Assembly: GCA_016839785.1 (NCBI GenBank)
Contig: JAEOTQ010000114.1
Span: 1-52,303 of the forward strand
Direction: 5' to 3'
Length of the DNA stretch: 52,303 bases
From: Candidatus Hodarchaeota archaeon
Lineage (GTDB): Archaea > Asgardarchaeota > Heimdallarchaeia > Hodarchaeales > Hodarchaeaceae
Shown: in pieces, positions 1 through 52,303 of the stretch
How the letters are laid out: the number at the start of each line of letters is the position of its first letter
Numbering within the stretch: position 1 is the first letter of the stretch
Notes under the pieces: model-generated
Database searches by the model: none
The model's input: the letters and a program-made list of their open reading frames with translations, nothing else
What the model was told of the DNA's origin: nothing
Translations under genes and position numbers: made by a program

Positions 1-2079
1 GAAGATTTAACTGATAAAAAATTTGTCGTGTGTCCCGCGTGGCCATATGTGAATGCTGTTCCTCACCTTGGAACCGTTTTACACCTACTTAGTGCTGATA
101 TTTATGTTCGTTACCTGAAACTCCGAGGAGCTAACGTAATTTCAGCAACAGGTTCGGATTGTCATGGAACACCGATTGCAGTTGCAGCTCTAACTGAAGG
201 GATTTCACCAAAGGAATTGGTTAATCGGAATCACACTCAAATCCTTGAATTACTCCGCAAGTGGAATATAGACCTCAACTACTCTAAAACAGAGAATGCT
301 TTCCATTATCAATGGGTACAGGATTTTTATCATCGTTGCTTTGAAAATGGGTATATTTTTAGTAAAGAGATTGAACAGTTGTACTGTAAAACGGATAAAC
401 AATTCTGACCTGATAGATTTGTTGAAGGAACCTGTCCCCATTGTAAGGCTCCAGGAGCAAGAGGTGATCAATGTGATTCACCAACTTGTGGCAAACCACT
501 TAGTCCTGTTGATCTAATCAATCCTGTATGCAAAATTTGCGGTAAACCTCCTATAACCAAAACCACAACACAATGGTATTATGATTTCAGTGCTTTTCAA
601 GAGGAATTAACTGATTTCATTAATCGGAATGAAAATTTTCCAGATAATGCCCGAAAATTTTCAAATCATATTTTAGAAGAAGGATTGCATGCAAGAACCT
701 TAACTCGTGATTTGGCTTGGGGGATTCCTGCGGATCCTGCAATTCCTGAAGCAAAAGGTAAATCGATCTATGTATGGTTAGAAGCAGTATTAGGCTATAT
801 TTCTGCCTCAGCTGAACTAGGCCTTCGACTATACAAAGATCCGGATTATTGGAAACAGTTTTGGCTTGAACAAGATACTCGCACTATTTTCTTCATTGGA
901 AAGGATAATATTTTCTTTCATACCCTCCTTTTTCCAGCCCTCCTTCTGGGAACAAAAGATACATATGGGAAACCTTTTGTTCTCCCCTATAATGTAAGTA
1001 CTACTGAATTCCTAATATTTGATGACGAAAAATTTAGTAAATCTAGAGGTATCGGTATTTGGATTGATGAAGCAGCAAAACTTCTTCCAACAGATTATTG
1101 GAGGTACTATTTGGCAGCTACACGTCCCGAAATAAAAGATACTGCCTTTACATGGACTGAATTTGAACAGCGTGTGAACAACGACCTCAATGATGTGTTA
1201 GGAAATTATGTCCATCGAGTTTTTGTATTAATTCACAAGTTCTTTGAAGGAAAGATACCCGAATGTCACAGATTAGATACTACTGATAGAGAATTTGTTA
1301 CTGCTATTCACAATGTACCAGAATCTGTTGCTGATAATTTTGATAAATTCGAATTCAAAAAAGCAGTTAATGCGATAATTGATTTTGCCCGAACAGCCAA
1401 TGGTTATTTGAGTTCAAAAGAACCTTGGAAATTGATAAAAACTGATCCAACTTCAGTAGAAACTACTCTATATCTATGTGCTCAATCAGTTGCTACATTG
1501 AGTGTCATTTTATCTCCAATCATACCTGATTCCGCTACAAAATTATGGGATGCCCTCAAACAGAATGGAAGTGTCCATAATCAACTTCTAAGTGAGGTAG
1601 GAAAACTCAAATTAACTCCTGGCTCCAAGATTTTAGAATCCAAAACATTATTCAAAAAAATTGAAATTGAAGAATTGGAGAAACAACTCGATGAAATTCA
1701 TAAAAAACAGCCTAAGAATACAAAAAACGTGAAAAAAATGTCAGATAGAGAAATAATTCCATTTAAAGATTTTGAAAAACTTGATATTCGCATTGGAACA
1801 ATTATCAAAGCTGAAAAGGTACCTAAAGCAAAAAATCTCTTGAAACTTAGGGTCGATCTAGGGGATGAGATTGGAGAGCGACAATTAGTTGCAGGACTTG
1901 CTTCTTTCCGTAAAGCTGAGGATTTAATTGACCAAAAGATAACTGTAATTGTGAATTTAGAACCTGTAACCATTCGTGGAGTTAGATCCGAAGGAATGCT
2001 CCTTGCAGCAGTCGAAGGGAAAGATCTAGGATTAATCGTACCTGATAAAAATGTAGCTAATGGTACCAAAGTAAGCTAA
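1..2079 (+). CDS. metG: Methionyl-tRNA synthetase with C-terminal tRNA-binding (Trbp111-like) domain; 5' end outside the window; one in-frame TGA at 406-408
   Basis: Frame 1 is open from base 1 to 2079 except for TGA 406-408. HIGH-like PHLGT, zinc knuckles (PDRFVEGTCPHC...GDQCD...CKICG), TRDLAWGIP, IGKDNIFFH, KFSKS, and a C-terminal OB domain (DIRIGTI...SEGMLLAA). Confidence 0.95.
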
Positions 2080-2141
2080 AGTTTTTTAATGAGCTAATTC
2101 CACTAAGATCTAATTTATTTCGATATTTAGGGTTGAAAATA

Positions 2142-3275
2142 ATGTCTGAATGGGATTTAGTTCTTTATACAGATGATAAACAGAAAGAAGTTTACAATAA
2201 ATTAAAACTATCTGACAAAAAGTTGTCTGCTGCAGGCCAACATGGAAAAGCGACAATGCTTGTCGACAATGAAGGGAAAGAATGGCTCCTAAAGGTGTTT
2301 TCTCATATTATTGACTTTGATGTAAAAAAAGTGTCAGATTTAGATATAGATATTCAAGATACACCTGAAAAAAGTCGAGAGCGTCTTCATCTATGGCGAG
2401 TTTTGAATGAAATTACCGCTTCGCGTCTCGGAAGACGGATACACTTAAATGTACCAGAATCACATCTAATTTGTTCGGGAAAAGTCGCCAAATTCGCTCT
2501 TAAATCATCTACAATCTTGAAAGAGGAAGACGTAGTAGTTTTGGATGAAGAGGAGGAGGATGGAGAAACAGCGGAAGAATTTTACAATTTATCAGAACGA
2601 GAGATAGGATCATTAACTACTTCAGATCGGTTTGAAGAAATTTTAGCAAAAAGAAGTAGTCGCAAGAAAGCTGTAGATGTATTGGCGATTCTCCAAGAAA
2701 AAATTCCTAATAGTCGAAATATAGATGAGTACTTAGATGATCAAAAAGCAGATTTGGATGGAGCGTTTGCTGCAATACAAAATATCGATGATGCTTTTCT
2801 ATTATTACCTTTCGATATTTGGTTAAATGATCCTGATCGAAATGCTGGTAACTATTTAGTTCAAATGGACAAAAGCAATAAAGCTTCCCAAATATGGGGA
2901 ATTGACTACGAAATGTGGTCATTTGGAAGTGATATTTGGATGGAAGAGGATAACGTAACTCAAGGTAGGAGTTACTTAACAGCCATTATTCACCCGAAAA
3001 GCCATATTTTTGATTCTCGCGTTAATCAAACCTTCTATCGAATAAGAATGCTACAAGATGAAGAAATCATCCAAATGACAAAAGCTCCTAAATTAGCCTG
3101 CAAGTTTTTTGAATATCATATAAACAAAGGCAATTTACATTCAGACGAAAGGGAAAAATTAAAGCATGTTGAAGTTAATCTTGAAGATTTCCTCATCGAA
3201 TCACGACCGAGGTCAGATAAACTTAGTGAAATTATAGCTCGTCAAATAGGGCTTCCAAAAGACTTCAAAACTTAA
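2142..3275 (+). CDS. HipA/PI3-4-kinase-like protein kinase
   Basis: WLLK, NEITASRLG, FDIWLNDPDRNAGNYLV (catalytic DRxxxN loop) and IWGIDYE motifs, plus an acidic insert. ATG at 2142; the ORF track starts at TTG 2133. Confidence 0.7.
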   Translation: MSEWDLVLYTDDKQKEVYNKLKLSDKKLSAAGQHGKATMLVDNEGKEWLLKVFSHIIDFDVKKVSDLDIDIQDTPEKSRERLHLWRVLNEITASRLGRRIHLNVPESHLICSGKVAKFALKSSTILKEEDVVVLDEEEEDGETAEEFYNLSEREIGSLTTSDRFEEILAKRSSRKKAVDVLAILQEKIPNSRNIDEYLDDQKADLDGAFAAIQNIDDAFLLLPFDIWLNDPDRNAGNYLVQMDKSNKASQIWGIDYEMWSFGSDIWMEEDNVTQGRSYLTAIIHPKSHIFDSRVNQTFYRIRMLQDEEIIQMTKAPKLACKFFEYHINKGNLHSDEREKLKHVEVNLEDFLIESRPRSDKLSEIIARQIGLPKDFKT

Positions 3276-3300
3276 GATAATCTTCCTTAAGATCGAAGAC

Positions 3301-4482
3301 TTAGCTTTCATTATCAATCTTCAATAGGTTCAGAGTCTTTAAAGCCATCATATATTCTTCATTTGTCGGAATAACTAGTACTCCAACCTTTGATTCTTCG
3401 GATGAAATTATCTCCTCTTCATCTCCTTTCGCATTTTCATTTTTGGAAGTGTCTAGAAATGCACCGACACTGTCTATACCTCTTACTACCAGATCTCGAA
3501 AGTAAGGAGATCTTTCCCCTATCCCACCTGTGAATACAAGAGCATCTAATCCACCTAAGGTGATAAAATAAGCTCCAATATACTTCTGTATCCGATACAC
3601 CGCCATTTGGACAGCCAATTGTGCAGCATGGTTCCCCTCCTGGGAACTAATCTGAATCTCTCGCATATCTCGAAATTTTCCAGTTATTCCTAGCAACCCA
3701 CTCTTATAATTAAGTTCTTGATCAATTTGGTTTACTGACATTTCCTCTGATCGCATCATCGCTGGAATGAGGCCGGGGTCAATGTCCCCAGAACGAGTAC
3801 CCATAATAAGTCCTTCGAGTGGTGTTAATCCCATACTTGTATCAATTGACTTTCCATTGTGTAGAGCTGTGATTGATGCCCCATTACCAAGGTGGAGGAC
3901 AATCATTCTCTTAGAATTTGCTGATCCTAATATATTGAATGTTCTACTTGTTACATATTCTACGGATGTACCATGAAACCCGTATCTTCGAAAAGAGTAT
4001 TCTTCATACCACTTTTTCGGAATTGCATAGCGATAGGCATATTCTGGAATAGTACTGTGAAAAGATGTATCAAAAACTGCTATATGTGGAATCTCAGGAA
4101 GATGATTCCTACAAGCACGAATTCCGATAAGATTCGAGGGATTATGGAGTGGAGCCAACTCTGAGAGCTTTTCTATTTGATTTTCAACCTCAAGGTTGAT
4201 AATTACCTCTTTACGGAATTTTTCTCCTCCATGTACAACCCTATGAGCTACTGCATTAATATCTAACAGATTAAAAAGGTTTAATACATATTTTATTGCA
4301 TCCTCATGGTTTTTACAATCAATTTGTTCTTTAATCTCTGTTCCTTCACTATTGTGGGAAATATGTGGTTCTTTAAGACCAATTCTTTCAACTAATCCCT
4401 TTGCAGAAAGATGTCCATCCTTCATTCGATATATCGAATATTTAAGAGAGGAAGAACCGGAGTTGATTGTTAGAATATTCAA
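3301..4482 (-). CDS. ackA: Acetate kinase
   Basis: INSGSSSLKY, HRVVHGG, APLHNP, VFDTSFH, RYGFHGTS, HLGNGAS, MGLTPLEG, GTRSGDIDP, FTGGIGE, PTNEE. Confidence 0.97.
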   Translation of the reverse strand: MNILTINSGSSSLKYSIYRMKDGHLSAKGLVERIGLKEPHISHNSEGTEIKEQIDCKNHEDAIKYVLNLFNLLDINAVAHRVVHGGEKFRKEVIINLEVENQIEKLSELAPLHNPSNLIGIRACRNHLPEIPHIAVFDTSFHSTIPEYAYRYAIPKKWYEEYSFRRYGFHGTSVEYVTSRTFNILGSANSKRMIVLHLGNGASITALHNGKSIDTSMGLTPLEGLIMGTRSGDIDPGLIPAMMRSEEMSVNQIDQELNYKSGLLGITGKFRDMREIQISSQEGNHAAQLAVQMAVYRIQKYIGAYFITLGGLDALVFTGGIGERSPYFRDLVVRGIDSVGAFLDTSKNENAKGDEEEIISSEESKVGVLVIPTNEEYMMALKTLNLLKIDNES

Positions 4483-4492
4483 TCAAAACCCT

Positions 4493-5941
4493 CTAGTATG
4501 TACCTGCTTTTGAATCAGTTCCTTTAACAATAGCTATGGAAGCAGAAGCTCCTATTCGAGTCGCTCCTGCGTTAATCATCTGTTCCGCAATTTCATGTGT
4601 TCTTATTCCTCCAGCAGCCTTTACACCCATTTCAGGACCTACTGTTTTTCGCATAAGTGCAATATCCTCCACTAACGCGCCTGCAGTACTGAATCCTGTT
4701 GATGTCTTGACGAAGTCAGCTCCGCTTAATTTGGTAAGTAGACTCCCTTTCACAATTTGTTCCTTAGTAAGCAAAGCCGTTTCAAGAATAACTTTAACTA
4801 TTGCTTTCCCAGCAGCAGCATTCACAACAGCTTGTATATCCTGGCGGACAAGGTCATCATTTCCCGATTTTAACGCTCCAACATTAATGACCATATCTAC
4901 CTCCTCCGCGCCATTTGCTATGGCATCACGAGTTTCTATTGCCTTTACAGTGGGAGTTGTAGCTCCTAAAGGAAAACCTATAACAGTACATACTTTTACT
5001 GAGCTACCCTTCAAATATTTTGCGGCTTTCGAAACATTCGTTGGATTAATACAAACTGATGCGAAATTATACATAGCTGCTTCTTCGCATAACTTTTTAA
5101 TCTCCTCATCCGTCGCATCCGCCCGTAAGTTGGTATGATCGATATGCTGAGCTAAATCTATATCGTATCCATTAATCCCTGTTTCAGAGGTAATTCGAGT
5201 GGCTCCTCCATTGACTAATGCCTTGACAGCAACTTGAGATTTCCCATCTACTCCAATATCTTTTCCCGCAGTACCAATGGTATAGGAACGATTGGATGTT
5301 GTCGGAGTGTAAGGGGATGGTTCTTGATCAGACAAATTATGAACATTTACCATTCTTATTCCCATGGATGTCAACTGATCGATAACCCCGTCAATTTTTC
5401 GATTCATAGCTGGGGGCACTTGATCTTTCTCAATTTGACAGCAGTAGATAGAGTCTTGAGCAGCAATAACAGGTTTCCCATACATTAATCCAAAAACCAT
5501 TGTTATTGTGCCTAGAGAGTCAGCGTTTAATGCTGCAACCTTTGCTGCAGTATTTAAGGATAGAATAGGAACATATATTACATCAATCCGTCCTAAAATG
5601 TTGTCAAAATACTCCTCAGAATATTCAGTAATAATAGTTGCTCCTTCAGAAACTTTTCTGACATCAGGCATTCCAATAATTTTGATAGCTGCCCGAGTCA
5701 TGACTATGTACGTATTTGTATACGTTTTTGATATAATTTCTATTTGACGCATGACTTCCTCTATTTCTCGATTTCCACCACATAATAGAATTAACGCTGA
5801 GTTTCCTGAAGATATTCTATAGTTAATTTTCTTGTTAGAAGTCTGTAGATTCTGATTTGTTTGTCTCGCAGAGGAAAGATTATCTTGGTCCAATTTTCGC
5901 ATAACTTCTTCTGTTATTTTTTGAATCATCTCATTACTCAA
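4493..5941 (-). CDS. deoC: Deoxyribose-phosphate aldolase fused to an N-terminal encapsulation peptide and a flavoprotein-like domain
   Basis: C-terminal ~220 aa: [38 protein letters not shown] (Schiff-base Lys), [17 protein letters not shown]. Middle domain resembles HFCD/PF02441 ([10 protein letters not shown]...GKPVIAA). Confidence 0.92.
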
Positions 5942-5960
5942 TTCTACACCTTCCTTTTCT

Positions 5961-6251
5961 TTAACTTAATTCAGTCTGTTTACCGTCTACTTCGACATAA
6001 TCCACAACACCTACTATCAAAGCATCAACGGCAGCGTTATCATCATTCATTATACCCCGGATAGAATTTCCTTCTCGGATTACGAGGACGCAATCCCCTA
6101 TTCCAGCTCTTGATACGTCTAATGCGATGATAGAGGCGTCAGTAAACTGTCCTTTCAAATCTATCGGACGTACTACAAGTATTTTTCCATTTTCATGACT
6201 TTTAGTCTTTATTGGGGCGACGACATTCCCGATGACTTTAGCTAGAATCAT
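5961..6251 (-). CDS. BMC-P pentamer shell protein (EutN/CcmL family)
   Basis: [12 protein letters not shown]...[19 protein letters not shown]...[10 protein letters not shown]. Confidence 0.95.
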
Positions 6252-6790
6252 TCTGATTCACTCTCTGTAAGCTTAGGTTCGATTTCCTTTATCTTTTTTG
6301 TTTTTTTCTTCCTAGTAGCTCTTTTTCTAGGTTTGGACTTAGGAATTGGTTTTGATATCTCATCTACCTCAGTAGGCGATATTTTAGATTTAGGTATTGG
6401 TTTTGAAGTTATGTCGATTTCCGTGTCAATCTCTTTCTTTTTAGAAAACTGATCTAGAGGTTTTATTGTTGGTGGAGGAGCTTTCTTCTTTTTCCTCTGC
6501 TGAGGTTTTCGTTTCGCACTCTTTGTCACATAATATTCCTCTATATACCCTACAATACACTCATCGATCGGTACAAGCTCTTTAGGAAAGACAATAGCCG
6601 CTTCCTTTTTACTGACAACATACACAATATCTCCTGGTCCAGCGGTTTCAATTCCATCAGCAGCAACATAAGGGTTCCCTAAGGGTTGAAGATTATCATC
6701 CAAGCCCTGTACTACTAGAAGTCTTAAAGAATCGAGACCTGGGTCTTTCGTTGTAGCAACTACATTTCCTATTACTTTACCAAGTTTCAT
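6248..6790 (-). CDS. BMC-P pentamer shell protein (EutN/CcmL) with ~90-aa basic C-terminal tail
   Basis: [16 protein letters not shown]...VAADGIETAGPGDIV...PIDECIVGYIE, then a Lys/Arg/Pro-rich tail. Start placed at ATG 6790. Confidence 0.92.
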   Translation of the reverse strand: MKLGKVIGNVVATTKDPGLDSLRLLVVQGLDDNLQPLGNPYVAADGIETAGPGDIVYVVSKKEAAIVFPKELVPIDECIVGYIEEYYVTKSAKRKPQQRKKKKAPPPTIKPLDQFSKKKEIDTEIDITSKPIPKSKISPTEVDEISKPIPKSKPRKRATRKKKTKKIKEIEPKLTESESE

Positions 6791-6794
6791 GTTA

Positions 6795-7253
6795 TCACGC
6801 TGACTTAAGATATTTCGTTTCAATTTCAGAAATTTTATTCACTCTTGTTTCGTGCCTTCCTCCACCAAATGGAGTAGTTAACCAGATTTTTACAATATTC
6901 TGTGCTATACCAGGACCAATAACTCTTGCTCCTAAGGTCAGAACGTTGGAATTATTGTGTTCACGGGCAGAATTGGCAGTAAATTCATCAGTGCACGGAG
7001 TCGCCCTAATACCTTTGATTTTATTTGCCACAATCGCGCTAGCCACACCTGTTCCATCTATAAGTATGCCAACAGATTCTAACGAGACAGAAACAGTCTG
7101 TGCAACTAACAATGCAATGTCAGGATAATCTACAGGATCTGTAGAGTAACACCCATAATCTGACACTTCGTACCCCATTCCTTTAAGGAATTTAATCAGA
7201 TCATTCTTTAGGTGAAATCCACCATGATCGGATCCAATAATAATTTTCTTCAT
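6795..7253 (-). CDS. rpiB: Ribose-5-phosphate isomerase B (RpiB/LacA/LacB family)
   Basis: IGSDHGG, VDYPD, ANKIKGIRA, AREHNNSNVLTLGARV, FGGGRH..RV. Confidence 0.95.
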   Translation of the reverse strand: MKKIIIGSDHGGFHLKNDLIKFLKGMGYEVSDYGCYSTDPVDYPDIALLVAQTVSVSLESVGILIDGTGVASAIVANKIKGIRATPCTDEFTANSAREHNNSNVLTLGARVIGPGIAQNIVKIWLTTPFGGGRHETRVNKISEIETKYLKSA

Positions 7254-7279
7254 TTGACTTCAGCTTGTATAATTAGAGT

Positions 7280-7825
7280 TTACAGCAACGTTTTTACTAA
7301 ATCTGGATGAGGAGCAGGAATAATAGCTATAGATAATACTAAGCCTTCGCCCTTTACACGATTAACTCCCGCATCTACAGCTGCTCGTACAGCACCAACA
7401 TCTCCTGTTAAGACGACGAATGCCTTACCACCAATAGCACGACTCATTCGGATTTCGATTAAACGTACCTGTGCACTTTTAACAGCCTCATCACCCACCA
7501 TTATGGCTGTAGGAGCGGAATATGTTTCAACTACTCCTATTGCACCGACCTCATCAATACCAGTCGAACCTGCAATTGCTAGGAATACCTCAGGATGAAT
7601 ATTGGGTATTACTGTATAATTTACTAGTGTTTCACCAGCGATCTCACTTCCAGCAATTAAGGAGCTTTTAACAGCTGCAACTGCTCCCTGAATTATTATC
7701 AAATATTTCCCAGGGCATACTGGTGAGGCAAATAATAGCTCCACATCAGCAGTTTTGACTATTGTGTCTGCGCTCAATATACCACGAGCAATTACATTTG
7801 TTTCTAGAACTCCTATAGCACGCAT
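7280..7825 (-). CDS. pduT: BMC-T tandem shell protein, PduT-like
   Basis: Two BMC domains: AIGVLE...VCPGKY...G.VAAVK and AIGVVET...IGGKAFVVLTGDVGAVRAAV...IPAPHPDL. The PduT Fe-S Cys is present. Confidence 0.93.
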   Translation of the reverse strand: MRAIGVLETNVIARGILSADTIVKTADVELLFASPVCPGKYLIIIQGAVAAVKSSLIAGSEIAGETLVNYTVIPNIHPEVFLAIAGSTGIDEVGAIGVVETYSAPTAIMVGDEAVKSAQVRLIEIRMSRAIGGKAFVVLTGDVGAVRAAVDAGVNRVKGEGLVLSIAIIPAPHPDLVKTLL

Positions 7826-7870
7826 TTGATTTTCCTCTGTATTCGTTATAAGTGATGGAAGTAGTGAGCA

Positions 7871-7893
7871 TTAGCTGCCATTCTTGCAGCTAA
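7871..7893 (-). promoter_or_regulatory. Intergenic stem-loop just downstream of the main BMC-H gene
   Basis: TTAGCTGC-CATTCTT-GCAGCTAA: perfect 8-bp stem with a 7-nt loop, 8 bp after the stop codon at 7902. Confidence 0.55.
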
Positions 7894-7901
7894 ATTTCCA
7901 T

Positions 7902-8180
7902 TCAGCCTTTCTTGGGGAGAATGCTCTCAACCTCATCATGAGGTCGAGGGATTACATGAGCTGAAGTTAGTTCACCAACTTTTCTTGCAGCAACTGCGCC
8001 AGCCTCAACAGAAGCTTTAACAGCACCAACGTCACCTCTAACCATCACAGTTACGAAACCACCGCCAATAACTTCGCGTCCCATTAGATGAACGTTCGCT
8101 GCTTTCACCATTGCGTCAGCTGCTTCAATAGATGCAACTAACCCTTTTGTTTCTATTAATCCAAGTGCTTCTTTAGCCAT
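7902..8180 (-). CDS. BMC-H hexamer shell protein (EutM/PduA-like)
   Basis: [26 protein letters not shown]...[23 protein letters not shown]...HVIPRPH; canonical sequence. Confidence 0.98.
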
Positions 8181-8206
8181 TTTTTATTTCACCAATTTTT
8201 TATTTT

Positions 8207-9532
8207 TTATTTTGTCTTTTCAATGACAATTTCTTGTCCAATATGTCGGATAACTCCACTAATACTAGCATGAATTACCGCGCCTAGCGACCCATCAGGG
8301 ATCTTCCCAATGAGCGCTCCTTTTTCTACAGTCTCTCCTACTTTCACAATAGGAATAGCAGGATCACCGATATGTTGCTTGAGAGGTATAGAGACTTGTT
8401 TAACCTGTATTTTCCGTTTTTTAATTGGACAATCATGATCATAATTGAGTAAATCCAATCTTGATATTAGTCTCTTCACAGGTAGCTTTCGATATTTCCT
8501 CTCAGGATGAATCGATAGTACTTTCCGAGTATGAGTATTTTTTAACCCCTCCCCTCTCAATTGCCCTTTTACTTCTGTCATCATTTTACATGGATCTAAA
8601 CCCATAGGGCATCCATAGTATGTACAGGCTCCACATTCCACGCAGAGAAATGTTCCAGTCATATATTCAGGCCTTTCAGGAGCTCCCCATGCTATCCCTC
8701 GCATGACCTTATCAGGATATAATTCATGACCTAGTAAATATCTAGGGCATACTTCTGTACATAATTGACAGCGTATGCAAGCAGCCTTGGTAACTATTAC
8801 CTTAGATGAAATTCGTTCATTTTTCATCCTCACCACAAAATGATCCTCTGGTAAAACGATTACTCCGGAGGTTAACTTTGTAATAGGCTTTTTAGGATCA
8901 ATAATTCTACCCATCATTGGTCCGTTGATTAACACTTGATAGTCATCAATAGTGGCTCCTCCAGCGGCTTTGATAGTATCCAAGATCGAAGTACCAATTG
9001 GGAACTCCATAGTTGAGGGATTTTTTACTGCGCCTGTCACTGTTACATATCTAGACACGATTGGTTTCCCTTCAGAAGCTTCAGCAAGATTTATCAATGT
9101 ATATACATTATTCACCACAACCCCTATATCAAGTGGAAGTCCACTTTCAGGAATTATCTTTCCTAAGGCTTCGTAAACTAGAACATGTTCATCTCCAGCA
9201 GGATAAACATCTTCCAAAAGGAAAATCTCTATACGAGAATCAGCTTTAATCGCTTGTGTAAGTTTTTTAATTGCATTTTTGTATTTTCTCTTTACAGCAA
9301 TGATTCCCCTCTTTGCCCCTGTGGCTTTCATCCCTAATTGTAGTCCATGTACTAGTTTTTCAGGGTAAACTTTCATTAATTGCTGATCAACCCTTAACAG
9401 AGGTTCACATTCAGCTGCATTTACGATATAAGTTTGAACTTTCGCAGAAAGTTTCACGTGAGTGGGAAATCCAGCTCCGCCTGCTCCAACTATACCGGAA
9501 TTGCGTGCCATTTCTGCGATGGTTGAAGTCAA
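8207..9532 (-). CDS. pduS: PduS-like (RnfC-related) NADH/FMN-binding, SLBB and 2x[4Fe-4S] oxidoreductase
   Basis: GIVGAGGAGFPTHVK, NAAECEPLL, YPAGDE, GPMMG, CIRCQLCTEVCP, CVECGACTYYGCP, PLKQHIG, IHASISG. Confidence 0.92.
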   Translation of the reverse strand: MTSTIAEMARNSGIVGAGGAGFPTHVKLSAKVQTYIVNAAECEPLLRVDQQLMKVYPEKLVHGLQLGMKATGAKRGIIAVKRKYKNAIKKLTQAIKADSRIEIFLLEDVYPAGDEHVLVYEALGKIIPESGLPLDIGVVVNNVYTLINLAEASEGKPIVSRYVTVTGAVKNPSTMEFPIGTSILDTIKAAGGATIDDYQVLINGPMMGRIIDPKKPITKLTSGVIVLPEDHFVVRMKNERISSKVIVTKAACIRCQLCTEVCPRYLLGHELYPDKVMRGIAWGAPERPEYMTGTFLCVECGACTYYGCPMGLDPCKMMTEVKGQLRGEGLKNTHTRKVLSIHPERKYRKLPVKRLISRLDLLNYDHDCPIKKRKIQVKQVSIPLKQHIGDPAIPIVKVGETVEKGALIGKIPDGSLGAVIHASISGVIRHIGQEIVIEKTK

Positions 9533-9559
9533 TTAATTTAGCCTCTTCTTTTTATAACT

Positions 9560-10987
9560 CTAAATTATTCTAAACGCATCTACAAGAACACATCTTCTTT
9601 GACGTGTAAACGTTCTCGCAGATGTTATTCCTTCACCTGTTGGACCTGCTATCGTCATTGTCGTAAATCCTTCTCCTCCAAACCCGATCCCTGCTAATGA
9701 GGGAGCATTTTTTACGAATATAGTTGTCTCAATATTTTTTGCGACAAGACTCATATTGCCAACAGAATCACTCCACATCATAGCTGTATGTTTAAATCCA
9801 TGTTCTGCTTTCTTGGCTTTTTGTAAAGCTTCTTCTATTGATTTAACTCGAACTATCGGTAACACAGGCATCAGCATTTCAGATATTACAAAGGGATGCT
9901 CGTCATCAGGTACTTCGGCAATTATTAGCTTAATATTATCACTGACCTGAATGCCAATTCCCTCAAGAATCACTTTTGCATCTTTACCGATGAAGTCCCT
10001 ATTTACAATCGGAAATCTTCCTTTTTTCCCAGTGAATACAAGATTAGCTAATTGAATAATCTGATCTCCTGTAATCTCGTAGGCACCATAATTCTTCATT
10101 TCGGCTTTCAATCGATCAGTAATGCTATCAAATGCAAAAACTTCTTTTTCCACGATACAAACAATATTATTATCAAAACTTGCACCCTCTACAATCCCTC
10201 TTGCTGCTTTTTGAATATTTGCAGTATCGTCAACGATCACAGGCGGATTTCCTGGACCTGCACAGACGGTTTTCTTTCCAGATTGCATGGCAGCCTTTAC
10301 GACTGCGCTTCCTCCAGTCACTACAAGACACCTGATTTTTTTATGTGTCATAAGTGTTTGAGCTGACTCAATTGTAGGTGAAATTGTGGATGTGAGTACA
10401 TTTTCTGGCCCTCCAGCTTCAAGAATTGCCCTATTCAATAACCTTACCGCTTCATTACTCGCACGTTTTGCTGAAGGATGAGGGTTAAAAACCACACTGT
10501 TTCCTGCAGTGACCATTGATATTCCATTATTGATCACGGTTGCAGTCGGATTTGTAGAAGGTGTTATTGATCCAATTACTCCATATGGAGCCATTTCTAC
10601 AAGAGTTAGTCCCTTATCACCTGTCCAAGTGTTTGGAACTAAATCTTCCAGTCCTGGGGTTTTACGTGCGCATAGTAAATTTTTAGCTACTTTATCCTCT
10701 AATCGGCCAAGATTGGTTTCTTGAACTGCTAGTTCAGCTAGATATCGGGCGTGCTTGATTACGCCTTCACGCATAGATTGAATAATGTCTTTTCGTTTTT
10801 CGAGCGAGAGATCCATTAAGGCTATTTGGCTCTTCTCAGCTGCTTCAATAGCTTGTTCTATATCCTGAAAAATGCCTCCGCCTGCAGTTGCTGGAAGATT
10901 TTCTAATCCCGAATAAACTTGATAGGCACGAATTTTTTGTACAACAGTATTGACAATCTTGGCAATTTGTTGTTCATCATATGTCAT
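9560..10987 (-). CDS. CoA-acylating aldehyde dehydrogenase (EutE/PduP family) with N-terminal encapsulation peptide
   Basis: PYGVIGSITPSTNPT, VTGG, AGPGNPP, FDNNIVCIVEKE (catalytic Cys), EMLMPVLP, PTGEGITSARTFTRQRRC. Confidence 0.96.
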   Translation of the reverse strand: MTYDEQQIAKIVNTVVQKIRAYQVYSGLENLPATAGGGIFQDIEQAIEAAEKSQIALMDLSLEKRKDIIQSMREGVIKHARYLAELAVQETNLGRLEDKVAKNLLCARKTPGLEDLVPNTWTGDKGLTLVEMAPYGVIGSITPSTNPTATVINNGISMVTAGNSVVFNPHPSAKRASNEAVRLLNRAILEAGGPENVLTSTISPTIESAQTLMTHKKIRCLVVTGGSAVVKAAMQSGKKTVCAGPGNPPVIVDDTANIQKAARGIVEGASFDNNIVCIVEKEVFAFDSITDRLKAEMKNYGAYEITGDQIIQLANLVFTGKKGRFPIVNRDFIGKDAKVILEGIGIQVSDNIKLIIAEVPDDEHPFVISEMLMPVLPIVRVKSIEEALQKAKKAEHGFKHTAMMWSDSVGNMSLVAKNIETTIFVKNAPSLAGIGFGGEGFTTMTIAGPTGEGITSARTFTRQRRCVLVDAFRII

Positions 10988-11036
10988 TTAATTACCCACA
11001 CTTGCACATGTTCAGTTTCTTTTATTATACAAAATA

Positions 11037-11327
11037 TTATTTTCTGTATGTTTCCTTTCCATTTATTTGAATAAAATCGATTATGGCTTGAATTGTTGCA
11101 TCAGTTGGACGATCTTTTGTCATTGCAGTTAAACGAGAGGAACTTCCTGTAACAACTAAGACAAGTTCCTCTTCTCCTGCACCTACAGCATCAATTGCTA
11201 CGAATGGAGAACTCTCAGGTTTCAGATCAGTCATATCCACTGGTTGGACAATGAGAAGGGTAAAACCTTTAATGCCTGCATCTTTTTCTGTGCTAACTAC
11301 ATTTCCAATAACTTTACATACTTTCAT
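11037..11327 (-). CDS. BMC-P pentamer shell protein (EutN/CcmL family)
   Basis: MKVCKVIGNVVSTEKD...VAIDAVGAGEEELVLVVTGSSSR...PTDATIQAIID. Confidence 0.96.
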   Translation of the reverse strand: MKVCKVIGNVVSTEKDAGIKGFTLLIVQPVDMTDLKPESSPFVAIDAVGAGEEELVLVVTGSSSRLTAMTKDRPTDATIQAIIDFIQINGKETYRK

Positions 11328-11338
11328 GTTTTTATCAC

Positions 11339-12058
11339 CTAAATCTTTATAATTTTAATATCAAGAAGTTTGGCTTTTTCTTGGGCTAATGGTGTTATAA
11401 CTGTGGAATGAGGTACAAAAATTTCATGAGATTTTCCTTGTAAGCTTTCTAAATAATCTTCTGTTATTAAATCTGGTATTGATGGGGTATGTTTCATGAA
11501 TTGATCAGCCAAATCTTCAACATTAACCAATCTAAATCCCATTTCAATTAAAATTGATAACCGTCTACTTAATTCATTTGTTAACATACCAGATGGTCCA
11601 TAATCAAAAGTTAAATCCGTTGGAGGAAATGGTGTTGCTATATAGACTGGAATTTTGGATAATAATCCTTGGAGTAATAAATTGACGGTAGGATTCGAAT
11701 CTTCTAGACTAGTAACTTTTTTAGCAATTTCAAAACTAAAAGCACCATACATTATGGATTCAAGATCATTATAAAATTTTAAACAGAAATCTCCCGTTGG
11801 ATTAACAATGATATCCATAGTAGGAGTTGAACTAGCTCGTGATGTGAATTTCAAGGCTTCGTCTATCTCTTTTCTAGTCCATACAAGAATCTTCATATTT
11901 TTTTGAGCTAATCTGATAAGAGTTACAAATAATTCTTCCAACCCTTGGCCCATATGGGTTAATATTCCTAATACACTATAGGGGCCTCGTGTCTGGTTAC
12001 TTGTGAGAACATTCCGAACTTGTTGAGATACAAGTGATTCGAGTTCTTTCTCATCCAT
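11339..12058 (-). CDS. BMC-associated flavoprotein-like/PduM-like protein with N-terminal encapsulation peptide
   Basis: N-terminal amphipathic helix (ELESLVSQQVRNVL), degenerate flavoprotein-like core, and a C-terminal LITED...VITPLAQEKAK motif that I recognise from BMC-locus proteins. Confidence 0.65.
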   Translation of the reverse strand: MDEKELESLVSQQVRNVLTSNQTRGPYSVLGILTHMGQGLEELFVTLIRLAQKNMKILVWTRKEIDEALKFTSRASSTPTMDIIVNPTGDFCLKFYNDLESIMYGAFSFEIAKKVTSLEDSNPTVNLLLQGLLSKIPVYIATPFPPTDLTFDYGPSGMLTNELSRRLSILIEMGFRLVNVEDLADQFMKHTPSIPDLITEDYLESLQGKSHEIFVPHSTVITPLAQEKAKLLDIKIIKI

Positions 12059-12074
12059 AACCTTTACCTTCTAT

Positions 12075-12386
12075 TCAATCTCTACCAGGATCTTCGTGAA
12101 CACTTTGAGTAGGTAGTCTAACTTTTTCTATTAATTCAATAGTTACATTATCAGGCCGTGGAATTACATTGGTTAGAATTCCACAGGAAATTCGCCGTAA
12201 TTGTTTTTTTGCCGCATTGATTGCTTCATTAACCGCGGCTACCTCGCCTTCAATGATTACTATAACTAAACCACCAGAAACTCGTTTTAATGATATTAAA
12301 TTGATATTAGCCGCTTTTAACGCTGTATCTGTGGCCACAATTGCTCCAATACGGCCACGTGTCTCCATAAATCCTAGAGCATCCAT
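12075..12386 (-). CDS. BMC-H hexamer shell protein (divergent)
   Basis: MDALGFMETRG...DTALKAANI...GGLVIVIIEGEVAAVNEAI...VIPRPD. ATG 12386 is preceded by AGGTGA. Confidence 0.93.
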   Translation of the reverse strand: MDALGFMETRGRIGAIVATDTALKAANINLISLKRVSGGLVIVIIEGEVAAVNEAINAAKKQLRRISCGILTNVIPRPDNVTIELIEKVRLPTQSVHEDPGRD

Positions 12387-12391
12387 AAGTA

Positions 12392-14248
12392 TCACCTGAA
12401 GGGGGAATATGACTTCTCATCAAAATCCGAAATGAGCGTTCCCATGTCTCCTGTGTTCAATGCGAGGGCATTTCCCTCGTCTAAGTCTAAGTGTAACTCC
12501 AAATTATAGTCTGGATGAACTCTTACTTTAACTTCATCTAATATACCTGCACGTGTTCCTGGAAATTTAACTGCCACCATCTGTTTGTTAGATACGTTTA
12601 ATCTCTGTGAATCAGTTGGTGACATATGAATATGTCGTGCGGCAAATATTACTCCCTTGTCTAATGTAATTGCACCCTTTGGTCCCATAACATTGATTCC
12701 AGGTGTCCCCTCTAAATCCCCCGAATGTCTTGTAGGAGGGTTAATTCCTAATACATACCCATCGCTACGTGAAATTTCGATTTGTGTTTCATCACGAAAA
12801 GGGCCAAGAACTCTTACTCCGTATATTGCCCGTTTTGGACCAACAAGATCAACAACCTCCTCACAAGCAAACTCTTTACGCTGTGATAAGGAGTTAAGAG
12901 GATGCAACTTCTCTTTTTCTCCAAAAAGTTTGTGAAAATCAGTTTTAGTTAAATGAATATGCCGAGCTGATAAAGAAACTGGGATTAGCTGATCACTAAG
13001 GACTTTAGTTAATTCCTGAGTAATGATCTGCTTAACTAATTTGTCATTATTTACAACCGTATTTCTTTGTGTGATTGGTGTAAATTCACATCCTAATGGG
13101 CCACAGTATCTTCCGACATATTCCGCAGAGGGTCGATATATCACGGGTTTAATGGTTGGGGTTTCTGGGTATTTCTCTTCTAATACATGTGCGGTCCATC
13201 CAGCAACTCTAGATGTTGTAAAAATCGGAGTAAAAAGTTCTACAGGTATATTAAGACTTGTATACACTGTAGCCCCGTATAAATCCACATTAGGATAGAT
13301 ATCTCGATTTTTTCGCTTTTTAAATTCCTTTTGAGTTATATCAACCATCTGATTTGTTGTCTCGAACATCCATTGAGCAAACCCACCGTTTTTTTTCACA
13401 AGTTCTGCGGCCATTTCCTTTAATATATTAGCTCTTGGATCTATTGTTTTATAAATCGCATGTCCCATTCCCATAATTCGTTTGCCTTTATCAAAACGAT
13501 CTTTTACCCAATCTTCAACATTAGACATCTTTTTAATTTCTAAAAGGCTCTCATATACAAGATGATTTGCGCCTCCATGATATTTTCCAGATAAGGAACC
13601 TATTGCTCCTGAAATTGAAGCATATAGATCGGCTCCAGTGGAGGCTATTACTCTTGCAGTAAAAGTAGATGCATTGAAAGAATGTTCAGCATGAAGTACG
13701 AGTGTAACATCAAAAATTCGAGCCTCTTCCTTTGATGGTGTTTTTCCATGAAGCATGTACAGGAAATTTGACGCATAAGCAAGATTTTTGTTAGGGGATA
13801 TTGGTTCGTTATTGTTTCTTATACGTTCCCATGCCGTGACAATAATAGGTAGAAGAGCAATAATCCTAATAGCAATGTTACGATCAGTTTCTCTTGTTTC
13901 TGTTTCAACTTCAGCATCATATCCGGCTAAGAGGGCAAGCGATGACTGAAGGACACTCATTGAAGGGGTATTTTTTGCAGTTTTCTGTAAATGAATGAGT
14001 AATTCTGGAGGAAGCTCTTGATTTGATTTTATTGTAGACTCAAAGACTTTCAATTGATCAAAAGAAGGTAGTTTTCCATATAAGAGTAAGTATACTACTT
14101 CTTCGTAAGTTGAATTCCTTGCTAGATCCTTAATATCATACCCTCGGATGAAAAGATTTCCTTTTTCTCCTTCAATCAGGCATATATTTGTATCCGCAAC
14201 CTCAACACCACGAAGTCCAGTCGATTTGTGGCTATGTTCTTCAAGCAT
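12392..14248 (-). CDS. Citrate synthase fused to an encapsulation peptide and PduL-type phosphotransacylase
   Basis: aa ~1-395 citrate synthase (GLRGV, LHAEHSFNASTF, HGGAN, MGMGHAIYK.DPR, YPNVD, RVAGWTAH). aa ~422-618 PduL (VSLSARHIHL, VRVLGPFR, QIEISRSD, RHIHMSP, LHLDLDEGNA). Single uninterrupted ORF. Confidence 0.93.
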   Translation of the reverse strand: MLEEHSHKSTGLRGVEVADTNICLIEGEKGNLFIRGYDIKDLARNSTYEEVVYLLLYGKLPSFDQLKVFESTIKSNQELPPELLIHLQKTAKNTPSMSVLQSSLALLAGYDAEVETETRETDRNIAIRIIALLPIIVTAWERIRNNNEPISPNKNLAYASNFLYMLHGKTPSKEEARIFDVTLVLHAEHSFNASTFTARVIASTGADLYASISGAIGSLSGKYHGGANHLVYESLLEIKKMSNVEDWVKDRFDKGKRIMGMGHAIYKTIDPRANILKEMAAELVKKNGGFAQWMFETTNQMVDITQKEFKKRKNRDIYPNVDLYGATVYTSLNIPVELFTPIFTTSRVAGWTAHVLEEKYPETPTIKPVIYRPSAEYVGRYCGPLGCEFTPITQRNTVVNNDKLVKQIITQELTKVLSDQLIPVSLSARHIHLTKTDFHKLFGEKEKLHPLNSLSQRKEFACEEVVDLVGPKRAIYGVRVLGPFRDETQIEISRSDGYVLGINPPTRHSGDLEGTPGINVMGPKGAITLDKGVIFAARHIHMSPTDSQRLNVSNKQMVAVKFPGTRAGILDEVKVRVHPDYNLELHLDLDEGNALALNTGDMGTLISDFDEKSYSPFR

Positions 14249-14418
14249 CGTAAGGCCTTTTTATTTGAGCTTAGTTTTCAGTAGCAAAGGGTGAACTTGT
14301 ACTCCTTAAATACAATTTTGTGAATCGTCTGACGAATCATTTGGTCAATTTTATCTCAAACTAGCTGAATATCGATACCACTTAATCATGAGAGTTTTTT
14401 TGTACAATAGATAACCAA

Positions 14419-14439
14419 TATCACTATATATTAGTGATA
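14419..14439. promoter_or_regulatory. Inverted repeat (candidate operator) in the divergent region upstream of the BMC operon
   Basis: TATCACTA-TATAT-TAGTGATA, perfect 8-bp arms. Confidence 0.45.
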
Positions 14440-14480
14440 AGCTTTTTCTAGAAGAATACACTTAGCAGAGGTTCCATTCT

Positions 14481-15440
14481 TTGTTGATTAGAGGCTTTTC
14501 AGAATATACCACTTACAAATGTGCAGACTGCCATTTGAAATGCTGCGCCACTGAGTACGATCTGCCCCTCTATGGGTCAGAAAAACTTCATCTGTCTCAG
14601 AAATATTCAGAATATCAGTATTACTTTCAATCGACTAAAGAGGGAGACATTATTCTTCGGGGAAATTCATGTCCGTTCTTGACAAAGGGTGGACATTGTC
14701 AACTTCATACCACATCTCTGAAACCTCTCACATGCCAAATTTATCCTTTGTTGTTTTGGCGATTCAACCGAAATGATACTTTAATATCAATTAATCCCTG
14801 TCGGGGAAAAGGATTTCATTGGTACTCCACAAAAAACGCTAAGATTACCAAAGACTACATTGAACAGCTAATTCTAAAGACTGACAAATATTTTGATTCG
14901 TATTGGGGAGAAGAAATGGACAAAAATAATCCTTACGAAGGTATCTCCCCATCAAGGGTGGAAAAGCAAGTAAAATATTATAATCATACTTCTGAAGACC
15001 AATTATTGACGAAGATGGTATCCAACATTTCATCTTCCTCATATTCTCAATTTCTTCCATCTTTTCATGAAAAACCCAACGATTTGATGAAAAATGAGGT
15101 AATTAAGAAGTATCTCAATTCGGTTCTATCTTGGCTAGTTTGGAGTCCTGTAGGGTTACAATTGTCTATTGAGAATGCTCAACTTATATTTTCTATCGCT
15201 GCGTTTTGGTTGATTGAGCAAATAAATTTGGATCTTAATTCAAACACTTCATTCATAACAGATTCCATCTATATGGAGCAATTGTCCTCATTTTACGCTA
15301 GGTCCATTCTTCCATCCTTCTGGCTTAATATAATTTCTCAAAAGACAAACCAAGTATTATATTCTTTCGCGAAAAAAGTATACTTAGTCCTCACAGGAGA
15401 ACTCCCTCAGGAAGAGCTCCTTCAATTTCGCTCTTCTTGA
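14481..15440 (+). CDS. YkgJ-family (CxxCxxCC) cysteine-cluster protein
   Basis: CADCHLKCC, CPFL...CQLH...KPLTCQIYP, CRG. Confidence 0.8.
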   Translation: MLIRGFSEYTTYKCADCHLKCCATEYDLPLYGSEKLHLSQKYSEYQYYFQSTKEGDIILRGNSCPFLTKGGHCQLHTTSLKPLTCQIYPLLFWRFNRNDTLISINPCRGKGFHWYSTKNAKITKDYIEQLILKTDKYFDSYWGEEMDKNNPYEGISPSRVEKQVKYYNHTSEDQLLTKMVSNISSSSYSQFLPSFHEKPNDLMKNEVIKKYLNSVLSWLVWSPVGLQLSIENAQLIFSIAAFWLIEQINLDLNSNTSFITDSIYMEQLSSFYARSILPSFWLNIISQKTNQVLYSFAKKVYLVLTGELPQEELLQFRSS

Positions 15441-15528
15441 TAAGAATTGTTATCAAGAAAGTAAAACATTAAGAAGGAATTAGAAAAGAGAATAGAATGA
15501 CGAAGAATTGTAATACGAGTGAAATATT

Positions 15529-15711
15529 ATGGCAGGTAGTCACGGAAGCCTTACAAAAGCTGGAAAAGTACGAAATCAAACTCCTAAAGTTGAAGGACGT
15601 AAAAGAAAAGGATTAACACCAATCTTACGCAATAAAAAGAATTATATTAAGAGAATTGTAAAAGAAATGCCAGTAGGCCAGCCAGAATATCGTCAGGACA
15701 GACGAAGGTAA
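15529..15711 (+). CDS. rps30e: 30S ribosomal protein S30e (eS30)
   Basis: SHGSLTKAGKVRNQTPKV. Confidence 0.96.
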   Translation: MAGSHGSLTKAGKVRNQTPKVEGRKRKGLTPILRNKKNYIKRIVKEMPVGQPEYRQDRRR

Positions 15712-15774
15712 TTTAATTAACTCTTTTTTTTATCTTTTATATCCAAATTAGCTTTACTTGAAGTAAAGCCTTTT

Positions 15775-16296
15775 TCATGAATATTTTTCTTCGATTTCCT
15801 TAACTACTCCATATTTTCCCCTGGAATATGTTATCATTCCTTTATACCCTCCCGCTTTCCATTGATCATCTATATGAAGAGCAACAATCTTTCCAAGGAA
15901 TAAATCATGAGTACCCAGACTGATAATTTGATCGACTTCACATTCCATGCTAGCAGGACACTCCTTAATAGAAGGAACATCCACTTTACTGCTTTTCTCT
16001 CTTGAAAAATTACATACTGTCCATTTATCGATATCTCTTCCAGACTTCGTTCCACAGATTTCTACCTGTTTCAGTATAGACTCTGTTGGGAAGTTTATTA
16101 CAAATACCTTTGACTCTTTTATAAGATCGTAAGTATACCTTTCAGGCCTTACTCCGATCGAAACGATTGGGGGATTGGAACAACATGTTCCCGCCCACGA
16201 GAGAGTGATTATCGATTCTTCCGTGTTTTGTTTCGCGGATACTAAGATGACAGGATTAGGATAAAAAAATGTGCTTATATTTACCTCATTTTTCAT
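15775..16296 (-). CDS. Flavin reductase-like (DIM6/NTAB) protein
   Basis: YPNPVILVS, PPIVSIGVRPERYT, CGTKSGRDIDK, P.IKECP..MEC, LGTHDLFLG. Confidence 0.9.
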   Translation of the reverse strand: MKNEVNISTFFYPNPVILVSAKQNTEESIITLSWAGTCCSNPPIVSIGVRPERYTYDLIKESKVFVINFPTESILKQVEICGTKSGRDIDKWTVCNFSREKSSKVDVPSIKECPASMECEVDQIISLGTHDLFLGKIVALHIDDQWKAGGYKGMITYSRGKYGVVKEIEEKYS

Positions 16297-16449
16297 GAAA
16301 ATAACTCCTTCTTTGATTTCTGGAGTGGAATGGCCAGAATTAGAACACGTTGTACATATGAAAATATTGGAATTAAAAAAATATTGTACAAATACAACTC
16401 CTATAATAAACTAGGTGCAATCAATATCGAGACCTAGTAAATAGATTAA

Positions 16450-16692
16450 TCATTTTTTGATATGAAATCCACAACGTTCACAAAATCGAGATTCAGGAGA
16501 AAGCTGATCTCCACACTGAGTACAGAAGCGAATTTGAGGTAATTTTCGCTTCGATCCACTCGAAGGGATCTTTTTTTCTGCATAATCCGCCCAAACTGAC
16601 TTATGAGGATCCATTCCCTTTTCCTCAGCAAATTTAAACCATACGGATTTTTCCGTTCTCTTTTTTTTCAACTCAGCACCTCTAATTGCCAC
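16450..16692 (-). CDS. Small zinc-ribbon protein
   Basis: C-terminal FCTQCG...RFCERCG; GTG start preceded by AGGTGG. Confidence 0.75.
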   Translation of the reverse strand: MAIRGAELKKKRTEKSVWFKFAEEKGMDPHKSVWADYAEKKIPSSGSKRKLPQIRFCTQCGDQLSPESRFCERCGFHIKK

Positions 16693-16944
16693 TGACTATG
16701 TTTCCACCTTTTACTTTTTTCCAAGTATGAAATGTCTAAAGAACTAAAAAAGCCTTACTATTACGGAATTCAAAGATTTATTCGCAAAAGAGAAAGTGGA
16801 TTAACTTACATTTGAGTAAAGTGGTATATTTCTCTTTGATAACCCTTCTCATTGAACATGTAATCCATAGTCTTTTAGATTTACTTAGAAATCGTAAGAG
16901 GAAATTCGCACTTATATAAAAAATTTCAGGGTAATAGAATAAGT

Positions 16945-17042
16945 TGGTAGCGGCTGGAGGATTTGAACCATCCGATCTCGGGGTTTCGCAAGAATTCCTT
17001 CTTTATGAGCCCCGCGGGATAACCTAGCTACCCTAAGCCGCT
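16945..17042 (-). tRNA. Initiator tRNA-Met(CAT) with 19-nt intron at 37/38 (16985-17003) and encoded CCA
   Basis: Acceptor AGCGGCT/AGCCGCT with A1:U72, anticodon stem CGGGG/CCCCG, CT-CAT-A, TTCAAAT T-loop, terminal ACCA, BHB-like intron. Confidence 0.92.
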
Positions 17043-17421
17043 AGTCAAATTAAGCAAGGAAACATTCTCTTCTCCAATGATAAATAAACTAATATAGTAA
17101 GGCGCCAATTGGAAGTGTTTCCTAACAATAAGATGATACTAACAGTTTAAATTTAACTTTTTCTAACGACGATCCTCCTATCTTCCATCCTACTACAGAT
17201 GATAAATCTAGAAATCACCTGGCTTTTCCCTTATTTCATTCTTATGACGTCAAATAGTTGTTATAATTGTTAAAGCTGGCTTTCGAATGAAATTTTTAAT
17301 AATAACCTCCATATTTCGATCTCATGTAAGATTAAGGTGAATGATCCCAGAAAGAGTATCCAGATACAAATCGATCTTCCCCTTAGTAAATTCTTAAATA
17401 CCAATAATTTGAGGAAGAATT

Positions 17422-17862
17422 ATGCAACCTAATTTATCAGATTCAGCAAAAAATACTATGGTAAAAAAAGGCTATAACTGTTCCCAAGCAATATTTGCTA
17501 CTTACGGAGAACGTCCAGGTTTAGGAAAAGTTGACTATGACACTTGTCTGAAGATCTCTTCAGCATTTGGTGGTGGAATTGCTCAGACGGGTAACATTTG
17601 TGGGGCCTTAACAGGTGCACTAATGGTAATCGGTCTTAAATACAGTGGTGCCAAAGGAAAAGATCAGGAAAAAGTAAATGAGGTTGCAGGAAAACTTTTA
17701 AATGAATTTAAATCTCTAAACGGATCAATAATTTGTAGGGAGCTAATCAAACACGATTTAGTCACAGAAAAGGACGTAGAACATGCATTCAAAACGGGAT
17801 CGTTCGATAACTGTCCAAAATTCGTTGAAGATGTCTCTATGATGCTCGAGAAGCTGATGTAA
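17422..17862 (+). CDS. C-GCAxxG-C-C family putative redox protein
   Basis: GYNCSQA, FGGGIA..GNICGALTG, GSIICREL, CPKFV. Confidence 0.9.
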   Translation: MQPNLSDSAKNTMVKKGYNCSQAIFATYGERPGLGKVDYDTCLKISSAFGGGIAQTGNICGALTGALMVIGLKYSGAKGKDQEKVNEVAGKLLNEFKSLNGSIICRELIKHDLVTEKDVEHAFKTGSFDNCPKFVEDVSMMLEKLM

Positions 17863-18078
17863 GGTTCTAAAAATACAACTAGAATTCGCAAATTGAGAAT
17901 TAATATCATTCTAGGAATTGTGAGGTATAGTCGCAAAATCTTTGTTTGAAGACACTGTTCTACTTAAAATATTAAATTTGTTAATTTTTATCTCCATTTT
18001 ATGTTTCTTTCATGGCGAAATTCAAAAAAGAAAACTATAAGACTCTCATAAGAGTGGTACTTGCTCTTTTCAGAGAGA

Positions 18079-18447
18079 TTATTCAAAGAAAAAAGCTTTG
18101 AATTCTGTATCTTGTTGTAGTAATTCTGTTACTTGGAGACCCAATGGAGTCAATTGCCAGCCCTTCTCTCCACGTTCTACTAAACCAACATCTAAAAGAG
18201 AACGACTATACTTCCCAGTTCGAATATGACTTCTGATTGTGTCTAATCCGACACCAATGATTTTACTTAATCTTTTATAACCCACTGAATCGCGATATAG
18301 TTCGATCAGAATTCTCTTTTTTGTTCGACCTAATCGTTCCATAATTTCCTTTGGATCATGACTGATTAGAGAACCATTATCTTGTGAAGCGTCTTGGGTA
18401 GAATTAGAATTAAGTAAATCGTTTTTAGGTTCTTCTTTATCCGCCAT
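18079..18447 (-). CDS. Winged-helix DNA-binding protein
   Basis: RILIEL...YKRLSKIIGVGLDTIRSHI...LLDVGLVE...WQLTPLG. Confidence 0.7.
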   Translation of the reverse strand: MADKEEPKNDLLNSNSTQDASQDNGSLISHDPKEIMERLGRTKKRILIELYRDSVGYKRLSKIIGVGLDTIRSHIRTGKYSRSLLDVGLVERGEKGWQLTPLGLQVTELLQQDTEFKAFFFE

Positions 18448-18489
18448 ATTAGATTCCCAAAGATATTATAAGTAACCTAATTGATAAAA

Positions 18490-18792
18490 TTAAGCTCTTT
18501 GAAGTTCTGATCTTCTTGCTCTGGGTCGGTTACGTATCCATTTTTTCCCGCATTCACCACATGTAATTCGGATGTCAACTTTTTTTGTTGTTTTTGATGT
18601 CATATTTCGTGATGCAATTGGTCGTCTTGAATAACGCCCATGATTTCCAATTCGTGAAGTCCATCGAGCCATTCGTCGGCTTCCTTGCCCCATTCCACCG
18701 CCTCGTTGTTTTGCTTTTTCAAGTTTCACTGATTGAACAGTATGTTTATTGCAGTGTGGACAGAATGTTCGCATTTTTGCGGGAATTTTCAC
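18490..18792 (-). CDS. rpl44e: 50S ribosomal protein L44e (eL42)
   Basis: MKIPAKMRTFCPHCNKHT...KTTKKVDIRITCGECGK. Confidence 0.96.
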   Translation of the reverse strand: MKIPAKMRTFCPHCNKHTVQSVKLEKAKQRGGGMGQGSRRMARWTSRIGNHGRYSRRPIASRNMTSKTTKKVDIRITCGECGKKWIRNRPRARRSELQRA

Positions 18793-18982
18793 CTTATTTA
18801 GCTCCAGTCCGATTACCGTTGTAAACCTTCTTTGATTGTAAGAAGGTTGTTAGTAAATCATTTTTTCCCCAATGTTAAAAACTTCCTGCTATTCTTATGA
18901 TTATTCTGGAGACTTTCATTATTCTCCTGACTTCTGCGATAGTCCTAAAAAGTCGATTTTGATCAACTGATTTTGAAGTAAT

Positions 18983-20116
18983 TTGCCATTGGATAGAAAA
19001 TACAAGACAATAATCGAAGCTGGTGTTTTGTTAGGCTCTGCTATCTTGCTTGTGATTGTTATAGTTTCATCATTGGCAATTTTTCTTGGTTATTCACCTA
19101 TGCCACAAGTGGTTGTATCTACAACCAGTATGATGCCAATCTATCGCGGTTATCAAGATGGAACAGAACGGAGTGGAAATCTTCATCCTTTTCGTGGCGA
19201 TATTCTCCTAGTTAGAAAAGTGTCAGTAAGTACATTAGAGGTTGGCGATGTAATTGTTTTCAATACTCCTTCAGTATCTGAACCGGTTGTACATCGTATT
19301 GTCGCACGTTGGCAGAATGAATCTGATTATATTTTCTTCAAAACGAATGGTGACAATAATGTACCGCCTGATAATTGGATAGTTGAAGAAAAAGACGTCA
19401 TTGGAATGGTTGTAATTAGAATTCCTCATCTCGGTTGGTTTTTATATACATTGAAAACGAATTTAGGAAAAATTCTCATCTTAACTCTTGCAAGCTTAGT
19501 TCTTTTCGGAGAAGAAATTATTAATTTTTTAGGCTTATCCAAAGATAAGGAAGAGACACAGAAGGATACTAATGAATCAAATGACCAAGATGCCATAAGT
19601 AGAAATTCAAAAAGACAATCCAATTCGATAAGTAAAACAATTAGGAAGAAAGAATCAATTTATGTCATTTCAGGAATGGTAATATTTTTGTTGTTTATAG
19701 GAAGTAATCTCTTTGCAAGTGTATCTCATTCACCTGCTATTGATTGTTTTACTATTAATGATACCTCAGGTAATCAAAGCTTATTAGAATCAACTAAAAA
19801 TACAATGAGAACCCTTAGTTCACGTTATAAATTGGTCGATACAGAAAATGTTACAAGTTACTTCTATCCGATTTTAATTAAGCTAAAATCTGGTGGAATC
19901 TTGAATAATATTGATTATTTCGAGATCCGTGTTAATCAGAGTTCAGGACTTTATCGGTGGACAATTGTAAACAATTATATTGGAGTACATACAATAAAAG
20001 GGGGAATTGTTTCACAGATAAACGGAACCGTTGAGATTTCGATTACTCTATTTTGTAGAGGTTTATTCGCAAGCTCTCCCCTAACATATACTTTTCCAGT
20101 AATTCTTCAAGGTTAG
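18983..20116 (+). CDS. Signal peptidase I (archaeal/Sec11-type) with C-terminal extension
   Basis: TM helix, VVSTTSMMP (Ser), RGDILLV, GDVIVF, VVHRIV (His), KTNGDNN, IPHLGW; further TM segments and an extra domain. Confidence 0.88.
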   Translation: MPLDRKYKTIIEAGVLLGSAILLVIVIVSSLAIFLGYSPMPQVVVSTTSMMPIYRGYQDGTERSGNLHPFRGDILLVRKVSVSTLEVGDVIVFNTPSVSEPVVHRIVARWQNESDYIFFKTNGDNNVPPDNWIVEEKDVIGMVVIRIPHLGWFLYTLKTNLGKILILTLASLVLFGEEIINFLGLSKDKEETQKDTNESNDQDAISRNSKRQSNSISKTIRKKESIYVISGMVIFLLFIGSNLFASVSHSPAIDCFTINDTSGNQSLLESTKNTMRTLSSRYKLVDTENVTSYFYPILIKLKSGGILNNIDYFEIRVNQSSGLYRWTIVNNYIGVHTIKGGIVSQINGTVEISITLFCRGLFASSPLTYTFPVILQG

Positions 20117-20127
20117 TGATATTCATC

Positions 20128-20883
20128 ATGACAAATATTTGTTATTTAGTCGGCACAGCAGGTTCAGGAAAAACTATGCTGATTTCCTCTCTCCAGCAAT
20201 ATTTAAAACAAAAAGGAGCTAGTTTAACCATCGTTAACCTTGATCCAGCAGTACGTCATATCCCTTATCAAGCTGATATTGATATCAGAGATTATATTGA
20301 CTTTGATCAGCTTGTAGACGAATATAAGCTTGGACCGAATGGTGCTTTAGTTGCTGCGACTGATCTCGTGGCTGATTACATAAATGACATTAGAGAAAAC
20401 ATCGAAGAGTTAGGAGAAAGTTCTGATATCGTATTAGTAGATACACCGGGTCAAGTGGAGCTTTTTGCTTATCGAAATGCAAGTATAAAGATAACGAAGA
20501 GTTTTCCAACCGACTCAAGCCTGCTCGTTTTCTTATTTGATTCCGCCTTGGTTTCAAATATTAGTGGTTACCTGTCAATAAACCTACTCGCAACTTCTGT
20601 ACAAATCCGATTGAACTTACCAATTATTCATGTAATGTCAAAAACGGATTTACTCAAACCTCATCAAGTTGATGATATTTTAGATTGGCGAGAAAATCCA
20701 TACGACGCCATTGATCAACTCTATGGAATGAATCGCGAATTTGCATATAAGACTGGTACAATTTTTGAAGATATGGGTGACATTCCTCTTATCCCAGTCA
20801 GTTCATTATCTGGAGATGGGCTCGATCTTCTTGCTGCTCAACTAAGTCGAACTTTTTCTGCAGGAGACGACTGGTCAATTTAA
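20128..20883 (+). CDS. GPN-loop GTPase
   Basis: GTAGSGKT, VNLDPA, DIDIRD, LGPNGA, DTPGQVELF, SKTDLL. Confidence 0.95.
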   Translation: MTNICYLVGTAGSGKTMLISSLQQYLKQKGASLTIVNLDPAVRHIPYQADIDIRDYIDFDQLVDEYKLGPNGALVAATDLVADYINDIRENIEELGESSDIVLVDTPGQVELFAYRNASIKITKSFPTDSSLLVFLFDSALVSNISGYLSINLLATSVQIRLNLPIIHVMSKTDLLKPHQVDDILDWRENPYDAIDQLYGMNREFAYKTGTIFEDMGDIPLIPVSSLSGDGLDLLAAQLSRTFSAGDDWSI

Positions 20884-20895
20884 GAAATATTCACG

Positions 20896-21381
20896 TTAGA
20901 ATCGGGGACCAGGCAGCATCCATATCAGTGAAGTAATGACAATAAACAGTAGTGTAAATGTAAAAGTCCCTGAAAAAATTAAACGTTTCTGGTCTACTTC
21001 ATCTGGTGTAATCTTCAGGATCAGTCTAATAATTGCAATGCTTATACCTAAACCTGCAATCAAGAATAAAAACCAAATATTAGGAGATATTGCAGGAAAT
21101 AAAACAAATATGCTTCCAGTAACCAAACCACTAATTGCACCGGAAATTACTTTTGTATAGTACATTCTAGTATTAGGAGAAAGTTCATTAAACTTGTAGG
21201 TTGATTTTTTGGTTTCAGGACTCTCTATAGTCTCCTCAGGCGTTCGACTTATCTTACGTATTTTTCTTTGGCTTATGTTACGGCGTTCTCTTGACAAATT
21301 TTGTTCCTTCTTCTGAAGATTATTTTTTCTACCTTTAAACTTTGAAATAACAGATATTATTTTGTATATATACAATTTCAA
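20896..21381 (-). CDS. Three-TM membrane protein, EMC6/Rab5ip-like (start uncertain)
   Basis: YYTKVISGAISGLVTGS ... RLIFSGTFTFTLLFIVITSLIW resembles the EMC6 three-helix pattern. Confidence 0.55.
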   Translation of the reverse strand: MKLYIYKIISVISKFKGRKNNLQKKEQNLSRERRNISQRKIRKISRTPEETIESPETKKSTYKFNELSPNTRMYYTKVISGAISGLVTGSIFVLFPAISPNIWFLFLIAGLGISIAIIRLILKITPDEVDQKRLIFSGTFTFTLLFIVITSLIWMLPGPRF

Positions 21382-21492
21382 GTGGTATTGGACATTAATG
21401 GAAAATTAGACCCGAATTTTTAATTTTTGTGAGAGCGGCTAGCTTCTAAAACTAGGGAATTTTAGCTGATTCTCAGAAATTTAGAACGAGAG

Positions 21493-22119
21493 ATGAGTAA
21501 AATTATGGAATATTCTGGAGAATATTTAGTTAAGCTGGCACGAAGGACTATTGATACCTATTTAAAGAATAAGACAAAAATTAAACCCCCAAAAGATGCT
21601 CCAGCAGACCTCATGGATCAATCAGGGGTTTTTGTAACTCTCCATCGTATCGATCAAGGTGATGAGCCTGTTTTAAGGGGGTGTATTGGGAGAATCCAAA
21701 GTCCAGGAAGTACGCTCCTCCAATCTACCATCGATTCCGCCATAGATGCCATAATTCATGATTATCGTTTCCCTAATGTTACTCTTTCTGAACTAGATAA
21801 GATTACAGTAGAGGTCACAATCTTGACAGTTCCTGAAAAGATCACTGTTGAGGATCCCAAGGAATACTTTAATATCATTAAAATTGGCCGTCATGGGCTA
21901 ATCGCAGAGAGAAACTCAATTCAACGTGGATTGTTATTACCCCAAGTGCCAGTTCAACAGGGTTGGAATGTTCAAAAGTATCTTAACTACGTCTGTCAGA
22001 AAGCAGGGTTACCATCTGACGCGTGGCAAGATCTAGATACAACTATTTCCTCTTTCGAGGGATTTATCTTTTCCGAGATTTCACCTAATGGTATTATAGA
22101 ACCAAAATCAGATCATTGA
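21493..22119 (+). CDS. AMMECR1-domain protein
   Basis: GVFVTL, LRGCIG, DYRF, IGRHGLI, GLLLPQVP, CQKAGL..DAW. Confidence 0.95.
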   Translation: MSKIMEYSGEYLVKLARRTIDTYLKNKTKIKPPKDAPADLMDQSGVFVTLHRIDQGDEPVLRGCIGRIQSPGSTLLQSTIDSAIDAIIHDYRFPNVTLSELDKITVEVTILTVPEKITVEDPKEYFNIIKIGRHGLIAERNSIQRGLLLPQVPVQQGWNVQKYLNYVCQKAGLPSDAWQDLDTTISSFEGFIFSEISPNGIIEPKSDH

Positions 22120-23225
22120 GGCTTAATCTTCTCTAAAACTAACTTGATTTTCTCATAGTTGATTTGTTCAGGAAGTGTAATTTCTAGTTTTTTCTGATAA
22201 GAACAGCAAGGAATGGTATCTAATGGTTCGAGTGATGGTTCTTTTCCATGAAAACCAAATTGTATAGGTCGCAAACCAGCTATATTAGCTTGGGATTCTA
22301 AAGCACTTAGTGCTTCAAGACTAATTGATTCACCTTTATGATTAAAACAAGTAGGACTAATAAATGCTTGAACACTTCCCTCAGATGTGTAATATTGACT
22401 TATTGTTTCGCAGATGAGTTGACAATAGAAGCAAAGATTATTCAAGTTCTTAAATACCTTAAAAAAAGGTTCTAAGTCAATAAATGAATGCACAGGAGCG
22501 AAATTAGCTTCAACAAATTTTATGAAAATATCTTCTGAATTTTTACCAGTTTTGAAAAACAAAGGAAGGATTTTGACTCCTCTTTTTTTCATTAGCCAAG
22601 CTGATAACATTGAATTAGCATTAGGGCGAATTAAAGCTATTGCAGCCCCTTGTGACGTTGAAGGAATTCCATCGATTCCTGAAATGACCTCTGAATAAAT
22701 AAATGTCAATTCTCCTCGAATATCAAGAAAAATTTCCCCTTGAGGGGATGTAAGATTGACTTTAAGCCCTGGAATGTTTGATTCTAAGATTTTACTCCCT
22801 AATCTGGCTGCAATATCCATAGAAGAAAAGGATTGCAACCCCTCACGGCGTACTCTTACGGCAAAGCTACTATGAGGTGGAAAATATTCAGACGCCTTTT
22901 GTGCACCATTTGTCAAAATTTCTTCCTCACTGCTACCGACGACGAAAGCTTGACTTAAAGAAGAGATACCACTAATTTGCCTTGCAATCTGCCTAATAAT
23001 ATGCCGAGGAATAACAGGGGGGTTGAATGCAATTAGAAGACGCCCCCGAAAATCGAGTATTGAGAAAGATAAATCACGAGCTTTCATTAGTTCCTTGATA
23101 TTGGCGCGTAACAGGCCAATCATTCGTCGTCGAGTTCTTCGACTTTTAATCCCTAGTTCTCCTCCCATCCGAATGAGTAGAACGTTCTTACCAATAAGCT
23201 CAGAATGTGTTTGTTTGTCTTCCAA
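22113..23225 (-). CDS. ThiI-like THUMP-domain protein with degenerate PP-loop
   Basis: LIRMGGELGIKSRRTRRR, SFAVRVRREG, VNLTSP, GIDGIP, WLMKKRG; the SGGxDS motif is replaced by RPNANS. Confidence 0.8.
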   Translation of the reverse strand: MEDKQTHSELIGKNVLLIRMGGELGIKSRRTRRRMIGLLRANIKELMKARDLSFSILDFRGRLLIAFNPPVIPRHIIRQIARQISGISSLSQAFVVGSSEEEILTNGAQKASEYFPPHSSFAVRVRREGLQSFSSMDIAARLGSKILESNIPGLKVNLTSPQGEIFLDIRGELTFIYSEVISGIDGIPSTSQGAAIALIRPNANSMLSAWLMKKRGVKILPLFFKTGKNSEDIFIKFVEANFAPVHSFIDLEPFFKVFKNLNNLCFYCQLICETISQYYTSEGSVQAFISPTCFNHKGESISLEALSALESQANIAGLRPIQFGFHGKEPSLEPLDTIPCCSYQKKLEITLPEQINYEKIKLVLEKIKPQ

Positions 23226-23388
23226 TGTAAACCCAAGGGCTATAGAATAATTTACTCAAAGGAAAAAAGAATACGATAATTTACGATTTATAATGAGCGT
23301 TTCAGAGTAACTATAATCTATCATTGCAAAGCTCATACTTGTCAGGTTTCATCATTACGCTCATAAATATATGAATGAGGATGATTGT

Positions 23389-23805
23389 TTAATCCTCAAG
23401 ATCGCTATCGTCTTCTTTGAGTTCCTCTGAAGCTCTTATTAATTCAGCCATGGAATATTGTTGATCAAATTTTTTCCAGATTGAAGTAACAATTTCTTTA
23501 TCTAATCCTTTAATCTTCTTTGCTACCAGTTTTTTAGCTTCATCACGTTTCACAGGTAACTCTGTAAATCCCCACATAGCTGCTGGAACAGCTTCTGGAT
23601 TTTTCTCGATGATATATACCGTTCCCTCTTGTTGCTGGAATGAGAAGAATTGTGGTTGTATTAGTGGGCAGTCAGATAATTTATGCAATCCAGTTACAGT
23701 GAATAAATGATTACATCTAGTTTTCTCTGGGGATGTAGCGGATGTTTTAAAGGCACAGTGACCTTTATCAAGGTACCTCCATGCCGTTATTAATTCAGTT
23801 TTCAT
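23389..23805 (-). CDS. Ribosomal L28e/Mak16 family protein
   Basis: W..L...HCAFK ... C....TVTGL....CPL ... G.VY..EK.PE..PA.MW...L matches the N-terminal domain of eukaryotic Mak16; acidic C-terminus. Confidence 0.82.
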   Translation of the reverse strand: MKTELITAWRYLDKGHCAFKTSATSPEKTRCNHLFTVTGLHKLSDCPLIQPQFFSFQQQEGTVYIIEKNPEAVPAAMWGFTELPVKRDEAKKLVAKKIKGLDKEIVTSIWKKFDQQYSMAELIRASEELKEDDSDLED

Positions 23806-23841
23806 TATTTATCACGTTAATTTTCATTTCATTGGGATAAT

Positions 23842-23914
23842 AGCCGCTGGTGGGACTTGAACCCACGGCCAACAGATTACAAGTCTGTCGCTCTACCAAC
23901 TAAGCCACAGCGGC
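23842..23914 (-). tRNA. tRNA-Thr(TGT)
   Basis: GCCGCTG/CAGCGGC acceptor, ACAGA-CT-TGT-AA-TCTGT, GTGGG-TTCAAGT-CCCAC. Confidence 0.96.
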
Positions 23915-24126
23915 AACTCTTGTTTTTTAATCAAATTTGGATATGTCATTAGTCTCATATTCTTGACTAACTGGGTTTAAATTGCCTTAAGTTTGGATAA
24001 CGATATAGGAATCATCCTATACACAATTCAACTTGCAGGTGGCTTCTATCACCACTCCTTTAAACCCCTCTTAAATTTGTTTAAAGGATTGCTGTGGAAT
24101 GTAAGCTGAAATAAAGGTAAAATTCC

Positions 24127-24597
24127 TCACTCAAGCATTAAGTAGCTTTGATTTCGTATAAAAAGTGTCAGAAGCCCCTTTTTTCTAGCTAGTCGCTTTA
24201 ACTGTCTGTCATTTGTAGCGATTATCCCAGTATATCTTTTCCCATATTCTAAAAGGACAAAATCAATATTCCTGTGATTATAATCTGTTTTCCAAATCTT
24301 ACATTCTTTTTCTACATATAAAAGGGCAATCTGAGCTTCTTTTTCAACTTTAATTTTCCCACTCTGACGAAGCTTATTCAACTCATATAAAATGGGTTCT
24401 AGAACAATTAACTCCCTTTTACCTGGTAGAACTCGGTCTAGTTCATAGGTTAAATTGAAACTTGCCATTTGGCCAATGGCCATTAGAAAATTAGTATCCA
24501 GAAATATAACTTTTTCAGATTCTCCAAAGGACGAGATTATTATCCCGACCGTTGTTCTTTTCCACCTGTGATAGTGCCCCACCCGATCAAGCGCCAT
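24127..24597 (-). CDS. PIN-domain protein (Fcf1/Utp24-like); true start probably near 24540
   Basis: FLDTNFLM, IDFVLL, IIATNDRQLKR; usual position downstream of aIF2-gamma. Confidence 0.88.
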   Translation of the reverse strand: MALDRVGHYHRWKRTTVGIIISSFGESEKVIFLDTNFLMAIGQMASFNLTYELDRVLPGKRELIVLEPILYELNKLRQSGKIKVEKEAQIALLYVEKECKIWKTDYNHRNIDFVLLEYGKRYTGIIATNDRQLKRLARKKGLLTLFIRNQSYLMLE

Positions 24598-26072
24598 CTT
24601 CTATCTATCTGACGACTAATTGCGATTCTTACTCCAGTTTCAACACACACAGGAAGGCGTAAGTTAATTGCTACTTTTCCTTTTGCAACCATTACTACTT
24701 TGCCAACAGTTTTTGCGGTCCCAACGCTTAACATAAGATTTTCATTCATTTCTATATTCTGAACAGTGCTTTGAGATTCACTTCCAACTACACGCTCTAG
24801 TAAGTGTGATTCAAACTCTAAAGTGTCCCAACTAGGTGGCAATGACTCAGAGTAACCAACTATTTGTCCTACTAACATATCGCTCTTTGTTAGAGCTGGG
24901 TCAAGATTAGTACCAATACCAATTAATCCCCCGGGATGAGCGATTTCTAATTCCCCGAACCCTGAACGTAAGCTCACGATTTTTGTGTTTAAGAATTTAT
25001 ATTTATTCCCTCTTCTAACCCCTGGACGTATTTGTATATCATCTCCCACTGAAAATTTTCCTTGGATAATACTGCCTCCGACCACACCCCCTTTGAGCTT
25101 TTCAGGTGATTGTCCTGGTTTATTCACATCAAATGATCGAGCTACAAGCATTTGAGGGGGAAGATCTGCATCTCTTGGAGGTGTTGGAAGATTTTCTTCT
25201 ATACTTTGAATCAATAAATCGATATTAGAGTGATGTACTGCACTGATAGGGATAACTGGTGAATTCTTAGCAGAAGTTGTCGAAATGAACTTTTTTAAAT
25301 CTTTAAAGTTCTTAACAGCTTCCTTTTCAGTAGCTAATTCTATTTTATTTTGACAAACTATAACTTTCTCCATCCCTATTATGTCCATGGCAGCTAAATG
25401 TTCACGAGTTTGCGGCATGGGTACTCGTTCATTTGTGGCTACAACTAGAATAGCACCATCCATAATACTCGCTCCAGAAAGCATTGTAGCCATAAGTACT
25501 TCGTGGCCAGGCGCATCTACGAAAGCTACACGTCTTAATAATTCAGTTTTCTTCCCACAATTTGGACACTCTTTCTTTGTTGTATACTTTGTAGGCGCCT
25601 CACATTTTGGACATTCACGGAATTCTGTTTCTGCATATCCAAGACGAATAGAAATTCCTCTCCGGATTTCCTCACTATGAGTGTCTGGAAATTTTCCCGT
25701 TAGAGCTTGTGTTAAAGTGGATTTACCATGATCAACGTGCCCAATCATACCCAAACTAATTTCTGCTTGATTCTGTATCTCATCCGAAGTTAATTTCTTT
25801 GTAGAAGTTTTTTTCTTCGACTTTGGCGTTGATTTAGTGGGTTGCTTTGTAGAAGTTTTCGTGGATTTCGTTGTCTCTTTTTTTGTTGTCGTCTTCTTGG
25901 GTGTCGCTTTTTTAACTGGTGTTTTTGCAGAGGTTTTCTTTGCTTTCGTTGATGTTGTCTTTGTTGCTTTCTTAGCTGCAGTCTTTGACGATTTAGTGGA
26001 CTCTACCTCTTCTGATTTAGATAGGGTAGCTTCTTCCTTGCTTGTGGTTGCTTTCTTCTTTCGCGGCGACAT
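24540..26072 (-). CDS. eif2g: Translation initiation factor aIF2 gamma with ~100-aa Lys/Thr-rich N-terminal extension
   Basis: QAEISLGMIGHVDHGKST, HSEEIRRGISIRLGYA, zinc knuckle, FVDAPGHE, QNKIE, ARSFDVNKPG, RWRLIGWG. Confidence 0.97.
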   Translation of the reverse strand: MSPRKKKATTSKEEATLSKSEEVESTKSSKTAAKKATKTTSTKAKKTSAKTPVKKATPKKTTTKKETTKSTKTSTKQPTKSTPKSKKKTSTKKLTSDEIQNQAEISLGMIGHVDHGKSTLTQALTGKFPDTHSEEIRRGISIRLGYAETEFRECPKCEAPTKYTTKKECPNCGKKTELLRRVAFVDAPGHEVLMATMLSGASIMDGAILVVATNERVPMPQTREHLAAMDIIGMEKVIVCQNKIELATEKEAVKNFKDLKKFISTTSAKNSPVIPISAVHHSNIDLLIQSIEENLPTPPRDADLPPQMLVARSFDVNKPGQSPEKLKGGVVGGSIIQGKFSVGDDIQIRPGVRRGNKYKFLNTKIVSLRSGFGELEIAHPGGLIGIGTNLDPALTKSDMLVGQIVGYSESLPPSWDTLEFESHLLERVVGSESQSTVQNIEMNENLMLSVGTAKTVGKVVMVAKGKVAINLRLPVCVETGVRIAISRQIDRRWRLIGWGTITGGKEQRSG

Positions 26073-26092
26073 AAGAATCCTCGAAGTTAAGT

Positions 26093-26467
26093 TTACAGTA
26101 ACTCTTCTATGGGGCTACTACCTCTTTCGGTAATTTTCAGATTAATCTGATAAATATCTTCACTAATCAAAGATCCCCGGACACGTTTTCGTCTTCTCCT
26201 TCCTTTCCGTTGCGGTTTGTATCCTACTCCTCTGTGACCAATGAGTATTCGTTTAGGCATTGCACCTTCTACACCTGGAGCCATAGGAAAACCTGAATGA
26301 TCAGAACCGCCAGTTATTTTGAATTTATATCCTTCAAAACCAATAGTTGAACCTTCGAGCTCGTCACCAACCGACATTCCGATTAATGGACGAGTCATGG
26401 CGTCCTCATCTATTTCCTTCTTATAGCTCTGTTTGGCATCAGCTAAATTTAATTGAAATCGAACCAT
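26093..26467 (-). CDS. rps6e: 30S ribosomal protein S6e (eS6)
   Basis: ITGGSDHSGFPM, GRRRRKRVRG, QINLKI. Confidence 0.96.
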   Translation of the reverse strand: MVRFQLNLADAKQSYKKEIDEDAMTRPLIGMSVGDELEGSTIGFEGYKFKITGGSDHSGFPMAPGVEGAMPKRILIGHRGVGYKPQRKGRRRRKRVRGSLISEDIYQINLKITERGSSPIEELL

Positions 26468-26657
26468 GTTATCATCTCTAACCTTTTTATATTACTACGA
26501 AGGTGTATATTCGATGTAACCAGTAGTAGTATCGTTAACAGGTCAATGGTGTCATTAGATGTTCTTAAGCTCCAGATTCTTATTTCTTCTGATGAAAGAT
26601 TTTAAGTCTTTACCGAAGAGCATTTTCCCATTAATTTGATTGCTTGAGAAAAAAAAA

Positions 26658-28460
26658 TCAGAAAGCCCAATATTTATTCACAGTTCTTCTCTTTATTTCA
26701 ATGAGCTCACTTAATGCATCCATTTCTGATCCAGAAAGGATTTTATCATTTAAAATCTTCCGAGCATGAGTCTCTGGGACATTTACCCAAAGCTCATCGT
26801 CTTCTTTAACCTGACGACCAGCAGTAGGACCTTTGATCGCTACAGCAACTTGATTACCAACATCAGCTTTAGGTAAATTTTCTCCACGGTCCTGAATTTG
26901 CAATAGATGTCCAATTACTTTATTATCTCTATTAACCAGATCGACTTTTGGTGTTAAAATTCCGGATAGGACTTCTACACCTACAATACAAGGTTTACAC
27001 TGCCTAAAAATAAAAGGAAGGACTTTAATTTTTGAGGGTCTAACGATATCTTTCAGAGCCTCAAGTTCTTCTTCTTGTTGAATCTTATATTGATATTCTT
27101 GATATTCTTCACTTAATTGATATATAATATCACTTTGCAAAATTGGAATATCTAATCTATTTCCTTCCTCCTGTGCGTCCTCGAGGACTGTGGTTCTAAA
27201 AGCGAGGATAATGCCAAAGGTCTTATCTTTTTCTTTGGAAAGAGAGGCTTGGTAAATATCTTTTTTTGTTACATCACCTACTGCAGCAAAGCGTATCTGA
27301 ATACTCGAATCTCTTAAGAAGTTTACAAGTGCTTCTAACGAACCTAACGCATCAGCTTTAACAATTACGCCAGCATCATCTGTTTCCACAAGGATACTTG
27401 CTAGTTCATCTTTAATCCTTTGTACTGCTTCACCCTCGCTTTTCTTTGTGACTACATACAACGAGGATCCTGCAATTGCATCTTCTAGCTCTGGAGCAAC
27501 AATCTTTACTCCTATTGCAGCTATTGCCTCGTCAACATTTTCAAATTTGTTTCGTGGATCACGAATCTCATCTAAGTCTTTCGGTAATAAGAGTGCACGT
27601 ACTTTGGTGGATATCACTCCATTCTTTCCAGCTAGCACAATTTGGGAATTATTTCGAATAATTCCATCAAAGAGGATTACATCAAGGGTTGTACCGAGCC
27701 CAACTTCTTTTTTAACTTCAAGAACTACGCCTTTTCCACTGTCGAGATGAAGTTCCAGCTGTGTTTTAAGATACTGCTCTGTTAAAGTTGCCAAAACAAG
27801 GAATAATTCGGGGATTCCTTCTCCTGTAACAGCAGAGGTGGGAATGATTGCAATTTTTTTTGCAAAGTTCTTTATCTTGTCGTACCTCTCTGGTTCCAAT
27901 TTGAAATGGCTAAGTTCAGCCATAATTTCGTATATGACTGTTTGGAGAGCATCCTGAGTACTCTTAGACTGTTTTTTTAATGACTGCATTAGTGACAACT
28001 TAGGAAAACTTCTCCAACCAGGTAGTCGATCTATCTTATTTGCTGCTATTAGAAAAGGTACCTTATTTCGGACTAGAATTCTTAATGACTCAACTGTTTG
28101 GGGTTGAATTCCACGACGTACGTCAATTACCAGAATTGAAAAATTTGCGGTGCTAGCCCCTCTTGATCTTAAATTCATAAATGCTGCATGACCTGGAGTA
28201 TCAATTATTAGAATTCCCGGGATCTGTAGGCTTGCCTTCTTGTCTCCCAGTAGTTTCCCACATAATGTAGTGACCGTATCAATAGGGAAAAAACTTGCAC
28301 CAATATGCTGAGTTATTCCTCCTGTTTCTCGTGCCTGTACTGCTGTACCTCTTACTTTATCTAGCAAACTAGTTTTTCCAGAATCAACATGACCCAAGAT
28401 AACGGTAATTGGACTCCTCATTAATTCTTTTGATTCGTTTTCTTCTGTCAATATATTCAC
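26658..28460 (-). CDS. infB: Translation initiation factor aIF5B (IF-2)
   Basis: RSPITVILGHVDSGKTSLLD, GGITQHIGA, IDTPGH, NKIDR, KADALGSLEAL. Confidence 0.97.
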   Translation of the reverse strand: MNILTEENESKELMRSPITVILGHVDSGKTSLLDKVRGTAVQARETGGITQHIGASFFPIDTVTTLCGKLLGDKKASLQIPGILIIDTPGHAAFMNLRSRGASTANFSILVIDVRRGIQPQTVESLRILVRNKVPFLIAANKIDRLPGWRSFPKLSLMQSLKKQSKSTQDALQTVIYEIMAELSHFKLEPERYDKIKNFAKKIAIIPTSAVTGEGIPELFLVLATLTEQYLKTQLELHLDSGKGVVLEVKKEVGLGTTLDVILFDGIIRNNSQIVLAGKNGVISTKVRALLLPKDLDEIRDPRNKFENVDEAIAAIGVKIVAPELEDAIAGSSLYVVTKKSEGEAVQRIKDELASILVETDDAGVIVKADALGSLEALVNFLRDSSIQIRFAAVGDVTKKDIYQASLSKEKDKTFGIILAFRTTVLEDAQEEGNRLDIPILQSDIIYQLSEEYQEYQYKIQQEEELEALKDIVRPSKIKVLPFIFRQCKPCIVGVEVLSGILTPKVDLVNRDNKVIGHLLQIQDRGENLPKADVGNQVAVAIKGPTAGRQVKEDDELWVNVPETHARKILNDKILSGSEMDALSELIEIKRRTVNKYWAF

Positions 28461-28735
28461 TCCAGCGTTTTCTCAATTCCCTGACGTATCAATCTGTAAC
28501 TTGATAAAAGAAAATAGGGATATATTGAATTTAAAATTATAATTAAATTCATTCCATTCTGATAAATCGACTTACTCGCCTAAATTCGGTCATGAGAACC
28601 TATTCGAGTAGCTATCAGTCATGAAATAGAAAATCCTTACACATTGAATTACTTACCGTTGATTGAAAGCGAAAATTTATGACCATTTTAGTAGCGTATT
28701 GGTTTGTATAAGAACTATACGGAGACTGTTCATCC

Positions 28736-29143
28736 TTGCGCAGGGACAATACTCATTATTTCATTTATCCAGAATATTTTGATAAATCACTTAAACGTAG
28801 CGAAGGAAGAAGATTACCCATTGTTGATTCAGTGGAAAATCCTTCGCTATTAGAAATTCGATTAGCGGCAGAAAAATTAGGTCTTGATTACGAAATTAGA
28901 GAATCTGGAAGCTATCCACGCCAATGGTGGGATCCAAAAGGACTGATTCTCGTTGAGAAAAAGGAATCGAAATTAAAAACGATACGGAAGATAAGTTTTG
29001 AAATCGAGAAGAATATCAAACCTGCCCTTGAGAAGAAAAGAAAAGAGGTCAAAGAAGCGAAAAAGAAAAAAACTTCCAGACCCAAAATTACAGCTTCGAT
29101 GAAGAAAACACAGTCAGAATTTCGTCCAAAACGACGAAGATAA
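28736..29143 (+). CDS. srp19: Signal recognition particle protein SRP19
   Basis: IYPEYFD...RSEGRR, YPRQWW...G.ILV. Confidence 0.93.
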   Translation: MRRDNTHYFIYPEYFDKSLKRSEGRRLPIVDSVENPSLLEIRLAAEKLGLDYEIRESGSYPRQWWDPKGLILVEKKESKLKTIRKISFEIEKNIKPALEKKRKEVKEAKKKKTSRPKITASMKKTQSEFRPKRRR

Positions 29144-29277
29144 GAACAGTGCTTCGAAATTTCAAAATTAATTAACTCTAAAAGCCTTCATAGGTTCCGT
29201 ATGAAACAAATATTTCAAACTTTTAAGTAACGACAAAGGTTTCAGCAATGTATGCATTTTGTTGAGGGGAGGTTAGA

Positions 29278-29919
29278 ATGAGAAAAAGACGTGATGTATA
29301 TACGAAACGAGCAAAACAGGAGGGCCATCGGAGCCGTGCATATTACAAGCTGCAACAATTAGACAGGAAATACAAGATTTTTCATCCCAAACAATTAATC
29401 ATCGATCTTTGTGGAGCACCTGGTGGGTTTTCTCAAGTAGCTCGAGATTGTACAAATGGAAACGTATCCATAATTCTAGTAGATCTTGCTAGAATAAAAC
29501 CCATGCCTGGAATCAATAATATAATAAAAGGAGATATCACTGACCAATCCACGGTGCTGAAAATTCGTGAAGTAGTAGAGAGAAATCGATCCATTCATAA
29601 AGAAATTGTCGTTCTTGCTGATTGTTCACCAAATGTCTCGGGAAATTGGTCAACAGACCAAGCTATCCAAATATGGTTATCTGAGGTTGCACTTGGAATT
29701 TCCAATTATTTTATTGCAGCTAAGTTTGTATCCAAGGCGTTTCAAGGAGAAACATTCAATAAATTCATTGAAGAAGTGAAGACATATTATGAGGATGTAA
29801 AAATCAGAAAACCACGATCCTCAAGGAGAACCAGTGCAGAAGTCTATGTCATCGCGCAGAAGAGACGGGATTTAGAATTGAAATTATATGATTCAAATTC
29901 ACTCCTCGCTGATGAATGA
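29278..29919 (+). CDS. rlmE: 23S rRNA 2'-O-methyltransferase RlmE/FtsJ
   Basis: RSRAYYKL, DLCGAPGGFSQ, GDIT, DCSPNVSG, KPRSSR..SAEVY. Confidence 0.93.
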   Translation: MRKRRDVYTKRAKQEGHRSRAYYKLQQLDRKYKIFHPKQLIIDLCGAPGGFSQVARDCTNGNVSIILVDLARIKPMPGINNIIKGDITDQSTVLKIREVVERNRSIHKEIVVLADCSPNVSGNWSTDQAIQIWLSEVALGISNYFIAAKFVSKAFQGETFNKFIEEVKTYYEDVKIRKPRSSRRTSAEVYVIAQKRRDLELKLYDSNSLLADE

Positions 29920-29927
29920 GATAATAA

Positions 29928-31115
29928 GTGATGCAAATGAACCTTTCTAAGATCATCGAAGGAGGAAAAGATTATTATGTGCCCTCTCCAATTATTGATA
30001 GCACAGTTCCTCGAAAGTCAGATGATGTATTTTTTAATCCACACCAAAAGATTAATCGTGATCTTTCTGTTTTAGTGCTGAGAACTTATGCCAAGATAGA
30101 AAATAAAAATGACATAGCGATTTGTGAACCCTTTGGAGGAGTGGGTGTTAGGACTTGTCGTTATGCAGTGGAAGTTCCCTCTTCTACTATATATTACAAT
30201 GATGTTAATCCAAAAGCGTTCAGAATTGCGATGCACAATTTTTCTTTATTGCCAAAGCTCGAAAGAAATAAAGTATCTACATACAATAAGGAATTTACAG
30301 ACTTTTTGAATTCCTTATATCTTGATCAACCTATTATGGATTTTGTGGATATTGATCCTTATGGGACACCTATTCCATTTGTCCATCGAAGTCTTAAATT
30401 CGTTACGCTACAGGGATTACTTGCTTTCACAGCAACGGATTTAGCAAGTCTTTCAGGATTATATCCTAGGGCTATGTATGCAAAGTATGGTATTGGAATA
30501 TTTGAGGATCGGATAGGAAATGTTCATGAACTTGCTGCGCGTTCCTTAATCACTGGGATCCAACGAATTGGCTTGAATCAAAACCAATCTTTAATTCCAG
30601 TATTTACATTTTATTACCGACACTTTATTCGTACATTTATGATTAGAGTCCGAGGGGTTGATAGAGTCCTTGATCAAACAGGATTTCTCTGCAGATGTCA
30701 AAAATGTTCAACGATATTTCAAACACCACTTACACCTAAAGAGATACTATGTTCTTTCTGTGAAAGCAACCAAATTTTGAAAGTCGGTCCATTATATCTG
30801 GGCAAACTCCATAAAGATACATACTTATCATCTCTCAAGGATGAACCCCATATTAAAGCAATTAATGACACTAAAAGCATATTGAAAATTATTAATTTAA
30901 TAAATGAAGAAAACAAATTAAATATTCCTTGGTCTTACGATTTACCGACCGTAGCAAAAATAGTAAGTAAGCCTATTCCCCCCATGGACTTTATAATAGA
31001 GAAACTTAGTGAAATAGGATATAAATGTTATAATACTCATTACTCAGGTGTCAGTTTGAAAACAGATGCCAAATTCAGTGACCTTTGCAGTATTATTAGA
31101 AAAGCGAATGACTAA
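29928..31115 (+). CDS. trm1: tRNA (guanine26-N2)-dimethyltransferase
   Basis: VFFNP...NRDLSV, GVRTCRY, DIDPYGTP, TATD, zinc finger, GPLYLG, THY...LKTDA. Confidence 0.93.
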   Translation: MMQMNLSKIIEGGKDYYVPSPIIDSTVPRKSDDVFFNPHQKINRDLSVLVLRTYAKIENKNDIAICEPFGGVGVRTCRYAVEVPSSTIYYNDVNPKAFRIAMHNFSLLPKLERNKVSTYNKEFTDFLNSLYLDQPIMDFVDIDPYGTPIPFVHRSLKFVTLQGLLAFTATDLASLSGLYPRAMYAKYGIGIFEDRIGNVHELAARSLITGIQRIGLNQNQSLIPVFTFYYRHFIRTFMIRVRGVDRVLDQTGFLCRCQKCSTIFQTPLTPKEILCSFCESNQILKVGPLYLGKLHKDTYLSSLKDEPHIKAINDTKSILKIINLINEENKLNIPWSYDLPTVAKIVSKPIPPMDFIIEKLSEIGYKCYNTHYSGVSLKTDAKFSDLCSIIRKAND

Positions 31116-31229
31116 TGGGAATTTGAAATCTTCCGAAAAAAGATTTATTCTTAATTCAAAATTCTCCATTCGGAAAAAGAATAACGTGTAATTCCATTAA
31201 TGTATGGATAAAAAGATTGGTAATATATC

Positions 31230-31342
31230 AGGGACGTAGTCTAGCATGGTTTTAATTGTTTTCTGGAATAACACAGAATCAATGACTAGATGATTCTTGG
31301 TTTGGGACCAAGAGGTCGCGGGTTCGAATCCCGTCGTCCCTA
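31230..31342 (+). tRNA. tRNA-Pro(TGG) with ~36-nt non-canonical intron in the D-loop (~31254-31289)
   Basis: AGGGACG/CGTCCCT acceptor, CTTGG-TT-TGG-GA-CCAAG, GCGGG-TTCGAAT-CCCGT; extra hairpin-forming sequence after the D-loop GG. Confidence 0.9.
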
Positions 31343-31411
31343 CTTTTCTTATTCGGTTTAATGTTTTCTTATTAAATAAAAGAATGCTATTCACTTTGGA
31401 TCGCGTATATC

Positions 31412-32287
31412 ATGCAAGATTTATCAATGAAGGGAAAGATTTGTATGATCACTGGCGCAAATAGTGGAATAGGGAAAATTACAGCTCTTGAACTTGGTAA
31501 ATTAGGAAGCCATATCATAATGGTCTGTCGGGATCAGGAAAAAGGAAGAATAGCCCAAAAAGAGCTTATGGAGGAAACAGGCAATCCAGATATCGATCTA
31601 TACCTTGCAGATTTAGCTTCCCAATCCTCTATCAAATCTTTTGTTAGAAAATTTCAGGAAAAGTATAACGAGTTACACATCCTAATAAATAATGCAGGGA
31701 CTATAACAAAAAAGTGGATTGCAACAGAGGATGGGATTGAAAGGACTTTTGCTGTTAATCATCTTGCCCCTTTTCTCTTAACAAATCTTCTTCTCGATCT
31801 CTTAATGAAAGGAGCTCCTTCGAGAATCATTACAGTCAGTTCAGGTATGCATTATTCAAAACCTATTAACTTCAATGATATTCAATCAAAAAGAAAGTAT
31901 AAGAATATGAAAGCATACTCAATCTCAAAACTAGCGAATATCCTTTTCACGTATGAACTCCATAATCGCTTACAAACCTCTGGAAAATTGGGGATTACTG
32001 CAAATGTTGTTCATCCAGGCTTCACTCGAACTAGTTTTGGGAAAGAGGGACTTTCTTTATTACAGCGGATTGGATTAATGGCAATTCATCCTATAATGGC
32101 AGTTTCTCCCAAAATCGGGGCAGAAACATCTATCTATTTAGCTTCCTCTCCAGAGATAAGAAACACCAGTGGCAAATATTTTGTCAAAAAAGAAATAGTA
32201 AAGTCCACTCAAATATCTTATGATCGTGAGAGTCAGAAACATTTATGGAATGTCAGTGAAAAGATGACTGGACTTACAACCATCTGA
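31412..32287 (+). CDS. Short-chain dehydrogenase/reductase (retinol-dehydrogenase-like)
   Basis: TGANSGIG, NNAG, VNHLAPF, YSISK, HPG. Confidence 0.93.
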   Translation: MQDLSMKGKICMITGANSGIGKITALELGKLGSHIIMVCRDQEKGRIAQKELMEETGNPDIDLYLADLASQSSIKSFVRKFQEKYNELHILINNAGTITKKWIATEDGIERTFAVNHLAPFLLTNLLLDLLMKGAPSRIITVSSGMHYSKPINFNDIQSKRKYKNMKAYSISKLANILFTYELHNRLQTSGKLGITANVVHPGFTRTSFGKEGLSLLQRIGLMAIHPIMAVSPKIGAETSIYLASSPEIRNTSGKYFVKKEIVKSTQISYDRESQKHLWNVSEKMTGLTTI

Positions 32288-32305
32288 GAAAGATCTAAAA
32301 TAATC

Positions 32306-34450
32306 TCATTCTTTGAGCTCGCCTAAGATTTCTTCACTTAGAGCCTTAGGAGAAGGAAATCTAATCCTGTTGACATAGAGCTCTTGTCGTTGTACAGTTT
32401 CTTCTTGGACTTCCTGAGTACGTAATTGGACACGTCCATTTATTTGAACCGTCTTTCCTTCAGATTGAAGTTGCATTTCCTCAAATATTTGGTCATCAGT
32501 CTTGCCTTCCTCAACCATTTGCTTAATATCATCACTTTTAAAGCCAGTTAGTATTTCACCTGATTTTCCAAAAAAAGTTACCTTAATTGTGCCAGTTCCG
32601 TCGTCTAATAATCCACTTACTCTCAATCGTACGGTTGGATCTACTTTTCCATGTTCTCTACAGTTCCATTCTTCCTCTCCTTCAGATTGGTCGACTTTCT
32701 TTTTGCATATTGAACACCCCCAATAATATGGGGATTGTTGGAATAATCTGATCACTTTTCCTATCACTTCGATAGTGTCACCATCGGCCTCATTTGATAA
32801 TTCAGCTAGATGAGTCTTAATATAATCGTTGGAGGATTGACCAGTATCAGGCATTCGCTGCTTCCTTTCGATCTTGAGTAGTTCGGAAGGAATTTCACTA
32901 TATTCTTGTACATCACTCTGAAAATTCAGATGAATTTCTATGCGGCCCTCCTGGTTTTCACGAATTCCACCATATAAGACTTTAACGTATTGAGTGGTCT
33001 CAGAGTCTAAACCGTCTAGCTTTTCGACATTATCATTCCAAGCAACGATTCTAGTGGTTTCTGAACCATCTTCTAAGGTTAAAGAGCGTACTTTTCCAGG
33101 AGAGCCATCAGATCGATTGAATTCTCTAATCTCTGAAAGGTCCTGTACCAAACCTTGAACACATGCAACACCTTTCTCAGGAACTAATAAAGCAATATCA
33201 GTCAGGGGTGGGTCTCCAATATCTTCATCAACTTCTAAAATTCTTGTATTCGTAGTAGTATGAAGTTCTATGGTGTTATATTTGGATAATGAAACACGAA
33301 GGTTCTCTATCAGAATAGATTGATCTTGAAAGGCGTCAAATTCAGAATTCGCATCATTCCAAAGTACGATAGTAGCTACTCCTGTGTTATCAAATATAAA
33401 TCCGCGACATACACTACCAGTTGATCCATCTTTACGAGAAAACTCACGAATAGCACTTACTGGGCCTTTCTTCACGTTAACTGACACGTAAGTATCCTGA
33501 GAGTTAATTGCATCAATATCTTTCATTGCAGTACCTTGTTGTATCTCTTCTTGTTCAGGAAGAGTAGATTCCTCTAAAGGTGGTAAGGTTTTATGTCCAA
33601 TTTTAGTGACGTAAGTAGAACGAGTAGAATGAAGTTCTGGGTTTCCATCGCGATCAAGTTTAACGTTAACCCCCTGAATTAAGAGTTCATCCCCACGAGT
33701 GAAATTAAAAGCTTCTTCTGCTCTTTGATCCCAAAAAACAATTCTTCTGCTAATCTGTGTACCTTTTATATGCACGTTAGCCACACGCCCTTCTGTTCCA
33801 TCAGCTCTACTGAATGTAACCAGTCGACCAAGTTTAATAACAGTTCCTTTCGTGTCTATTTCCATAATTTCTTCGTCTAAAACATCAAGATCAATTATCT
33901 CATTATCGGGATCTGGATATGTATCATTCTTTACATCCGTTAGTATATTAACAAATCCACGATCACCTATATGAAGTTCTAAGTTTCCAGATCTTCCTAA
34001 TTTTGTATATCCTTGCTTTAAATTAATTACAGATCCCCGACGAAGGTGGTTTTCAGCTATCTGTTGAGCTTTTGTCCCCCAGAAAATTGTTCTAATACTA
34101 TCAGAGCCATCGTGTAATAGGATTGGCGCTAATAAGCCTTTTCCCGCCTCGCGTGAAAATTCTATTGGGTGGTAAACCCGAAGAATGATACCTGTTATAT
34201 TAACTCCCGATAGTCCAGGTTCCATCTGTTTTAAACTCTTAATTGTTAATTCAGGTCTTTTTTTGGTGTCAGGCCTTCCTAATGGAACCTCGTAATCTTT
34301 AGCTATAATATGAGCAGCAGCGATATCGTTAATCAGAAATTCGAGTTCTTCCTTTTTTTTGTCAATTTTCTGTTTAATATCAGCTCTCGAGAGCCCTGTA
34401 TGTTGAGAAATTTTCTGAACCAAATCTTCGATGTTTGTCACAATATTCAA
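32306..34450 (-). CDS. rpa: Replication protein A large subunit (multiple OB folds plus Zn-finger OB)
   Basis: Four repeats of FSRxDG...(D)...W-type OB folds; C-terminal CSICKKKV...CREHG and LDDGTG. Confidence 0.9.
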   Translation of the reverse strand: MNIVTNIEDLVQKISQHTGLSRADIKQKIDKKKEELEFLINDIAAAHIIAKDYEVPLGRPDTKKRPELTIKSLKQMEPGLSGVNITGIILRVYHPIEFSREAGKGLLAPILLHDGSDSIRTIFWGTKAQQIAENHLRRGSVINLKQGYTKLGRSGNLELHIGDRGFVNILTDVKNDTYPDPDNEIIDLDVLDEEIMEIDTKGTVIKLGRLVTFSRADGTEGRVANVHIKGTQISRRIVFWDQRAEEAFNFTRGDELLIQGVNVKLDRDGNPELHSTRSTYVTKIGHKTLPPLEESTLPEQEEIQQGTAMKDIDAINSQDTYVSVNVKKGPVSAIREFSRKDGSTGSVCRGFIFDNTGVATIVLWNDANSEFDAFQDQSILIENLRVSLSKYNTIELHTTTNTRILEVDEDIGDPPLTDIALLVPEKGVACVQGLVQDLSEIREFNRSDGSPGKVRSLTLEDGSETTRIVAWNDNVEKLDGLDSETTQYVKVLYGGIRENQEGRIEIHLNFQSDVQEYSEIPSELLKIERKQRMPDTGQSSNDYIKTHLAELSNEADGDTIEVIGKVIRLFQQSPYYWGCSICKKKVDQSEGEEEWNCREHGKVDPTVRLRVSGLLDDGTGTIKVTFFGKSGEILTGFKSDDIKQMVEEGKTDDQIFEEMQLQSEGKTVQINGRVQLRTQEVQEETVQRQELYVNRIRFPSPKALSEEILGELKE

Positions 34451-34693
34451 ATCCTACTTTTTCTGAATGACAAATATAACCTGTTTTAAGGGGTTCTTGG
34501 ATAAATTACACCCTTAACCAAGGAATTATAATTAAATTATACGAATTACTGTTAGAGTAATTTCCTTTCCTAATCTATTCGTCATAATATATTCTGGACG
34601 GAGCTTATATATTCATAAAAAATGAATACGAGTGATAAAAGGGCAACAATACTACAAACTATGATCTTTGTGTAAATGCTAAATGAGTTTATC

Positions 34694-35287
34694 TCACCAG
34701 TTTTGATATTTAACACCCAATTGATCTACAATCAGTTGACGAACCATATTGCGAAAATCACGACATCCATCCTTTGTTTTAAAGGATGTAGGGAAAATTT
34801 CAACCTTAGGAAGAGAATAAGTAGCCAGAATATCAACGTTTTTGTTAAATAGAGAAGTATTAACTTTATCTATTTTGTTCATTAGGACAATAGGAGGTTT
34901 TTTTGTCGTTTCCTCTAGAAATTGGATCATCTCAATGTCTATTGGAATTATTCCTTTTTTTTCCAGACTTTCCGTAACGATATGAAAAGTCGAAGAATCA
35001 ATCACATGAATCCCAAACATAATGAAGTTGTTTGGATCCTCTAAAAATTGAACAATTTGATCTTTGATTTTATCTTCAAGGGATTTTGATCTTTTTGCAA
35101 TCCTTCCGAAACCAGGTAAATCTACCAAGAATACATCATTAATTAATCGTATAGGGGTTATACGTAATGTGGTACCAGCTTTTTTTCCTACTGGTCGTTT
35201 GGTGTGAGCCAAAAAATTAATTACCGTTGTTTTACCAGCATTAGGTCGACCTGTCACTGGAATATTGTTGAATTTTTTCATAATCAA
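34694..35287 (-). CDS. engB: EngB/YihA-like GTP-binding protein
   Basis: GRPNAGKTT, GKKAGTT, DLPGFG, NKIDK. Confidence 0.88.
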   Translation of the reverse strand: MIMKKFNNIPVTGRPNAGKTTVINFLAHTKRPVGKKAGTTLRITPIRLINDVFLVDLPGFGRIAKRSKSLEDKIKDQIVQFLEDPNNFIMFGIHVIDSSTFHIVTESLEKKGIIPIDIEMIQFLEETTKKPPIVLMNKIDKVNTSLFNKNVDILATYSLPKVEIFPTSFKTKDGCRDFRNMVRQLIVDQLGVKYQNW

Positions 35288-35925
35288 AACTTTAACAATG
35301 AAGTCAGTATTATACCCGATATGATTGGAACTGTAAGATTATCATTAAGTTTATCGCCAGTAGTTAACTCTATAATGGCTGAAAGAATGCAAACAAGAAA
35401 ATTTACAACCAGAAAATAACCCTTATTGACTTCTGACGGTTCTTTAATAATGAACAAATCAATAATAGGTGTAACTTCTGGATTTATAGCGACTAGAAAG
35501 AATAGCAATGAGCTAGTAATGAAGGCAGCAATCAGGAAAGCTAAAAATCCTTCTGCACTTTTATTCTGAAAACGTTGATATCTATGTTTACCAAACCTGG
35601 ATCCAATTATATTAGCAAAACCATCTCCGAAAGCCATTATACAAAATACTGATGCCGCTATTCTTAAGTCTAAAAAAGTGACTGAAACAAAAACCATGAG
35701 GATATAAAGAAGAGGGCCATATAAGTACCCAGTTCTAACATCTCTTTCACGTGAAGCCATTGCTTCAAAACCTCGATTCCACATGGTTGGACGAGCGACT
35801 ACTATTATAAAAAATAACGCAACCAAAGTTATTAAAATTAGCAACAAACGAGGAAATACAGCTATTAAAGGAGTTAAGAAACCAAATCCAATATGGATAA
35901 CTTTTCTTTTAGTTTCTTGATCCAT
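35284..35925 (-). CDS. CTP-dependent polyprenol/diacylglycerol kinase family (SEC59/DGK1/VTE5-like) membrane protein
   Basis: RKVIHI, GDGFANIIG..FG, KSAEG, DNLTVP. Confidence 0.85.
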   Translation of the reverse strand: MDQETKRKVIHIGFGFLTPLIAVFPRLLLILITLVALFFIIVVARPTMWNRGFEAMASRERDVRTGYLYGPLLYILMVFVSVTFLDLRIAASVFCIMAFGDGFANIIGSRFGKHRYQRFQNKSAEGFLAFLIAAFITSSLLFFLVAINPEVTPIIDLFIIKEPSEVNKGYFLVVNFLVCILSAIIELTTGDKLNDNLTVPIISGIILTSLLKF

Positions 35926-35967
35926 CTAGATCATACCCATCGTTTAGAATCAGAAACCTTTCTGGTT

Positions 35968-36264
35968 CTATGATTCATCAGTAATATCTGATCCATCATC
36001 TGATAATGGGGATTCCTGTTCTTTCTCAGATTCTTCAACCAATGAATCCAACCAATCTCCAAAAACATCAACTCGTTCTTCGATAGGTCGGACGGGTCTG
36101 GTAGTTTGAATTTTACATTTTCCACAAAGAATTGCAGCAGTTCGAATTTTTCGATCGATGTCAATATTAATCGAATTTGTTGTGCCACAGATAGGACAAT
36201 CAAACACGGTTGGTAAGGATGGTATTGGTTTTGTTCTTACAATTCTTTTTCTCTTTCTTCCCAT
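35968..36264 (-). CDS. elf1: Transcription elongation factor Elf1
   Basis: MGRKRK...LPTVFDCPICG...CGKC...VDVFGDWLD. Confidence 0.92.
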   Translation of the reverse strand: MGRKRKRIVRTKPIPSLPTVFDCPICGTTNSINIDIDRKIRTAAILCGKCKIQTTRPVRPIEERVDVFGDWLDSLVEESEKEQESPLSDDGSDITDES

Positions 36265-36269
36265 ACAAT

Positions 36270-37442
36270 TTACTTCCTTCTGTCGCCTTTTGTGTGTTTC
36301 TGAATTTGACGAAGACGTCTCTCACGCTTCGTTTGTTTTGTAAGTCCCTTTTTCGACTCATCTTCAGGAGTTTCGACTAATTTTCCTTTAGTATCTTTGT
36401 CTTCTGTGACAACTTTCACTTTCAATACACTTACTTGTTGACCTGAACCAACCATGTACAAAGTTATCCCTCCAACTAAAAGTATTGCAGCTAATGTCAT
36501 TAATCCGAAAAGAAAGGGAAGATATAGATCAGTATTTGGTTTCTGAATATTTTCTTCCTGAATCTCGGTACTTAGCCAACTAATGATATTTCTCCACAGT
36601 TTTGAGTTATCCTCTGCTTCATACCATGAGGATCCTAAAAAAGGATCTTCAACATCACTAAACATGATAGTAGAACCCCCCATTGCTATCCGAGCATTGA
36701 ATGCTGCGGTGTTACCAGCGAGAGTAAAAATCGCAATACTAGTAGAGAATGCATGGGGATCTCCCAAGGGTGGATCAGCATATGCCTCTGTTGAGCCCTC
36801 TATCAAGACATCTCTTGCTGTGTCGATAGAGCAGCTTGAGGTAACAATCGTGCTGACATTCTCGTAATCTGAAAATATCTCATGTGTTGTGTCATTAATA
36901 TTAAGGATTAAATACTCAGGTTTTCCAGCATTGAGAAAATCATTTTTCACAATATCAGCTGGTTTAGGTGCGGCTGAGGATTCAATATCTGTCCAGAATC
37001 GAGCTGAAACTCCTAATTCATTCTCATTCAGCATATAATTTAGATAATCACCATGTCCATCCAGAGATTCATTTGTCTCAACAAGAGGATTTGCAAGGAG
37101 AAGCATTGATTTCTCTTCCAAGAGATAATCTCGGATGTAGATCCGTTCTTTAAATGTAATAGACTCTTGGGGATCAGTCATAATGAGAATATCTACCCCC
37201 TCAAAAGTGTATGAATTATAATCTTCGGTGTTAAATTCTACTTGCATTCCTAATTCTTCAAGATCGGAAAGCGCTTGACTATATAAAGTTCGATTAAAAT
37301 ATTGTCCGTGAGCTTCATCAAAGAGGATAAGAATTGGATCTTCTTCTGCGAAAACTGCACCATTAACTCCGACAACGAAGTTAAAACTCACTAAAAAGCA
37401 CAGGAGTGAACAGAATAATATATGTTTAATGCTAACTGACAA
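36270..37442 (-). CDS. Type I membrane protein with GIFT/GATase-like (DUF4350/IFT52/Wbp1-like) extracellular domain
   Basis: Signal peptide, ILFDEAHGQ, DILIMTDP, RIAMGGSTIMFSD...DNSKLWRNIISWL, one C-terminal TM, basic tail. Confidence 0.65.
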   Translation of the reverse strand: MSVSIKHILFCSLLCFLVSFNFVVGVNGAVFAEEDPILILFDEAHGQYFNRTLYSQALSDLEELGMQVEFNTEDYNSYTFEGVDILIMTDPQESITFKERIYIRDYLLEEKSMLLLANPLVETNESLDGHGDYLNYMLNENELGVSARFWTDIESSAAPKPADIVKNDFLNAGKPEYLILNINDTTHEIFSDYENVSTIVTSSCSIDTARDVLIEGSTEAYADPPLGDPHAFSTSIAIFTLAGNTAAFNARIAMGGSTIMFSDVEDPFLGSSWYEAEDNSKLWRNIISWLSTEIQEENIQKPNTDLYLPFLFGLMTLAAILLVGGITLYMVGSGQQVSVLKVKVVTEDKDTKGKLVETPEDESKKGLTKQTKRERRLRQIQKHTKGDRRK

Positions 37443-37691
37443 AGTCTTTTCCTCAACACCATAGTCACTACTAGATTTACTGAAACTAGCAATCTGGGTA
37501 GAATTTTCAAAAAAGAGGGAATTTGTGAATATCTTTTGTGTCTTTTTATTCCTCTTCTACCAGCAATCGAAGAACGATAATAACTAAAAACCTCAACGAA
37601 TTTCTTCCTACTTGGTTTAAGATAAGAAATAAAGGTAATTTTTTACTATTTATCAAATCTTGTTTGAATCACGTTAATTGGAGAAAAAATT

Positions 37692-38138
37692 ATGGTTTCC
37701 GCACAGATGGTCCCCAGTGAATTCTTGATAGAAGTCATTGCTGAGGAACTAAGATCGAATGATAAGATATTTCAGCCACCAACTTGGGCAGATTATGTAA
37801 AAACTGGAGTTTCAAGAGAAAATTCCCCAGAAAATAGAAAAGACTGGTGGCATACACGTGTAGCATCTATATTAAGGAAAATCTACATTAAAGGTCCAAT
37901 CGGAGTTATCCATCTCAAGAAATCATATGGGGCTCGAAAAAATAGGGGTAGTAAACCTGAAAGGTCAGAATCTGGATCTGGAGCTATTATCAGACTAGCT
38001 ATTCACCAACTTGAGAAAGCTGGATATGTGACAATTGTCAATACTAGTGGTAGGATAGTTACACCAGCTGGACGAAGTTTCGTTGATAAATTAGCAATGA
38101 AAGCAAAGGAAGAAGTACCAGAGCTAGCCAACTATTAA
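37692..38138 (+). CDS. rps19e: 30S ribosomal protein S19e (eS19)
   Basis: PTWADYVKTG, WWHTRVASILRKIY, GSGAIIR...QLE. Confidence 0.97.
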   Translation: MVSAQMVPSEFLIEVIAEELRSNDKIFQPPTWADYVKTGVSRENSPENRKDWWHTRVASILRKIYIKGPIGVIHLKKSYGARKNRGSKPERSESGSGAIIRLAIHQLEKAGYVTIVNTSGRIVTPAGRSFVDKLAMKAKEEVPELANY

Positions 38139-38265
38139 TCGAATGTCAATATTGCACAATAGATTATTTTCCAAGTGAAAAATGAGTCCTTGGATTTGTA
38201 AGTTCGTAACTCGTAAGATTTAATAAATCAATTTCTCAACATATAGTCAGAACGGGGTATAACCG

Positions 38266-38619
38266 ATGGTTGATGACGATCGTGAATTGGAAGAACTTCG
38301 GAAAAAACGTGCAAGTCAGCTTCAAAATGATCAAATAGAACAACAACAATTAGCGCAGCAACAAGAAGAACAACGTCGTCAAATTGAAAATCAACGACAG
38401 ATAATCTTGAAAGGAATAATGACTGATGAAGCACGTGAACGTCTAGGACGGATAAAATTAGCAAAACCTGATTATGCTACCTCACTAGAAAACCAATTAA
38501 TTCAACTTGCTTCAACTCGAAGAATTTCAGAAAAAATTACAGACGACCAGTTAAAATCTCTCCTTCAACAGATGACTAAATCTAAGAGAGAAAGTAAAAT
38601 TACTTTTAAAAGAAGGTAA
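38266..38619 (+). CDS. PDCD5-like DNA-binding protein
   Basis: ELEELRKKR, EARERL..IKLAKP, ENQLIQL, ITDDQLK; usual position after rps19e. Confidence 0.93.
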   Translation: MVDDDRELEELRKKRASQLQNDQIEQQQLAQQQEEQRRQIENQRQIILKGIMTDEARERLGRIKLAKPDYATSLENQLIQLASTRRISEKITDDQLKSLLQQMTKSKRESKITFKRR

Positions 38620-38630
38620 AGGGTTTTTAC

Positions 38631-39080
38631 ATGAGTACTATATCAAGTTTCTCTTGGACACGTATGGAGGGCATAGGATTAATCCTTACAGCACTAGGAA
38701 TAGCGATAATTTCTCAAATACCGTCAACTTTTTTCGTTCTGTATTGGTTAGAATTTGACCTTGATTCTTATTTGCTAACAATGACTGGTGTAGTTTTAGG
38801 CACAACTATTCTCTTGACAACAATTTCATGTTCACTTACAGAAGATTGGGATAAATCTAAATACCCCACACTGAAAACAATTATAAATACTTCGTTTATA
38901 CTGACTTTCCTCTTCATTTTTGGATTTTTCATATTTTTTGTATTACAACCAAGTTTTCCACCCGAAATGAGAGAACTAGATATAAATCAACGATACTTAG
39001 CAGCACAACTTCTAGGTTTGACCCTAATCGCCATTCTCATGGTGATCTTTTATAAGGGCAGAGCGTTCTTCAGCAGATAG
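38631..39080 (+). CDS. Hypothetical 4-TM membrane protein
   Basis: 149-aa ORF with four hydrophobic segments, 11 bp after the preceding gene. Confidence 0.6.
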   Translation: MSTISSFSWTRMEGIGLILTALGIAIISQIPSTFFVLYWLEFDLDSYLLTMTGVVLGTTILLTTISCSLTEDWDKSKYPTLKTIINTSFILTFLFIFGFFIFFVLQPSFPPEMRELDINQRYLAAQLLGLTLIAILMVIFYKGRAFFSR

Positions 39081-39205
39081 ATATAAGGAAATAATCCAGA
39101 TTTTTTGAAATCAGCGATTCTAGATCGCAAAAATCTGCAGGTATCTGTAACAATAAATTACGAAAAGGCATTTTGTATGAATATTTAGCTAGGAGAGGTA
39201 AATCT

Positions 39206-39982
39206 ATGACAAGCTTGCTAAAAAGAGCTGAAGTAGACTCTGAATTCATCTCAGAAATTCTACATTATTCGGATCTGGGATCGACTAATAGTGTCGCCAA
39301 AAGAATGGTTTTGAAAGAAAAAAAACAAGGATTTATAGTTATTTCAAAAACTCAGACTTCTGGATATGGTCAACGAGGAAATTTCTGGGAATCTCCCTCA
39401 GGTGGATTGTGGTGTTCAATTGCTATCAATCCGAAAATTAATCCAAAAAAAATTGGCCTGATTCCCATCTTAAGTGCGTTATGCGTGGTAAAAGCCCTCA
39501 AATCTTATAATGTTACCACAAGACTCAAGTGGCCTAATGATATTCTTAATTCAGCCGATAACAAAAAATTAGGAGGCATTTTAGTTGAAGGTAAAGTATC
39601 TCCTGGGTTTATTGAATATCTAATTATTGGAATTGGAATTAATGTGAATAATTCACTTAAGCAATTTTCGCTTCCATTGAGGAAACGAGTTACTTCAATA
39701 TTGGAAATCTCAAAAAATGATATTTCATTGATTGATTTATTAAATAAAATCACATTTTATCTTGAAGATGGATTATTCATCATGATAAGAGGAGAAGAGA
39801 GACAAATTCTCTCAGAATGGAAGGAATGGGATAATGTTTTGGGTAGGAATGTTAAAATTACTTCAAATAATATAGAATATGAAGGAATAGCGAGAGATCT
39901 CACTGAATTTGGGCAAATAATATTGGAACTAGCAGATGGTAGAGAAATCACATTTTCTTCAGGAACGCTTACCCTAATCTAA
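39206..39982 (+). CDS. birA: Biotin-protein ligase (no HTH domain)
   Basis: STN, QTSGYGQRG..WESP.GG, KWPNDI, KLGGILVE, GIGINV; ATG 39206 follows GAGGT. Confidence 0.92.
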   Translation: MTSLLKRAEVDSEFISEILHYSDLGSTNSVAKRMVLKEKKQGFIVISKTQTSGYGQRGNFWESPSGGLWCSIAINPKINPKKIGLIPILSALCVVKALKSYNVTTRLKWPNDILNSADNKKLGGILVEGKVSPGFIEYLIIGIGINVNNSLKQFSLPLRKRVTSILEISKNDISLIDLLNKITFYLEDGLFIMIRGEERQILSEWKEWDNVLGRNVKITSNNIEYEGIARDLTEFGQIILELADGREITFSSGTLTLI

Positions 39983-40032
39983 ATGAACACTCTTTGACTT
40001 GTTGAAGTGATTGAAGATTTAGAGGTGCATGA

Positions 40033-40593
40033 ATTATAGTTTACAACATAAAATCTGGATCAAATACCGTCCTAAGAGGTTTAATAGCAGAGGAATTCGT
40101 ACGCTATACCCTTATTCAACGTTATCCCCTTGTAGTGCTTAGACCAGCTAAAGTAATTGAAATCTTAACACAATATCAAATTGAAGGCCCCCATTTTGAT
40201 TTTTTATGTCAATATCAACAAACAATGGATTTCATAGGATTTGGCCCCGTTCAACAAACTGAAACATCTTTACCAATAACGGTAAGTGAAATTTCGCAGA
40301 ATTTCTTTTATCAACAAGATGGATTGACACGATTTTTGCCATCTCCCTCTATACAAGACAGATTATCTGGTTTTATCATCGAAGTGAAATCCCGATCAAC
40401 AAAAAATCATTGGAATCCATTTAATTACTCGTTTTCCGCAAATCAAGAAGAGATGTTTTTGAAAGCTACAAAATTTCGTTTTAAGGTTATTTTATGTGGT
40501 GTAACTTTAGCAGATGATTGGGAAATTTCCGTGGTCTTCACAAATCGGGATGGAAAAATACTCCCCCAAGATTTCTTTAATTTAGATCAATAG
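40033..40593 (+). CDS. PD-(D/E)xK nuclease-fold protein (start uncertain; ORF track 40135)
   Basis: In-frame upstream RGLIAEEFV motif, MDFIG and IIEVKSR. Confidence 0.55.
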   Translation: MIVYNIKSGSNTVLRGLIAEEFVRYTLIQRYPLVVLRPAKVIEILTQYQIEGPHFDFLCQYQQTMDFIGFGPVQQTETSLPITVSEISQNFFYQQDGLTRFLPSPSIQDRLSGFIIEVKSRSTKNHWNPFNYSFSANQEEMFLKATKFRFKVILCGVTLADDWEISVVFTNRDGKILPQDFFNLDQ

Positions 40594-41737
40594 AGATCGG
40601 TTCTGCGTTAGTTAGTATTTGTGGTCCATTTCGAGTTATCAGCACATCGTTTTCCAATCGAAATCCACCTACATCCTTCTCATAGATTCCAGGTTCAATA
40701 GTGATTATCATTCCCTCTTCTATTCGAGTAGGTGCCCAGTGTTGTAACATGGCTTCGTGAATTGGCTTTTTTCGTAATAATGGAGCATCATGAACAGTTA
40801 AACCTATTCCATGACCCAGAGAATGAGGCATCCGGTACCCTTGATCCTCTATAATTTTTACCGCAACTTCAGCAACTTCATGTAGATATTCGGAATCCGA
40901 TAATGCGTCTATTGACGCATCATGGGCATGCTTCACTGTTTCTGTTATCGTTTTCATTTTACTGTTCATTGGTCCCATTATAAATGGAAGGGTAACATCT
41001 GAAGTTAATGCTTCAGCCTGGACACCGAAATCGATGAGTGCAAGACCTTTTTGATATAAGGATTGTTTTGGATCAGCGCGGGGGTATGTATGGATTTGCC
41101 ATGATCGAGCACTACTAGCAACAAGTGATTCAAATCCTACCGCAAATGCTCCTAATTCTCGCATCCTACTCTCAACAAAAATAGCAAGATCCATTTCAGT
41201 TCTAATTTTGGATTGTGAAAGAACTGCTTCCTCTATTTCTTTAACCAGTTGATTACTAATGTCTACAGATTTTTGCATTAAAGAAATTTCATACCCAGAT
41301 TTTGTTGATCGTAATTCTGCTAATAAATTGTCGATAATCGTCGGGTTAAATACTATCTCGGTATTTGGAACTTTATCCATAATAAGTTGGACATTATCGT
41401 ATGGAATACCTCTAGTGATCCCTACTTTGGGATTGGTAGAGGTTTCTTCAGCAAAAACGTCAATTGTTGCAGTAATTACTCCCTGATATTCTGTTACGTC
41501 TACTATTCTGTCTGCTTCCGAACTCATTTTTGCTAGTTGATAATCCCATGGAATTAGAGTAGTTCGCCGATTCTTGATATCAATGAATAGGCTTGCATCT
41601 TCTGGATGGCCTGTTAAGTATTTCACATTTACATTCCGATGTGCCTCAGAATCGGTGAGATAGAGAAAATCTAGCTCATGGGACTCCAAAGAATCGTATA
41701 ACCTTGTTAATTTTTCTTTCGTGATAAATCTCGCCAG
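40577..41737 (-). CDS. Xaa-Pro aminopeptidase/prolidase (M24)
   Basis: IDFG, SDVT, HSLGHGIGLTVHD, TIEPGIY, GFRLENDV; probable CTG start at 41737 (ORF track 41689). Confidence 0.92.
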   Translation of the reverse strand: MARFITKEKLTRLYDSLESHELDFLYLTDSEAHRNVNVKYLTGHPEDASLFIDIKNRRTTLIPWDYQLAKMSSEADRIVDVTEYQGVITATIDVFAEETSTNPKVGITRGIPYDNVQLIMDKVPNTEIVFNPTIIDNLLAELRSTKSGYEISLMQKSVDISNQLVKEIEEAVLSQSKIRTEMDLAIFVESRMRELGAFAVGFESLVASSARSWQIHTYPRADPKQSLYQKGLALIDFGVQAEALTSDVTLPFIMGPMNSKMKTITETVKHAHDASIDALSDSEYLHEVAEVAVKIIEDQGYRMPHSLGHGIGLTVHDAPLLRKKPIHEAMLQHWAPTRIEEGMIITIEPGIYEKDVGGFRLENDVLITRNGPQILTNAEPISIDLN

Positions 41738-41967
41738 TAGTATTCACCTGAACTATCTTTGGGCTGTTAGAAAAATCAAATCATGATCTCTCAAAATTTA
41801 CTCTTAAATCATAATATAAAATATTTAGATATTAAATATCTCGAAGTATACAATTTTGAATTTCAGTCATATTCAAACAGGATTCCCTTTGTCGGATCCC
41901 TCTAATTCCCTCTAAGTTGAAACTCAAATTTAGATTGAGCTGCAGATCCACTTTCCTTGGTGTGTGC

Positions 41968-42198
41968 TTATTCTACTTTGATTTTGTGCCATTTCTTATT
42001 TGAGGACGAGGGTTGTTTGGTCTTTCTTCGGGTTTTCCCCGTATACTGTCTTTTTTGCTGTTTGAGAAGATTTCTTTGTGTCATTTTACTAATTTTACTT
42101 GTGATCAATTGTAATTCAGAATTATTTGGACGATAAGACTTTAATAACTTCTGAAATTCTAGAAGAAGCGCATTTACCTTTTCTTTATCTACTGCCAT
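41968..42198 (-). CDS. Small basic hypothetical protein
   Basis: 76-aa ATG ORF, helical N-terminus and Lys/Arg-rich C-terminus; no recognisable family. Confidence 0.5.
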   Translation of the reverse strand: MAVDKEKVNALLLEFQKLLKSYRPNNSELQLITSKISKMTQRNLLKQQKRQYTGKTRRKTKQPSSSNKKWHKIKVE

Positions 42199-42439
42199 CC
42201 TGTTTTACTATAAAATTTACAAAAAATAAATATTTGGGAATGAATAAACATTCACCTTTGAAATACCGTATCATCCAAATCATTGTTAAAGTAAATATAT
42301 TAATTCTAAAATTTCCTGAATGAAGATCTGCATGCTTTCAGTAGCCGATTTATGAACTATACCGTAAATGAATGCATGATATCGATTAAATTTAATACTA
42401 ACTAATTATTCTATTAGCGTTGTTATGGAGTAATGTCAA

Positions 42440-44875
42440 ATGCCAAAATTTACCATCGAAGAAGCTCAAAAACTTCTCGTTAATCGAGAATTTGTACGAA
42501 ACCTAGGAGTTATCGCTCACATTGACCATGGGAAAAGTACACTCACAGATTCGCTTCTTGCTGCAAGTGGATTGTTAGCAGAAAAAGTAGCTGGAGAAGC
42601 TAGAGCAACAGACACACGAGAAGATGAACAAGAACGTGGGATCACAATTAAAACAACAGGGATCTCTTTAGTCCATGAAATGAAAGATAAAATGTTCCTC
42701 GTGAACCTACAGGATACTCCTGGACACGTTGATTTTTCTGGAGAGGTTACTTCAGCTCTACGGGTTGTAGACGGAGCTCTTGTTGTAGTTGATGCAGTAG
42801 AAGGAGTTATGGTACAAACCGAAGTTGTTACACAACAAGCTCTTGCTGAACGCGTTCGTCCCGTTTTAATCATCAATAAAGTGGATCGATTAATAACTGA
42901 AATGCGGATGAGTCCCGATAATGCGTACGAGCAATTTAAAAAGATTATTAGCGATTTCAATCTACTGATTGAAACTTATGCCCCTCCTGAATTTAAGAAA
43001 ATATGGAGAGTTGATCCTAGACAAGGAACTGTGGCGTTTGGTTCAGCTATCCATCGGTTTGGATTAACAATTCCAGCACTCGCTGAAATCTGGCATGAGA
43101 AAACAGGTCAACCTATAGATAAATTGGTAAAAAATTTATGGATGAAGAATAATTTTGTAAATGGTGTTCTTAAGCCAACTTATGAAATTTATGAAAAAGC
43201 TGAAGAAAACGATACCGAATCGTTAAAAAAGGTCGCAGAGCAACTATCACTACGTTTAGATGAAAGTGTATGGCTTGAACCTCCCAAAAGGATTGCAAAA
43301 GCGTTATTAGAGAAATGGCTACCTGTAGAAAAAGCTGTACTTGATATGGTCATTACATTCTGTCCTTCTCCAATTGAAGCACAGAAATATCGATTTAAAA
43401 GCTTTTGGACTGGTGATCTGGAGTCAATTGAAGGAAAAGGATTAATGAGCTGCGATCCTAATGCTCCAGTTATGATATCAATATCTAAAATGATCCCAGG
43501 AAGAGCAAAACGTATTATTGCAATGGGAAGAGTATTTTCGGGCACTGTAAAAGCAGGACAAAAAATTACTGCCCTTCTTCCAGGTTATAAACCAGGAAGT
43601 AAGGAACGGATGTTCACCACAAATATTCAACAAGTTTCAATGTTGATGGGTGCAAAAGCAGAAAAAGTTGATTTTATTCCAGCAGGAAACATTGTTGCTT
43701 TACAGGGTCTCCGTGGAGCGACGGCCAGTAGCACAATTACAAGTTTAGAGACAACTCTTCCATTTAAAGCTTTGAGCTATGCAGTTGAACCTGTAGTCAC
43801 TATTGCAATTGAAGCTAAATCACCTAGTGAGCTTCCAAAACTTGCAGAGGGATTACAACTTATGGAATTAGTCGATCCTTCTCTTAAAACCAAAGTCAAT
43901 GAAGAAACAGGTGAATTTTTGTTATCTGGAACTGGAGAACTCCACCTAGAAATCGCTGTTAAGGATTTACAGGACTTACAAAATATTCAAGTAACTCAAA
44001 GTGAACCTATCGTAGTGTTCCGAGAATCGGTCTCTGCAGAATCCACTCAGCAAGCTTTAGCAAAATCGCCCAATAAGCATAACCGATTATGGGTTCGTGC
44101 CGCACCATTAGAAGAAGATGTCATTAAAATCATTGAAGCTGGAACTATCCATCAATACACAGATCGAAAAGAAATGGGACAAATTCTGAGAGATCAGGCT
44201 GGATGGGATGCCAAAGTCGGTCGTAAAGTATGGGGTATGGGGCCAGCAGAATCAGATCCAAATTTCTATATTGACGCATCTAAAGGTGTTCAATATCTAC
44301 GTGAAGTAAAGGATTATCTTATTCAAGGTTTTCGTTGGGCTGGTAAAGAAGGTCCTCTATGCGGCGAACCATTTTACGGCATTAAATTCTTATTAGAAGA
44401 TGTTAAGCTTCATGAAGATCCAGTGCATCGAGGAGCGGGCCAAACGATGCCTGTTTCGCGAAGAGCATGTTTTGGTGCCGTTCTATTGGCGTCACCAATA
44501 CTGCTAGAACCTGTTTATAAGGTTCAGGTTCAGGTACCGGAGCAATACCTTGGCAATGTGTATAAAGTTCTTACAAAGCGAAGAGGTAGAGTAATCGATA
44601 CTCAGAAGCGAGAAGGAACACCGTTAAATGTTATCATTGCTGAAGTACCTGTTACTGAATCTTTCGGTATTACTACCGATTTACGTTCCGAGACTTCTGG
44701 GTTCGCTTTTTCCCAAATGGTTTTCGATCACTGGGAAAAAGTACCAGGAAATCCTACAAAGGAAGAAGAACAAGGTGGTGGATTAGCTCGTAAATTTGTA
44801 ATGGAAACACGTAAACGCAAAGGCTTCCACAACCCTAATCCTCCAAAGCCAGAAGATTATTACGATAAACTCTAA
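42440..44875 (+). CDS. fusA: Elongation factor 2 with eukaryote-type insertions
   Basis: AHIDHGKSTL, RGITIK, DTPGHVDF, NKVDR, GELHLE, KSPNKHNR, HEDPVHRG (diphthamide His), C-terminal YYDKL. Confidence 0.98.
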   Translation: MPKFTIEEAQKLLVNREFVRNLGVIAHIDHGKSTLTDSLLAASGLLAEKVAGEARATDTREDEQERGITIKTTGISLVHEMKDKMFLVNLQDTPGHVDFSGEVTSALRVVDGALVVVDAVEGVMVQTEVVTQQALAERVRPVLIINKVDRLITEMRMSPDNAYEQFKKIISDFNLLIETYAPPEFKKIWRVDPRQGTVAFGSAIHRFGLTIPALAEIWHEKTGQPIDKLVKNLWMKNNFVNGVLKPTYEIYEKAEENDTESLKKVAEQLSLRLDESVWLEPPKRIAKALLEKWLPVEKAVLDMVITFCPSPIEAQKYRFKSFWTGDLESIEGKGLMSCDPNAPVMISISKMIPGRAKRIIAMGRVFSGTVKAGQKITALLPGYKPGSKERMFTTNIQQVSMLMGAKAEKVDFIPAGNIVALQGLRGATASSTITSLETTLPFKALSYAVEPVVTIAIEAKSPSELPKLAEGLQLMELVDPSLKTKVNEETGEFLLSGTGELHLEIAVKDLQDLQNIQVTQSEPIVVFRESVSAESTQQALAKSPNKHNRLWVRAAPLEEDVIKIIEAGTIHQYTDRKEMGQILRDQAGWDAKVGRKVWGMGPAESDPNFYIDASKGVQYLREVKDYLIQGFRWAGKEGPLCGEPFYGIKFLLEDVKLHEDPVHRGAGQTMPVSRRACFGAVLLASPILLEPVYKVQVQVPEQYLGNVYKVLTKRRGRVIDTQKREGTPLNVIIAEVPVTESFGITTDLRSETSGFAFSQMVFDHWEKVPGNPTKEEEQGGGLARKFVMETRKRKGFHNPNPPKPEDYYDKL

Positions 44876-44918
44876 TTTTTATGGGTTTATTCTCTTTTTT
44901 TTCTAATTTTATTCTTTC
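44876..44918 (+). terminator. T-rich archaeal terminator after EF-2
   Basis: Several T runs immediately after the stop codon, before the convergent tRNA-Arg. Confidence 0.45.
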
Positions 44919-44996
44919 TGGGTGGAATAGAACCTTTTTTTCATGATAAGATTCTCTCAAGGAATATAAGAGAGATTATATCACTAAAAAAGAATA

Positions 44997-45071
44997 CGGA
45001 TCCGGAGGGATTTGAACCCACGACATTCTGCTCCGAAGGCAGACGCTCTATCCATGCTGAGCCACGGATCC
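44997..45071 (-). tRNA. tRNA-Arg(TCG)
   Basis: GGATCCG/CGGATCC acceptor, TCTGC-CT-TCG-GA-GCAGA, TTCAAAT T-loop. Confidence 0.96.
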
Positions 45072-45409
45072 ATATAATTTATTTATGGGACTTCTGTTAA
45101 AGGTTATTTCTAGCGTGGATTACGAAACAATTAGATGATTAATAAGAATTTATTGGAAACTCGTTTCAAGGGATAATCTCGCATGTATTGTTATATTTGG
45201 GATAATCAAAATCCTTCTCCACAATACCTACTACTGAGATTGCATTTTCTTGTCAAAGAAAGAAAGTAAAGCATTATTAATACCTAATTTAGTTTCTGAG
45301 GATTGCTTCTGGCAAGAATAGGTTTTCCTTCCCAGTGGGAGAATAGAAGTCCAAATATATCGCTTTTACTAAGTAATTTTCTGGAATGAGTTGCTGCGCA
45401 AAATATTTT

Positions 45410-45685
45410 TTACGTTGATTTCCGGTCAGATGCGGATCGAATTTTCACTTGATGTCGGTGAATTGCGCAGGAAACACAGAAATATCGGACATATGGCACG
45501 CGAGCGATTTGAGTACCTGCTTGACGCAGTTCCTTCGCAATGGTGAAATCAACTAAGTTTTTATAGCTTGTCTTACGCTTGGCCTTATCTCTTGGGACTA
45601 ATCGTCCACATGAAGAGCATTGAACTTTACCTAAGTTGCCTTTCCCGCCTTTACTTCGGCCACCAGATTTTCGTTTTTTACCCAT
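45410..45685 (-). CDS. rps26e: 30S ribosomal protein S26e (eS26)
   Basis: MGKKRKSGGR, CSSCGRLVPRDKA, CVSCAIH...VKIRS; start at ATG 45685. Confidence 0.96.
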   Translation of the reverse strand: MGKKRKSGGRSKGGKGNLGKVQCSSCGRLVPRDKAKRKTSYKNLVDFTIAKELRQAGTQIARVPYVRYFCVSCAIHRHQVKIRSASDRKST

Positions 45686-45761
45686 TACGAGTACACCTTT
45701 AATAAATGAAGATACGGTAAAAGAATTGACTAAATTGAATATTATCTTCGAATTCATGTTT

Positions 45762-46433
45762 TTAGGAGCTGTTTTTAATCTCTCCCATGACTGGAGCAAC
45801 AGTTTTCTTTGTTACGAAGAGGGCCAAATTTTCTAAATTTAGATGATAGGATTGATCCAAATCAAAAAAAGAAGAAATTTGGGGAAATTCCCCATCTATG
45901 TACGCATGAACACTTCTCCTTACAAGATCTAGTTGTTTAAAATATTCATCTGAATACCGTTGAAATTTTGTTAAGAGTTCATTAGTCAGGAGAACGAATG
46001 GGGCTTCCTTATCGGAGGAAAGTATTTTCTTGGACATTAACTCGTATAAATGTTCCTGATTTTTACCGTTCAAAAGAAAAAGAAGAAATCCAGGCATCGG
46101 TAATAGAAATAAAATCATAATCGATGAAAATGACCCAAATTGTAGATCGAATTGTGATAAAGATTCATTTGAGATGATTAATGCTGAGATTATTAAGTTC
46201 AGTGAGGCAACAAGTGTTGCTTGAAAGGATCCTCTTCCAATCCAATACAACTTGCCTGAATATTGATGAATAGGGTCTCTGTTTGTAAAACTGATACCTT
46301 TGAAGCTTAAAATTGCATAGAATATAATAGTCCACGGTAATAAACATAAGAGTAAGAGGTAACTATCAAAGAAACCAAGAGCGAAAATGAATAAAAAATT
46401 GAGAAGAGAGAGGATGAAAAAAAGAGAGGGCAC
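45762..46433 (-). CDS. Hypothetical membrane protein
   Basis: Four hydrophobic segments followed by a soluble tail. Confidence 0.55.
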   Translation of the reverse strand: MPSLFFILSLLNFLFIFALGFFDSYLLLLCLLPWTIIFYAILSFKGISFTNRDPIHQYSGKLYWIGRGSFQATLVASLNLIISALIISNESLSQFDLQFGSFSSIMILFLLPMPGFLLFLLNGKNQEHLYELMSKKILSSDKEAPFVLLTNELLTKFQRYSDEYFKQLDLVRRSVHAYIDGEFPQISSFFDLDQSYHLNLENLALFVTKKTVAPVMGEIKNSS

Positions 46434-46467
46434 AGAAATTGCATTCCTGTTACTTAATTCTTTTTGA

Positions 46468-46902
46468 TCAGCTCAGAAGATCTTTTAATTCTGAAACAAG
46501 ACTAGAAATATCCTTTTCCTCTTCTTTGAATATTTCAGGTATTTTATGACTGTAACGTCGTAGAACACGAATGGCTAGTCCTAGAGAGTGGGCTTCATTT
46601 GATGCACCAATTAAAATAAAGTCCTCTGCTGAACTTAATACTGTGTAACCCTTTTCTCCACGAACTAAGACTTCCCATAATTGTCCATGATCCATTCTGT
46701 CAACTACCATCCCACCTGTAGAAAGAACTGCAGCTGAAAGGGCGGAGAATAAATCAGGATCAGCATCTTTTTCTGAAAAGAATGCAACACTCATTCCAGT
46801 ACGAGTAACTAGTGCTAACGCTTCTAAATCAGCATAACGTACGATTTCTTGTAATAATTTGATCAATTTCTTTTTTTGCTCAACTGTAAGCGCAAAGGCC
46901 AT
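46468..46902 (-). CDS. Roadblock/LC7 domain protein
   Basis: LEALALVTRTG, SALSAAVLS, EVLVRGEKGY, LGL. Confidence 0.9.
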   Translation of the reverse strand: MAFALTVEQKKKLIKLLQEIVRYADLEALALVTRTGMSVAFFSEKDADPDLFSALSAAVLSTGGMVVDRMDHGQLWEVLVRGEKGYTVLSSAEDFILIGASNEAHSLGLAIRVLRRYSHKIPEIFKEEEKDISSLVSELKDLLS

Positions 46903-47208
46903 TTTATCACCTTCAGAAAGGTTCTCACAATTTCTATTATTGCTTTTTGATATAAGATAAGATTTTAGATTGAAATAATTGTCATTACGACAAATATGTT
47001 CTAATTAGGTAATTATCATCGGGTAATGATTTAAACCTTACCAAACCTCGAATCAGTGGAAAATAATTTTCATTATTCTTTATTCAGGGATATTAATTCT
47101 GAGCTCAACATAGTCTTGGTATAAATTCCATTAAATTGTTAAATCATCTAATTGGTATTATATATGTGAATTAGAACGAATTAGTCTTACTATTCAGAGA
47201 GAATCAGA

Positions 47209-48198
47209 ATGGATACCTCATGTGAAAAAGTTATTCTTGGTTTATTTGTTCTAGACAGAATAATTACTTCAGATTTAGAAAAAACTGAGCTAAACGCTAC
47301 TGAAAACACTGATCTGTCGCTTGGAGGTCCTCCCACATTTATGATGTTTATATCTGACATTTTAAGTCAAATTTTACCTGTTATGGAGCAACCTGTTCTT
47401 TATTCATATGTATCGAAACAAACAAAAGATTTTTTGTGTAAGTTATTGAGATATAATCAGAGAAAAACGCAATTGGTTCCACATCCTAAAAGCCCAAAAT
47501 TCATTCTAGACTATTCTCAATCAACCACTGAAAGGAAATTGAAACTGTTTGATCCTCCAGAAGAATTTAATTATGATTCTTTTACTTGGCAATTTGAGAA
47601 ACCTCCAATATTGATAATTAGTTCAGTTTATCAAGAGTTTAATTCTTCTGAAACCTTCTTTTTTCTTCGAAATAAAGGTAGCTTTTTAGCTTTTGACCCT
47701 CAAGGTTGTTTCAGAAAGATTTCATCAGAAGGAAAGATAAAATATTCTGAATGGTTCTCTCATGATATCTTATCACAACTCGATTGTATTAAACTTTCTC
47801 AAAGTGAAGCTTTACTTCTAGGATTTGGTTCAGATCTAATAGAAATTATTAGGAAATTGTTGGATATTGCACCTAGATATGTGATAATTACTAGAGGTGG
47901 GGAAGGGGCACTCCTAGGGGTGAGAAAGAATTCAATTAAAAAAGAAGAAATATTCTCCGTTCCAGCATATCCCGTAGATAAGGTAATAAAAGAAACTGGG
48001 GCCGGAGATGTTTTTCTATATGTTTTTATAAGTTTCTTGCAACTACTTGGAGATGAATTGGAAGCAATCGCATATGCTACCAGTTTAGCATCATTAATGG
48101 TTGAATATGGACTTGAAATAGAAAAATATTCATTATACACTATCAAATATAGACAAAAAATGATTCATTTAAAAATTAGGAATATTATTCCTGATTAA
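47209..48198 (+). CDS. PfkB/ribokinase-family carbohydrate kinase
   Basis: LGGPP, FDPQG, IITRGGEG, ETGAGDVF. Confidence 0.85.
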   Translation: MDTSCEKVILGLFVLDRIITSDLEKTELNATENTDLSLGGPPTFMMFISDILSQILPVMEQPVLYSYVSKQTKDFLCKLLRYNQRKTQLVPHPKSPKFILDYSQSTTERKLKLFDPPEEFNYDSFTWQFEKPPILIISSVYQEFNSSETFFFLRNKGSFLAFDPQGCFRKISSEGKIKYSEWFSHDILSQLDCIKLSQSEALLLGFGSDLIEIIRKLLDIAPRYVIITRGGEGALLGVRKNSIKKEEIFSVPAYPVDKVIKETGAGDVFLYVFISFLQLLGDELEAIAYATSLASLMVEYGLEIEKYSLYTIKYRQKMIHLKIRNIIPD

Positions 48199-48252
48199 AT
48201 GAGGAATGAAATAATTAGGTTATTCCTCTACATACAGAGAATATCTTAAAGT

Positions 48253-48471
48253 TTAATCAACTTTTATATAAAGGATATTATTCCCCCGAAGAAATGCTCG
48301 TCCATATCGCTTAGTTATTTTACCATCCTCCATTTCAGAACAGTTCTCGAGTATTAAGTTCATATATTGGTCAGTAATTTTCAATCGTCCTGTATAGGAC
48401 TGATTACTTTTAAGTGTAACAGTGATAGATTTACCAATTGATTTTTCTAATGTTTGTAATGGATTGGACAT
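48253..48471 (-). CDS. Sm/Lsm protein
   Basis: G.L...DQYMNLILE, FLRGNNI. Confidence 0.95.
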   Translation of the reverse strand: MSNPLQTLEKSIGKSITVTLKSNQSYTGRLKITDQYMNLILENCSEMEDGKITKRYGRAFLRGNNILYIKVD

Positions 48472-48570
48472 AATATTGGTTCCTCAAAATTTGAATATAG
48501 TGAGAATAAGATCAAATTCTTCTCATTTTGATCAATTCTAAAAATGTTTCTTCACCTCTTCTGAGGTACT

Positions 48571-50775
48571 TCATTCTTCTTCTGAAAAATGTTCGTGATA
48601 AATTTCTGAATCGGAAGCTTGATACATAGCAATATATTCTTCTTTGAAGTCATTCAGTAAATGTTCGATACTAAATTCATCCATACGAATGTTTTTTGAA
48701 GAAACTTTCTTTTTAATGAGCAAAGACATACGTTTTCTTCTCAATTGCTCCTGTAGCTGTAATTCCTGTTTCCGAATCTCTTCTTTTACCGAAATATCAG
48801 TTAGGTATAGTTCATCGTAAACCCAAATTTCCAATACAGGAGTCACAGGATTTAGATCTCTAGCAGAATATTCACTCATAGTAAGTACAAGGCAAGGAAC
48901 ACAGTAGTCAGTAAAAACTTGTAGAGCTTGATCAGAAAATTTTGGGCGATCCTCTGGAATAATCACTCCGCGTATTCCAAAATCAATAAGCTTAAATGCT
49001 GTTTGCGCACCCCCGCCGCTAGGGTCTAACACTAGCACGATATCTCCCTCATGTAAACCATAATTGATGTTGGTATCCCGAATTGCCGAATCTGAAAATG
49101 ATTTTAGGGGTTTAAGAGGAAATTCATGACCTTGAACCCAAAAATTCTTGATTTCTTTTAATTTTTTTATCTCTAATCGATGTTTCTTAACCATCTGCTT
49201 AAATAATCTATTTTCCTCTTTTATTTGACCCACTTCTCTCTCGACAACATCTGTAACTTTCTTACGAGTTTGTTTCGAATTTCTTACTTTTGCCTTCTCA
49301 AGTGTATTATTAATTCTCTTTAATTCGAGAGAGTGCTCTCGTGATTGGTTACGCCAATATTTTACTTCTTGGTCAAGTTTGTCCATTTCCTCTGACATTG
49401 TTTCAAATTTGGCCTGCCACTGGATATTTTCATTTTTCAAAGAATTGATCAAATGTTTAAAATCAGTTTCTTTTATTTCAGTGACGAATGAGTCTTCTCT
49501 TCCATGTATTAAGGAAATGGCATTGGTTATACTATTGCCTGCAAGGACTAATCTCTGTATCTCAGAAAGAAAGGGGATAAGTGAAGGATTTGATTCCTCG
49601 ATTGCCCTCCTAACTTTTTGAAACTGAGGTTTGAGGAGGTTATACCCTTTTAAAGCTCCAAATAAGGCATCTCGTTCGTGGGAGTTCAAATGGCCATAAT
49701 TGACTGTTAAATCCGAATAATCATGTAAGTAATTTCTTTTTTGGGCTGCTGTAGCTAGTACAGAGGGAGTTAACAATTTAGCCCCTGTAATTTTCGCTAC
49801 TCGTTCGACCATGGCAGGCGCTGGAATAACATCTGCAGCAACACAGCTCACTTTTCCATATTGGGTAGAAATACGAATAATCTCGGAAATTCCACATTCT
49901 CGTTTAGAACCTAAATAAAGTACATTTCCACGATTACAATCCAGAATCGCAATTCCTGTTGTTGTCCCTGGATCTAAGCCCAGAATAACATTTTTCAGAG
50001 ATTTAGCTGAAGGTGCAATTGCAACATCAAGTGGTCTAAAATCCAAAGTTGACTTAGTGATCCTTTGAAGAATAACTCTGACTAAATCTGTATTAAGATG
50101 TTTAATCTTCATTTGAACGGAAGATATTAGTTCATTTTCTAATTGAATAAGATAAACACGTTTTTGTGGGTATTTAAATACATCCCACTTGAGATTCTGT
50201 TCCTTGAGGATCACTTCTACTTCTTTTGAGGCCTGTTGCACAGATGTACGACTGATACGTTCATATCGAGGTGCTGACCAACCCCCTTTTCCAGGAGATT
50301 TTTTTCTCGTTATTCGGATCTTGATTTCTTCTTCAAATGCCTCAATGATATGACCAACTCGTTTCAGACATAATCTAGCTGCTACCTCTGCAGCTTCCAT
50401 CGCTGATAATTTTTTTGAGTTATAGGAGAAACTTAAAGTTTTTCTGAGATTATGTTTTGTAATGAGATGTGGTAACTTTTCCATTCCAGTACGTGGATTA
50501 CCAGTTACTTGTACTAATAGTGAAGTTGGAGGTATTAGTTCGAGTAATCTAATTATTCCTTGTGCATTCGGGGCCAACTCAAATATATTGTCTATTGCAA
50601 TATAATCTGGTTTAATATCTGTAATTTTCTTCAACAATTGCCTTTTGTTAAGTTTAGTGTGTTTTTCGAGATGATCTTCATATATTACAACTAATGAATA
50701 CACCCGTGACGTCTTTTTCCCTCTTTCCTTAAATGCTAATACATCTATCCCGAATATAATCAACGGACTCTTCAT
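48571..50775 (-). CDS. DUF460-domain protein (RNase H-fold plus coiled coil)
   Basis: IAIDNIFEL, LVQVTG, GKGGWS..RY.R, LGLDPGTTTGIA, HERDAL. Confidence 0.88.
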   Translation of the reverse strand: MKSPLIIFGIDVLAFKERGKKTSRVYSLVVIYEDHLEKHTKLNKRQLLKKITDIKPDYIAIDNIFELAPNAQGIIRLLELIPPTSLLVQVTGNPRTGMEKLPHLITKHNLRKTLSFSYNSKKLSAMEAAEVAARLCLKRVGHIIEAFEEEIKIRITRKKSPGKGGWSAPRYERISRTSVQQASKEVEVILKEQNLKWDVFKYPQKRVYLIQLENELISSVQMKIKHLNTDLVRVILQRITKSTLDFRPLDVAIAPSAKSLKNVILGLDPGTTTGIAILDCNRGNVLYLGSKRECGISEIIRISTQYGKVSCVAADVIPAPAMVERVAKITGAKLLTPSVLATAAQKRNYLHDYSDLTVNYGHLNSHERDALFGALKGYNLLKPQFQKVRRAIEESNPSLIPFLSEIQRLVLAGNSITNAISLIHGREDSFVTEIKETDFKHLINSLKNENIQWQAKFETMSEEMDKLDQEVKYWRNQSREHSLELKRINNTLEKAKVRNSKQTRKKVTDVVEREVGQIKEENRLFKQMVKKHRLEIKKLKEIKNFWVQGHEFPLKPLKSFSDSAIRDTNINYGLHEGDIVLVLDPSGGGAQTAFKLIDFGIRGVIIPEDRPKFSDQALQVFTDYCVPCLVLTMSEYSARDLNPVTPVLEIWVYDELYLTDISVKEEIRKQELQLQEQLRRKRMSLLIKKKVSSKNIRMDEFSIEHLLNDFKEEYIAMYQASDSEIYHEHFSEEE

Positions 50776-50801
50776 AATCAGTATACCAATCTTCTATACT
50801 A

Positions 50802-51701
50802 TTAATCCAACATTTTAAGAATTTCAGATATCTCATAATGAATTTTAACCATGAACTTCTTCTCAAAGAAATTCATAATATTCTGACAATCTCGGGTTAG
50901 GATTTCTACTGCTCGAGGTTCATTTGTATCCAAATATTGAGGCCAGTCTATTAGGACTGGAAAATCATCTTCATTTAGACGAATATTATATTCACTTAAA
51001 TCGCCATGAATATATCCATGTTGGACGCACTTTTTCACTTCTTGCACAATGTTCTGGAAAAGAATGGCGATTTCTTCTTCACCCCCAAAATCACTCCTTT
51101 TTATTCGAAAGAGATCCTGTCCCAGAATAATTTCCATCATTATCAAGTGTCGATTCTGAGCTATCGGTTTTGGAACACTAACTCCGTTCGTATATAGGGC
51201 ATTTAAGGCATTATATTCTCTTTCAGCTGATAATCGACTTTGATATAACGGTGAAAGGTGCCTTTTCTCTGCAATAAAAGTTCTACTTCTTCTTGTTGCA
51301 CGAAAATCTAATTTGCCTAGTCTATGAATTTTAATAAGAAATTCTTCTCCATGATCATTCATACCAAGATGAACATTACTTTCCTTTCCAGCACCAATTT
51401 CAGGTCCTAGCTGAGCTAGCACATTCTTTTCGACTAAAGCTTTCAAGCCTAAAGCGTCATATCCTATGAATGTTAATGCTGCTCCTAAATAATGTTTTTG
51501 GGCAAGGTAGATTAATTTCATTTTTCTAAGTCGTTTTAATGTAATCTCGATTTTTTTTGTATTGTACTTTGTAAATCTAACAATCTCTTCAATAGGAACA
51601 AATTCATGTTTAGCCATAAGAATTTCAATTACTGACAGTAGTCGAAAATCTAATCTATTAAGTTCTAGAAATGACTTAGTAATTGATAAAGGGCTCATGA
51701 T
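50802..51701 (-). CDS. rio2: RIO2-type serine/threonine kinase (start 51701-51737)
   Basis: N-terminal wHTH (HEFVP...LTFIGYDAL), GAGKESNV, KIHRLG, AEREY, IHGDLSEYNI, IDWPQ. Confidence 0.93.
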   Translation of the reverse strand: MMSPLSITKSFLELNRLDFRLLSVIEILMAKHEFVPIEEIVRFTKYNTKKIEITLKRLRKMKLIYLAQKHYLGAALTFIGYDALGLKALVEKNVLAQLGPEIGAGKESNVHLGMNDHGEEFLIKIHRLGKLDFRATRRSRTFIAEKRHLSPLYQSRLSAEREYNALNALYTNGVSVPKPIAQNRHLIMMEIILGQDLFRIKRSDFGGEEEIAILFQNIVQEVKKCVQHGYIHGDLSEYNIRLNEDDFPVLIDWPQYLDTNEPRAVEILTRDCQNIMNFFEKKFMVKIHYEISEILKMLD

Positions 51702-52023
51702 AGTATCCATGTGTTTTTTGATGGTCAGAAAGTGCAACTGTCGTCATCAGTCATTTGAACAAGAATATACTTGCCCATTAGACCTCCGTAGACCGTCTTT
51801 GTCATCATAAGGGAAAATAATAACTTATTTTGTTACTATTATCCCCTCTAAACTTGATATTTCCTTGATTGGAAATTATTAATGTTTTTTCCTATACACA
51901 AACATAAGATAATTACGGTTATGAATATATACCAATAATAAATAGTAAGTAACAAGAAAAAGATGACGCATTGAACATTCACATGATGTGTAGGAAATAA
52001 AAACCAGCAATACCTTCTTATTT

Positions 52024-52303
52024 ATGATCATACTTGTAGTATTAACGATCGGTCTACCAGAAATTTATGAAGAACATATAACCACTGATATTAAAGTCGA
52101 TTCACGATTCATTGTAGGATCCACTGAATCACTCCAAGAATCTAGAAATAAGAAAGAAGATTCTCCATTAGCTTTTAAGTTATTGGTTTATAATGTCCAA
52201 GATAGTGGTCCTGACGGTCGATGGTTACAGGTAGCAAAAGAGGAGAATGCTGATTTAATTATTGCTGTTGAAACAGGCCTATGGGGCAGAGATAATGATA
52301 AAA
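52024..52303 (+). CDS. Partial exported endonuclease/exonuclease/phosphatase (EEP) family protein, runs off the window
   Basis: Not in the ORF track. Reads MIILVVLTIGL...FKLLVYNVQDSG...EENADLIIAVETG, matching the EEP N-terminal motifs. Confidence 0.6.
   Translation, partial: MIILVVLTIGLPEIYEEHITTDIKVDSRFIVGSTESLQESRNKKEDSPLAFKLLVYNVQDSGPDGRWLQVAKEENADLIIAVETGLWGRDNDK

Follow-up and report, generated by a model that had tools for sequence, protein, structure and literature searches.

A Hodarchaeales archaeon with a full, native complement of genes for a protein organelle of bacterial type

A native operon carrying every class of gene expected for such an organelle was confirmed in the window, the whole 52,303-nucleotide stretch of archaeal DNA that was analysed. 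We consider it very probable (about 0.9) that this is a vertically inherited Hodarchaeales operon encoding what Du et al. (bioRxiv, November 2025; PMC12747264) call the 'type I archaeal microcompartment' (AMC), a metabolosome for sugar-phosphate utilisation (SPU). The operon consists of 13 minus-strand open reading frames at 3301–14248, with internal stops in 0/13 and with gaps of at most 76 bp or slight overlaps, in agreement with the tightly packed, co-oriented and frameshift-free genes of the first-pass annotation. Families were assigned by Pfam and NCBIfam, giving two BMC-H, one BMC-T, three BMC-P, DERA, an RpiB-like protein, an acylating aldehyde dehydrogenase (AldDH), a PduS-like protein, AckA, PduL and one unnamed gene ('DUF'). 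The features are as follows.

1–2079: metG, flank of the operon
3227–15452: variable cassette slot, with the BMC operon and a YkgJ-like gene here and a 4-kb DERA-AOR cassette instead in a close relative
3301–4482, minus strand: AckA, acetate kinase, last gene of the operon (PF00871, E 7e-136)
4493–5941, minus strand: fusion of a flavoprotein-like N-domain and DERA (TIGR00126 on residues 263–472, 287 bits; cut-off 117)
5961–6251, minus strand: BMC-P P3 (PF03319, E 5.5e-20)
6248–6823, minus strand: BMC-P P2 (PF03319 on residues 12–94)
6795–7253, minus strand: RpiB-like protein (PF02502, E 1.8e-52)
7280–7825, minus strand: BMC-T, PduT-like tandem-domain shell trimer (two PF00936 stretches)
7902–8180, minus strand: BMC-H, major type (PF00936, E 7e-29)
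8207–9532, minus strand: PduS-like/RnfC-like NADH-FMN-FeS oxidoreductase (PF01512, PF10531, PF13534, PF13375)
9560–10987, minus strand: CoA-acylating aldehyde dehydrogenase, BMC-type (PRK15398, 660 bits; cut-off 403)
11037–11327, minus strand: BMC-P P1 (PF03319, E 2.9e-28)
11339–12058, minus strand: 'DUF' protein, 13th gene, with a predicted flavoprotein (HFCD/UbiX)-fold domain
12075–12395, minus strand: BMC-H, second, divergent type (PF00936, E 2e-22)
12392–14248, minus strand: fusion of citrate synthase and PduL phosphotransacylase, first gene of the operon (PF00285 and PF06130)
14249–14480: putative divergent promoter region, with two conserved inverted repeats in an alignment of four close relatives
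14481–15440, plus strand: YkgJ-family cysteine-cluster protein (PF03692, E 1.2e-5; Atlas lead, 0.91)
15541–15678: eS30, flank of the operon
16948–17042, minus strand: tRNA of 95 nt, anticodon CAU, with a 21-nt insert after the anticodon
18499–18747: eL42, flank of the operon

The three shell classes proposed at first pass were borne out by matches to PF00936 and PF03319. The BMC-T protein carries a CPGK motif at residue 37 and matched TIGR02526 below cut-off (E 1.7e-35). Translation of P2 probably starts at the Met at residue 12, and its Lys/Arg-rich C-terminal tail of 95 aa contains 30 K+R against 13 D+E, with 12 Pro.

The AMC reference operon of B3_Heim (GCA_003144275), which belongs to another species within the genus, has the same 13 genes, order and flanks, with protein identities of 78–96%, and the two operons are alike in kind. 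In the account by Du et al. (PMC12747264), the shared features include the K/R tail of P2, the CPGK motif of BMC-T, the Flav+DERA and CS+PTAC fusions, 'DUF' and the shell set of 2 H, 1 T and 3 P. Because of this match the finding is already known, and the view in the first-pass annotation that BMCs are described only from bacteria has been superseded by the preprint. The AMC has been partly tested there: an orthologous shell was assembled in E. coli and in vitro, cargo recruitment was peptide dependent, and the tail of an orthologue bound DNA/RNA. The assembly and cargo data concern B3_Heim orthologues, proteins 78–96% identical to those of this genome. The fold and paralogy of 'DUF' and the alternative cassette at a swappable slot, both described below, are absent from the main text of Du et al. 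and are our additions to it.

All enzyme families originally named were found, two of them in a different form: PduL is half of a citrate synthase fusion and DeoC is joined to an N-domain. The DeoC protein has 482 aa, with the aldolase at residues about 262–472 behind an N-domain of roughly 260 aa that begins with an amphipathic helix and matched PF02441 below cut-off (E 0.004). In the 618-aa fusion, citrate synthase (PF00285, residues 11–368) and PduL (PF06130, residues 423–597) are separated by an amphipathic linker helix; the citrate synthase half scored 413 bits against TIGR01800, just under the cut-off of 421. The PduS-like protein exceeded the cut-off of TIGR01945 (274 against 246 bits) and has Cys clusters at 252–262 and 297–315. 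AckA is absent from the operon-end position in two genomes (G010 and G020). In AldDH, whose N-terminus is also an amphipathic helix, the conserved Cys277 of FDNNIVC aligns with the Cys of its best solved relatives, 4c3s and 5jfl. The earlier description of the catalytic motifs as intact fails for the RpiB-like protein, in which Asp66 stands at the catalytic Cys of solved RpiBs (ILIDGTG against IVICGTG in the alignment). According to Dwyer et al. (PMC11585597), Cys66 is replaced by Asp in all SPU RPIs, and a bacterial SPU orthologue had negligible ribose-5-phosphate isomerase activity. The RpiB-like protein of the operon is probably not an isomerase.

The 'DUF' protein gave no Pfam or NCBIfam match. 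It starts with an amphipathic helix, continues with a flavoprotein-fold domain and ends in a small domain that carries a conserved TPLA motif. Its AF2 model (pLDDT 84) matched ten PF02441-type structures with VIA Z scores of 10.6–13.6, and on this modelling it is assigned an HFCD/UbiX-type flavoprotein fold. 'DUF' and the N-domain of DERA are paralogous (BLASTP, E 3e-5).

Gene content, motifs, nativeness and phylogeny come from this analysis; for substrate, fluxes and electron export, we infer the following. A polyhedral shell would be built from the two BMC-H, the PduT-like BMC-T and the three BMC-P proteins, and N-terminal or linker amphipathic helices would target Flav-DERA, AldDH, 'DUF' and CS-PduL to its interior. 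DERA would cleave deoxyribose-5-phosphate (dR5P) to glyceraldehyde-3-phosphate and acetaldehyde, and AldDH would convert the trapped acetaldehyde to acetyl-CoA and NADH. CoA could be recycled by PduL to acetyl-phosphate, from which AckA would make acetate and ATP, or by the fused citrate synthase to citrate. NADH would be re-oxidized by the PduS-like flavo-FeS protein, which would hand electrons to the BMC-T Fe-S site (CPGK), their probable exit. The Lys/Arg-rich tail of P2 may bind nucleic acid. The route from dR5P to acetate and ATP had been proposed at first pass, and Du et al. (PMC12747264) infer the same for the orthologous operon; the first-pass proposal was incomplete in lacking the citrate synthase branch and the probable non-isomerase nature of the RpiB-like protein.

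An operon that is real and yet serves a substrate other than or besides dR5P, for example another sugar phosphate acted on by the RpiB-like and flavoprotein-fold proteins, with DERA as just one of the entry points, is unlikely. Such a substrate would fit the Asp of the RpiB-like protein, the two flavoprotein-fold domains without an assigned reaction, and the citrate synthase fusion, which a simple acetate route leaves unexplained. However, the aldolase domain aligned over its entire length with solved DERAs (best E 1.6e-83), and it is the only DERA found in a genome that is 84.5% complete. The cassette that replaces the operon in other species of the genus also encodes DERA and an acetaldehyde-oxidizing enzyme, which points to a shared theme of dR5P and acetaldehyde.

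This replacement occurs at a fixed chromosomal slot, where other species of the genus hold a non-encapsulated DERA and aldehyde:ferredoxin oxidoreductase (AOR). In blastn, genome G007 matched the window up to 3226 and again from 15453. Compared with G002, its flanks were 94.6% and 94.4% identical, whereas the flanks enclosed 3981 bp in G007 and 12241 bp in G002. Among 22 genomes of the genus, 9 carry the BMC operon, 10 the 4-kb DERA-AOR cassette and 3 deletion remnants (G001, G013 and G014), and none (0/22) carries both cassettes. Cassette type differs between near-identical relatives.

The absence of the operon from 13/22 genomes, through repeated loss or replacement, and the three remnants would fit genes left over from an old transfer, decaying or silent, with no organelle built in the lineage. 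This is improbable, as all 13 reading frames remain intact both in this genome and in eight relatives, and identity across the genus is 88–100% for the main BMC-H and 76–95% for AldDH, which argues for purifying selection. Du et al. report that the locus is transcribed in cultured strain SC1 (PMC12747264). Contigs from an RNA-library run covered five operon genes, a weak hint of expression, as such contigs cannot prove transcription.

The Asgard origin of the window was upheld. The organism belongs to the Heimdall/Hodarchaeales group: among named genomes it is nearest to 'Candidatus Heimdallarchaeota archaeon B3_Heim' and several 'Candidatus Hodarchaeota' MAGs, and the ribosomal protein genes beside the operon are of archaeal/eukaryotic type. 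The archaeal metG, eS30, eL42 and insert-bearing CAU tRNA annotated earlier were each located; the tRNA was missed by ARAGORN and by a whole-window Rfam run at gathering threshold. All nine BMC-bearing genomes of the genus have the same operon, order and archaeal flanks, and two of them (CP070695 and CP070760) are closed chromosomes. The genome has four PF00936 matches, all on the operon's contig. Of the junctions proposed for checking by reads, the left is bridged by a Logan contig of run X1 (2124–3571, 0 differences), and the right (14248–14481) is unbridged among the contig pieces listed. The operon block has a GC content of 38.5% against 36.1 ± 1.1% for the genome, and when it is ranked against 243 chunks of the genome its tetranucleotide distance is at the 93rd percentile.

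We conclude that the operon is native and not a chimera. A bacterial fragment misjoined by assembly or binning has next to no probability: BMCs are otherwise bacterial, the GC content of the block is at the 98th percentile of genome chunks, and the MAG has 248 contigs with 3.4% estimated contamination, but the block recurs with its flanks in eight other genus assemblies, which come from several named isolates, its left junction is spanned, its divergence follows that of the flanks, and the near-identity to a bacterium that was to betray contamination is absent, AldDH identity being at most 59% in the best 73 bacterial loci and in 401 Myxococcota genomes.

In those 73 loci AldDH identity was 29–59%, and none contained a 'DUF' or citrate synthase gene. 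The eight archaeal AldDHs formed one clade (SH-aLRT 100), answering whether the Asgard copies group together. Its sister in a quick tree was a protein from an uncultured Myxococcota genome (G236, contig C323; SH-aLRT 90, long branch of 0.68). Like the archaeal operon, this nearest bacterial locus contains 'DUF' and a Flav-DERA fusion, in the order DUF-P1-AldDH-PduS-T-P3-RpiB-P2-H-FlavDERA; the proteins are 26–78% identical, and its GC content is 68% compared with 38%. At 8.4 kb the contig is too short to judge CS, PduL and AckA. These comparisons indicate that the operon is not a recent bacterial import.

Bacterial SPU metabolosomes SPU1–7 were reportedly described by Sutter et al. in 2021. 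The archaeal operon shares with them the DERA signature, the RpiB-like protein with Cys66 changed to Asp, acylating AldDH, PduL, PduS and H/T/P shell genes. It differs in its archaeal host, the citrate synthase-PduL fusion, the K/R tail on one pentamer and an RpiB-like protein without an N-terminal extension; its DERA extension is a 260-aa flavoprotein-like domain, compared with roughly 70 residues described for SPU6. Pdu and Eut metabolosomes resemble it in AldDH, for which 4c3s and 5jfl are the nearest solved BMC enzymes, in the PduT-like BMC-T and in the PduS-like and PduL domains. Unlike them, it has an aldolase as signature enzyme and lacks a diol or ethanolamine lyase and B12 genes.

The metG gene contains one in-frame TGA (406–408), at a position encoding Leu in four relatives; the assembly is therefore not free of errors or variants. 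Upstream of the operon, conserved blocks of the putative divergent promoter region contain the inverted repeats AATCGTC-T-GACGA(A/T)T and TCACTAT-ATA-ATAGTGA. The YkgJ-family gene accompanies either cassette, adjoining the BMC operon or, inverted, AOR in the DERA-AOR cassette.

The operon lies on contig C69, which coincides with the window, of a 4.04-Mb genome (248 contigs, 84.5% complete, 3.4% contamination). Thirteen ORFs were found on the minus strand between 3301 and 14248, spaced by at most 76 bp or overlapping by a few bases, and none contained an internal stop; the 13 packed, co-oriented genes without a frameshift that the first-pass annotation had described are thus intact. Read from the start at 14248 and assigned by Pfam and NCBIfam, the genes, all on the minus strand, are:

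Gene 1 (12392-14248): CS-PduL, a 618-aa fusion of citrate synthase (CS; PF00285, residues 11-368) and PduL (PF06130, residues 423-597)
Gene 2: BMC-H
Gene 3 (11339-12058): DUF, a 239-aa protein matching no family
Gene 4: BMC-P
Gene 5: BMC-type acylating aldehyde dehydrogenase (AldDH; PRK15398, 660 bits, cut-off 403)
Gene 6: PduS/RnfC-like flavo-FeS protein
Gene 7: BMC-H
Gene 8: PduT-like BMC-T with two domains
Gene 9: RpiB-family protein
Gene 10 (6248-6823): P2, a BMC-P with a 95-aa tail
Gene 11: BMC-P
Gene 12 (4493-5941): Flav-DERA, 482 aa, with DERA at residues 263-472 (TIGR00126, 287 bits, cut-off 117)
Gene 13: acetate kinase (AckA)

All three classes of shell protein that had been claimed were recovered by Pfam. 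There are two single-domain BMC-H genes (PF00936, 100 and 79 bits; cut-off 24.5), one 181-aa BMC-T protein with two PF00936 stretches, and three vertex BMC-P genes (PF03319, 72-99 bits; cut-off 25). The whole genome contains four PF00936 matches, every one on the window contig. The sugar-phosphate-utilisation (SPU) identity was likewise borne out by a DERA, an RpiB-like protein and an acylating AldDH in which the catalytic Cys is conserved. This signature enzyme (PF01791/TIGR00126) aligns with solved DERAs along the full length of its aldolase domain. The DeoC assignment was right for the domain but had missed an N-terminal domain of about 260 aa. PduL is present, but as half of the CS-PduL fusion and not as a stand-alone protein. 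The claim of intact catalytic motifs failed for RpiB, in which Asp66 occupies the position of the catalytic Cys of solved RpiBs, pairing with the Cys of 3he8, 3ph3 and 1o1x in an alignment. The window protein shares this Cys66-to-Asp change with bacterial SPU RPIs, to all of which it is reported to be common, along with negligible isomerase activity and a complex with DERA (Dwyer et al., 2024; PMC11585597).

Systems of this type have been described in a preprint (Du et al., bioRxiv, November 2025; PMC12747264), which reports 'archaeal microcompartments' (AMCs) in 66 of 111 Hodarchaeales genomes. The type I AMC is given there as a shell of two H, one Ts and three P proteins with a K/R-rich tail on P2, and a cargo of Flav+DERA, CS+PTAC (fused in some lineages; PTAC is PduL), DUF, AldDH, RPI, MNdh (PduS-like) and AK. 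Every sequence feature so listed was found in the window operon. Its shell set is two H, one Ts and three P with no third H; both fusions, CS+PTAC and Flav+DERA, and the DUF gene are there; and TPI and class II aldolase, the marks of type II, gave no matches (PF00121, PF00596) among the 13 assigned ORFs. The P2 tail was judged by length and composition (95 aa, 30 K+R and 13 D+E) against a type I description of a Lys/Arg-rich disordered tail of 36-137 aa. The host is placed in Hodarchaeales by AldDH relatives at 77-95% identity, titled Candidatus Hodarchaeota, Heimdallarchaeota or Promethearchaeota, and B3_Heim, the reference genome of Du et al., falls in the window's genus by tool grouping. 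The operon proteins are 78-96% identical to those of B3_Heim. By its sequence features, the window operon therefore adds one more to the published type I AMCs; it is real and was interpreted correctly at first reading, and since late 2025 it is already known to the literature.

For the B3_Heim orthologues of the window proteins, the preprint reports assembly of closed polyhedral shells in vitro and in E. coli, peptide-dependent recruitment of cargo, and binding of DNA and RNA by the P2 tail (PMC12747264). A cultured strain is also reported there to transcribe the locus. In the window, putative encapsulation stretches, recognized by a helix-like heptad pattern, occur at N-terminal or linker positions of AldDH, Flav-DERA, DUF and CS-PduL; that of DUF (residues 3-19) is a helix in an AlphaFold2 (AF2) model.

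A chimeric or contaminated assembly is excluded for practical purposes, because the same operon and flanks occur in eight other assemblies. A scan with the CS-PduL protein alone retrieved 'Candidatus Heimdallarchaeota archaeon B3_Heim' at 84% identity, and AldDH scans added the Hodarchaeota MAGs YT2_004, YT1_021 and YT5_056, Promethearchaeota DZ3S.51 and the closed chromosomes CP070695 and CP070760. Each relative has the same gene order between metG-orf380 on the left and orf319-eS30-Zn-ribbon on the right, with 13 genes, or 12 where AckA is absent. In two genomes (G009 and G020) the block is split at scaffold or contig ends with the flanks unchanged, so that all nine BMC-bearing genomes of the genus carry it at one site. 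Divergence of the operon proteins keeps step with that of the flank proteins. The block is slightly atypical in composition (GC 38.5% as compared with 36.1 +/- 1.1% over 243 genome chunks, the 98th percentile; tetranucleotide distance at the 93rd percentile), and far from the 62-75% GC of Myxococcota loci. The left junction is bridged by a Logan contig from sequencing run X1 that covers 2124-3571 with no differences. The right junction is covered only by non-overlapping pieces, which end at 14361 and start at 14426; no single listed Logan contig piece crosses 14248-14481.

Two details of the relatives were observed in passing. The terminal acetate kinase is absent from the operon of CP070695 (G010) and from that of G020, and in both orf380 directly follows Flav-DERA. 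The 'single-contig' 1.4-Mb genome G009 is a scaffold with runs of N; 317 kb of this record separate the two pieces of its operon, and either piece has the flank expected of it.

Bacterial relatives were sought by scanning 185,579 species genomes with AldDH patterns. An earlier scan had returned only two bacterial loci because its patterns were archaeon-specific; the later one gave 393 relatives, of which the best 80 (7 archaeal, 73 bacterial) were retained. Among these 73, bacterial AldDHs were 29-59% identical to that of the window, so the near-identity to a bacterium that would have pointed to contamination was not seen, and none of the 73 loci contained a DUF or a citrate synthase domain. 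In a Myxococcota sample, BMC-type AldDH was present in 165 of 401 genomes. The best of these, G236 (56-59% identical), has an 8.4-kb contig reading DUF-P1-AldDH-PduS-T-P3-RpiB-P2-H-FlavDERA, nearly the order of the archaeal operon and likewise including DUF and the Flav-DERA fusion. In a quick IQ-TREE analysis of AldDH (102 rows; one locus with a stop codon was dropped), the eight archaeal rows formed one clade (SH-aLRT 100), the single Asgard clade for which the first-pass annotation had proposed to look. G236 was its sister (SH-aLRT 90, on a long branch), within a starred group with Bacillota. Du et al. (PMC12747264) infer transfer from Myxococcota; this sequence tree independently agrees with an old transfer involving a lineage of that phylum.

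The proposed search for PF00936 across archaea covered 400 genomes, sampled from 85 genera of the phylum. Nine exceeded the cut-off, all within the window's genus. This genus comprises 22 genomes including that of the window, which are kin and not independent, and many of which are incomplete: a BMC shell was found in nine, an orthologue of one aldehyde:ferredoxin oxidoreductase (AOR; 71-73% identity) in 10, neither in three and both in none. The window's own genome has only AOR paralogues (at most 41%), and its only DERA is that of the operon. No AOR orthologue at 71% identity or more was found outside the genus among 83 genomes of the class.

The two systems occupy the same slot. Twelve BMC-less genomes have a readable slot bracketed by orf380 and eS30; G021, in which a match to orf380 is absent, was left out of this count. 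Nine of the 12 contain, whole or as the part retained on the contig, a second cassette (B; the BMC cassette is A). Cassette B lies on the strand opposite to orf380 and consists of:

a YkgJ-like gene
a 590-aa aldehyde:ferredoxin oxidoreductase (PF02730 and PF01314)
a free 289-aa DERA

In two genomes (G013, G014) the order is orf380-orf319-eS30 with nothing between. In G001 the sole slot gene is a 233-aa DERA on the operon's strand. In a DERA tree (27 rows) it is nested among the archaeal BMC-type DERAs (99), and it is therefore what is left of a lost operon; the DERAs of cassette B branch apart from these as a long-branched clade of their own (100).

In a tree of the unlinked marker RpoB (20 rows, 976 aa; G000 and G008 lack RpoB), the cassette states were interleaved, and the starred branches force at least four changes for each state; like the other trees used for the slot, this is a 'quick' single-gene tree. 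Groups that mix the two states are G007 (B) with its sister B3_Heim (G002; A; 99% identity, support 97), G019 (B) with G010 and G020 (A; 99), and G009 (A) with G018 and G011 (B; 95). A flank-gene tree gave the same interleaving. The DNA of G007 and G002 is 94.6% identical until 49 bp before the end of orf380 and 94.4% identical from 81 bp before eS30; between these breakpoints lie 3,981 bp in G007 and 12,241 bp in G002, the latter corresponding to window 3227-15452. Between G007 and other B genomes, the cassette-B genes share 71-77% identity and the flank proteins about as much, so G007 did not recently acquire its cassette from any distant lineage in the sample.

The flips between A and B in near-identical relatives, with sharp breakpoints, argue for repeated exchange and not loss alone. 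We therefore favour, at slightly better than even odds (roughly 0.55), a reading in which the slot has two interchangeable 'alleles', of which the BMC operon is one, with a distribution shaped by repeated exchange as well as loss. Cassettes A (12.2 kb, the BMC operon and a YkgJ-like gene) and B (4.0 kb, with a tungsten-type AOR) would persist within lineages and be exchanged, probably by homologous recombination across the conserved flanks, alongside outright deletions. Both would cleave deoxyribose phosphate and dispose of the acetaldehyde, A inside a shell with NAD/CoA and B in the cytosol with ferredoxin. A division in which the BMC cassette accompanies haem-copper oxidase, and the oxygen-sensitive AOR its absence, was unsupported: COX1 exceeded its cut-off in four of nine A genomes, two of 10 B genomes and all three remnant genomes.

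In each of the runs X1 and X2, a Logan contig joins approximately 2763 to 15463, omitting 12,699 bp. The joint is deeper than the window's own contigs, its short side is just 21 letters, and no repeat explaining the junction was found. It may come from a co-occurring relative with another cassette. At 15463, its right end is only 10 bp away from the cassette breakpoint (15453).

Organelles with a protein shell in the archaeal group nearest to eukaryotes bear on how early metabolism became compartmentalized. Since Du et al. (2025) made and partly tested that point, the window is a confirming instance and not a discovery, in which nativeness and the Myxococcota link have been checked with tools of our own, independently of that work. 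Modest additions, which may be new, are the flavoprotein-like fold of DUF, its paralogy with the Flav domain, and the finding that the operon and the DERA-AOR cassette exclude each other at one recombining slot. Acetaldehyde is toxic, and within one genus and at one slot that formed from deoxyribose phosphate would be handled either by an organelle or by a ferredoxin-dependent oxidoreductase. If this is true, close relatives that differ only in cassette offer a natural paired comparison of what a microcompartment buys the cell, and to the question why the organelle is lost is added that of what determines which cassette a species has.

DUF had 19 representative relatives at E <= 0.001 among 1.84 billion proteins. 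An AF2 model built from 23 aligned sequences (pLDDT 84) predicts that residues 25-194 adopt the HFCD/UbiX/PPC-decarboxylase flavoprotein fold. The best ten of 48,161 chains compared by VIA all belonged to the HFCD family (Z 10.6-13.6, 141-156 residues aligned, rmsd 2.8-4.0); the matches included DmrB, UbiX, HAL3, PPC decarboxylase, CoaBC, EpiD, TvaF, DpaB and MrsD. Foldseek returned UbiX with probability 1.0 and TM 0.5-0.59. No PF02441 signature was found in DUF even at E 10, and a profile of its family had no match among PDB sequences, the lowest value being E 0.76. The model thus gives DUF the HFCD/UbiX (PF02441) fold, without its being filed as a member of that family by sequence, and flavin binding is unproven because the signature is undetectable. 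The N-terminal domain of Flav-DERA matched PF02441 weakly (E 0.004) and DUF by BLASTP (E 3e-5, 30% identity across 105 residues). This link, together with the fold, indicates that DUF is a free-standing paralogue of the 'Flav' domain. Besides its N-terminal helix, DUF has a small C-terminal domain that carries a near-invariant TPLA motif. HFCD proteins form oligomers, either trimers or dodecamers, so that a scaffold role for DUF is as likely as a redox role.

A PduM-like identity for DUF is an unsupported lead: PF15953 appeared in one distant homologue below the cut-off (22.6 as compared with 27 bits), in none of nine other DUF homologues scanned, and nowhere in the window's genome at E 10. 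In the Chloroflexota MAG FK_Sedi_B_Bin.67, the DERA of an SPU locus matches Flav-DERA residues 109-481 and is 69% identical to it in the aldolase domain, so that a DERA with part of a Flav-like extension also occurs beyond the archaea and Myxococcota G236.

The archaeal flank genes, metG, eS30, eL42 and an intron-bearing tRNA, were all located as had been claimed, the last three at:

15541-15678: eS30
16948-17042, minus strand: tRNA of 95 nt with anticodon CAU and a 21-nt insert after the anticodon (46 bits)
18499-18747: eL42

The tRNA was missed by ARAGORN and by a whole-window Rfam search at the gathering threshold, and surfaced when a 4.8-kb stretch was searched at an E-value threshold. Its end pair is A1-U72 and its anticodon stem has three G-C pairs at the foot, features that we take to fit an initiator tRNA. 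The metG frame (693 codons) is intact except for a single TGA (406-408), which falls within the conserved FLPDRF motif. Conserved recoding, as Sec or by read-through, was ruled out, as all four relatives examined have a Leu codon there; the TGA probably reflects an error in sequencing or assembly, or else variation within the population, the other reading being a pseudogene.

Run X10, labelled as metatranscriptomic RNA, contained short contigs on Flav-DERA, PduS, DUF, CS-PduL and the boundary between BMC-H and CS-PduL; they differ from the window at 1-10 positions per 151-275 nt. They may derive from a close relative or from DNA carry-over, and are only a hint of transcription.

Among the border genes, orf380 (2133-3275, plus strand) was present in 21 of the 22 genus genomes and belongs to no Pfam family; PF07804 (E 0.045) and atlas clusters give weak leads to HipA-like or PI3/PI4-kinase-like proteins. 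A YkgJ-family gene (PF03692) goes with both cassettes (window 14481-15440, plus strand; 3883-4779, minus strand, in the cassette-B locus L135): in A it points away from the BMC operon, with which it is divergent, and in B it follows AOR downstream in the same orientation. Copies from different genomes share just 36-43% identity, and the product may serve both cassettes as a redox partner or regulator. In the intergenic region 14249-14480, between the divergent CS-PduL and YkgJ-like genes, are the inverted repeats AATCGTC-T-GACGA(A/T)T and TCACTAT-ATA-ATAGTGA. Both are conserved across four close relatives, and they are candidate operator and TATA elements.

Follow-up and report, generated by a model that had tools for sequence, protein, structure and literature searches.

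The protein encoded by the fusion gene of this locus joins a citrate synthase (CS) to PduL (PTAC) through a short helix. It is probably a bifunctional cargo enzyme of the Hodarchaeales deoxyribose-5-phosphate microcompartment, an enzyme that would offer two CoA-freeing routes, would be targeted by an encapsulation peptide (EP) and probably originated within Hodarchaeales by gene joining. The window, i.e. the whole stretch of DNA that was analyzed, comprises 52,303 nucleotides of contig JAEOTQ010000114.1; the features discussed are listed in Table 1.

Integrity of the fusion gene

The gene is an uninterrupted 618-aa frame on the minus strand, a strand that the initial annotation did not give. 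Pfam assigned PF00285 (Citrate_synt) to residues 11-368 (E 1.2e-122, 409.9 bits, cut-off 27) and PF06130 (PTAC/PduL) to residues 423-597 (E 2.2e-69, 233.2 bits, cut-off 25). Both assignments are far above chance and bear out the annotated order of a full CS, a linker and a full PduL in one frame. Nothing was found in favor of an assembly or frameshift error merging two genes: no stop or frameshift lies between the domains, and the same unbroken frame is present in eight of the 83 species-level genomes of the host's class and in 30 protein clusters, 609-649 aa in length, that stem from several sources; among the best 120 protein clusters, 34 contain the two-domain frame. A 415-nt contig from a public run also crosses the domain junction (12843-13257) with 0 differences, 0 gaps and 0 indels reported, although it possibly derives from the window's own source sample and is thus not independent evidence for the junction. 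The probability of an artefact is negligible, and this explanation is already effectively refuted. In the species genomes searched, the most similar fused gene shares 84% identity; the most similar protein cluster shares 93%. The RNA library of run X8 contains contigs with 90-99% likeness to parts of the gene; they derive from a relative and were rejected as evidence for its transcription.

The AF2 model of the fusion (pLDDT 85.7) consists of two confident domains and a low-confidence stretch between them, which contains one helix (residues 402-420). A complex prediction for the CS dimer (residues 8-396, two copies) and the PduL domain (421-618) scored 0.00 (mark 0.32), which is uninformative either way on a CS-PduL interface.

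Table 1. Features of the fusion gene and its operon (window positions)
Feature	Position	Strand	Remarks
Fusion ORF, citrate synthase + linker helix + PduL (P0001)	12392..14248	-	618 aa; stop codon 12392-12394
Citrate synthase domain, residues 11-368	13145..14218	-	H224, H263, D322, R272, R347 unchanged across 28 fused homologues
CS C-terminal arm, residues 369-396	13061..13144	-	R372; subfamily-specific YCGPxGC motif
Linker helix, putative EP, residues 402-420	12989..13045	-	corresponds to N-terminal peptide of stand-alone Asgard PduLs
PduL (PTAC) domain, residues 423-597	12458..12982	-	Zn ligands H430, H432, E491, H539, H541, H586 invariant; R485 = phosphate contact
BMC-H shell protein H1	12075..12395	-	listed GTG start overlaps stop codon of fusion; ATG 9 nt further on
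239-aa protein ('DUF' of preprint)	11339..12058	-	0 Pfam or NCBIfam matches
BMC-P vertex protein P1 (EutN/CcmL)	11037..11327	-	
Aldehyde dehydrogenase (AldDH), acetyl-CoA producer	9560..10987	-	
PduS/RnfC-like Fe-S flavoprotein (preprint's metabolosome NADH dehydrogenase, MNdh)	8207..9532	-	
BMC-H shell protein H2	7902..8180	-	
Tandem-BMC-domain shell protein (BMC-T)	7280..7825	-	
Ribose-5-phosphate isomerase B (RPI)	6795..7253	-	
BMC-P vertex protein P2	6248..6823	-	K/R-rich disordered C-terminal tail
BMC-P vertex protein P3	5961..6251	-	
Deoxyribose-phosphate aldolase (DERA), residues 263-472	4493..5941	-	N-terminal extension ~260 aa
Acetate kinase (AK), final operon gene	3301..4482	-	

The microcompartment operon

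The fusion gene opens a sugar-phosphate microcompartment operon, whose signature enzyme is DERA (TIGR00126, 287.5 bits). TPI and class II aldolase are absent from the operon, and the gene order is colinear with that of L035, L036 and L117. Du et al. (bioRxiv 2025.11.08.687404 / PMC12747264) define the type I archaeal microcompartment (AMC) by its gene set without TPI or class II aldolase and by a K/R-rich P2 tail. The operon contains this set, namely two BMC-H, one BMC-T and three BMC-P proteins, DERA (Flav-DERA in the preprint), AldDH, the PduS-like MNdh, RPI, CS, PTAC, AK and the DUF protein, and shares the K/R-tailed P2. By gene content it can thus be assigned to the type I AMC of the preprint, the Hodarchaeales SPU-type. 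The C-terminal ~43 aa of the DUF protein resemble the tail of CS forms of 500-530 aa.

Both halves retain their active sites

The CS half matches the PF00285 profile over positions 1-356 of 357 and aligns over its full length to the small dimeric CS structures 1iom (E 3e-82), 6abx, 1vgp and 1aj8. The catalytic His/His/Asp residues named in the initial annotation are present in the motifs HGGAN (H224), GHAIYK (H263) and NVD (D322). These and the oxaloacetate-binding residues R272, R347 and R372 have counterparts in solved CS structures and do not vary among 28 fused proteins, which span 61-93% identity; the cysteines C382 and C387 of the YCGPxGC motif are invariant in all 48 CS sequences. The functions of the catalytic and substrate-binding residues were taken from the literature; their correspondence to pig/TtCS numbering was presumed partly from motif spacing and partly from general knowledge. 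The invariance of these residues down to 61% identity argues for retained catalysis, and the CS half looks catalytically competent.

The PduL half covers positions 1-175 of the 176 in the PF06130 profile, scores 242.6 bits with NF011652 (cut-off 209) and aligns without gaps to 5cuo (E 3e-49). In rPduL the two Zn sites are formed by His48/His50/Glu109 and His157/His159/His204, and Arg103 is named alongside them (PMC4784909). These correspond to H430/H432/E491, H539/H541/H586 and R485 of the fusion. All 28 fused proteins have the six Zn ligands, with R or K at position 485. Judged by these residues, the PduL half also looks catalytically competent.

Small citrate synthases are dimers, which would suit an architectural role of the fusion, in which the CS dimer, the PduL oligomer and an aggregation-prone EP cross-link the cargo core while CS catalysis is secondary. 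rPduL, for its part, is a dimer without its EP and about a hexamer with it, and EPs cause aggregation (PMC4784909). However, the invariance of the examined CS residues speaks against such a role, as does the coexistence of stand-alone and fused states in close relatives, which means that the covalent link is not indispensable. An architectural role is very unlikely.

The initial annotation also allowed for a 2-methylcitrate synthase activity on propionyl-CoA. This caveat stands, as the best NCBIfam model for the CS half is the undiscriminating TIGR01800 ('2-methylcitrate synthase/citrate synthase II'), which the CS half matches with 412.9 bits, just below the cut-off of 421.3. 'Bifunctional 2-methylcitrate synthase/citrate synthase' models reach about 315-329 bits, and the solved 2-methylcitrate synthases 3o8j and 3tqg are among the structure matches. 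Against this or a different condensing specificity stands the signature enzyme DERA: the aldehyde it releases is acetaldehyde, from which acetyl-CoA is the lumenal thioester to be expected. In addition, the nearest relatives of the CS half are CS genes outside microcompartment loci. The use of another acyl-CoA is therefore highly improbable.

A second full-length CS was not found in the host genome, which is 84.5% complete. The fused CS as the cell's sole citrate synthase was rejected on the ordinary CS genes of relatives: an ordinary CS of 378-384 aa occurs in all four AMC-CS-carrying relatives that are at least 93% complete (G049, G057, G067 and G061), G055 has a partial one, and the five genomes without it are 71-89% complete.

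The linker helix resembles an encapsulation peptide

The linker peptide, annotated at about 12990-13048, was located at 12992-13048 (residues 401-419). In the AF2 model the helix of residues 402-420 is predicted with low confidence (block means 53-57) and is bordered by low-pLDDT segments (365-380, 397-401 and 413-415). Its hydrophobic moment, 0.29-0.44, lies in the range of 0.3-0.5 that the methods of the preprint quote as typical for EPs (PMC12747264). Within the fusion this moment is not an outlier, as it lies at the 64th-95th percentile of the protein's own 14-residue windows, and amphipathicity alone is weak as proof of an EP. The linker also has a terminal counterpart in related loci. 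Stand-alone PduLs of Asgard archaea, 220-228 aa long, span 100% of fusion residues 405-618, linker included, and those designated P0193-P0201 open with the linker's pattern right before the domain start ...IPV.LSARH. This indicates that the linker helix is inherited from the N-terminus of PduL. As a short predicted helix with flexible flanks and such a counterpart, it behaves like a putative EP. For a representative operon the linker EP was reported to be necessary for shell association; that recruitment experiment used the operon of a different genome in E. coli (PMC12747264).

Distribution and origin of the fusion

An exhaustive search for the PF00285+PF06130 architecture recovered the fusion in one protein family only, and every member with an organism name belongs to Hodarchaeales/Heimdall. 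The fusion was thus found in no organism-named bacterium; bacterial PduL is fused to acetate kinase instead. Of 103 long proteins with a PduL domain that were recovered, 55 are AckA-PduL proteins (PF00871+PF06130), and the AckA-PduL proteins with organism names are bacterial (Paenibacillus, Paenibacillaceae, Syntrophales, Myxococcaceae and Lujinxingia).

In G055 the whole operon is present in the same order, but CS and PduL are separate adjacent genes. In the rooted PduL tree all basal Asgard branches are stand-alone proteins, and the fused forms are placed in a derived clade of 18 rows (support 87/82). The tree and the gene order indicate that the split state is ancestral and the fused state derived, and that the fusion arose within Hodarchaeales by joining of adjacent CS and EP-pduL genes. 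Repeated, independent fusion or fission is not established: the ML PduL tree needs three changes, and a single fused clade is not rejected (AU test, p 0.241).

The initial annotation raised the question of whether the CS is archaeal and the PduL bacterial. For the CS half the answer is an archaeal-type lineage separate from the ordinary host CS. The CS half is most closely related to CS genes from Nitrososphaeria and Bathyarchaeia, all of them outside microcompartment loci. A microcompartment-linked bacterial relative was not found in a search that ran without the Myxococcota loci, which the preprint names as donors of the archaeal microcompartment operon (PMC12747264). An archaeal-type CS half without a BMC-linked bacterial relative means that the gene may be an archaeal-bacterial chimera. 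In a tentative reading, with somewhat less than an even chance of being correct, a bacterial organelle obtained by horizontal transfer took in an archaeal-lineage CS, which was then joined to a bacterial-origin PduL through the latter's targeting peptide.

Two proposed exits for acetyl-CoA

With two competent-looking halves, an EP-like linker and a microcompartment operon, the most economical reading is that two CoA-releasing exits are fused. DERA inside the shell would form acetaldehyde, which AldDH would convert to acetyl-CoA in the lumen. The PduL half would turn acetyl-CoA into acetyl-phosphate and free CoA, and acetate kinase would use acetyl-phosphate to form ATP. Alternatively, the CS half would join acetyl-CoA to oxaloacetate, again freeing CoA, and the citrate so formed would pass out of the compartment to feed the TCA cycle or biosynthesis; entry of oxaloacetate and exit of citrate are assumed to occur via shell pores. 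The single amphipathic interdomain helix would target both activities to the shell and fix their ratio at 1:1, and flux would be partitioned between them in the lumen.

Fused enzymes catalyze consecutive steps with a shared intermediate more often than competing ones, which counts against two exits. It favors a sequential assimilatory channel, in which acetate kinase and PduL run in reverse from acetate via acetyl-P to acetyl-CoA, and the fused CS uses up the acetyl-CoA at once, handing CoA back to PduL. On this view the fusion would be a module that turns acetate into citrate while cycling CoA, instead of a pair of competing exits. AckA is encoded in the fusion's own operon, and formation of citrate from acetyl-P and oxaloacetate is strongly favorable by standard free energies. 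However, acetyl-CoA is already supplied by the AldDH of the operon, and PduL and CS were ancestrally separate proteins. Moreover, PduL is established in metabolosomes as the enzyme that recycles CoA in the direction of acyl-phosphate (PMC4784909; PMC11585597). Both the channel and its reading as an acetate-to-citrate module are unlikely. The opposite direction, citrate cleavage pulled by PduL, was set aside on standard free energies, which sum to roughly +30 kJ/mol even when acetate kinase is included.

Relation to described systems

The initial annotation proposed the two fused exits and considered the architecture unknown from described BMCs. The proposal remains reasonable given the intact sites, the EP-like linker and the operon, and the authors of the preprint independently arrived at it; its novelty is superseded. 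Du et al. describe the operon, CS and PTAC, and their fusion 'in some lineages' of Hodarchaeales, state that both enzymes recycle CoA, and predict an EP linker between the domains of CS+PTAC (PMC12747264). Lineage, operon content, fusion, dual CoA-recycling proposal and linker EP are the same, with no essential difference, and the window gene is another species-level member. Thus the fusion and its interpretation are not new as a discovery. Added here are the limitation of the fusion to one family of one archaeal lineage, its derived origin by joining of neighbors with retention of the PduL targeting peptide, and an ancestry of the CS half that appears different and archaeal. A separate archaeal ancestry of the CS half versus the acquired operon was not found addressed in the preprint's main text (PMC12747264).

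The PduL half resembles rPduL (PDB 5CUO; PMC4784909) in fold family, in all Zn ligands and Arg103, and in an EP directly before the catalytic domain. Unlike in rPduL, the EP lies inside the chain, behind a CS of 400 residues. Bacterial AckA-PduL likewise joins PduL to another enzyme of acetyl-CoA/acetyl-P metabolism, but there the partner catalyzes the following step of one route and does not form an alternative exit. Small dimeric type I CS of archaea and Thermus (1IOM, 6ABX, 1VGP and 1AJ8) share the full-length alignment and catalytic residues, whereas the fusion has the subfamily-specific YCGPxGC motif, the C-terminal EP-PduL extension and a microcompartment operon. The operon shares the signature enzymes DERA and RPI, AldDH and PTAC with bacterial SPU microcompartments (PMC11585597). 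The word 'citrate' is absent from the main text of that paper, and a CS cargo seems to be particular to the archaeal form of the SPU microcompartment.

With the Hodarchaeales microcompartments, the archaea most closely related to eukaryotes possess a protein organelle of bacterial type, and citrate synthase as cargo would connect this organelle to the TCA cycle. An archaeal ancestry of the CS half bears on how hosts domesticate acquired organelles. If the gene is a chimera, a foreign protein organelle would have been plugged directly into the central carbon metabolism of the closest relatives of eukaryotes, and, as both states coexist in close relatives, CS and PduL would act as one unit whether split or fused.

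The CS-PduL fusion and its operon

The gene fusing citrate synthase (CS) and PduL heads a 14-gene operon on the minus strand. Starting from the fusion, the order is CS-PduL, BMC-H, a 239-aa protein without family match, BMC-P, AldDH, a PduS/RnfC-like Fe-S flavoprotein, BMC-H, BMC-T, RpiB, BMC-P with a K/R-rich tail, BMC-P, DeoC (DERA) and acetate kinase, the BMC genes encoding shell proteins. Exactly this operon is described by Du et al. (bioRxiv 2025.11.08.687404; PMC12747264) as the 'archaeal microcompartment' (AMC), specialised for deoxyribose-5-phosphate and with Myxococcota as donor. The K/R/P-rich BMC-P extension matches the DNA-binding disordered tail reported there on AMC-P2. The N-terminal ~260 aa of DeoC gave no Pfam match at E <= 0.001; according to the same preprint this part is a flavoprotein domain fused to DERA. 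The stop codon of the fusion overlaps the listed GTG start of the following BMC-H gene (12386-12395), with an ATG 9 nt further; the genes follow closely on each other, and their translation may be coupled. A locus of another genome (L116, on G061:C1, match at 11249-12442 of the locus) holds an AMC-type CS, 59% identical and broken by stop codons, with no microcompartment genes within ~9 kb. It looks like a relic left after operon loss, which agrees with the secondary losses that PMC12747264 proposes.

Features of the operon and the fusion gene
Feature	Position	Strand	Details
Operon	3301-14248	minus	14 genes
DeoC with N-terminal extension	4493-5941	minus	482 aa; aldolase domain, residues 263-472
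Second BMC-P vertex protein	6248-6823	minus	C-terminal extension of ~95 aa with a very high K, R and P content
Tail of the 239-aa protein	11348-11473	minus	residues 196-237 (gene 11339-12058); pattern DLITE...ITPLA...I.II; likeness to CS tails
CS-PduL fusion ORF	12392..14248	minus	618 aa
Linker peptide	12992-13048		residues 401-419
YCGPxGC motif	13088-13108		residues 381-387

Pfam analysis of the fusion protein identified a complete CS domain (PF00285, residues 11-368, E 1.2e-122) and a complete PduL phosphotransacylase (PTAC) domain (PF06130, residues 423-597, E 2.2e-69). This confirmed the single ORF with full CS, linker and full PduL proposed in the initial annotation, and the motifs and linker peptide quoted there are all present. 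Eight of 83 species-level genomes of the class, all from the genus-level group of the window, carry the same two-domain frame, as do 34 of the 120 best protein clusters. Of the 34, 30 are 609-649 aa long; their sources are NCBI, JGI, ENA and Logan assemblies. All 12 organism-named fused homologues are labelled 'Candidatus Hodarchaeales', 'Hodarchaeota' or 'Heimdallarchaeota', which places the source of the window in the Heimdall group of Asgard archaea. In addition, a 415-nt contig from a public run, possibly the source sample itself, spans 12843-13257 with zero differences to the window and no indels listed. Thus no stop or frameshift lies between the domains in the window, and with the same frame in the relatives' genomes and clusters and the junction bridged by the contig, it is hardly conceivable that the fusion is an assembly artefact.

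Catalytic residues

The CS half was aligned over its whole length with structures of small dimeric CS (1iom, E 3e-82; also 6abx, 1vgp and 1aj8). H224, H263, D322, R272, R347 and R372 are invariant among 28 aligned fused proteins (61-93% identity) and, on a motif-to-number mapping that is in part our assumption, match the residues described for CS on the acetyl-CoA side (His/Asp) and for oxaloacetate binding (His/Arg); the His-to-Arg spacing is exactly +9, as described. The initial annotation had allowed for 2-methylcitrate synthase activity, and this caveat stands, since NCBIfam models do not separate the two activities for the CS half. Such a specificity is in our estimate very unlikely. The C-terminal arm of CS also contains a YCGPxGC motif, of which C382 and C387 are invariant in 48 of 48 sequences of the CS subfamily alignment and in the 28 fused proteins. 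6abx has neither cysteine and shows a four-residue gap at the first. The two residues possibly form a disulfide or a metal site.

The PduL half aligned gap-free to the rPduL structure 5cuo. The six Zn ligands and Arg103 reported for it (PMC4784909) map to H430, H432, E491, H539, H541, H586 and R485. None of the six ligands varies across the 28 fused proteins; at position 485 either R or K occurs.

Linker peptide and putative targeting of CS

An AlphaFold2 model of the fusion (96-row alignment; mean pLDDT 85.7, pTM 0.62) contains two confident domains and, inside the low-confidence stretch between them, a lone helix at residues 402-420. The amphipathicity of the linker is moderate and unexceptional within the protein. 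Stand-alone Asgard PduLs (220-228 aa) cover 100% of residues 405-618 and start with the peptide pattern of the linker, directly before the conserved start of the catalytic domain. This homology is a stronger argument for a putative encapsulation peptide (EP) than amphipathicity. Across the 28 fused proteins, E412 does not vary and L404 hardly does. In PMC12747264 the linker of CS+PTAC is likewise the predicted EP; GFP-tagged EP-containing enzymes are reported to go to shells in E. coli, and EP deletion to abolish recruitment.

Five CS relatives of 496-534 aa (P0035, P0037, P0039, P0040 and P0041) are built differently from the fusion. In three, the peptide at the N-terminus is strongly amphipathic (hydrophobic moment 0.73-0.84), and all five carry a linker-like peptide after the CS domain and end in a ~43-aa tail resembling the C-terminus of the operon's 239-aa protein (42% identity, E 2e-6). 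This tail gave weak, sub-threshold Pfam matches to the E3-binding (peripheral-subunit-binding) domain (E 0.013-0.25) and may be a shared docking module. There are thus three or more ways in which CS is tied to the compartment system: as a fusion with EP-PduL, with its own peptides and tail, or bare beside EP-PduL. This supports CS as genuine cargo.

Distribution and origin of the fusion

A set of 103 proteins (339-1082 aa) with a related PduL domain comprised 34 CS-PduL, 55 fusions with acetate kinase (AckA-PduL) and 14 with another partner or none. Every organism-named CS-PduL was from Heimdall/Hodarchaeales; the named AckA-PduLs were bacterial. AckA-PduL fusions (PF00871+PF06130, ~560-620 aa; P0121-P0181) are frequent among bacteria, and P0143, P0150 and P0156 have an added cNMP-binding domain (PF00027). 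An exhaustive HMMER scan was run over 1.84 billion cluster representatives and the best 150 matches were examined. Both domains were matched by P0024 alone, the fusion family's own representative. The second match (P0048, 520 aa) is the CS-plus-tail form, and the remaining matches among the 150, down to 223 bits, cover the CS part only. For a bacterial protein carrying both domains, a score well above 223 bits would be expected. The domain-architecture search suggested by the initial annotation therefore places CS-PduL in one family and indicates that it is not common in bacteria.

In genome G055 the operon is complete and colinear with that of the window, with CS (P0036, 402 aa, without peptide extension) and EP-PduL (P0196, 223 aa) as separate adjacent genes, ~80 nt separating the stop of CS from the start of PduL recorded for P0196. 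A careful PduL tree was built from 14 fused, 10 stand-alone Asgard and 8 outgroup rows (32 in total), leaving out P0203, which comes from a 1,037-nt contig and is probably a fragment. The Asgard PduLs all group in a single clade (100/99). Its basal branches are all stand-alone and the fused forms all lie in a derived 18-row clade (87/82), which also holds four stand-alone forms. This indicates that the split arrangement is ancestral and the fusion derived. The maximum-likelihood tree requires three state changes, but a single fused clade is not rejected by the AU test (p 0.241), and one event or several would fit these data.

Ancestry of the two halves

Of 14 control genomes, two (E. coli and Thermotoga) gave PF06130 matches, and the three archaeal controls gave none. 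In genomes of the class, PduL is matched only where the operon is present, and the next-nearest named stand-alone PduLs are from Bacillota (~47-56% identity). The bacterial PduL half considered in the initial annotation is supported by these comparisons, which point to a bacterial origin in agreement with PMC12747264.

A second, ordinary CS, only 36-43% identical to the fused one, is encoded in many genomes of the class, fusion carriers among them. On contig C194 of genome G000 (locus L002, 1401-2210 and 2509-3528), a 269-aa citryl-CoA-lyase-like protein adjoins an ORF that is open at the contig end and looks like a citrate lyase alpha (CitF-like) protein; contig C168 encodes another CS-like C-terminal domain in a 627-aa frame. 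This genome may be able to cleave citrate too.

Among the best 80 of more than 600 pattern matches, in a scan limited to sequences with two subfamily motifs, the CS half shares 50-53% identity with CS from Bathyarchaeia, Nitrososphaeria, Methanoperedens and a Thermoproteota MAG, 48% with that of a Methanomassiliicoccus, and 45-50% with those of Thermodesulfobacteriota and bacteria labelled 'delta'. The 78 non-Heimdall loci in this set have no shell gene, PduL or other operon gene within flanks of up to 10 kb, three showing weak AldDH-family matches only; BMC-domain genes were absent from the five whole genomes tested. In a quick tree of 119 rows (without the duplicate own and fused loci L001-L012, L035 and L036 and HSPs <300 aa), AMC-type CS forms one clade (SH-aLRT 98), separate from the host's ordinary CS. 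A careful tree of 70 rows, a subsample plus 10 representatives from the HMMER scan, recovered this clade (100/99) with the long-branched Methanomassiliicoccus CS as sister (98/94), both inside a 53-row subfamily (100/99) and the host CS outside. The deeper order is weakly supported, including a clean split of archaea and bacteria (31/71). On the question of an archaeal CS half, raised in the initial annotation, the chances in this comparison, which is without Myxococcota donor loci, are about even that the CS half came from an archaeal-type lineage and was taken into the operon instead of being transferred with it. The operon transfer is said to be ancient (PMC12747264).

Function of the fusion

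The fusion is probably a bifunctional cargo enzyme, the best-supported reading, which would provide two CoA-regenerating exits for lumenal acetyl-CoA, one peptide co-targeting both activities at 1:1. A sequential channel from acetate to citrate, with PduL working in reverse, is unlikely, and a mainly architectural role of the fusion quite unlikely. The reading with two CoA exits, already given in the initial annotation, is reasonable and is the one published in PMC12747264, where CoA is freed by both CS (PF00285) and PTAC (PF06130), leading to citrate for the TCA cycle or acetyl-P for acetate kinase, and where the two genes are joined into one ORF 'in some lineages'. The novelty suggested for the architecture in the initial annotation is thus out of date: observation and interpretation both appear in this preprint of November 2025, and the fusion is a further member of the described system. 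To this description, the supplements of which (Table 3; Figs 2-10, 19, 20) may cover some of the points already, the present analysis adds the restriction to one lineage, the derivation of the fusion from adjacent genes with retention of the peptide of PduL, a probable archaeal ancestry of the CS half and an alternative, tail-type CS.
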